From positions 26,784,001-26,848,000 of the forward strand of contig NC_047031.1 of the NCBI RefSeq assembly GCF_902652985.1: 64,000 nt of DNA, given 5' to 3'. Source of the DNA: Pecten maximus. Lineage: Eukaryota. Shown one piece after another: positions 1 to 64,000 of the stretch. How positions within the stretch are numbered: position 1 is the stretch's first letter; every line of letters begins with the position of its first letter. A model generated the notes under the pieces. That model had not been told where the DNA came from. It saw only the letters and a program-made list of their open reading frames with translations, and searched no databases. A program made the position numbers and the translations under genes.

Positions 1-46
1 GAAAATACTGGTGACTACATGTTTCATAATTGTTACACGTACCACA

Positions 47-258
47 GGGCCCTGCAGGGGTTATGTCCCGACACTTTAACACTAGCCCTCCACCTCTGGG
101 TTGCGAGTTCGAAACCTACTTGAATTGGGGCAGTTGCCAGGTACTGACCGTAGGCCGGTGGTTTTTCTCCGGGTACTCCGGCTTTCCTCCACCTCCAAAA
201 CCTGGCACGTCCTTAAATGACGTGGCTGTTAATAGGACGTTAAACAAAAACAAACCAT
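47..258 (+). mobile_element. tRNA-derived SINE with V-type central domain
   Basis: B-box-like GAGTTCGAAACC, V-domain-like GGTTTTTCTCCGGGTACTCCGGCTTTCCTCCACC and an (AAAC)n-type tail. Closely similar to copies near 42989, 49933 and 50719. Confidence 0.8.
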
Positions 259-1272
259 TGTAATGAATGTTTATGATAAAAATCAAAAGTAGAGCCGTGA
301 TCAGCATATATACATTTTGAATTTTATCATAAAACATTCATTACAAACCCCTGTGCACGTACTTTAAGATACTGCTAATTCAGTTTGATTGGACCACTAG
401 GTTTCACCTTTGGGTAAGTACTTTTGTACCCAAACTTGCATGAAGGACCATTGACGCTAAATTTAAAATTTTCATGTCAACATCCCCTATGGTGCTTTAG
501 CAAGACAGTTTTGACTTAAGTTGTATATAGATGCAAATTTATATAAAGAGATGTAAATTTTAGGTTTTCGGCAGGTAAATGGCCACATGTCACCCCCTAT
601 TACATATGTAACAGGTATGAAATATCATACAATGCACAGGTAAGACCTGACCCTACCTGACTAGGGACACATATAGAGTTTAAAAGTATGTACATACATA
701 TATCATGTTATGTATCTGATGTTTGGACAATTATAACCTTATTCTACTTACAATTGCCAAATCCAAATTTTTAAAGAAGAGTTAACTTAACTAAATGTTG
801 ATCCCAAATTGACGAGAGCAGTTTTTTCTACTGTTACATGCATATGTAATTGCTTTCCCCTGTTAAACATGAATGATTGATACACAAATGGCCCATGGCC
901 CAGGTGGTATTTTGATAAAGACGTTTTTTTAGCCCTTCAGGGAACATTTTCTTCACTGATGGTTTAATACTGAAGTTTCAATGACAATTGATTTACAAAT
1001 TTAACAGTTTTACCTACATATACAACTACTTACATTTGTTACAGTTGAAATGGTGCGTTTAATTGGTCCCTCCTAATTTCCCACTTTCTCAGATATCTTT
1101 TTTCTCCTTCCCTGATCTTCTCCACTCTCTTTTATCATCATCTTTTACTTCCCTGCTCTTTCTTACCATTTTTTATTTCTGTCTTGGTTTCTCATTGACA
1201 CATGTCCTCATTCGGCCCTGGCTGTTGGTGGTCCCCTAGAAACACACCTCTCCTCATATGACCGTAAGCTGT

Positions 1273-1382
1273 GGGTATTTCTGGCTAGGCGATTGGGTGC
1301 CGTAGATCGTGAGTTCGAGGCCCGGTCAGGGCACGAGTCATAAAGTTGTCTTTCTTCGTCAGTTGTGTTACTATGTTATATA
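1273..1382 (+). mobile_element. Short tRNA-related interspersed repeat (SINE fragment)
   Basis: GGGTATTTCTGGCTAGGCGATTGGGTGCCGTAGATCGTGAGTTCGAGGCCCGGTCAGGGCACGAGTCA has a B-box-like motif. A reverse-complement copy lies at about 40937-41049. Confidence 0.6.
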
Positions 1383-2003
1383 ATGTATTATTGTATATAT
1401 ATATATATAGTGTTGTCCATCTGTCGGTTGGATGTAATTAACTTTAAAGATCTCCTCTTCTCCTCTCAAATTCTTTTTCATTGAAAGTTGGCTTTGTAAT
1501 CATGGTATATATATATATGTATACAAGTATTAAGGTAAAAGTAGAAATTCAAAAAGTAATTTTGCAGATAAAACTGGATCCTTGCAAAGGTATGTCTGTA
1601 GGATACAAATTACTTGAAATGTTTATATGTTGTATATGCTAAATTGCATTCCATCATAGAACATGGCTCCATCTGTAATGTCACGCTAGCATCCGCCTTT
1701 GGCCCACACCAGCCGAAGGGTTCTTGGTTGTTATTTCAACTATCACCAAAAACATTACTTTTACTGTACCTTATTGTTGTATTTTCTAGTACTGCATGTT
1801 TATATCATGGGATTGTATTGGTATTCTTTGTGTCTCGATAATGGGGCGGATTGCCTCGAAAATTTGACAATTTCAATTGTCCACACTGTTTGAATTACTT
1901 CTTTGCCCCATATATATATGTATGTATGGTTGTACTTCTTAAAGCAATAATGTGAATTAACATTTTTCGAAAGAGTTAATGGAGTTATTGCCCTTTGTTT
2001 ATT

Positions 2004-2690
2004 GGCCTCCTTATGGTGAATCCAGGGGAGGGGGGGGGGGGGGGGGGACTATAGTTTTCATCTCCCTCCATCTTATATGTACGTATGATCAAATTTCACA
2101 CAATGTTAAAGGACAAGTTTAAGTTTTAGAGTTGTTAGGTCAAGGTCATTATTACTTATATGTTAAAGAAAAATTTAAGTCCTTGTTTACACTCTGGTGA
2201 CTTCCTTCCTGGGGTCGAACTTCACACAGTTATTAAAGACCATAATGTCTTGGACAAGTTTGAGTTCTGGAGTTGTTCGTCAAGGTCAAGGACAAGTTTG
2301 AGTTCTGGTGTTGTTCGTCAAGGTCAAGGTCAAGCTAGGTCACCATTACTAATTTTAGAAAATTTCTTCTTAGCATTTTACTCTGTTCCTAAATTCCTTG
2401 AGAGATTTTTATCAAACCTTACCCAAATACAAAGGATGATAATATCTTGAACATATTCCAGTCTCAATGTTGTTTGGATATGATCAAGGTCATAGTTACT
2501 ACTCTCAGACAATCCTTTGTCAGTATTTCTTTGTCAGTACTGTAGCGGCTTCATTCCTTGAAGGATTAGGATCAAACTTCACATTATTATAAAGGATCAT
2601 AATATCTTAATGGACCAGTTTCTTTATAAATCATACTACAGTGTAATAGCTAGCAGAGGTCGTTGGGGGACATGTATTCTGTATACTTGT
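2004..2690 (+). mobile_element. Degenerate Helentron-type non-autonomous element (HINE-like)
   Basis: Repeated AAGGTCAAGGTCA...ATTACT motifs, a GGGGACTATAG head and a GGGGGACAT-like end. A related fragment lies at about 3470-3680. Boundaries are approximate. Confidence 0.4.
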
Positions 2691-4814
2691 TTTAGCAATT
2701 TTTATAGGGCCGTCCTGCAATACTGCAATAGTATTGTATATTTAGCAATACAATTTATACAATGTACAATGTATTTTGTATTTACTCTTATATTTTAAAT
2801 AATGATTTAAAAAAAAAAAAGATTTGCATGCAAATAATGTAAACAATCACATTGCGCCCATTTTGAGTACCGACCTGACAATCTACATGTGTACAAGAAG
2901 GGCCAAAACGCAACTCTGCCTATACGAATACTCCGGTTATTTGCTTAACTTTTTTTTGTCAAAGAAAATGAGCTATGCAAACAAGCGGGTTGCTCTGTAC
3001 TTATAAATATTTCTGTCTAAGTGAAATGTTGCACTGGTTTGTTTACATGAACTGTATACAACGTGTTTGTGGATCATCAGGTGATCACAAAGGTCAGGGT
3101 TTATCTCATGAGGTCATCCATTATTTACCAACAAGATAAACCAACATCATGTTTACTTACATTACATGTATGACTAAAATGTGATATTCATGTATATTTA
3201 CATATATCTGTAAAATAGCTAACTCAGGAAAATTTTACTAACTATTTAAACCCCAATTTTGTGTGAAATTAATTTAAGATCAAAATTGCAAATAACTTTT
3301 TTTTTCTGCATGGCTTTTTATTCTTCCCATACCAACATCAGAACACAGGAAATGACATGTACATTTTTTTTATATGTTACATACACAGAAATCCATATTT
3401 TGATTGATTTTGAAATTTGTTGCCCTCGGCTTTAAACTCCGTGACACTTGAGTTATATACGATCCCTACTATTTCACCAGGGGGACTATACAGTAGGTTT
3501 CCACCTTGTCTGTCCATTTGTCCCTCCGTCCACTCAGTTTTCCTCACTTTTCTCAGCCATGCTTCCAGGTATATGTCAGTGAAAGTTGGTATGTAACTTA
3601 AGCATGTCAGGGTTTTTGGGTCAATGTCAAGGTCACTGTTACAATATTTAGTGGCCGGGTGTCACTTGTGTGTTAACAGCCTAATTATAGTATTCAATGA
3701 TAGAATTTTCTCTTAGACACGTTCCATTCCATTAGAAAAAATGTCCAGAAGTTGCTACAGGATTTCACATCGTTTCATATACATGTCCCAGAGTGTCATT
3801 GATAATTGACAAACTTAAAATACATTATAGCATTCAAATGAGTTTTCTCGGTCATTCCTATATAAACCATAATCAGCTACTCTAGCGCACGTGATCCTCT
3901 CGTGTACTTCCCTAGAAACTAAGCTGAATGTTATAACAAATAAATTAACATGCATATGCAAATGAGGTTAAATTAATTAATTTTAAATCTGTATCAAAAT
4001 TACTGGTTATGTTGTTACACATACCTTGAGACCAAAATGATACTCTATCATCAGAATCGTCACTGCATATATACATGTAACAGTATAGATTTAAATATAT
4101 TTGTAGTAGTATAGAACTTTGAATACATGTAATAATAAAGAACAGTTGTTATCTTCACAATTTAACAAGTAATATGATATATGCCACAAATATGCAAAAT
4201 ATTCATTTGTATGATTAATTCATGTTTTAAATTCTAGTTTAAAATCATTATGTTTATGCACATTTTTAATCTGGTGTATTTTCAGAAAGTTAGATAAAAA
4301 TGATCAAAATTATTTTCATCCTCTTTCAAGGTCATAGATGTCAATAATGTCAACTACAAACATAATTTTAAACAAATCTTCTATTTTATTGTGGGACATG
4401 CATTAATGTTCATCTTGTCCAGACAAGAAATGACTTTGAAGGGCACATGTAATATACATGTATGTTTAATCCTATATAAACTCTTATTGAATAAAACATT
4501 TTCTTTGTGTTGCTTTTAGTCAATGTATTGGCCATTTGAGCATAGGCCTGAAAAACCTAACAACCCTATATTTTTGTGCTATTTTCAAGAAGGACTATTA
4601 AAGTGAAGTGTCCGTATATACCTTTATCAAAATTTGTTTAAAATTAAAAAAAAGAAAAGATCCCAAGCTATTAGCTGTACCTTCCCTACATTTTTCTGGC
4701 ATGTTAGTGCTATTTTTAGGCCTGATTAAAGGATAGATACAGTAACTAAATAAATGTTGTCTGTAATTGTAGGCTATTGTTGCTGTGCTGAAAAAGAAAC
4801 CTCCGGAACCCACG

Positions 4815-6563
4815 ATGGCCACAGAACAGATCTACACGCGATCCTTGACAGAGGGTCTCCGTCGACTTCTGACAACCGGGGAACACAACGACGTCACAAT
4901 CCTTGTCGGCACAAAAACATTCCATTGCCATCGTCTCATCCTTGTAGCGCTATCATCCTACTTCGAAGCCATGTTCAATTCCGGAATGAAAGAAAGTATC
5001 AGTGGAGAAATAAAATTCCCCGACATGAACGAGGACCAATTTGAAATGGTGCTGGGATATATGTATTCTGGCAAGATTAATTTGGTGACAGAAAACGCTA
5101 TGGATATCCTAGATATAGCCTCCATATTGCAGATCAAGTCCCTACAAAGAATTTGTGAGGAATTTCTGCTTCCTCATCTAACAAAAGAAAACTGTATCAA
5201 GATCTGGAAAATTTCGGTCCTTCATTCATGTGATGTTCTCAGTGAGAAATCTTTCCAGATGATGGTGAAAAATTTCCAGGACATTTGCAAAGCTGAAGAG
5301 TTCAATGAACTGGAAGCTAAAGAGCTTGCAACGATACTGAAGGAGGATGATTTGAATGTTGAGAGTGAAGACAAACTTTGTGACATAGTGTTAAAGTGGA
5401 TAAAAAAAGACAAAGATGTGCGTACAAAGGATGTCGGACTGCTGTTTGAGAATATACGATTGCCTTTCCTCAAACCGGAGTACCTTCTAAATCTGGAGGA
5501 AGTCTACAAGTTTCTGAAGGATGACCCAAACTGTGCCAAATGTATAGACTTTGCCAAAAAGTACCATCTCCTTCCCGCACGTCAGCAAGAGATGTATAGC
5601 AATCAGACGCGATTCCGTAGCACAGCCGACTCCGAGGAAGTCCTTGTGTTACTGGGCGGATGTCTGACTACATCCCCGCCCTACTCAAGATCCCTCAAAG
5701 TGCCATGTTACAACTTCAGAAAGAGGGTGTGGTACGAGATTGCCCCTCTGCCCTTTGACCCCGGTATCGAGTTTGCGACATGTACATACAAGTCTGATAT
5801 CTACATAACTGGAGGTGGCTCTATGCAGAACTGCCTTCTCAAGTACGACTACAACAAGAACAAGTGGACACAGCTATGTACTATGAAGAGTGGTCGACGA
5901 CGACACGCCATGGTAGCTGTCACTGGGTACCTATATGTTATGGGTGGCTATGACAACAAACTAGCAGACGGTTCACGAATGATTTCCAGTATTGAACGTT
6001 ACGACATTCGCGAGGATGCATGGGAACATGTTGCAGATTTGATCATTCCGGTCAGTTCATTTTCGGCTGCGGTGATGTCGGACGTGATTTACATGTTCGG
6101 GGGAGAAATGAACGACCGTAAGGATACGTCGGTGATTCAATGTTATGACACACGCTTAATGACCACGTCAAAGATGGTGTGTAAGATTCTCCATCCTTGT
6201 AAACTCACACGTGCTGTGATATGTGGAAAGAGGGTGTTTCTGATCTTTTTTGATGGACAAGTGATGGAGTTTTCTCGGCACACGCAAGACAACACACGCG
6301 GGACGTGTCGTATGGTAGGTCAGCTCACTGCATTCCAGCGAATCCACTTCGGTGTGATCCATTTCCAGGGGAACGTGTTGGTATTAGGAGGGGAAATTGA
6401 CACTAACACTCTCTGTGACGATATGATCATGTTTGACCCCACAACCTCGGGTTGTAAGAAATTACTGGACACTCTCCCCGCTCCACGATTGATTGACAGC
6501 TGTGTCAAAACAGCCGTTAAGAAGAAATTTCTACAGATCCCGGAGGAACCAGATCCCAGATAA
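4815..6563 (+). CDS. Kelch-like protein (BTB-BACK-Kelch, KLHL family; putative Cullin-3 substrate adaptor), single coding exon
   Basis: BTB (DVTILVGTKTFHCHRLILVALSSYFEAMF), BACK (ENCIKIW...LNVESED...WIK...IRLPFL) and Kelch repeats with GG/Y/W signatures (IYITGG, LYVMGG, IYMFGG, VLVLGG). First ATG is at 4815 (the ORF track starts at a GTG). Likely splice acceptor TTGTAG ends at 4772. Confidence 0.95.
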   Translation: MATEQIYTRSLTEGLRRLLTTGEHNDVTILVGTKTFHCHRLILVALSSYFEAMFNSGMKESISGEIKFPDMNEDQFEMVLGYMYSGKINLVTENAMDILDIASILQIKSLQRICEEFLLPHLTKENCIKIWKISVLHSCDVLSEKSFQMMVKNFQDICKAEEFNELEAKELATILKEDDLNVESEDKLCDIVLKWIKKDKDVRTKDVGLLFENIRLPFLKPEYLLNLEEVYKFLKDDPNCAKCIDFAKKYHLLPARQQEMYSNQTRFRSTADSEEVLVLLGGCLTTSPPYSRSLKVPCYNFRKRVWYEIAPLPFDPGIEFATCTYKSDIYITGGGSMQNCLLKYDYNKNKWTQLCTMKSGRRRHAMVAVTGYLYVMGGYDNKLADGSRMISSIERYDIREDAWEHVADLIIPVSSFSAAVMSDVIYMFGGEMNDRKDTSVIQCYDTRLMTTSKMVCKILHPCKLTRAVICGKRVFLIFFDGQVMEFSRHTQDNTRGTCRMVGQLTAFQRIHFGVIHFQGNVLVLGGEIDTNTLCDDMIMFDPTTSGCKKLLDTLPAPRLIDSCVKTAVKKKFLQIPEEPDPR

Positions 6564-6680
6564 TGCCAATTGGTGGGCACTTTTCAGGATAATATATTGA
6601 TGCCAAATCTTCAGAACAGTGAAAGCTGTTAGACATTATGAGAGTTCCACTGAGGAATATATACACAGATCAATCATTGT

Positions 6681-6770
6681 TTAACCCTTTCATCCCTACT
6701 GACCATATTGGATTTCAAAGATGAATGAATGGCAGAGTCCACTTAAGTTTCTTAGAGTTGAAAGGTTTAA
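6681..6770. mobile_element. Small TTAA-flanked MITE (piggyBac-like ends)
   Basis: TTAACCCTTTCA ... TGAAAGGTTTAA imperfect terminal inverted repeats. Confidence 0.4.
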
Positions 6771-8307
6771 AGACAAAGATTAAGAGATTTCTGTCCTTGT
6801 GCCATAATAGTTGTCCTATTGTTTGGGGTTTTGACATATGTATTTACTAGTTTTAAATTACCTGCATGGTGCCAGCCTCAACAATATTCACTGACTAAGG
6901 AAATTCCTGAATTCGAAATTTTCCATAGGAAATCATTTTAATTCATCGAAATTTAAGTAAAGTGTCTTAGCTGTCTACAATGTTTTATTTTTGAATAGTG
7001 CTTTCCTAATAAAAATTTAAGTTTAGGAATTTCTTTAAGTTATAGAATGTTGATGAAACTGAGGTGAGGTAATTACAAAATTGCAGTAATTTGTGTAAGA
7101 ATTAAGGTAATACTCTTTTTAAGGGAGATAACTCTGATATAAAGAATGACAGGTTAAAGTGTGTAAGGTAGCATGTATTCTAAAGGGAGATAACTGTTAT
7201 ACACATATATGATATGAGATCAAGCACAGTTCTTTGGTATCTCTTTATTTTTTAGGGATATGTTATATGTTACATATATGTAGCTGTATAACAGAATATA
7301 TTAAGGGAAACAACTCTAGCTTAATAACAAAATATTTTAAAGGGAAAGAACTCTAATAACAATCATTATCAAAATATTGTTGGGTTCTTTGCCAACATTA
7401 TGAATGTGTATAATATATTGTAATACCTACAACTTTACTAACTGCATTTATATGTTGTTGACTTTTGGTCAGGTACACTTTTGAATTACCATGATTTTAA
7501 CTGTAAATGCTCCAGTATTATATACATTAATTTTGTACATCATTTAAGTCAGTCGAAGCCTCATCTAGGCTTTGTCATAAAATATGCAATGTCGTCATGT
7601 CCTGCCACAATGTAAACCTTCAGCTGGTCCAGTACTGCACCAGCCAAGGGTTACTTGTAGGTTGGCAGAATAAACTACTCAGTGGTTCATACATGTAGTT
7701 GGTATTTGTTCATTAGTAACTTCCACAGGTTTGTTTTTAATAAATAAAATGAAGCACATATATAAAACACCCAAAATCAAAAAGAAAAAAAAAAATCAAA
7801 AGTATGCATATCATGATCAATTGGCAACAAATTTTATTGATATACTGTAATAGGAAAGGTTGGATTAATCATGACTACACTTCACCACTACAAAATGTTC
7901 TAGGAATCCACTGTTACAATAGGCAAACTGCAGGTGCATACATCGGAAAGCCTTGTCTAATCATAACTGATAGTGTATACTTAGGTTCACAGTTGATTTT
8001 CCATCACAACTGACGGATAACTGTTCTATACAGTAGGGAACTCTATTACAAATATAATCTATGACCATTACACCTTGCATTCCTTTGTGTATTTCATGAT
8101 TCAAATTTCATGACCAGGTTCGAGGATCAAATATGATAATGTGTTTGTTTTTGGTGTAGATCTATCCATATGGGTTATGTGCCTTTTCCCAAAATCAATT
8201 TGCTCAAGGTCTCTTATCTCTGCAATGACATTATATACTTTATAATTTGAAATTATAAAAAAAAAAAATTTTTTCAATGTGAGTGCCATCAGAATGTGTT
8301 TACAATT

Positions 8308-8575
8308 GCAATTGTAGTGATCATGATGTCATTAGAACTTGTTCACAATTGTAGTGATGTCATAAGAACAGGTGCACAATTGTAATGATGTCATTGGAAA
8401 AGGTACACAATTGTAGTGATGTCATAAGAACAGGTGCACAATTGTAATGATGTCATTGGAAAAGGTACACAATTGTAGTGATGTCATAAGAACAGGTGCA
8501 CAATTTTAATGATGTCATATAAGAACAGAGGAACAATTGTAGTGATGTCATAAGAACAGGTGCACAGTTGTAGTA
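8308..8575. repeat. 31-bp minisatellite with alternating variants (62-bp higher-order dimer)
   Basis: ACAATTGTAGTGATGTCATAAGAACAGGTGC alternates with ACAATTGTAATGATGTCATTGGAAAAGGTAC. Confidence 0.9.
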
Positions 8576-9197
8576 ATATGTAACATATTACCATCAACAT
8601 CATTGGGGTTTTTTTTTTTTGACTGATCATTACTTAAGTGTGTCAAGTTCGGATTGCTTAAGAAGTGAAAAAATATTGGTCATTAAACCATGTACATCAC
8701 TGTCATTTAGACTTTGTTAACAATTGATTTTTTGGATGTCTCTGATGAAAAAGTTTATTAAATGTGGATTTGAATTTTCTTCTTTTTTTTTTTTTAAATG
8801 AATGTTTATTTCAAAAGATAAATGATATGCAAGAAGTCTGTAAAAGTCAGAGATCTGAATATGATAATTGAAGTGCTCATTTTTAAAATCATCATCATTG
8901 GTCATGTTTGTACTTTATAGACTGACAGAGAAGTGAAGTACCCATTGTTGGGTGTAAGTTACTCATTGTTTACGATGAGATAATTTGACGTAACTGCAGA
9001 TTGTTTTGTGGAAAACGGGGAAGTAGATTTTGTAGGAAATCCAGCTGGCCTGAAACAATAAACCACTGAGGACATAACCAGGAAATTGGAATTGGAGATA
9101 TAAGTATGTGTTAACTATCTCCATGGTTACCTGCCTGAAAATACCGGGAAGTATTTAATTGTTTGTGTACAGGTTAGCCATATATATAGTATATTGT

Positions 9198-9752
9198 ATG
9201 ACAGGGGCTTGGTATGGATTCTCAACTCAATGTTCGTATATATATGTTTTATATTATCACAGGGGCTTGGTACGAATTCTCAACTCAATGTCCATATATA
9301 TGTGTTGTAATATCATGTCACAGGGGCCCCCCAGGCTTGGTACGAATTCTCAACTCATATCCATATATATGTGTTGTAATATCACAGGGGCTTGGTGTGA
9401 ATTCTCTACGGAATTTCCACATATATGTATTATGATATCACAGGGACTTGGTGTGAATTCTCTACGGAATTTCCACATACATGTATTATGATATCACAGG
9501 GACTTGGTGTGAATTCTCTACGGAATTTCCACATATATGTATTATGATATCACAGGGACTTGGTGTGAATTCTCTACGGAATTTCCACATATATGTATTA
9601 TGATATCACAGGGACTTGGTGTGAATTCTCTACGGAATTTCCACATATATGTATTATGATATCACAGGGACTTGGTGTGAATTATCTACGGAATATCCAC
9701 ATATATGTATTAACATATCACAGGGACTTGGTGTGAATTCTCAACTCAATGT
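9198..9752. repeat. About 56-bp minisatellite, roughly 9-10 units
   Basis: Unit ATCACAGGGACTTGGTGTGAATTCTCTACGGAATTTCCACATATATGTATTATGAT. The central units are nearly identical and the edge units diverged. Confidence 0.95.
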
Positions 9753-12700
9753 CAATGTTTTATAGAATAACAGGGGCACGAAAATTCCCTGTGTTACTAT
9801 ATGATACATATGTATGGACCGTGGGCTGGCAATTTGTGTGTACATTGACTCTCAACCAATGTAAGAAACAATTTTATAGGTTGAAAATCCAGGGAAGAAT
9901 AATTTGAAAGCTTAGGAAACCAATTAATCCTGAAGCTGGGAATATACAAAATTTCATGAATCCTTATGAGATTACGGCTGGCTATACCAGAAGTTTATCA
10001 AAAGTAATGATATCGATGCCAAAAACCACATTTGTTGAAAATATAAAAGTCTCGTTCATGTGTAAATGCCAGTTATTTGGCAGCAAAAAATATATTATAA
10101 GTTTATCTTGTATGTATTAGGGGAATCCATTAGTTGTGAAGTTCTGCATGGATCCTGGGTTTGAGTCCTATTTTGTATCATCCTTCTCCTCCTATTGATC
10201 ATGTCTTGTTTGGATTAACAATCTCTTTAATATTGTGTTACTTACTTACAAAGTCCATACTTTATCACGGTCAATCTGTTGACGGCTGTAAATTCTTGGA
10301 TTTTTTTGTTATCCACCCAATTATGTAATCCAAAATGACTATATATTCAGCCATCCTGTCACAACAAATTAGGATGAGGTTGATTTGTTCAGTTTGATTC
10401 ATCATGAACCTTATAAATAAGGGTATGACTAAGTTAGCTTTAATTTGATTTCTGATCTGTTTATATTGTTTTATCAAAGCTTTAAGGATTACTTATGTAC
10501 ATTGTATACATATATATACCTGGTATGGTGTGTCATGAGAAGGGAGGTAACTCTTGTTAAACCAGTAGTAATTTTAAAACACAACTGGTTTGAAAGAGAA
10601 ACATATTTTCCAGAATTAAAAACATGCTAATTTAGGGCCCAAATGAAGGTTTGAGAAGTTTCTGTATTGTGTATATAATTAAAATAATTTATCACCTATG
10701 TTGCATAATATGATGCAATTTTCAGACTTTGATTTACACAGTCAGGTATTTTGTAGGACTCTGAATGTGTTTACATTGGTACCTGATGGGAAGGTTGAAT
10801 TTGTAATCTTATGCATTTACAGGAAAGGGGAGATAACTCCATCAATACAGAGAAAACATAACATTCAAAATTTTGCAGAGTGTCAAAAAACAAGACACTT
10901 TGAAGTCCTTCTCATCAGATAATGAAATCACGACAATTTAGAATGCTTCTCATGATCATCGGGTAAATAAAAACAGCAAACTTAAAAATACTTCTTATCA
11001 GATTATTTCAACCTCTCTTACCGTCAGCTGGTGTCAAAATATATATCCGTGAGAATGTGACATGTTCATGTACATTTGAGCATGGTTTTATTGTGTATTT
11101 GCATTTTTATAGAGCGTTTGACCACAGTTTGTATATTAACATTGTATACTGATATGAATGTGTAAAAACTAGTCTGGTCATTGTTAACGCCGTCTATAAT
11201 GTTTATTGTTTTGCTTTGTGAATGAGATCACAGTGCCTTTTGTACATATTTCCAGTAAATCAGGGCTATATAATCTTGGGTTTTACTAATAGTGACGATC
11301 TTTCAAACTATTCTTAATTAAAGTAAATCGTTAAAAATAATTTGGAAAATAATACTGTAATAATTAAATATTGTACACTGTACTGTGATGGAAAATCATA
11401 ACTTCATCCACATTTATATATATAAATGGAAGAACAAAAAGAAAATTTCCTTGATTCATGGTATGTGAATCTGGATTGCGCTCACATACCAATGTTTCAT
11501 AATTCCTTGGTAAAATCTATCTTTCAAAATCAAAATAGACGGGGAGTGGGAGATCAAACAGTCATGCTTGTAGTTTCATTGCAGTTCTGTGATGTCCAGC
11601 AGATAGATTCCACAAGGAATATAAGAGCCCGGCTGTAGGGTTCAGTAATCAGAAGTGAAAACTGACCATAACAACATCTCCTTGGGTATATCGGTATCGA
11701 GATAGATGATTTGATGTTTTGATAAGTACTTCTAAGGTCCTTGTCAGAAGAAGACCTGACACATGGGATCATTTTGTATTTGGACAAAAAATATATTGTT
11801 TTGTTATAAAATTCTCAAATAATTGTGCCAATATCAAGAGCGTACATATATTTACAACTGTTTTGGTGTCTGCTTAATTGATCACTATTGATAAGCTATT
11901 GTTTGAAAAAATGCTATTATCATAATTTGTTTATGCTCGTAAACAGAATTTTTCAACATTTTCAAATTTCAATTCAAGAAAAAATTTACTTCTTGCAATT
12001 GTCTGTCCTGTATTTAACAAGAACCTGTCAATAAAGATCATTTGCTTCTGCCTCCAATATAACAGAACTCATTGTAAAATAACCTTTATATAATGGTCAC
12101 CTGCCCCTTTTCTCTGCTGCTATGAATGTCCTTTATCATGAATTATGGACAAGTTTTGCAGTATCATATACCAAAGGATTATAAAAATTGTACACAGTTG
12201 AATTGTAAATTCAAATATAAGTTTAATAAATCAAACTTTCATTAAATATACAAATATTTGATGATGATTTTACTGTATAATTGTTAAATTTCAGAGGGTT
12301 TAGGCAACCATTTTTTGTACATCGGTTATCTACTTCATTTGGTTGGATTTTTTTTTAATTTTTGAAATTTTAACCAATTTTTACATTAGAGACATTAGAC
12401 ACACAATCTTCCATTATTATACAAATCAAATCAATAATTGGATAACAGATATTAACAACAGCCAAACAATACATTTAAACGACAAAACAAGAAAAAACAC
12501 ATAAAACATATTGATTTTTGCTCTATATTTAATTACCTTGTGAATATAAAGTAATAGATTTGCATCCTAATGCTTGATTGTGAAAGGGGCATTCCTTCGT
12601 TTGAATTAAGTTGATGTCAAAATTAAACTTACAGGTAATCTTTACATTAATACAGCAAATTTACATTCAAGATAAACCAAAGTTCTTTGAGTATTAAGTC

Positions 12701-13769
12701 CTGAAAATTCTTAATTCGGCCCAAAGTATCATTAATTACCGCAACGACATACAGTATTCTTGTACGATACGTCTTTTTCCTACACATTTCAGTGTTTATT
12801 TCATAACTTGTAGGCACAAACAATCATATAATCACCGTTCTGACATAGATTTTATCGATACAAACTGTGCATGTTTTTGGTGTCCGAATGACGGAATGCC
12901 CCTTTAAAAATTATTGATGCCATTGGCAACTAACACCATTTTAGTTATCAGAACACTTGCACATTCTTGCCTTGAAGGTCGTCCTATATTTACAGGTGTG
13001 CTAGGTCTAGGTTGGTTTACTTCTTCAAATCTGAGATTTACCTATTGTCTATCTAATTATCTCTCGTCTTTCTGAGTACGGCCTTATTTTATATTTTTGT
13101 ACACCATGAAGAAATTTTCCTTTATTTGGCTAACAGACACTATATATATGTAGATACATTGAAAGTAGATATGATATGGATGTCTCTTGTCATTTGATAT
13201 TTAAATCATAAAAAGCTAATGTTAAATATCTTTACAATGTAAGTGTGCTTTGGAATTTATTGATACAGATTTAAATTTGATCCACTGAAAGGGACCAATG
13301 CTTGAATGTGATATCTTTTTTGTGAAAATTTGTTGCTGTTAAGCTGGAGTTTTTGGACTAATATTATATTTATTTAATCAAGAGGTTTTGGAGTGTTGGC
13401 ATGTGTAGTGATCTTTATTTTCATTTCTTAAATTTGGCTTGTTTCCTCAATGCTACGTAGACTGAAAATTGTAAACAAACCATATGTTTACGTATTTATG
13501 TTACTGTTACAAGTGATATACAGTGTATAAGTAATGATATGTAAGAGACGTTATGAACGGTATCAATACAACGACCGAGATTTGAATACAGAAGGTCATT
13601 GTTGTGACCTTATAAGATACCAAGATTCTCCATATAATTATATTAATATATATATATATGTACACTTTCATGACTATAACCAATTCAACGACAAAGAATC
13701 TTTGATACTTTCTTACAAAAAATGATATACCAGGTACAGAAACTGTGACTATTTTTCATTAAATTTTCA

Positions 13770-14127
13770 GCAGTGAAATATCGAAAATATTCATTCTATA
13801 AAAGTGATACTTTTCACAAGTAAAATAAATAAACTTTACTGATTTTTTTCGCTAGAAAATATCACTTTTTCCTGATTTGACCTATCAAAACACTGCTTAC
13901 AAACGACAATACGGAAAATAAAAGCTGACCCTGATATGTTTTGCTCTAAAATGTAATAAACAGAATATCTAAAAGTATCTTTAGTAATACCAAATATATT
14001 TCACTCGTACCGCAAACATTTTGATGTTTTTCACTGGTGCTTCGTACTCGTGAAAAATATCAAAATATTAGACCGCTGGTGAAATATATTTGGTATTACA
14101 GAAGACATTGTTTGGTATCCTCTATAT
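13770..14127. mobile_element. Non-autonomous DNA element with terminal fold-back
   Basis: Inverted arms CAGAATATCT...GTAATACCAAATATATTTCAC and GTGAAATATATTTGGTATTAC...TATCCTCTAT. A second family copy lies at about 29060-29491. Confidence 0.6.
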
Positions 14128-26100: not shown

Positions 26101-28130
26101 TGTTTTTACCATTCAATCCGGATTAAAAAAGCATTGCACTGGAAAAACGTCTACAGCACTTTATATCATCTTTCATTGTCCATACGTGGGTAGTTAAAAA
26201 GCTTGAGGTCAGATTTGGAAATGCCTCATCTAGAAATCTGACACGGGTAGTATATATCTTACCAGTCTCGTTGCCGAATGATTAAAAATGGAAATTCCCT
26301 TTGAAGATCCGCAGTTCAACTAGTATTGCCCATTATCATAATGTGGTACACAGTGCATTTTAAAACATCTAAGGTATTTTACAAAACTGGTTAATATAAC
26401 GAAAATAAGAATTATATGAAAAAAATACTTTAAGTGACCTTATCGATCACCTGTCATACATGGTCATATATCTGCAAAGAATGAAAATATTAAAAACGAG
26501 CAATATTTCGTTTTTTTTATTAAAATAAAACAATTTACCTGACACGTATCACAGGCGTCTGTGTCTGGTTAGTATTTATAGACAAAAAATACCGGCTCCT
26601 ACTAGTACTCCTACTATATTTACAAGGTGTAATGACATTTTGAAAATCGGAAATTAGGGTGAGCTATTTTCACTTAAAGTTCAATTCGACCAAAATATAA
26701 AATGCATTCAAACTTCAGGTACGCACCTTGGCTTAACAATGAATTGTAGCAATGACTTCAAGATGTAAAAAAAAAAATGCCCCAAAACGATAGTATTATC
26801 CGAAGATGCATTTCAGCAGCATACCTTTGGTCGGTTTGGTAATGTAGTAGAAGTAGTGGTTATTTTTCCTATAAATAACAATCAGATGCAGACGCCTGTG
26901 TACGTACGTATGTCAGAATGATTGTATTACAGATACCCATTCACAATTGTTTGAAACGTAAGATAGAATTTCCTACATAAATGATTGATCCTTAAAAATT
27001 ACGCCGACGAATGGAATGACGATGATCGCATTGCCTTGTCTTAAAATTACAATTTATCGTGTTGATAGAATAAAACAATATGGAATCAAATGACGTTAAA
27101 ATCATTTGGTTGGATTACAAATGTCCATTAAAAAAACCCACACCTACATTTAATATTATTTGTTATACAATTGAAGATATAAATGTTAAGAAAAACAATA
27201 CACAATTAATCTGTCAGAATAGGCATTGGAGACTGTTTACTAATCACAATTAAAAACTGAAAAGTTTAAACAAATTTCTATTCAGTCGGCCAACCATTCG
27301 TTCTCATTTATCGGATTTCCCCCTTGAATATATTTTTTATTGCAAGAAGTTTCAATAAGTCTTAATCATGGAAAGCTTCATAAACTTTCTCGGGGCAACA
27401 CAACGCCAGAAAAAAAGGTTTAAAAATGTACAATCAAATAATATTAAAAATTAACATTCAAACCCATGCAGACATAGACCATATTTTGTAATGGAAAATT
27501 GCAATCACAGCATTAAACCAAAGCCTATTTGTACATTAGAAATATATATAGATATAGAATAATACATCGCCCAGAGAATGAATGCCACATTGCTTTTTTC
27601 AGTTGGGATTTGTTTTTCGAATATTAAGTTTTAACCTGATGTCCTTTACACGAACACGTGATCTAATTTCAATTTTAAAATCTCTTTAGCTTATAGGCAT
27701 TCATCCTTTGTAGGGAGTGAGCTTAATTAAAATGTTCAATTGTACAAGTTGAAAAAAATGACAAAAAAAATGAACGCAAAAAATCAACACACATTACGTT
27801 AAATCTAATAGATTGTTCTATTCATTCAAATGCTATTTTGGTAACATCTGGTAAAACCATATTTCCAAGTACAATAAAAAAAAATATCTATAATCATTAC
27901 GATAGCTCAATATATATATAACTTTGGGTTTGATGTGAAATATTAACGCAAATAGATTTACTGTTTCCATATAGTATTGAACATTAACCACATTTGACCA
28001 CGTTGACTTTGTGAGTAACTGTGCGTCATCCATTTAAACAAACGTGACTGCCTCTCATCCAAACATGGTACTTGTCAAAATCATGACCTCTTGGGAAATT
28101 TTTAATACTTCTAACATCTGTGACATTATA
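23164..28130. repeat. Tandem segmental duplication, two copies of about 2483 bp (23164-25646 and 25647-28130)
   Basis: Co-linear similarity throughout, e.g. CATTTGTCC..TTACCATTATAGT at both starts and GACATTATA at both ends. Confidence 0.95.
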
Positions 28131-29059
28131 CTTAGGTCAAGGTATTTTATTTGAAAAAAAAATAAACAGAAATTGAAAAGAAAAAAGTCAATTTGATATT
28201 TTAACTAATTGGAATCCGGTGATCCTGAAAGTGAGTCAAGGTCATTGATATGAACAAACTAAGAAGACCTGTGTCCGAGTATGTCTCTAAACTAATATCA
28301 CGACTAGGACATATAGGATATTAAAAAGTTGTGTGAAGTTTAAGGTATATGACCCCAGCAACTTGGATGTACAAAATGTAGGTCAGCGTCGTTCATTTGT
28401 AGAAACTTTATAAGTTTCATGTCCCAGCGTGATTTGGGGCGTATAGGTTATTGAAAACAGTTTGTTCAAAAAAAAATTAACACCAAAATATATTAGACCT
28501 AAGTGAACTTGAAAATTGTTAAAAGGCATTCAGCACGCCCCTCTCCCAATACCGCTAATTGCCTTTGGGACAGGCGAATTACAAAGCAATCAGAACACTT
28601 AGAATTGGTGACATTGATTACACCAACCTAAATTAATTATAAATATTACGAAAATAGGGAATATATTAAAACATACATCACACTGTATTAATCACAATAT
28701 GATACTTCCGAAAATGGAAGTAGAGTCGTCTCAAACGTACAAACTAAATGAACATGCGATTAAAGGCTGCAGTTCACGAACAGTTTAGATTGTAGGAAGC
28801 TGTACACCTTTTTCGATAAACACATAAAGCTTGTACATGTTTGTAAAAGTATTTTTCGATAAATTGTTTCAATGACCGGTTGGAAATATACTGAAGCGGG
28901 TACCGTAAGAAAAATTGTACCAATTCACATTGTACTATAGTAAAGCGAAATGTATGAATATATACTCTCTTGTACAGACGAATTCCAAATGTTTACAGAT
29001 TCTTAAGGATAGCAGCATCCCACAATTTATAAAGATATACATTTATTAAATTTTTACAA

Positions 29060-29491
29060 ATGAAATATCGAAAATTATTCATTCTATGAAAGTGATATTT
29101 GTCACTAGTGAAAAATATCTATTTTCCTTATTTGACCAATCAGAACACAGCTTACAAACGACAATGAGGAAACATATAATTTGCATATAGCTCTCAGTCA
29201 TGTTATATGACGGCATAATGCAAGATAGAATACATAACGTCTCGATTTGGCGTGCATTTGTGAGCAAGGAATTCTGGGAAAGATTGAGCTGCCTCAGTAT
29301 ATTTTGCTATAAAAGGTTAAAAAAAGACAGAATATCTAACAATATCTTCAGTAATACCAAATATATTTCACTCGTGTGGCTTAAATTTTGATTATTTCAC
29401 TTGTGCTGCGCACTCTTGAAATATATCAAAATATTACCCCATTCGTGAAATACATTTGCTATTACTGAAAATTCTGTTAGATATCCTCTAT
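29060..29491. mobile_element. Second copy of the fold-back DNA element family seen at 13770-14127
   Basis: Shares GAAATATCGAAAA..TTCATTCTAT.AAAGTGATA, CTTACAAACGACAAT and the terminal inverted arms ending ATCCTCTAT. Confidence 0.65.
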
Positions 29492-31805
29492 GTAGATTTT
29501 ATTTCCACATCTTTATAACTAACACAGAACTTACGTGGTCCTGTCATTTGAATACCTGGCTTTATCGAATTACATTACATATTTTACTGATACGTATGCA
29601 TTGTGATTTTGAATTGCTAATAAATATTCATAAATGACGTTGCTACATATTATTGATTACATTACACAATAAATTAGATACTCTGAAATTGCAGCCATTG
29701 AACTATCGTAATATCATATTCACAATCATCATGCCTTTGAAGGACCTGGATTTATTTCGTGAACATAAATCAATTACAGATGACATACATGTATAAGGAA
29801 AATACAACGTTTAAATAAAATGTCTTAACCACCGTCTTCGTCGACCTAAATATACATTGATATTCTAACTTGTGTATACCAATATATATTTAACACCTAT
29901 AGCATAACGCCATGTTTTGATATCTCAAAACGAGGTTTGGGATTTTATATGGTATACAACTTTACCATTTGATATACAAGATACAAATATGATCACACAC
30001 AATGTAAAAAACCCAGTTTGAATTGTCCGTATCCGTGACTTCATTTGAATAAAAGGAGAAAAGGTCGGATTAAGTACATGTATTCGCATTTATACGTTTC
30101 ATTTGACGCTAACTAATGAGAATGTACTCATGAAAAGTATGATTACACACAATGTTAAAAAAAAAAGAGAAAAAAAGGCTCAGTTTGAATTGTAGATATT
30201 CGTGACTACATTTGAATACCACACATTACGTAATATACCTCCATATAACATACACATAAAGTCTGCCATTAAAAGGGGGGAAAATGTACCACCAGGTGCG
30301 TTAGAAATGTGTCTATCGTATCCCTGTGGAAAACAACATTAAACTTTATATTTATTTATCTTTCACTTTATAAATCCATCTGTTTTGACGTCACTTTTGA
30401 TTGGATATGAAAGCTGCCAAGCAATGTATACTGTCGTTGACGAAATACTCGGGAGTTATGAGATAGTAGATCAGATTATAACGATAAACTTAAAATGTAA
30501 TCTTTGAAACGGCTACGATACGTAAAGCTTGTCAATTTATTCCGGAATCTGAAAAGCTATTATATGATGATAATTTTGCTTTAATTTACTTTTTCATGAC
30601 AGAGGTACTCATTTACGTGTATAATGGTATGGAGATATGTATATGCATATGAAACAAATAAGAATAATAAATATTGATTTGAACATTACGTATTCACGTC
30701 AAGCAGCACCTAACATTACATTGATTACTGAGTCGTACAGACAATTGTACTAGTGTTAATTTAAATTATAAAAAAGTCTTCCACACTTAAACAGTATTGT
30801 AGCGTTAGCATTGATTGTATAATTCGAAGGTCTTTCAGCCACTTTAGAGATTATAGCAAAATTTACTTGGCAAAAAAAAAAAAGATAAAATTTCAGAAAT
30901 TATCTGATCATCAAATTATAATATCGTGTTTTCTGTCAATGTCTAATAAATGATAATAAATCCCTCAAGAATTGATACGATTAAACATAAAATGATTGCA
31001 CAAAACATTGGAAAAAAACACGAGTTAGGGTGCAATGAAATAGTTATACATTTCAAAACACGATCTTTTGATACAGTTGGTCTTTTAATTTTGACCAGTG
31101 ATGCACTTTATCTTTTAAGTGATTTATTAAATTTATGAACGGTCATGGACACATACGCACTGGCAAATGCACATAGAAAATGGACCTTTTTTATTATGTT
31201 GATATAGGTCAAGATCTTACAGTGATTAAAGAAGCCAATGTAATAAACTTTATAATATATATACATGTACATTGTATTACGCTTCCTGATTAATCCTATC
31301 ATGTTTATTTTGATAAATCTCAAACTTCGTCTCTTTTACCTTATTTGACCTCCAAAATTAACATTAAGCGAACAACATTGATTGCTATACTCTAAGACAA
31401 ATTATATACAAATAGGATATAAAATGTTCACCATTATACTTTTATTCCAGGTACTTTCATGTAATACGGTATACGTATGACCTGTAATACCAAACATTGA
31501 ATCGTGTCGTATCCTTTCATAAATTTGAGAAAAAATTGTGGGCAGGAAGTTAATATTTTGAAAGGTGTTCCTATGTCTAACGGTTGATGGTCACGGTTAG
31601 TGGTCAAGGTTGATGGTCACGGTTAGTGATCAAGGTTGATGGTCACGGTTTACGAAAGGTTTAAAGGAATATTTTTTTATACCACGAGAAATAGCACAAC
31701 CTACACTTCCAACCTAATCAGAATGTTTGATAGATTTAAATCACTTCCATCTATCTATAGTATTTTGTATTTACTAATCAATCACTTGATAATCACAATA
31801 CACAC

Positions 31806-33101
31806 CTACATGTGCATATCCTGGAGTCCCATATCTTTCAGTATTTGCTGTGGAGTGAGATGTATTGATTTGGCTTTAAATTCAGCACTGCGCTTTAGTC
31901 CTCTCAACATTTTAACGCGCTCGTAAAATCCGGGTTTCCTCTGTTGCCGTTCAGACTCTATCAGGACATCGAGGTATTCCAACTCTGTAAGTGGGTTTAT
32001 CTTAATGGCGTTGTTCCGCAGATAGTTGCCACAATCCCTTACCTTATCCATCATTTGACAAACGGTGTCTTTTAATTTGAGAAAGGCATCTCCAAGACTT
32101 CGAAGGATGTGCTGCTTAGTAACCTTCCCTTCTTTTGCTATCTCTAACTTCTTTTTCATTTCTTCGTAAGATTTTGTTACTTTCACCTCCGTGACTTCTA
32201 TGCGAAAATCGTTGTTTCTATGCAACTGCCATCCACATTTCTGAGGACAAACTCTGCATTTTCCATTGCACATTGCTGCACAGAATGCCTTATCGTTGTC
32301 ATCAGGAATCCCACATGGATAATGACACGTGGAATGACAAAACGTACAGTTTGTGACGTACTCTCCTGGCCTTAGATTTACTTTTTTCTGTCGAAATTCA
32401 GATATCTCGTAAGTGAAGTTTTGGTTATCTTTAATTTCTCTTTCATATTTGTCCACAAGTTCGCGCTCGGACTTCATAGTTGCGAGGCCAATTAGACCCT
32501 GATCAATCTGTGGCAAGAGTCCTTGAACTGTCGCGTTGAGTTGTTCCCGTTTATTTAATACTTCTGCTGTTAGCTGTAAACTCTGAGTCCTCAATGATGG
32601 CAGAAAGTTGAAAAAGCCGTCATAGCTAGTGAAACCCATCTCCCAAAACATCTTGCCGAATCTATTACACTTGCTATCTGTGTTTGATTCGAAAAGTGCG
32701 GAATTGTTAAATATAAAGTGTTTTTTTGTAGGAATTGCAGCTTGCATCAGAGCATTTAGTACCGGTGGTTCCTTTCCGTCTGCAAATGTTACCATAGCAA
32801 CGAGGTTTTCTTTCATGTCTTTGCCGAATATGGATAGAATGGAATCGTAGATATATCGTTGTGTTTGTGTAAGCCTTGCAAGAGGTGCCTGCGTGACAAA
32901 ACATACCGCATCTATGGTTTCTATTCCTTTGACACCTTTCGTGTCGAAGAAGGCGCGGATCTGGTCCACAAGTTGATGGTCTCTTTCTATCCCTCTAGTA
33001 TCTCCGAATCCTGGGGTGTCTATTATGTTGCAAATAAACTTAACAGTTCTGTTCATAGGATGAACTCTATAACTGGTAATCCAGTCTGTTTGTGATTCCG
33101 T
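31806..33101 (-). CDS. FN3-GTPase gene coding exon 4 (G2-G4, Cys-rich motif, coiled coil)
   Basis: Acceptor TTTCTTAG|ACG, then TESQTDWITSY...IIDTPGFGDTRG...NCTFCHSTCHYPC...CRVCPQKC. Stop at 31806. Confidence 0.92.
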   Translation of the reverse strand, partial: TESQTDWITSYRVHPMNRTVKFICNIIDTPGFGDTRGIERDHQLVDQIRAFFDTKGVKGIETIDAVCFVTQAPLARLTQTQRYIYDSILSIFGKDMKENLVAMVTFADGKEPPVLNALMQAAIPTKKHFIFNNSALFESNTDSKCNRFGKMFWEMGFTSYDGFFNFLPSLRTQSLQLTAEVLNKREQLNATVQGLLPQIDQGLIGLATMKSERELVDKYEREIKDNQNFTYEISEFRQKKVNLRPGEYVTNCTFCHSTCHYPCGIPDDNDKAFCAAMCNGKCRVCPQKCGWQLHRNNDFRIEVTEVKVTKSYEEMKKKLEIAKEGKVTKQHILRSLGDAFLKLKDTVCQMMDKVRDCGNYLRNNAIKINPLTELEYLDVLIESERQQRKPGFYERVKMLRGLKRSAEFKAKSIHLTPQQILKDMGLQDMHM

Positions 33102-36100
33102 CTAAGAAAGGAAACAAAAAAGTACAATGAAAAAATTATACTCTTTTGGTAATAACTACTAAATACTAGTCGAATGTAGGCTGGGTTTTTGTCCATGGTG
33201 AATCCTATAAGGACTAAACAGTTTGATTCCTTTTTTTCGTAGTTAATGGTGACATCTGCTTCTTTTCTTTTGCGTTATTTAACATCTTATCATCACATAT
33301 GTGGGAATTGTATGCGTTTGTCGAGTGTGTGCATTTTGGGAGGCTGTGGTATGTTCGTGGTTGTCTCCCTTTGATAGCGCGAAACTGATGCCGACTATAT
33401 AGTGCTAACTCACTGAAGCATACTGCTGAATACCAAACAGTACACCCAACCCGGTCATATTATAACACTTACAATGGACGAAAAAGCTCGTCCAACTTCC
33501 AAAATGCTGAGCGCTAAAGATAAATTGTAGCTACCAATTTTATAGACTCTGGTATGTGTCAGCCAGAAGACATGACCCAATTCCCTCCTTACATTGGCAA
33601 GCAAATACTTCACTCCGCATCGGCACATTTTGCTACAATAAATCAAGTTACTCACCTCTAATCCTCTCTTGGCTTCCTCTTCAGTCATTAGGTCGATGAT
33701 TTTAAATCTGAAGTCATCTGCCCACTTGACTCCCAGAAGATGATTCACCATTCCATCAATGAGGGTGCTCTTGCCTGATCCGGTTGCCCCAATCATCATT
33801 ATTGTCTTTTCCTGAAGACGATCGGAAGAACCTGGAAGTAAAATTGCACAAGTTTTTAGATTGCATTTATCGTTGAGCAATAATTATAGAGTAAATCTTA
33901 ATAAGAATATTATTATGATAATAAAACTAATTCCATACTGATGATGACTTAAGTATAAGGAAGTCTTACCGAATTCACACTTTCTCGTTTTGTACTCTGT
34001 GCTTCTGGCATCCATATTTTCCTTCAATGGTAGTTTGTAGAATGCTGGTTCCCCACCCTGCAGCTTAACGCATACATTACGCACAGACAAGGCTGGTGAT
34101 TGTAATGTGCTTATTGCATCACTTTGTCCACTGAAATCACCTTCTCCATTTTTATAATGTGCCCTAACCTTGAACGTGTATTCAGTATCTTGGAGTAGGC
34201 CACGGACGAAAATTTGGGAAGAGTCGTCGGTTGTTGTCGCAGAGTTCTTACTCCATAGCTCATCCTGTATAAGTTTGTTCTTAACTTCATAGTACAGGAC
34301 ATTTTTGTCATCTGGGGCGACCCATATAAGACGTATAAAGTCACTTCCGCTGTCAGACCGTGTTGGTTTACCGGGTCGGTTTGAATGTTTAACCTGTGAA
34401 TCTGAAAATTGATGAAGAGACCCCTTAGAACTTACGTTCATATATTATATATTTAAGTTTTGCAACAAATCAGTTATCTTAATCGATTAAATTAAGTTTC
34501 ATAGTTACGTTATAAACTTAAATATGAATTGCTAAAGTTTGATTTCTTTGTCAATAGCAACACTGGCTATCAAACTGTTTAATCGTTAACTGCTACTTAC
34601 CGTTTCGGGTTTGATTGCTGTAATGTGCAGTCAAGCTTTTGGTTGTTGATCCTTCAGATGAAGGGAACGTTTCTAAAAATGGACCATGGAACAAATAATC
34701 CTCTTTTCGAATTGGCAATACATTGGTGCTACTTAATGAGCGGGGTTCAGTGACCATACGATGTCCTTGTCCCATCCTAAGGTAATCAGCGCAGTACCCT
34801 CCATCAGTTTGTCTTGGCGAGCGATACCATGTTAAACCTTCCGACGGTATGCTAAAGTTGTCCTCATCGGTGGGGGAACATTTTCCCTGAAATTTCACAA
34901 CCGACAAGACATTTTCTCTCTCGTCTGTGTTTTCGACATCGCCCGATGTTGCAATAATATCGCTAACATCACTAAAGGGCCCTTCATCATCCTGAAAATG
35001 TGCACGAACTTTAAACACGTAGCATGTTGTAGGTAACAGGTTTGTCACTCGAAGGAACGTTTTGGCATCTTCCGTGAACACAGGCATCTTGTCCCATGCT
35101 TGGCTTCTTGTGCGTTTGGATTTCAACTCGTAGTATGAAACATTTCTGTCTTCAGGCGCATCCCAACGTAAATCGGTGAAGTCTCTACCTACAGCTAAAC
35201 TGCATAGCTTCCCTGGTTTTCGCGATGGAATATTAGACGTCGTAGTGTCAGAAGAACCGTCCTTAAACATAGAGGACTGTTTTGTCAATACGGGGTCGCT
35301 CTTCTCGCTAAATTGACCTTCATCCTCCTGGTAATGACCACGCACTTTAAACTCGTATTGTATCTCAGGCATGAGATCCGCAACTCTCTTGTAGGGCGTG
35401 TTGTCTCTTGTAAAAATGGGCATTTTAAACCAGCATTCATCTCCCGTAATCTTTAACTTTACTTCATAATATTCAAGGTCACTTTTGACTGGTTTATCCC
35501 ACGCGATGCACGCGTAGTCACAGCCAACTTCCAACGCAGCCGGTTTACCTGGTTGACTGGAAGACGCTGTATCATAGGGACACGTTTCCGTGTTCCAATA
35601 TCTGAGTCTTAATGACATCGCTCGCTTCGCTGTATATGCCGTCAAAAGATTGGTAATGTGACTTGACTTTAAAATGGTATCCGGTAGCAGGCTGAAGTTC
35701 AGCCGATCCGGTAGAATGTGTTGGCATTTTCTGTCAATACAGGTCTTGACCAGCTGACATCCTTTGAAGATTTGAATTTGATTTCGTAAAACTTCACATT
35801 TTTGACTTTCGGTTTATCCCATCCGAGCTGCACGTGGTCTTCCTGCACATCTAATGCAGTAGGCTTTCCCGGTCTATGTCTAAGTTGATCCTCATTTGAT
35901 GGTAAATTTTCAACTACCTGTGACTTGGTCTTAAAAGGATCGCTCACTTCGCTGAAGTCACCTTCTTTGTCTTGATAATGTGCTCTTACTTTAAGTTCAT
36001 ATTCTGTATCTGGATCCAGACCTCTCAGCTGATGACAAGGCTTGTCAAAGTCAGTGAAGACCGGTCTATGCCAAGTGGTGTCGGTCATTGTCTTAAACCT

Positions 36101-36442
36101 GATTTCATAATACGAAATGTCGCGTTCCATAGGTTTTGTCCATTCTAGTAGTATAGAAGTGCATCCAATTTCACGAGCTTTTGGTTTCCCCGGTGTAGTA
36201 GCTGATGTTTTGTTTCCAGTTACATCGGAATCACTATTATTCAAATTCTCCAAAGATAGGTGAGTATCGGCAAATGCGGTTTTCTCAACATCGTCATTTA
36301 TTCCAGATGATGCGATCACTTCAAAACTGTCCGACTCAGATGTTTTGAGTGAGGCTGTTCCTGATGCTCCATTTGATACGGTTTCGCTGGAATCGCAGTC
36401 GGCCTCTTCTGCCGACGACATTTCCATACTTATGGTTGACAT
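31806..36442 (-). CDS. 5x fibronectin type III + AIG1/septin-like P-loop GTPase + Cys-rich + coiled-coil protein (about 1247 aa if two frameshifts are corrected; possibly a pseudogene allele)
   Basis: Exons 36442-34601, 34401-33970, 33831-33656 and 33101-31806 have GT-AG sites and consistent phases (1,1,0). G1 GATGSGKS, G2 SQT, G3 DTPG, G4-like TFAD. Five PGKP/PGKL...W...Y.FKV.AHY-type FN3 repeats. Confidence 0.88.
33295..33615 (-). mobile_element. Degenerate SINE (Meta-domain-like) in intron 3 of the GTPase gene
   Basis: Plus-strand TATAGTGCTAACTCACTGAA motif resembles reverse-oriented Meta-SINE cores. A similar decayed copy lies at about 47560-47710. Confidence 0.4.
33656..33831 (-). CDS. 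FN3-GTPase gene coding exon 3 (P-loop G1)
   Basis: Acceptor TTCCAG|GT, KTIMMIGATGSGKSTLIDGMVN, donor GAG|GTGAGT. Confidence 0.88.
33970..34401 (-). CDS. FN3-GTPase gene coding exon 2 (FN3 repeat 5)
   Basis: Acceptor TTTTCAG|AT, donor TTCG|GTAAGA. Confidence 0.85.
34601..36442 (-). CDS. FN3-GTPase gene coding exon 1 (FN3 repeats 1-4; two +1 frameshifts)
   Basis: ATG at 36442. Donor G|GTAAGT at 34600. Frameshifts at about 35703 and about 35578. Confidence 0.8.
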
Positions 36443-36861
36443 ATAGCTAAGCCATATTATTTAATACAAATCTCTGTTGGTGTTGTTACGCGTCACAGTG
36501 TCCTTTTATCGTCTTCTCAGATGGTAGTAGTGTTAACTTGCTCCGAAATCCTTACAGCTCGAATCCAGGAAGATGATTGATACTGAGGCGAGATAAACCA
36601 TCAAATTCATCTCAGGTAACATGGGTCTATGGTTTTATGATATTAAGGAAATTAAGTTGGTTTAAATCCAAATGAACACACTAATTCAAATTTCATAAGT
36701 TATAGCTCTTTTGAAATGAATATATTTTGGCATTATCTATATCATGAAGTTGTTATGGTTCAGTAGAACAATCAATAAGGACAAGGGAGATAAGTGTTAG
36801 GAAATATAAATCAGGGATTACACAGGGATAACGTACCTATCAATATATCAAAATGAACATA

Positions 36862-37332
36862 TAGTCAAACCTGTATTAAGTGGCCACCCAAGGGACCGAT
36901 AAATATTGGCTGCTTAAGACAGGTGGCTGCTTAAACCAGGTTGGCCAGAAACGGCCTGTTGCCCAATTCTTGTTTCAACAGTTTATTGAATTTATCGTAT
37001 TATAATGCACTTGTTGATATTGATAACAATATACCAGGTGTTATACAGTGTATTTTGAAATGAGAACCAACAAAGATCAAAGTTTTGATTAATTTGATAA
37101 AAAAAATACCTGCTCATGTGATCATCGCGATGTCTACCTCCGGACAAAATGACCGCTAAATACAGGGCGATACAACGACTAGGGGCAGATTTTTGTGGAT
37201 GTTGGCCGCGTTAGACAGGTGACCACTTATTTAAGGTTCATTATATAGTGTTTTCCACCGGGCGGATCACTGACTGGCCTTTTAACGGATGTGACGGCTT
37301 ATTCAAGGTGGCCGTTAGAACAGGTTTGACTG
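36862..37332. mobile_element. Tc1/mariner-pogo-type MITE with TA target duplication
   Basis: TA|TAGTCAAACCTGT ... ACAGGTTTGACTG|TA terminal inverted repeats and internal AGGTGGCCG/CTT-type subrepeats. Confidence 0.85.
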
Positions 37333-39862
37333 TACATACTAACCTAATGAATTTGAATATATCACAGAAATTTACACATCCTAAGCTTTAAAACATTAAT
37401 CTGAAATTACAGTAAAAGTTGGAAACAAATATTGATCTTACTTGTCAATCTTATTCTGTAGTACATAAACTAATGTTTAAAAAATGTCCTTCCCGTGACG
37501 CTCTCAGCAATGTGGAGAGATATTTTCAAATGTTTTTCAAAAGAGATATTTTCACATCAACCAATGTTTGTCCCTTAGTACTCTGTGTATGTCACTCTAC
37601 CAAGCTAGCCTAATAACTGACGATATACTATAGGACATGTATGCATATATATATACATATACAGAACCAAAAACAATAGACCTATAAGAACAATATGCTC
37701 AACAAAGACATTGGTTATGTACGCATACACGGCAATTCGACTCTTTCAAAAGCGATGGCGCGATCACCTTAATTGTATTACTAATTACTACTACTAGATT
37801 ATACCACCGCATTCCATTGTACTTCGTCACGCCGATCAGCGCTATATCGTACAAACAGGAAGTTATTAAACCATAGTTCTGATGAATGCACCAGACTGGA
37901 GCTGGAACGAAATAATTTATTCGGAATTGACATTAGTATAGCAAACTTACAGTACTATGCAGAATATGATATCAAAGACGCAATAAGTGCTATAAGATTG
38001 GGTACTGCGACAAGACATTCGATTTAGGGTGATATATACTAATTAAAATCAAAATATGCGATAAGCGAAATTCTCTTTGTAATGTATCGTCGTCTCGTCC
38101 TCTTCCACTTACATCGAACTGTATATATCTATATTGCACTTATCCAGGAATGCAACGTTTTACCACTTTCAGTTTGCCCTGCATTCACACATCATTTACA
38201 TATTATAAAAAACAAGATCGGTTCATCGACCTGTGAATTATCGCCTTGTAAATTATAAATTTTATCATACAAAGGCTTTACTTGTCTCACTCTGATGAAG
38301 TAAGTAAAACATATTTACAATGAACCTTGACAACTCGAAACATATTCATAATATAAAACATCAGCAATTAACATGGGTATAAAATGGCAATATTATATTA
38401 AACTGATCTTTGCTACAAACTTGGGTTGGTTAGGAGAAAGGTGTAATCTACCACAATACCGTTCGGTCGATAATAACCTGGTTTTATATATAACATACCT
38501 ATTGCTATTGTAGGTGTCTTCTCATTCCAGTCCGTAAGGCTTGTAGGGCCTTATTCTTGGTAGAAGTAAAATGGCCGCCTATATTTTGGAGAACAAATAT
38601 ATCACGTGATATATGTTTCTTAAGCATGACAAACTATTCAACACTATGTAATATCAGCAGTCTAACAAATACGTTAGCGGAATGTTAATGAAGACGAATC
38701 CATGCAGTAAATATCTCTGACTTTTATATAAAAAGATAATGAAATATGTTCATTAAGAAAGAATAATATTTTCAGTAACATTCTTATTTCAATCCCGTGT
38801 TCTCTGAAAATGTGTTTGCTTGTAATAGGAAATGAATGCGATTCCCTTAACTCACCCAGCAATCGTATCACGTATGTCCCATATAGTTATATAAGCCTTA
38901 TAACACCATAGGACTATCAACTTGGTAGTTCATTACATTTTTTTGTATTTTTTTTCCTTTATCATAATAATGACGACAGTAAAAATATCGCCTAGCTTTT
39001 CCTCGTAAAGATGCTACCCTCTTATAAACACTTTCCTAATCGACCTTTGTATAAAATGACTGGGAATTGCAAAATAAGTGTGGCATGTTAAAACCATAAG
39101 GATGGAGAATGTTTGTTTTGTCGAAAACGTTCTCAAAATTAGGTTTTCAATATTTTGACTTTCAAATTATGAGACTGAACAGATTCTTTTCTTTCGTTTT
39201 CAAGTTCATTTAAATCCAAATTAATCACGATCGCTTCGACTGTGACAGCAATGCAAAGTTAATAACGATATTGTTTTGCTCGTTAAATATATGTTATATT
39301 CAGCGGGGAACATTCAACATCCTTAATTTATTATGATATCTTTTACATTGTACTGTAGTTAAAATTGTACCTTTTTACTGGCAGTTGACGGGTGACCTCG
39401 TGCAATACAACAATTTGTATCAAACAATTATGATAATTGTATGGGAATTGTATTATGTTTGTAAATTACTGTAAAAAATCACTTTTGAACGTAGCTGCTG
39501 CTTGAGCCAGATAAAACAAAAGTTCCACAGGACAGAACGATATACACAATTGAGTGTAGTATAGTGCTGTCATCGAATGTCATAAAATGTTATATACTGT
39601 CTTTCATTAAAATAAAAATTTAATTACCTTAATATTGGAAAGCTGACATGCTATCAATCTATAATATCACTACAAAATAAATGATTATTGTTTAGCAGGT
39701 TGGGAAAAAACAAGTAGTTAAACGTCTTAAACTCAATAAATACAACTTGGTATCATAATTATGAACGTTGTAACAGTGATTCAGGAAGTAGTTAATCTTA
39801 GGCAATAATTTACATGAGTTATACCCCGTTGACTGAGAATTTGTGGTGTGGTTAATGTAGTA

Positions 39863-40298
39863 GGGCGAACTTGATTCTAGCTTGCAGTTTGTGCCGTTTG
39901 CCGGTTTTGAGCTAGCCGACGGTACGTACATTCAAGCAAAGCGGCTCAGTTGAAATATGGCCGACATAGACCAAAACATATTTATATATGAATAAACATA
40001 TTTCGAAAGCATTGTAAACATCGAACTCTGCAGAACATTCAAAATCAACTATTTTGCACTATACAATGTTTATATGACTGGATCAAAACAAGTTGATATT
40101 CTTCTCACTTCTCACTTCTCACTTAATCTAATCTTTCGGTTGAACACGTAGCCATCTTATTTGCCGGTGTGCCGGTGCTTTCAAACCGGCAGGAATTTAC
40201 GGCGACGCATTTTCGGGACAAAATTAAAGTAATTTTACCGTCTTCCCGCCTTCCCGCCTTCCCGCCGGCACACCGACACGTCAGAATCAAGTTCGCCC
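39863..40298. mobile_element. PIF/Harbinger-like MITE
   Basis: Perfect 16-bp TIR GGGCGAACTTGATTCT / AGAATCAAGTTCGCCC, flanked by a 3-bp GTA on both sides. Confidence 0.8.
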
Positions 40299-40936
40299 GT
40301 AGACTTATTCCATACTTTCGTTCTCTACTTCCGCCAAGGACCAGTAGTCTCGTTCAACCAGACTCTTGTTGACTGCGTATACATCGCTACACATCGCTAT
40401 TGCATAGCATGTATTACCAGACACTGGTATATTCATGTCAAACATTGTTTTAACTGTGGAACAAGAGTTACCACCCCTTTTAGAATCATGGCGCAGATAC
40501 ATTTACTTGAGTGTTGCGGCTTAGCCAACCGCATACAGAGAAACAGAGTGATTACCAGCCTAATCGGGGCACGGTTGAGTTCCTTTTCATAAATACACAT
40601 TTTCACATATCAAAGCATATTTCGATAGGAAAATCAATCTTTGCAATAAGCAAACAATCGACAGGAATCGGTGTCGGGTGGGAAAAAAACAAAAACGATC
40701 TATGCAGACTTACACACAGGCTATGATCAGTTGATCATGTACGCCTATAGGTACGTACAGGAATATTTTTAAATATTTGTGTTCACATCACCTTATTAGG
40801 GTGCTGAACAAGTTCTCTTTACTTGCTTTCAGGTTATAACTTTTGACCTACAATGCCATTTTAGCTCCACAGCAATGCAGTATGTTACAGGTATAAATAT
40901 TAGAACTATAAAGCTATATATAGGCCTAACTTAAAT

Positions 40937-41049
40937 TATATATAACTTAGCAACACAAATAACGAAGGAAGACAACGTTTTGACTCGTGCCCTGACCGGG
41001 CCTCGAACTCACTATCTACGGCACCCAATCGCCTAGCCAGAAATACCCG
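40937..41049 (-). mobile_element. Copy of the tRNA-related repeat at 1273-1382
   Basis: Reverse-complement match (TGACTCGTGCCCTGACCGGGCCTCGAACTCAC...CGCCTAGCCAGAAATACCC). Confidence 0.65.
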
Positions 41050-42988
41050 AGTTATCATATGTTCATTTACATGCGTTGGCATCAATATTTTTGTCTGTTC
41101 ATCCCGTTGTTCTGTATAACTGTCCACAATTGTAGTGCTTCAGCTTTAGTGTTATTATCGCATCAAACTACATGGTATTATAACGTAATATTGAGATTTG
41201 GGTTCCATATGATCATATGAGGTTATCATTACCTGCAAATGAATACTGATCTTTCGAAAATATCCTAGAAACTGTGTTTGTTATACAGACATCAGTGGTA
41301 TGTAGTAAATATCCGGTATATGTATGTGAATGTATACACGCACAATAGGACACTAACATATTGTATATTTATGTACCATTTTCTGGGGGATTTAGAAGTA
41401 GAAATTAGACAGTCCTTCAGTCAACGTCATCAATCAAGGCCCAATATCTCATTTGTAAAGCCACTATCAAAATAAAACAGAGCAGTGTGCAATGTATCCG
41501 AAGAACTCTTTGACAGGTAATCTCTATTAGCCCCAACTCATCTTGTATTTGTTTTTAACATACAATACTTATAACCATTCTCAGACTATTGGATAGAACA
41601 CTTCTGATATAGGACTCCCACTAAAACACCCACATTTATCCCTCCCAAGGTCACCAGTATTCTTCAAAACGTTTTTTTCCATAATAATTTTGATATAAGT
41701 TTCTTACACAGAAAACAGTTTCTATTTTTTCCATGTTTAGGGGATGTTACTAGAGCTCGGACTCCTTTTAAATTCAAAAGTCTTGATTGATCATCGCGAT
41801 TTCTCAATAATCATTGCCCGCTCATCAACGGTACTGGAACTATTTACACATATAATGGCAACATCCACTAGAATATCGGTATTTGTCTGTGATTTATTTT
41901 GATTTGAGGCTAGGATCCGCGTTACGGTGAATGGAGAGCTCAGGAATAACTTGTTGATATGATAGTCATCATCATCTTTAAAAGACTAGGATTTCAAGCT
42001 TGACATACAAAATGTCGTAGGTTTACCAAAGCAGACATCAAAATTGTTCTTCGTTTTCGAATGGACCCAGCGGAATACGAGTCATTGAGTGCAGCACAAA
42101 TGTCTATGTTTCAGGCTTTTTGTAAATGATTCACAGTTGTGAAATTTGAACTGCTCCTGATCAGGTAGAGGCTGTTATATTGAGGAAGTCGATTTATTAT
42201 ATTGCAATAGCACCTTTGGCATAAACAATTAAGTTGTGAAAATATGTGAAATTTGAAAATACTTTAAGCATCAATGCTCATTGCCATTTACAACTGGTGC
42301 TAATTGTTTAAACCAAATAGGAACAGAACAATTTAGATTGAAAACAAGAGGTCTTAAGTGCCAATGTTAAAGGGGGCTCTTTATTAGGAAGTTTTCGAAA
42401 ACTATTGAATTATCTAGATATTTTGAGAATATACTACTAGTTATTCAAAGACATGAAAGTAATTTTTTATTGCAAAAACAAAAACAAGAAATGGAAATTT
42501 GAGAAAAGAAATCAGGGATAAAAAAAAAACAGAAATAAATGCACGGGGATAAAAGTGTAACAATTATATCAAAACCAAAAAAAGAAATAGCAGTCAACAA
42601 AAACAGAGCTGTGACTTAGGAAACAAAACATTTCCATCGAAAAGAAGAGCATTTTATGATTGAACCCCTGCATACCAAAATATCACAAATCAGAAATAAG
42701 AAAATCGGAAGCAGCAGCTTGTAAATCAGCTCTGAGATTCTTTGAAAAGGAAAAACGGTAAATCGATATCTGTGTTATTGTCCGGCAATGGGAAAAAGAA
42801 GTACTTCAGACCTATGATAGTGAGAATAAAGAAATTGAGGGCTTGAGACAAATGGATGACATGGACACACTGATCATGAAGTACAGAATCTTACCACTCG
42901 GAACAGCTGTTGTGGAGGTCATGTAAAAATAACTTTTATTTTCGGATAACTAATATTCCTGGTGGGTTTGATGTTCAGAAGTCATCTA

Positions 42989-43151
42989 TCACTAGCCCTC
43001 CAACTCTGGGTTGCGAGTTCGAAACCTACGTGGAGCAGTTGCCAGGTACTGACCGTAGAACGGTGGTTTGTACTCCGGCTTTCCTCCACCTCCAAAACCT
43101 GGCACATTCTTTCATGACCCTGGCTGTTAATATGACGTCAAAAAGAAAGTA
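42989..43151 (+). mobile_element. 5'-truncated V-type SINE with 10-bp TSD
   Basis: Matches the SINE at 47-258. AAGTCATCTA is duplicated at 42979-42988 and 43152-43161. Confidence 0.8.
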
Positions 43152-43153
43152 AA

Positions 43154-43258
43154 GTCATCTAGGTAATGGGTTTGGTGTTCAGGAGTCATCTAGGTAATGG
43201 GTTTGGTGTTCAGGAGTCATCTAGGTAATAGGTTTGGTGTTCAGGAGTCATCTAGGTA
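43154..43258. repeat. 31-bp tandem repeat, about 3.4 units
   Basis: GTCATCTAGGTAATGGGTTTGGTGTTCAGGA. Confidence 0.9.
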
Positions 43259-46200
43259 CCACCTGAAGGAGACTTGTATGACTTGCTTCTTACTCCGTTT
43301 TTGTACCTGAAGTCCTATGTGCTGTCCGGCTGGTATCAACCAGCCAAGACTCCGTCTGTTCTAAATTATAAACAGAAGACATATCCCCTTTATCTCCAAT
43401 AATAACACACAAATACAATGTCTGTGCCAGCTCTACAACGATATCTGATGGAAACAGCATTTAACCAATAAAAGTAAAATCATTTAGTGTGTACTTGTCC
43501 TTCCTCTCATACTCCTACAACACTTTTGAAAACATCAAAACGCATCAAGGATTAAAAACAAGAGCTGAACACCCTGGAAAACCTTGAAGTTACAGAAACG
43601 ACATTTATTAGCGGTCTGTAAATGTTGGTAACTAGATAAAAAAAAAACATGTAAACGAAGTATCAAAACATTTACTACATTCAATTCCGACTCTACAACT
43701 TTTTGGGTTATACAAAAACTGACCGTGTGCCCTGAGGTCGCAGGCTGGAACTGACTGTCTCACCTAAGCACCACGTTACATGATCACGCAACATACAATT
43801 CACGTGCAGCTTGTTTTCCCTCATCAATATCATGAGTTAGTTCACTCTCATAACAAACAGACTGGACCGCTCACCAAACCCTGCATAGGTCGAAAAGAGT
43901 GAAGCACAAGCTAAGACTATGATACCAACAAATATCACATGTAGCGGGGTGTAATTTGTCGTGAGATGATGACAATGCCGCTGGGTTCGTTTTATATAAA
44001 AGGTTTTATTATTTCTAAGAAAAAAAACATGTTCTGAAACATACACAATAAAACATAATTAATTTCATTCAAAAATCATACATCTATCATACAACAATAG
44101 ATCACGCGTACAATTACATATAAAGAAATGATATTCCATACACAACACGATAAAATATCACAAATAATGACGATTACTCGATAATATAAAATCACACACT
44201 TACAACACGTATAATGCATCAACGTAAGAAGGCTTAACACAGTTCGCTTCTTTGATCGTCACACCGCACAAACTACAATAACAAATAAAGCACAGTTTTT
44301 ACACTTGTACCATGGAAATAATAGCTTCAATATGAACACTATAACATTTACAACATTACATTTACAAAGATACCTCTGTACGATAACTGTGTACAGTACA
44401 TGTATGTATACAAAGATACCTCTGTACGATAACTGTGTACAGTACATATACGTATATATTCAAAGTATTAAAAATATGGAAAACATGATCTTTTATTTAT
44501 AACTTTCAAATCTCATTCTTACAGAAACAGAAGCAGGGGAAAACAACTTAAGAAAGATATCAAACTTACCAATACAGGAATATGACTCTACATAGCGACA
44601 GATGAATTGGATAACCTCCGACTTCAACGACGTCGGAATTCAAATGTACCGAAACACAAAGAAACATAAGACTAAAACCAAAGACAGAAATTTTTAACCA
44701 ATCAAACACGTTTGTCACACTCACATGTCACGTTCGCCAGTGAAATATACTCACTGGTACAAAGTCATACACATATCAATATACACACAAAGAATCGCGC
44801 ATGGGATCGCCGGTAACGCATATATATACGCCCGCACGCAGGTAAAAGGTCGCGAGGGCCGTATACCTCAATAATAAATATCTTACATATTAAATAAATT
44901 TTATTAATAATTATCACACAGGTACATGTATACATATCACCAATATCAAACACTTCATTAAAAATTACCCTATTACACACATATCACTAGAAATCTCCGC
45001 GGTCGGTAGTGTTCATCTGATCGTTTCAAAAAACATTTTCAGAACTGACCAGTTGATGGGAATTTTCTGGATCTAATGTACTTTGTCAGAACAGGAATAC
45101 ACTCTCTGAACTAGAAGCCTCCTTCTAATCTATCATAACTATGAGATAGACAAAGTATGAACCGCATTGACATTGATAAACAAGGAAGTATTCACAGTCG
45201 TCACATTACATGTTATATCTGAGCCTTCTAGCTAGCACTACTTTGGTTGATCTTGATTTATCTTTTTAAAAGCAAATCTTATATTTTCTCTACTGTTCAA
45301 AAATGTCTTCTTAATCATTTGATATGAATTTGAGAAATCCGATACTAATCCTTATAATGAACACCGATAACAAACTTACAGTGTTCAGAATTTCGGCTTT
45401 GTAAGTTATAATAGTTTCCAAATATATGTCTCAAAATTAAGCATGGATAATGGGGACCGTATGGAACCTAAACGGCCATTTGTTTCTCGATTAGTCAAAC
45501 GATGCACAGACATAAAGTTAAACCTTTACACGGAATGCGAGATCAATCTATGACGAACGTTCAGATAAATAGTGATAACCAATTCTAACTGTTAGTATTA
45601 AAACTGACCGCCTGTTAGCGATTTTGTTTTACTATCGGTCTCAAAATTGAACATGCTCAACAAGTGGTGAAATAACGTATATCATATAAGAACAAATCGA
45701 CCATTTTGTGCTTCAATCGGTTTAAAATCTAAACGCGCATATACACCTACTGACCAAAGAAAGCTTTCAAATTGAATATGAGAACGATCGTTGGGAGATT
45801 TTTGAGAAATAGCAATAACAAATCTCAATAGATTAAATTTGAAAAGGCGCCACATTTCTTCCATTTAATCATGGAAAGCTTCTAAATGTTACAACTCAAA
45901 CCGACGGCCTTAAACTTTTTGGATATATTAATCTAGCCCAGGAGTTTAAGAAATACTTGGCCTCAATGTCCCCTAATATACATTAACGACTTGTATTGAT
46001 CTCGTGACGATGTCCATCGACTTAAGTTGGATGATGACTGTAAGTTCATTTAACGGGGATTTTTATCATAATATACAATTTGTCATTGGATACAACTTTA
46101 CAGCATTAAAAGAGAAACCTCAGCACCACTGTTAATAATTGTCAGACTAAGGGAGATTGAATTAATGTGTTATATGCCAAGTCGTGTTGAGGAATAAGGA

Positions 46201-46274
46201 AGCAGAGACGGTTAAAACGATAATTCTGAATGGTTACAGTAGCTAATAGTATAGAAAAACATTCAGAGAAATGA

Positions 46275-47265
46275 AATCACAAGTTTTTATTTAAATACTT
46301 TGATTACATGATGGTGTTTTGAATAATTTTATGTAAGAGATGGAAGTTATTAAACAAATTAAACGAACATAGGTAATTCAGTTAAAACTCTTTAAATCGA
46401 AATAATATAAAAAATTAAACAAAAGAATTTCTTTTTGAAAGTGAAATTCTGCTCATCAATCAGAAGTGAGCCAGCTATGGACAAAATGGATCCTAGATCC
46501 CATTATAACCAAAAATACTGCCCTATACCTTTCCAAAAAGCAACAGTGCTTTACCCTACAAAGGACATCAATCATCCTTCACGCAAAGAACACCAGCTTT
46601 ATACCAAACGAAACACACCTATACTATAACCCACAAGGTACACTTATTTTATACCACACAAAGTATGGCTCAATATTTGTCAAATTACAATATATATCTC
46701 TTGTTAGGGTTGGCTGACTACCACGGGTTTTTTGTACCTCATACTGCGTCACACATCGGTGAAGTATACGAAAGATCTGTCCTGATTGGTTGATCGAGTA
46801 AACGACTGGGTGTGTTCGCATGCTTACCACCGTTATTACTCTCCACGATCACACTCCTCTTATCAGTCCAGACACGACACTGAAGGTGATGTCAAATTCC
46901 CTCTCATTCATCGAATATATCCGTGGTAAGTACTTTTGAATTTAAACTTGACATAATTACAGTTTATTCTTAGAGTATTTATGTACATATCTTAATTCGT
47001 AACATTCAAAAAAATAAATCACAAGTTTTTATTTAAATACTTGGATTACATGATGGTGTTTTGATTAATTTTATGTAAGAGATGGAATTTATTAAGCAGA
47101 GATGGAATTTATTAAACAAATTAAACGAACATAGGTAATTCAGTTAAAAATCTTTAAATTGAATTCATATGAAAAATCAACAAAAGCATTTCTTTTTTGA
47201 AAGTGAAATTCTGCTCATAAATCAGGAGAAGTGAGCCAGTTATGGAAAAAATGGATCCTAGATCC
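46275..47265. repeat. About 230-250 bp dispersed direct duplication (about 46275-46500 and 47016-47265)
   Basis: AATCACAAGTTTTTATTTAAATACTT...ATGGATCCTAGATCC occurs in both copies. Confidence 0.85.
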
Positions 47266-49932
47266 CTTAATAACCGTTATATATTGATGTCATTATTCTA
47301 TAATAACGCTTCACTAACTTGAACCCTCATTTGAAGGTTGGTACGTAACATCAATTACATCGGTGCTTCGATATTTCGAATCCAAATTCATATCTCGGAA
47401 TTAAGTAATAAGATGTTCCAACAGGCTCATTGATTATTATGTTGACGATAATTCTGCTTAATCTCCATAATTAAGTATTTCAAACAGCTGATGCTTATCA
47501 TAGTCCTAATCATCTTTGTTTTTATGTTGTATTCCTAAACGTTCTATCAATAGTAATGGTTATCTTAGGACGGCTCCCACTATGTGCGTGCTTGATGTAT
47601 GTGGTGAGTGGGTGTGTTTTGAGGGATTGTGGTACGTTTTTATTGGTTTTCCTTGTTATGACATTGAAGTGAGGCCACGTTCTAGTGCTATCACTGCAGT
47701 ATAGGGACCACAGAACCAAATCAAAAATAGATTGTGGGTTTTCCCCGTTTGGGCAGAAACGGATAGTAAATTTAATAGGAAGATGGTTGCATCGGGGCCT
47801 ACTGATTGGATATTTAGGTGAGAGAAGTTTCCAAAGTTTTATGTGTGGGTTGGGCAATAAATGAAGATGCAAGATATATAGAAAAAAGTAATGTTTTTGC
47901 TAGCCTGATTTTGTCAGGCGGAGTTCATTAAGTGTGTATTTTGTTGTTAATTAAGATGAATTTTTAGTGCTGAATTCAATACAAGATGGTGGCCCCCATA
48001 TAAAAAAAGTTCAAATTGGTAGAATTTTTTTATCATTCTATTTGGAGGTTTCCGAGATGACATACTTCAAAATTATGGCTACTGGACCAGTGTTGAAAAC
48101 TCCATTTAAGCAGTACAGTGGTAAACGTTAACATTACCGTCTATGGAAAATCATTTGGTTCCGTGGTCCCTATAATGCCGACAATACCAAAACAGACCAG
48201 CACAATGGGTCAAATTGTACTTACAACGAGCCATAAAACTGAGAAGTAAACGACTACAATTGTTCAACCTATTATAACTATAGATTTTTGTTCTGGTGTA
48301 GAGGGAAAATGGTTTACGGTATAACGATACACGAGAGAATGTCGTACGAAATGTTGTATAACGTTATACTCTTAGCCCAAGCTAATGTTTGTGTCTACAC
48401 GGATGTAGTCACGTCGGCGCGGTTGACGAGTCCGAGCAGCCTTCAGCTTAGGTAATTGAACTGATTGAGAAAGTAACACAACATGGCACTTCTTTATTAA
48501 GACCTAGTATTAATATTCTGATTTTTGTAAAGAAAAAAAATGGGAAATGATTTAACAGTATTGAATTATTTTGGGGAATATTTTATCATTTGACTTAATC
48601 TGTTGTTATTATGCTCCATTATTATAGATGATATTGGTTTAGATTAAAGATGATACTTTACCGAAAGTTTATACACTGCTTCTGGCAAAGATGCATGACA
48701 TGTCTACCACCATATAGAAATGTATAATTAATACCAACAAATGACAAAAAAGATAATAACAGCATTTAGACGCTCGATTATGATACCACAAAATACTGAC
48801 GGAGAACGAAAGGATTTCTTTGGGATGTATCTAATAGCTTTTGAGTAATTTTAAATTTCCACATGTAAATATACAAGATAATCTCCACCTTTCGAAGGGT
48901 TGTTAAACGTCAAGTATATATCATTTGCTATTCTTCAACATATGCAAATGGGTGTTATTTCATTATGGTTAAACTATGATGATTTAAAAGTGAATCATCC
49001 GTTTCTAAAGCATTATATTTTTTCATGTCATAAAATCCTTTACGAAATTGAGTCTGATATGATAAGACTGTTTTATACATAATATACGTGGCATTTGTAA
49101 ATGTGTCCTTAGTAGATGAGGTTGTAGTACTTGAGACTTTATACCATGCGGATCCATGTCCTTATTTGCAGTGGTGCGGCCAGCGTATGAATACAACATG
49201 AAATGTCCTTGGAAGAACAATCATGGCTGCCTATCACTTTTAGTATCAACATGATAACTTTTCCAAATTTCTTAGCACTTGATTATAAAGGTTGTCAAGA
49301 AAAGAAAAATAGAAGCAATTTTACAAGTAAAAAATAGTATCAGTGTTCATTTATTTTCAATAACGAAGTTGACAGTGCCCTTTGATTCGAAATAACGAAA
49401 TTTGTCAGCTTTTACCGATAAGACATGGGATTAGTTTCAAACAAACATCCTTAGAATCTAACAGGACGGCTTACATTTACGATATCTGAATGAATACTCT
49501 TATGAAAATAATATAAATTATCCTGATGCAATCCGTTTGAACACCGTCGAATTATCTTTCAACAATATATACAGTCCTACCTGGTAATATTGAAATGCCA
49601 TGGGAATGGAAAAATACCTCACATTAGCCGGTTTTCAATATAACCGGAGTCCAACCTGTGGCCAATATATTTCAGTACCGTCTTACGTGGAACAACATCA
49701 CATTGGTTATTTAGTCAGTTTTTAACAATTGCTTCAAGTTGAAAATATTTACATGGTTTCTTAAAAATAGTCTTTCTTTTATTTTTTTTTTTTTTTTTAA
49801 TACCGGTGGAAACAGTTTCCAGTACATACGGGCTACTTTCAAAGATATTTAGTACCGTCTGTAATCAGTCATGCGCGTCGGTAATAGTTCCGTTTTCAAG
49901 AATCGTTTGAGGGTCGTCGTCAATATTACTCT

Positions 49933-50151
49933 TTTGGTTTGTTTTTGTTTAACGTCCTATTAACAGCCAGGGTCATTTAAGGATGTACCAGGTTTTGGAG
50001 GTTGAGGAAAGTCGGAGTACCCGGAGAAAAACCACCGGCCTACGGTCAGTACCTGGCAACTGCCCCACGTAGGTTTTGAACTCACCACCCAGTGGTGGAG
50101 GGCTAGTGTTAAAGTGACGGGACACCTTACACACTCGGCCTCCGCGGCCCC
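49933..50151 (-). mobile_element. Full-length V-type SINE with 12-bp TSD
   Basis: tRNA-like head GGGGCCGCGGAGGCCGAGTG...GAGTTCAAAACC, V domain and AAAC tail. CAATATTACTCT is duplicated at 49921-49932 and 50152-50163. Confidence 0.88.
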
Positions 50152-50169
50152 CAATATTACTCTCCTCAT

Positions 50170-52303
50170 TACGCCATCATTGTCTGTCAAATCACTAAGA
50201 ATGTCCACTTCATTTGTGTAGTCAATTTCGATGTGAATACAATGTATGTAGTAGTCATTTTAAACACAGCTGCTGTCTCCCTCAAGGTATACTAGTAAAC
50301 TTATACAGATTCATGTTCATAGAAAACAAATTTAATCATTACAACTCGCAATATATTTGCATTGTGTAAATCATGATTCAATTTACTTGTTTATTGACCG
50401 AACGCACGTACCGTGACAACGTTATGGCCCGTCGTGAGAATTTTCAAATTAAGTGATATATATAAACAATGTTTTCCTTTCAAATAAAGCGATATTTGAA
50501 ATTAACCGATTTCAAACTAACCGATGAATACAATACAAAAACAAAGGAGGCATTTCAACGGGTGTTTTGTTTTGATTTCACTTCAAATTAAACAATATTT
50601 CAATATATACGATCAAGTGCGTTCGACTGTACATACATAAACTATTCTGAGACTACTAGCAGGACCGTCGCACACATAACATCTTCAGTCTATTGACATG
50701 ACAATGACTAACTGTACGAGTTCGAAACCTACTTGGGGCAGTTGCAATGGTCTCCGGGTACTCCGGCTTTCCTCCACCTCCAAAACTTGACACGTCCTTA
50801 AATGATCCTGGCTATTAATAGGACGTTAAACAAACAAAACAAAAACAAACTGTACGTTTATAGGTCTTTGTGATGACATTAAGATATATACGTATATTAT
50901 GAATCGTGTCACTATTTCAGTGCAAAAAAAAGTGACAAAATTGTTACAATAAACATCAGGGACTGAAAAGTCCATCAGCAGCTTGTACCACCTGTAATCG
51001 AGAAGGATGGCAGGGCAGATATAAACATATAAGCACCGTTCACAGAAAATGAGTTTGAGAAATCGTTAAGCATAATATCTCTTTGTTCGGCATCCATTGT
51101 CCATTGACACTAATTTATAAAGACAGTAAACAGTGAAATCATATTGAAAGAGATAATTGGTTTCTACAAAGTATGCTGTGTGATGTGTTTGTGAATTGAA
51201 CTAGCAGGGTTCGTTGACATGAATGTAGGTCAACCATATAAAAAAACGATATGTCATGGTTTTTTGGGGTAAATATCTATGTCAATATCTCTCAATACTG
51301 TATACCGATACGCTAGAGCTGGTATACACAGTATGTTAATGTCGTTTTCTCTAACTCATAAATACACTAAGTCAGACCTATTCAGTGTAGAAAACACAAC
51401 TGATCATGTTCCAGGGTGTAAATACAATTTCCAATATTCAGTGGCTTATCCAGGCTAAAATAAATTCCCGCTCATCTTTTGCTAGATCGAAAATAGATCA
51501 TTTATCACTCCAACTGTGTTCAATCGACTTTTATGTATATAATAAAATTAAAATGCTCTTATTTTAGTCTGGTGTTTGAAACGAAAGTCGAAAACCCATT
51601 CGAGTATTCAAAGCACCGATATAAAAACACGAAGCAACATAGTTTTCTTGAGAGTACCTGTGTTTGTCACGAAAGTGTCCGTTAGCAAAGATGGTATACG
51701 AAACACAGCAATTGACCTATAGTATAGTCAAGCAAAAATATTAAATCTGAGAATTAAGAACCATACATTATTGACAGTCGTTCTGTTTTAAAGAATGTAT
51801 GCTATAATTATAATGACGATAATAATCCATACAAATAAATTTAATTTGAGCTGTTTAAGATGATGTAAAATATAAATGAAAGATGACTGGAGCGTGATAA
51901 TCTACTGTTTTTAGCGCATTTACTGTTCGTGGATTCAACCAGGGCCCTCTAGACCATTATAATCCTATTCTTTAAATATATGTAAACATATAAATATATT
52001 GGGCATAATGGTGGTTGTTTCGGTACGTGTGTTCGGTCAATAAACAAGTAAATTGAATCATGATTTACACAATGCAAATACATTGTGAGTTGTAATGATT
52101 AAATTTGTTTTCTATGAACATGAATCTGTATAAGTTTACTAGTATACCTTGAGGGAGACAGCAGCTGTGTTTAAAATGACTACTACATACATTGTATTCA
52201 CATCGAAATTGACTACACAAATGAAGTGGACATTCTTAGTGATTTGACAGACAATGATGGTGTATTCTTTAAATATATGTAAACATATAGATATATTGGG
52301 CAT
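50170..52303. repeat. About 250-bp inverted duplication (50170-50430 vs 52001-52264) with a 41-bp direct repeat around the second copy
   Basis: Near-perfect reverse-complement match. TATTCTTTAAATATATGTAAACATATA.ATATATTGGGCAT occurs at 51966-52006 and 52263-52303. Confidence 0.9.
50719..50847 (+). mobile_element. Truncated, internally deleted V-type SINE with 9-bp TSD
   Basis: AACTGTACG at 50710-50718 and 50848-50856. The body matches the SINE family. Confidence 0.8.
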
Positions 52304-54954
52304 TGTCGAGGGCAAAATGATTAATCGGTATTTCTAACGGCGATTTACTCTTTAATCAGTCTTTAGTATTGAAATTCTTCTCTAAAAATGAGAATGATGC
52401 CTTCCCCGTTTTCATTGGATTTCTAAATGTCATAAGAGTCCCTATCAGCAACATTTGGCTGATGAAACGGGTAGTGTTGGAAGCAAGCTATTATCTAAAA
52501 CTTTTCTTTCCATCGTTGATATATCTACGTCACGACAACACTCCTATTAGGGTCTTGTTTACTCAAGAAGTAGAATGTATGCCATTTTGACTTTTTGACC
52601 GTTTGATCAATCTTTAACATCTGCTCCTTAAAACGTTTCTTCCATCACGACGCTTCATATATCCACTCTTCACACAATGACTTCCATAGGAACACAGCGA
52701 AGATTGAATCGTGGGGAAAATTGGATGTTTGAATAACAACATCTGTTTTTAGTTTTGCTGCCTGACATAATAATAGGGGAAAACGGTTGGCCGACTTCGT
52801 CTTAATTTTACACGAACATCAGAACAGATTACGTATAAAATGAAAAGTTCTTTAATTTAACAAATAGGTGCATTGACGATTACAATCAAATTAAAAAGAA
52901 AAAACGTACTTGCTGTATGGATCACACATACCCTGAAGAATTCGATTTGAAATCAGATGTGTTTAATGCTTGTCGATATTCAAAGTAGTTCCGTTATCAC
53001 AATAGTTACCTTTGGTTTAGATTGTGATTTAATACGGATTTGACTTAATTTGACTTTGAATTTGATTTAATTTGAATTTGTATGGCAAGTGTTGTCGATG
53101 AATAAAAAGATGTCTTTCCGTCCGGAGCATCCGGCCTTATTGTACATTTCTAGGAATCCATAGATAAGGAAATAAAATTGACAATTGGAAAAATAAACGA
53201 ATAGGATAAAAAGAAATACATAGTAGCTGTAGTTTGTCCGTGCTGGCTATGTTTTCAGTAAGTATTTCGAGGTAAGTGGCTGTCTAGGTAGCATATAGTT
53301 GAAGCCCATAGCTGCACTGACTAGGCAGAAGGTCGTTGAACCCCTAGCCTTATTACTGAAATCACTGGAGTAATATTGTAAGCTCGAATACAATTTATTC
53401 ATGTATTAATTTGATGTTGTATCCCTTAAACAATGTGTTTGATTCCACTGACATTTGTCACACGTTCGATATTTTCGTGGCAAACTATTGGATTTGGATG
53501 TATGAAAATTTAAAAAAAAAATATATATATATTATTTCATCTGGAATGTCAGCATTTTTCACATACAAGGTAAAACGCACAACTTTGTTCTTATATTTAT
53601 ATGTGTATTTTTCACGCATGCCTAACCAGGTGCTTGCTGATGCGTCATGATCTTAATCATTACGTGTAAATATGGTCGTGATGGGTGACATCTGTGCAAA
53701 CACTGCAATGCCGATCTTAATTCTATCACCTGCATCTATTTTATACATGTATGTAATATCCTAAATAGCTTACTAATGTATGCATGTTTCCACCTTTCTG
53801 ATAAAATAAGCTAATATTCTTTGAATAAATTACATCATAGTACATATTTTAATTTCTATAACACCCTACTGTCGCCTATCACTTCTGCACTGTCAATGAG
53901 ATGATGTTTTTAATATTACCGTAGGAATTACCAGGCCACAAAGTAAGATCTTTTAATCAATATTGATGGAGCGGGAAGGCTCTTTTCATTTGTAGCCTTG
54001 GGCAAATCATAATGTAAGGTTATGAATCCGCATGTTATTCTCTGTCATTTTCATTCTTTTTTCCCCCTTTTTTTATTTTCAATGGCTGACAAAACATATT
54101 TATAGGAAAATGCGTTGCCTATATGAGCTTGCCATTAACCAACGAGAATATTGGGTGAAGACGACCCCGATCTGGCCAGACGACTTTGTATGTGTTACTG
54201 GAGCAAAGGTAGATATGGTTAGAGTTAAAAATCAAACTATAGGTATATAGGCCGAATGTAAACAATTAGGTGGGGTCAATACACTTTCCAACGCACACAG
54301 CGAAAAATACGACGGATCAAGTAAATTGATGAAAAAATATTTCTAGCTTTAAAGTTTAAGTTAATCCTATATTTTGTGACAAACAACTAATATTTCGCAG
54401 CTGTCCCAGTCGGACCTTGTTCACGCACAACAGGCCTTGTAAACATTCTGCAGTTAACATGTCTACCTTATGTTTTTTGTATGTATAAAGTTTAGCTGGG
54501 TATATATTTTATGACATGAAATATACATCTCAACAAACATTATTAACTATTCAGTATAGCGAGTTATTCCAACATGGCGTGTCGTCTGCATCTTTCCTTT
54601 GATGATCAGTCAAAAGATGTACATTAAGCATGATGATTCCGTGAAAACATACAAATATGATGTCTGTAATTTGCCTGGCGGACGCAAACGACTGATGCGA
54701 TTACATGGTAGCTTAATAGTTAGATTTCTGTTTTCACCATCGAAACCAGGGAATAAAGGGATGCGACTACCAAAAACTGCAACGATATAAATTCAACTAA
54801 CCCATCGGAGAGTGTGTCTTTGAAAACAAATATTTAGTTTTCTCGATCCGCCATTTTTCTAAGTACAATTGGTGGCAAGGTATGTCTCCTCTGTTCACAG
54901 GATCCCTTTATACCTATACGCTATACAGCGTGATTATATGCACAAGCTTTACCT

Positions 54955-55306
54955 TAAACAATAACAAAAAGCCAAAAAACAATACATGTCATAAAAACAA
55001 CACATGTTTTGAAAATTATACATGTCATAAAAAACAATACATGTTTAAAAACAATACATTTCGTAAAAAGCAATACTTAAATAAAACAATACAGGTCAAC
55101 AACACATGTCATAAAAATGTATACATGTCCTACAGAAACAATATATATCATACCAAAACAATATATATAATACAAAAGCAATATATATAATACAAAAACG
55201 ATGAATATCATACAAAATCAATATAATACAAAAATATACACTGTATGTCATGCAAAAACAATATATGTCATACAAAAACAATAAATGTCAAAACAATACA
55301 AGTCAT
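54955..55306. repeat. Degenerate A-rich minisatellite (AAAAACAATACATGTCAT-like)
   Basis: Imperfect units of about 18-20 bp. Confidence 0.75.
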
Positions 55307-56465
55307 GAACTCTTTAAATAGATTAAATGTCAGTGTGCACATTTAAGTCACTCGCAATAAAACCGGAAGTTTGCATCGCGCATGATTCAGTTTGCTTCCG
55401 ATGCTGCAAACTGCAACAATCCCTTATGTGTAGAAATTCAATCATCTCATAGCGTTTAAAAGATAGGTCGATCTCGTGCTAATAATACGAATGATAGAAA
55501 AATGTAGTAGGAAAAAACCAAAGCATGAAACAGAAAGTGCAATATATTCTATGATTTGTTTTGATATAGTGACATTCGTACTATAATCTTTTCTATTTGA
55601 TACACATTTAAACATACCATAACCTGAGCATATGATTTGAATTACATTCGAGTTGTTCCATACCAGATCTGATTAGCTGGTCTACCTTTGGTCGACGACC
55701 TGATAGAATTATCATGCGTATATATATATCACTTAATCAAGTTGTCAGTAGATATAAAGATATAAACACAAGTTTCAGCAGAAACAAAAACCGTTTAGTA
55801 TAAGTTTAAAAAGATATCTCGGTTCTGGAGATCTCGTACAGGCAAATACTACCGTTAGATTTAATATAAACAAGTTATCAATTCTGGAGATCTCTTTGAA
55901 GTAGACAAACATCTTGTTGATAAAATGCATATGAAGCATTTAAACAGCATAGATATATATCCTCAAACTTATTTTTTGGAACAAGATTAGCAAAAACCTC
56001 TCAGAGGCCTTTCGGACCACTACGAACTTAACATGGGAGAGACCGGATTGATATTCAGCACGTCAGGAATAATATATACGGACACATATCTAAGAACTAA
56101 ATAATATGCAATATGTATCTTCAAACTTATGTCTACCTGTATGGAATCAAAACAGGCATGAAATCAGAGTGCATGCAGCCTTTGGTATTGATGTAGAACT
56201 ATCTCAGTATAACGTATTTGCAAGCATACCACATCTTCCCTAATCACACATAACAAAATCGTCACACGCATGTATCTCGCGCACATGAGAGGTGGTCCTA
56301 CCATGACCATATCAAACCAAGCCAAACCCTGACAGAAGATTCCGTCATTAAATGATACTATAGATAGAGACTACACATTATTGACATGTCACACGTATAT
56401 TTCTACGATTCAGGGTAATAAAGTCTTCAAAACGTGGAACAGACGGAAACAGACGGGGCACGAAA

Positions 56466-59400
56466 ATGGACTCAGACGGGACAGCTACACAGGTAACGTA
56501 CAAGTGTATGACTTCTCACCTCTCCTGCAAACTAAACATTTTCTAACTTAAATTAATTTCTTTTATCAGAAAAAGAAATGTTATAACACTTTGCGAGCAT
56601 ATACATAATAAAGGAAACGTTACAATATACATTCGTTTCTTCAATACAACAATAGTATAAGGTTTATAGAAATTTAAACAGATGATCAAGAAGTAAATAT
56701 GCTTATTATAAGACCGACTCGTATATTGCTATTGTTAATACTACTTGTCTACACAATATGTAGATTATTTTCACCTGATAAAAAGGTATTATGGTGTAAA
56801 AGGCAACAATACCTTCTCATTGGGCATAGATTATCTACATAGTTTGTAAACTATTAGTAAAACCTAAAGTAGGCATTCTTATAAGCACATTTGCTTCTTG
56901 ACCACATGTTTGTCTGAAAATTCAATGTGTGTATTTTATTCTTATATTCTAGTCGTCCAATATTTGCAATAATTAAGGATATACCTGTTGTCAAATATCT
57001 ATAAAAACAGTTGTTGCTACAACTTTCACACTCTCATTGAAATCATAGACTTGTTTAGCGGTGTTCATACTGTAATTCACTTATATTTCGCGTGGGACCT
57101 AGTTTCGTTTTGACACGCCGGGATAGTCAATCGCGAAGTAAAATCCTTCGCGACTACTTATATGAAAACAGCACCTTGGGATGACGGCCAAGCCATCGGT
57201 TACCGATAAAGCCTCACTCTGATAGTTTAATCGCGAATTTTAATTCATTTCTAGACCAGCGTTCGCGAAATCATGTGTTCGCGAATATTTCTGCAGAGTT
57301 AAGTTCGCGCAATAAAGAACAGTCACTAACCGTGCTTAATGTTATCCAAACATATTCGTATTTATGTATAAACGACTCAAAAATGTTTTGATATGAATTC
57401 AGATTCAGATAAGAGATGCTCTGACCAACAGAGATGTGCCTGTCAAGGTGTTTGGTTGGATACACAGGATCTTGAGGCATGGTTAGTGCTATTAAGTATT
57501 GATGTCATTTTTTTGTAGTTTCATCAGGGTATGAAACAAATTTTGTTTGCAAACTGTATGAATCCGCGTAGTATACCCCGATGAAACTAAAACAAATTGA
57601 CATCAACGCTTATAATTAATTTTTGAAAATGATTTTCTAATTTAAAACATGTTTTATGTACAATTTTACTGGTTTTAAATGGGATTCTTTTTTCTCAAAT
57701 AAATTCGCAACGTCGTATTGTGACGTCACATTGTTCGCGCCATTCTCGGAATTTCTTTCTTTTTTTTCGACCAATTACATTTTAGTATTTACCATGAAAA
57801 CAAAGAAAAGTTAATTATTCTGATATAGAATCAATGTATAACAGATTTTTGCTCCTAATTTCTCAATAATCGCTTCAAAAAAACACGTTTTAGAGGAATT
57901 AATGTAATATGTATACATGGTATGTTGTTTTGACTAAATGTGTATTAAATGATGGCATTGTTAACTTTTCACAATTTCCTGGGTATTGTCCACATCGGTT
58001 ATATCCATAGAGATGTTCACTGTACAAGTGATGTATATATTGATATATACAATGTATCATATCTAAATATATGCTTGGCTTGTTGTCATGACTTATTGAG
58101 TGCTACATAAGTATCTACTTAAATGGAGTTACTGTGAACAATCCGCAGTTCTCTGTGTATAGTCAATGATAACGCGTATAACTAGCGAGATTTATAATAG
58201 GACATTTGAAACAGAAACACAGAAACACAGAAACCCAACACTGGCAGGTTACCATTAAAATAAGTATGCATAAATGAATGATAATAATTAGAAATATAGA
58301 TTCTTATATGTGAGTAGACATTGAGAGTATCGTAGTTATTATACGCGTTTGTATACGGTCGAGGGCAATTATATCGTTGACGAATGTTTAACTGTAACCA
58401 ATTGACTATTAATTATAGAATGTAAAAAAATGTTGTTATAATCTACAAAAGCCAAATATGACGATCGTCATATACGTTATAAACATAAAATATCCAGTAG
58501 GTTTCACATGATATACTTGTTAAAATATGATTAAATGTGAACGAATCAACCCCAACCACACCCCCACTCATACCCACCACCTAACCAGACCCCAACCCCC
58601 AGTCTTGTCAAATACTAACACACATACCGTTAAGATGAAAAAACATATTGTTACTTTTTTCGAATATTTTCCAGTCTCAGATGACGTCACAACCAAGGGA
58701 GATAACTGTGTGCAGACGCTATGATTTTCCCGACGTACAAAAATGTCATTTTTCAAATGACGAATAATGCATGAAAACAATTTTTGTATAACGTATTTTT
58801 ATTAAGGATTATTAATATTTTTACACAATATTTGGCCATTTTTATGTTTTTGTGGTTGTTCACCCTTTAATTACTTAAAATTAACATCTACATCTTACCA
58901 GTATAGTTCAATAATGACAATAGATAATGATCTTCTAGAAACTCATTTATTTACAGATAATGAAGGAATGGTGGTTTTGCTTAGAGATGGTACAGGGTTT
59001 TTGAAATGCGTTTTCTCAGACCAGTTGGTAAGTTTTTTATAGAGGTTTCATGGTATAATCAGATTAAATTGTCTAATTTTTTATTTAGATTTCACATTTA
59101 TTTATTATCATTTATGTATATCGGGGAATGATATTTTTATATTGAAATATGTTGATAATATTCATGTATCTAACCTGATCTATCAATTTGAAATGAAATG
59201 GAAGCAAACTCTATCATTGTCAATAATTTATATAATCGCGAACATTATTTTACTTTGCATCATTGATATCTCAGAATTAATACTTAAACGTATTGCGTTT
59301 ACCAACCACAAAACGCTATCCTCATAAAAATCATGCTAATAGTAAGCCTTCTTTTCCCTTTAATGATTGATATTTCTTTTCGCGGAAGTAAGTTTGCATT

Positions 59401-62400
59401 ATAATGTTTTCTACTAATATTTTCTGCAAATTATTTCTACCCTATAAAATATTAAAAAGACTAACTTTGTCGTTCAAATGTGTAGTTGTTAAGTTTCACG
59501 GTGCTAATATCTCAGGGTTGTGAATGGTTCGTGGACATTAAATTCCGACCAACACCCCCTTGTAAACATTCTGTAATAGACACATACATGCATGTGTGTG
59601 TACATCATAATAAATCTGTGGGTATTTATTTTCACACTATGTTTATGGCCGTGAAAACCACTTAAAGAAATTCTCACGAATATTACCAAATATACAGACC
59701 CGCATTTATCTCAAATATATTTTGAAGGAGTTCATTAGATCAATGACAAAGTATGTTTTTTTGTAGATAGTGCAACTTTCTGTTCATTTTTTGTCGGTAC
59801 AGTATCGTATGTACAGTGGTGTTGCAAGAGAAGCCTCTGTCTGTATCTACGGTAAAATCTCAGCTATTCCCGAGGATAACGCTGTAAGTATCTCACAGAG
59901 AACATATGTATCTATCAACGATATCATTTAAGGATTGAATCTTGATTTGGTCGATTTCATGGGGTTTTCTCAAGAGCAACTCAATTCATGACCCCATGAA
60001 ATCGACCAAATCAAGATTCAATCCTTATATTCAATTGTGTCTTGGGGTTTTTTTCGAATAAAAAAGTCGGTCTATATGCAAGTCCAAATGCGGAAAAGCC
60101 CGAGGAGTTCCGGATTGTGCATGTCTAGTCGGTCGAGTAAAATAGTCCGCAATTTTAGGATTAAAAACAGCATTATTTTGTCAAAATAGAAGTATCTTGC
60201 ATATCTGGTTTTAATAAAATACAAGAGAATACATTATAACTTTGATAATTTTAATAATTATTCCATGTTTATAACAACAATGTAGAAAAAGTGAAATCAT
60301 TCCGCGGAAGGATTTTAACCATATATCCATGCGCACTGATCAGTGTTAATCTGGTCAAATTCATGAGCAAATGAAACAGATTAAGTGTGGTAGTTTCATT
60401 GAGTCCAACTTGAGTAGAAATTGAAATATTTGTGTATATCTATGTGTGCGATATTACATTTAAATGCTACTCTGATAGTAGCAAATTTAGAATGTATACA
60501 TACATTTTATGATGATAATTTATAATATTTAAGATTTATATGAAACGAATCCTCAGCTCACAAATTGTTGCGATATTATATTTAAATACTGCTCTGAATG
60601 TAACCATTTAAGAACATGCATTTTATAACAATGGTAATTTGTGATAGATGAATATTCATTGAAGTTACGAAACACTTATGAATGTTAATTGACGAGCATA
60701 TATTTACCATACATATTGTACATTATTGCAGGCCCCTGATGGACTTGAGCTTAGTGTTGATTTCCTAGAGGTAATAGGGACTTCGCCCCAAGGAGGAGTT
60801 GACGAAATCGTCTCCAAGGTATTTCATAGCAAACAAAACTCTGATTGTTTACATTAATGTGTAATGTTTAGTTGTTACATTCTTAACAGTCAATCGACCC
60901 CGTAAAGGCCATTAAGACCAAAACAATGGTGCTATAAATAAACATCAAACGGATTTATGATACATGTATCCTCTCCTCAAATGCAAAGTAACGTTGTTGT
61001 GGCATACTACGGATCATTCGACAAATAAATAATTCATAGTTAAGTTTTCGATTTTAGTCAAACCTTGACTGATAGCTTTAGGATATGTTTTAAACAAACC
61101 ATTTTATCTATGTTTCAGAAATAAAGAGTACTAATATGTTTATATATACAATGTACATACATAAAAAAATGTATAAATATTTCAAGGATTATGATATTTT
61201 TTAAAAATCGATATACTTAGTATATGTGAATCATTACTATTAAATATATTGTAATCAATTAAGAACCAATTAATCCAGTTTGGTTGAGTGAAAGTGTAAC
61301 TGTGGGTGTATAAATATTAATGTTTTGTCTTCTTTCGTGTATTGTGTTATATGTCATATTTTGTAAACAAAACTTAAAAATGAATAAAAAATAAATTTAA
61401 AAGTATGTTTTCGACCGATGAATGTTTTGTGGGTTTATGGACGTTGCACTCATTAATAGCTTAACTTGTTCATCTTGATCGTTGGATACCCATGGTCGAA
61501 TGCGCTAAACTACGTTACACTAATCACGCGATACGGGTAGGTGCAATGTAATCGACCATTGGTACCCTTAGATGTCAATATATAAATTCGATTCCATTCA
61601 ACGTTTAACTTTAATCAGAATGTAAACAACCATGAAATACCAAATGATTTTCAACAACTTAAGAGACCGTAACATCAGATCAGTTTGTTCAGTTGTTTTG
61701 TAACCTAAATAGTACATCATAAAATAAACATCACATTCCAACCATAACATTTAATCAATTAGTAAGTTGTTTGTATACTACATGGTTCATTATAAAATAA
61801 TATCACATTCCATCCATAGCATTTGATAAGTTTTATCCCCTCAAGTGAACCCGGTACCCTGTCTATTTGGTGTGTTTTCAAGGCCGAGCCGCTCCCTTGA
61901 GACGGACATTGTCTTCGACGGGTTGGGTTGTATGTGCCCTCGCCTAAGCGCTCGTGAAATATTGAACTCGTTTGATACATTAATAACTCTATATAGCATA
62001 GCCACTCCTGTCAGATCCTCTCGGTGATATGTTTCACCAATGAAAACCTCTCACGAATTGTTTACTCACCTAACAGTGTACCAGTACGGAGGACCAGCTG
62101 GACCATCGACACCTGATGTTGAGGCAAGAAGAGGTAAGTACGGTTGTCTGTAAACAGAGAATACCACATTTAAAACGCTACCGCAATTCTAACTCAGAAT
62201 TCTTAAAACAAGGGCAAGATAGGATCGAAGTATAGATCTACGCATACACTATCTAACGGCATCAAAAGTAGCAGAGGATTCAGGCGTAATTAATTCAAAA
62301 GTAAAATATAAAAAAGAAATGGGATAACAAGACCGGTACTAATACAGGGAAAATAGGAGAAGTTGCCCTGCAGGATAACATAATGACTGGAATTGATTTC

Positions 62401-64000: not shown

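Follow-up and report, generated by a model that had tools for sequence, protein, structure and literature searches.

A NARS1 paralogue of the scallop Pecten maximus with altered tRNA-contact elements and a conserved asparaginyl-adenylate site

The stretch of Pecten maximus DNA analysed here (the window, 64,000 nucleotides) carries the 5′ part of a paralogue of NARS1, the gene for cytosolic asparaginyl-tRNA synthetase (AsnRS). The gene lies on the + strand and has 14 exons, nine in the window (56466-63665) and five beyond its end (Table 1). All 13 introns are GT-AG, and indels relative to the canonical copies are in-frame only. Translation of the spliced exons matches exactly RefSeq XP_033725306.1 (442 aa, hereafter P0001). 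An earlier note, made from the sequence alone, was thus right to describe a spliced gene without stops: the frame is open through exon 14, with no frameshift and only the terminal stop, also in the downstream exons, where the note would have taken a stop or frameshift as a sign of decay. The gene is missed by the ORF track, as it said, yet it is present in the RefSeq annotation. The note's nine exons agree with the count for the window, but the interval to which it had assigned them, 57403-60818, holds only four. They are not all in phase either, since one intron is of phase 1 and another of phase 2. That interval encodes the OB fold, as claimed, and the beginning of the hinge, while the catalytic core that had also been placed there lies further 3′.

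Table 1. Exons of the NARS1 paralogue, in window numbering unless prefixed by C17
Feature	Position	Strand	Remarks
Exon 1 (MDSDGTATQ)	56466..56492	+	RefSeq model; predicted ATG in AAAATGG context
Exon 2 = canonical exon 6	57403..57481	+	OB fold start; R22P, R33L (57472-74), Q35H
Exon 3 = canonical exon 7	58957..59027	+	F41V (58971-73), Q52K (59004-06); LRDGTG kept
Exon 4 = canonical exon 8	59803..59883	+	OB fold; PEGK>PEDN; 2 codons fewer than canonical
Exon 5 = canonical exon 9	60732..60818	+	OB fold end, E92 kept; hinge start
Exon 6	62077..62133	+	Hinge; G132Q; R126, H127, R131 kept
Exon 7	62616..62693	+	Motif 1 region = dimer interface
Exon 8	62988..63068	+	Flipping loop rewritten; E173 (63024-26) kept
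Exon 9	63544..63665	+	TQSSQLYLE intact; motif 2 kept; loop AEQSR>VEHKQ
Intron 9 start	63666..64000	+	Gene continues beyond window end
Exons 10-14	C17:26848722-26852113	+	Remainder of catalytic domain
Exons 10-14, continued window numbering	64722-64857, 65186-65299, 66169-66300, 67539-67670, 67982-68113	+	D357, E365, R372, motif 3 R416 and C-terminal YPRF kept; insertion helix MTD>LIG

P0001 contains a class II catalytic domain (PF00152, E 2e-69) and an OB fold (PF01336, E about 4e-9), and it belongs to NARS1 by descent: it falls inside the scallop NARS1 clade (support 99/99) and over canonical exons 6-18 its 12 internal introns match those of the canonical gene in both position and phase. Because introns are common to both, origin as a retrocopy was rejected. 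Compared with its parent gene, canonical NARS1 (human 8H53/8TC8; Pecten P0122 and P0124), the paralogue has 63% identity, the same fold (TM 0.94, rmsd 1.8 for the predicted structure against human AsnRS) and the same Asn-AMP site, but it differs by the absence of the N-terminal extension domain PF20917, an L/V/K anticodon triad, rewritten flipping and motif-2 loops and the replacement of MTD by LIG in the insertion helix. The search of the Atlas returned AsnRS matches only. With the NCBIfam asnS equivalog model, which was built from prokaryotes, P0001 scores 327, below the cut-off of 342.6, and P0122 and P0124 score 378 and 389, but the test is weak because a microsporidian AsnRS (P0280) is also below (321). 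The EpmA family (TIGR00462), in which a LysRS-derived catalytic domain stands without an anticodon domain, was absent among the 13 NCBIfam matches at E<=1e-10, and P0001 does have its OB fold. No new partner-binding domain was found in P0001 by domain search. An enzyme of the asparagine synthetase kind (AsnA or archaeal AS-AR), which adenylates the aspartate side chain and adds ammonia, may be considered, since AS-A and AS-AR are given as tRNA-independent descendants of AspRS/AsnRS in Table 1 of PMC9437257 and the PDB structure matches include 1nnh/3p8t. We regard it as very improbable: the amino-acid pocket residues are those of AsnRS, the OB fold is present, and the asparagine synthetase A model, with a cut-off of 368, gives P0001 a score of 119, which does not exceed that of canonical NARS1 (121).

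Elements that contact tRNA in related enzymes have changed in the paralogue. In class IIb synthetases (Asp/Asn/Lys), U35 of the anticodon is read by a conserved Arg, Phe and Gln, which in yeast AspRS are R119, F127 and Q138. The corresponding triad of human LysRS, which reads U35/U36, is R136/F144/Q155 (PMC11643047) and is spaced alike, by 8 and 11 residues. The 25-residue segment in which the earlier note saw R->L, F->V and Q->K is confirmed and spans exons 2 and 3, and the substitutions are real: the codons are TTG (L33), GTG (V41) and AAA (K52), where the canonical copies of the same genome have AGG (R), TTC (F) and CAG (Q). All three residues are kept in 202 of 204 reference eukaryotic AsnRS, L, V and K occur at the respective columns in none of them, and of the 360 aligned stretches from AsnRS/AspRS-type proteins that cover all three columns, 338 read R/F/Q. 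Among the surrounding fold residues that had been noted as kept, LRDGTG is present, and the ELS glutamate is E92, an E in 204/204 references. A change of Q to K alone, with R and F retained, is seen in P0293 and in P0280, the AsnRS of the microsporidian Enterospora canceri; both enzymes presumably still charge tRNA. P0280 had been taken for a case of multiple loss, as its triad read S/F/K in a first alignment; it is R/F/K by eye and was dropped. The changes extend well past the triad. The flipping loop, QTQVEGGST in canonical NARS1, is replaced by ten residues with a one-codon insertion, so that the QxEGG pattern reads KFEVA, where the glutamate alone is kept and the glycine pair, G,G in 204/204 references, is lost; in human AsnRS this loop has to give way to the acceptor stem (PMC10831071). 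Exon 1 stands in place of the entire N-terminal extension (AsnRS_N, about 125 aa) of canonical NARS1. It may be a decayed remainder of canonical exon 5, from the 3′ end of that exon, to which it bears a weak likeness, equalled in score by 7 of 2120 control windows. An exon-level HMM search of 67 kb upstream found no N-terminal exon (in the control, the C9 remnant, exon 5 was found and exon 2 missed), and all four genome-wide PF20917 matches are on C9. Taken together, these changes point away from the normal mode of tRNA-Asn recognition, as the earlier note had supposed.

The residues that bind asparagine and ATP present the opposite picture. The flipping-loop E, TQSSQ, motif 2 R/E/H, EAE, D/E, GGSMR and motif 3 R are all in place, and the 12 active-site residues chosen are all kept, a result with P 3e-6 in a neutral simulation with 0.5 changes per site. 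Among the residues kept are R216, E218, R223, R224 and H225 of motif 2, as well as D357, E365 and R416, which we take from class II structures to be Mg/phosphate ligands. E173, equally kept, is the Asn-binding E279 of the human enzyme, where Asn-AMP is bound by E279, R322 and E324 (PMC10831071). The 32 codons of the active-site region show 11 synonymous changes and a single nonsynonymous one, a Y>F present in 14/204 references. Over the whole protein, change drops with conservation class, from 47/70 variable columns through 63/157 and 22/69 to 23/135 near-invariant ones (>=95% in the 204 references). The 23 are concentrated in the OB fold, hinge, flipping loop and motif-2 loop (14/39 vs 9/96 elsewhere; Fisher p 6e-4, for regions that were named per PMC3824080 and whose boundaries were drawn after the column differences were known). 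None of 6 such columns is changed in the motif 1 region (residues 136-165), and in the last 117 residues only 2/47 are, both conservatively.

Could this simply be a decaying or silent duplicate, without present function, in which selection has relaxed or ended and the tRNA-contact surfaces drift first? We hold this to be improbable. The protein branch is long (0.55-0.65, against 0.003-0.06 for the canonical scallop copies), 47 of the 70 variable columns have changed, and broken NARS1 fragments are present elsewhere in the genome. XP_033725306.1 is also the only record in its cluster, and no orthologue was found among other-scallop proteins, including those of Mizuhopecten, Argopecten and Ylistrum, in the best 120 of 486 and best 120 of 4734 matches, 2 of 13 short candidates and 150 representatives, a search that unannotated or weaker-scoring copies would escape. 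As to expression, no RNA match was listed among 23 runs. Contigs from 4 of them were compared with exons 1-12, without a control gene; none of the 15 joints listed, out of 35, links two exons, no contig of these four runs covers the bins of exons 9, 10 and 11, and one X4 contig is unspliced through exon 7 into both flanking introns and so represents DNA or pre-mRNA. These contigs speak neither for nor against expression. Against decay, the 14 exons and 13 GT-AG introns are intact although none of the 13 introns still aligns with its canonical counterpart (C9a and C9b align in 16/17). The dN/dS ratio between paralogue and canonical gene, which the earlier note had proposed to compute, is below 1, at 0.21 (bootstrap 0.15-0.28; dS 1.06), with the reservation that this path, drawn without an outgroup, takes in the canonical lineage, so that the value for the paralogue alone may near 0.4. 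By part, it is 0.22 in the OB fold and 0.08 in the last 117 codons. Further, the paralogue differs by four amino acids from a partial duplicate of exons 13-14, from which it has diverged by 9.9% in non-coding sequence, and all four changes arose on the side of the duplicate; the sample is small, and the duplicate itself has changed less than expected under neutrality (4 vs about 10). Because the active site is kept 12/12 and dN/dS is 0.21, the paralogue is, on this pattern of change, more than a plain decaying copy; with two canonical NARS1 copies found on another chromosome (C9) and purifying selection acting on the paralogue, its description as an intact duplicate holds.

Two other histories were rejected. 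The idea of a split gene or misassembly, with the N-terminal exons left at C9:37.97 Mb, fails because the remnant there is close to C9a (89% over exon 5 and its flanks, with no exons 3-4 found), which makes it younger than the paralogue. Descent from C9b was suggested by four shared derived residues, which we treat as homoplasy because the introns of C9a and C9b still align and those of the paralogue align with neither.

The same elements have changed in a second animal lineage. The corals Montipora foliosa and M. capricornis have a second NARS1 copy (XP_068683400-402.1, XP_068728747.1) beside the canonical gene, from whose M. foliosa product the copies differ at 36 and 38 of 432 positions. 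Six changes in all fall on near-invariant columns (R33V, F41L, Q171H, T177K, L178R and A217E); all six lie in anticodon, flipping-loop or motif-2-loop elements, and five are at columns changed in the scallop. The coral copy was found via its two triad changes and noticed post hoc among the 204 rows; with these set aside, the other four all lie in the flipping and motif-2 loops (p 2e-4), three of them at columns where the scallop copy has changed as well (p 0.012). As in the scallop, the R and F of the triad are lost and the active site is intact (12/12). In contrast to the scallop copy, this one is found in two species, keeps the Q of the triad, both flipping-loop glycines and MTD, and, at 92% identity to its canonical counterpart, is much younger. 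It is independent: a single origin for the scallop and coral paralogues is rejected (p-AU 2e-5). That one pattern is conserved in two coral species again argues against decay.

Since the Asn/ATP-binding residues are kept and the tRNA-contact residues changed, the paralogue would be expected to make Asn-AMP without charging tRNA, and the explanation that we put first, at a little under an even chance, is that it is a tRNA-independent enzyme which passes Asn-AMP to a non-tRNA acceptor; the adenylate and non-tRNA acceptor options are also the best fit among the suggestions of the earlier note. The protein would fold and dimerise as AsnRS, and the OB fold would be retained for its structural role in the dimer. 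Asparagine and ATP would bind and react to Asn-AMP, held by E173, R216, E218, E233, R372 and R416. The tRNA would not dock, because the triad, the basic N-terminal extension, the motif-2 loop and the flipping-loop glycine pair, which has to open if the acceptor stem is to enter, have changed. In the last and least certain step the adenylate would be discharged, with about half of our weight on a nucleotide and the other half on a protein lysine or other amine; as acceptors, ATP/ADP (giving Ap4A/Ap3A) would most likely come first and protein lysine second. Precedents are the synthesis of Ap3A by Brugia AsnRS (PMC4709172) and the lysine aminoacylation driven by aminoacyl-AMP that has been proposed for human synthetases (PMC13022859).

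Binding of the ligands without turnover would account for the kept residues just as well. The paralogue might then be a regulator, either a sensor of Asn, ATP or Asn-AMP or a dimer partner that tunes NARS1, with little turnover. The unchanged motif 1 region suits such a role, the binding residues are the same as the catalytic ones, and non-catalytic animal synthetase paralogues such as SLIMP are known (PMC9437257, Table 1). But a binding-only role should let some residues drift, and the entire chemistry set, including D357, E365 and R416, has been kept over a dS of about 1; together with the lack of a new partner-binding domain in P0001, this makes the regulator, in our view, rather unlikely. 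Another possibility, which we think unlikely, is that RNA is still charged, be it tRNA-Asn weakly or conditionally, or another tRNA or RNA through the remodelled L/V/K pocket. The OB fold is indeed retained (E 3.8e-9) and constrained, tRNA-facing residues remain (R34, E92, the hinge residues R126, H127 and R131, and the CCA-contacting E218 and H225 of motif 2), the microsporidian enzymes tolerate Q>K, and ProRSx and CysRS* are bacterial precedents according to PMC9437257. Set against this are the joint loss of triad, N-terminal extension and flipping-loop glycines, the alteration of both anticodon and acceptor-end contacts in scallop and coral alike and, as a weak test, the asnS score. Nor is a partner in view for the altered tRNA specificity that had been suggested: all 23 exact tRNA-Asn-arm matches carry GTT, and no tRNA gene lies in the 23 stretches scanned around the loci. 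The chemokine-like role, proposed by analogy with filarial AsnRS, is disfavoured, because the N-terminal domain responsible in Brugia is missing from P0001.

For the tRNA-independent enzyme, the closest parallels in logic are EpmA/PoxA/GenX, the aa:CP ligases, AS-A/AS-AR and LeuRS-I, in which adenylation is uncoupled from tRNA charging (PMC9437257). EpmA-type paralogues differ in being prokaryotic and of other parents, with the anticodon domain usually deleted rather than mutated and acceptors mostly known, and Table 1 of the same source has no AsnRS-derived animal entry. Among animal duplicates with changed roles listed there, SLIMP, from SerRS, has lost its active site (PMC10570016), the reverse of the scallop pattern, and TARS3/ThrRS-L still charges tRNA. 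The multicopy AsnRS of Brugia malayi is likewise amplified and has side activities, but its IL-8-like activity resides in the N-terminal domain (PMC4709172).

Synthetases also act outside translation, in ApnA synthesis, lysine aminoacylation and amino-acid sensing, but these roles are difficult to isolate in a protein that translation cannot do without, and the enzyme direction of lysine aminoacylation is described as unclear in PMC13022859. An animal paralogue that natural selection maintains for adenylation alone, if that is what we have here, would make enzyme-directed roles directly testable. The scallop and coral copies likely use activated asparagine outside protein synthesis. It is a more tentative proposal, to which we give roughly a one-in-three weight, that animals have repeatedly, in scallop and Montipora, turned a NARS1 duplicate by the same edits into a dedicated tRNA-independent Asn-activating enzyme with an undescribed Asn-AMP-dependent output (e.g. 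protein asparaginylation or Asn-gated dinucleotide signalling), that is, a natural separation-of-function AsnRS. A literature search whose terms did not name corals found no paper on a scallop AsnRS paralogue. What is new here, as read from the sequences, is the independent young Montipora duplicate changed in the same elements as the scallop copy; its 36 changes from the canonical protein are few enough to point to the edits by which activation may be uncoupled from charging. The M. foliosa models are also without a lysine-rich N-terminal stretch of 31 aa.

XP_033725306.1 of Pecten maximus (442 aa; RefSeq name 'asparagine--tRNA ligase, cytoplasmic-like'; hereafter P0001, whose residue numbers we use) was the only protein above 85% identity among the 120 matches listed for an exon 9 protein query. 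By exact spliced alignment its gene has 14 exons, running from position 56466 of the window (G000:C17:26784001-26848000) to 68113, beyond the window end, with GT-AG borders at all 13 introns and a stop-free reading; exon 1 is taken from the RefSeq gene model alone. The earlier note had put nine exons in 57403..60818; nine do lie in the window, but only four between those coordinates, and the absence of stops that it described extends to the downstream exons 10-14. It had also asked for a canonical NARS1 elsewhere, and there are two, C9a (P0122) and C9b (P0124), in tandem on C9. Since canonical exons 6-18 share boundaries and phases with P0001 exons 2-14, P0001 is a DNA-level duplicate, and since none of its 13 introns can be aligned with the corresponding C9 introns, whereas alignable sequence persists in 16 of 17 introns between C9a and C9b, its split is older than theirs. 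Two trees place it inside the scallop NARS1 clade (support 99/99 and 97/95), on a branch of 0.55-0.65 compared with 0.003-0.06 for canonical scallop copies, its position among scallops not being settled by them. The best 120 of 486 and the best 120 of 4734 protein matches include no orthologue from another scallop, which we count against the best reading given below.

The replacements R->L, F->V and Q->K reported at the anticodon-reading triad are real: L33, V41 and K52 (codons AGG>TTG, TTC>GTG and CAG>AAA) align with R138, F146 and Q157 of human AsnRS. The R/F/Q triad is present in 202 of 204 reference eukaryotic AsnRS, the exceptions being one gap at Q and one coral protein, P0169. The tRNAs for Asp, Asn and Lys are described as sharing U35 as an identity element (PMC9976931), and in human LysRS U35/U36 are reported to be read by R136, F144, Q155 and E195 (PMC11643047); judged by equal spacing, the AsnRS triad columns would map onto the first three of these. 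In prokaryote-like AsnRS from Logan (P0337) and ENA (P0348/P0389) an OB fold is retained, but two or three of the triad residues are gone, as is the EGG loop.

P0001 also lacks the N-terminal extension: PF20917 is absent from the protein, its genome-wide matches are confined to C9, and an exon-level HMM search of 67 kb upstream detected no N-terminal exon (best E 0.83), a search that in a control on the C9 remnant found exon 5 and not clearly exon 2, so that a strongly diverged exon could escape it. P0001 differs at 23 of the 135 columns whose conservation is 95% or more, distributed as follows: OB fold 5/17, hinge 1/4, motif 1 region 0/6, flipping loop and hairpin 8/12, residues 189-300 4/40, insertion helix 3/9 and last 117 residues 2/47. 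AspRS is described as contacting tRNA through its OB fold and hinge and through the flipping and motif-2 loops (PMC3824080); grouped together, these elements hold 14/39 changes versus 9/96 elsewhere (p 6e-4, with region boundaries drawn post hoc). Compared with C9a, the flipping loop differs at 8 of 12 positions in P0001 and at one of 12 in the badger enzyme. In the middle of this rewritten loop survives E173, its sole invariant Asn-binding residue, corresponding to human E279, which binds asparagine, R322 and E324 being likewise active-site residues (PMC10831071, from which these three entered a set of twelve selected by us). All twelve are kept in P0001, R216 and E218 standing for R322 and E324. 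The other nine were picked on the basis of class II structures. Under neutral simulation all twelve are retained with P 4e-3 at 0.2 changes per site and with P 3e-6 at 0.5.

Nei-Gojobori counts over 432 codons of three scallop coding sequences gave, on the path to P0001, dS 1.06, dN 0.22 and a ratio of 0.21 (bootstrap 0.15-0.28; OB fold 0.22, last 117 codons 0.08), where dS includes the canonical lineage because no outgroup was used. If equal rates are assumed, P0001's own dN/dS would be near 0.4; the flipping-loop region, with dN 0.62, would then approach neutrality or exceed it. Exons 13-14 and their flanks also occur as a partial duplicate (L027), with none of exons 1-12 found in the 70 kb examined. 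Non-coding sequence differs by 9.9% between it and P0001, exon sequence at 9 of 264 bases (p 5e-4), and the four amino-acid differences, GGSMR>GGFMR among them, are all derived in the duplicate. Small as the numbers are, this argues for recent constraint on P0001 and against a decaying copy, which we hold to be improbable. Because its input alignment consisted of canonical enzymes, the AlphaFold2 model (pLDDT 88.7 on average, with a dip at 171-180; TM 0.94 to human AsnRS) shows only compatibility with the AsnRS fold.

By descent P0001 is NARS1; judged by the sequence features that define tRNA recognition, it does not qualify as one. Our best reading, a tentative one, is that it forms Asn-AMP independently of tRNA and passes it to a non-tRNA acceptor; its basis is the intact gene with its kept adenylation-site residues, the changes at both ends where tRNA is contacted, and the signs of constraint and recurrence. 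The dimer would bind Asn and ATP to give Asn-AMP, and tRNA would no longer dock: the flipping loop must open for the acceptor stem (PMC10831071), and the scallop loop is without the glycine pair and has gained a proline and one extra residue. Asn-AMP would then be put to other use. We rank diadenosine polyphosphate synthesis first, because only the kept site would be needed and this synthesis is documented for Brugia AsnRS (PMC4709172); transfer onto protein lysines (PMC13022859) would come second. Another possibility, in our view unlikely, is that P0001 only binds, or regulates within a heterodimer. Against the best reading we count the tRNA-facing residues retained (R34, E92, R126, H127, R131, E218 and H225). 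They favour residual or redirected RNA charging, as does the microsporidian AsnRS P0280 (Enterospora canceri), where Q>K occurs with R and F retained, so that a single triad change need not abolish charging; such activity in P0001 nonetheless seems rather doubtful to us. P0293, similar to P0280, likewise has Q>K with R and F retained. Comparison with NCBIfam models ruled out EpmA and asparagine synthetase A, and an asparagine synthetase is the least credible reading, very improbable indeed. The mode of action preferred here, Asn-AMP formation without tRNA, is predicted to resemble that of the tRNA-independent paralogues of PMC9437257, in whose Table 1 the animal synthetase paralogues are SLIMP and ThrRS-L and none is AsnRS-derived. 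A search for the scallop gene in literature outside subscription journals found no account of it.

P0169, from Montipora foliosa, is the sole row with two triad losses among the 204 references. By cluster look-up, Montipora has canonical NARS1 (P0409/P0410, P0416) and, on a separate contig, this second gene (P0169/P0390; in M. capricornis P0411 and a 77-aa piece, P0391), known from gene models alone. Measured against canonical M. foliosa NARS1 over 432 core positions, it carries 36 differences in M. foliosa and 38 in M. capricornis, and six near-invariant columns are changed: R33V, F41L, Q171H, T177K, L178R and A217E. With the discovery changes R33V and F41L excluded, the remaining four all map to the flipping or motif-2 loop (p 2e-4), three of them at columns altered in the scallop (p 0.012); R221 is altered in both paralogues. 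The coral loop reads HAEGGLKR, and its gain of charged residues suggests that tRNA docking may be lost here too, all twelve active-site residues being kept. The M. foliosa models are without a 31-residue lysine-rich N-terminal stretch, which in class IIb enzymes has a tRNA-binding role. For yeast AspRS that role is described in general terms (PMC9976931). The coral paralogues cluster with coral canonical genes (96/92), and grouping them with the scallop paralogue was rejected (p-AU 2e-5); on these sequences, the Montipora duplicate is an independent case of the same pattern. The triad is intact in 8 Acropora, 4 Porites and 1 Oculina protein that were also aligned.

On C9, the majority of C9a/C9b differences are derived in C9b, which may just be entering P0001-type relaxation. 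Tandem copies of exon ends, splice site included, lie inside adjoining introns of P0001, C9a and C9b, among them ~66-bp arrays of the exon 17 end within intron 17 of both C9 copies. The fibronectin III/AIG1-like gene is probably an immune-type GTPase, and the abundant ~200-bp repeat, with many copies in the C9 and C17 loci and strong representation in contigs of sequencing runs aligned to the locus, is probably a tRNA-derived SINE.

Features of the window and of related loci (continued: window numbering extended beyond 64000)
Feature	Position	Strand	Remark
BTB-BACK-Kelch reading frame	window 4773-6563	+	uninterrupted, 596 codons
LINE-like reverse transcriptase remnants	window 17535-21315		adjoin ADP-ribosyltransferase frame
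ART-family ADP-ribosyltransferase domain reading frame	window 21464-22093	+	PF01129, E 2.7e-7
Several fibronectin type III repeats, then P-loop/AIG1-like GTPase and coiled region	window 31806-36460	-	
~200-bp repeat	window 49933-50158; continued 65920-66139		tRNA-like 5' end
38-bp unit x4.2	window 62667-62824		after P0001 exon 7
Copy of P0001 exon 11 start	continued 65018-65053		
Partial duplicate of P0001 (L027)	G000:C17:27646134-27647599	-	87.6% identical
Further piece of partial duplicate	near C17:27691466		
Third tandem NARS1 remnant (L015)	G000:C9:37970624-37973898	-	exons 1, 2, 5 only; close to C9a
C9b (P0124)	G000:C9:37995209-38011234		Q151H as in P0001; motif-2-loop QSR>KSH
tRNA-Asn(GTT) arm matches	G000:C7:18290575-18327058		20 clustered in 37 kb
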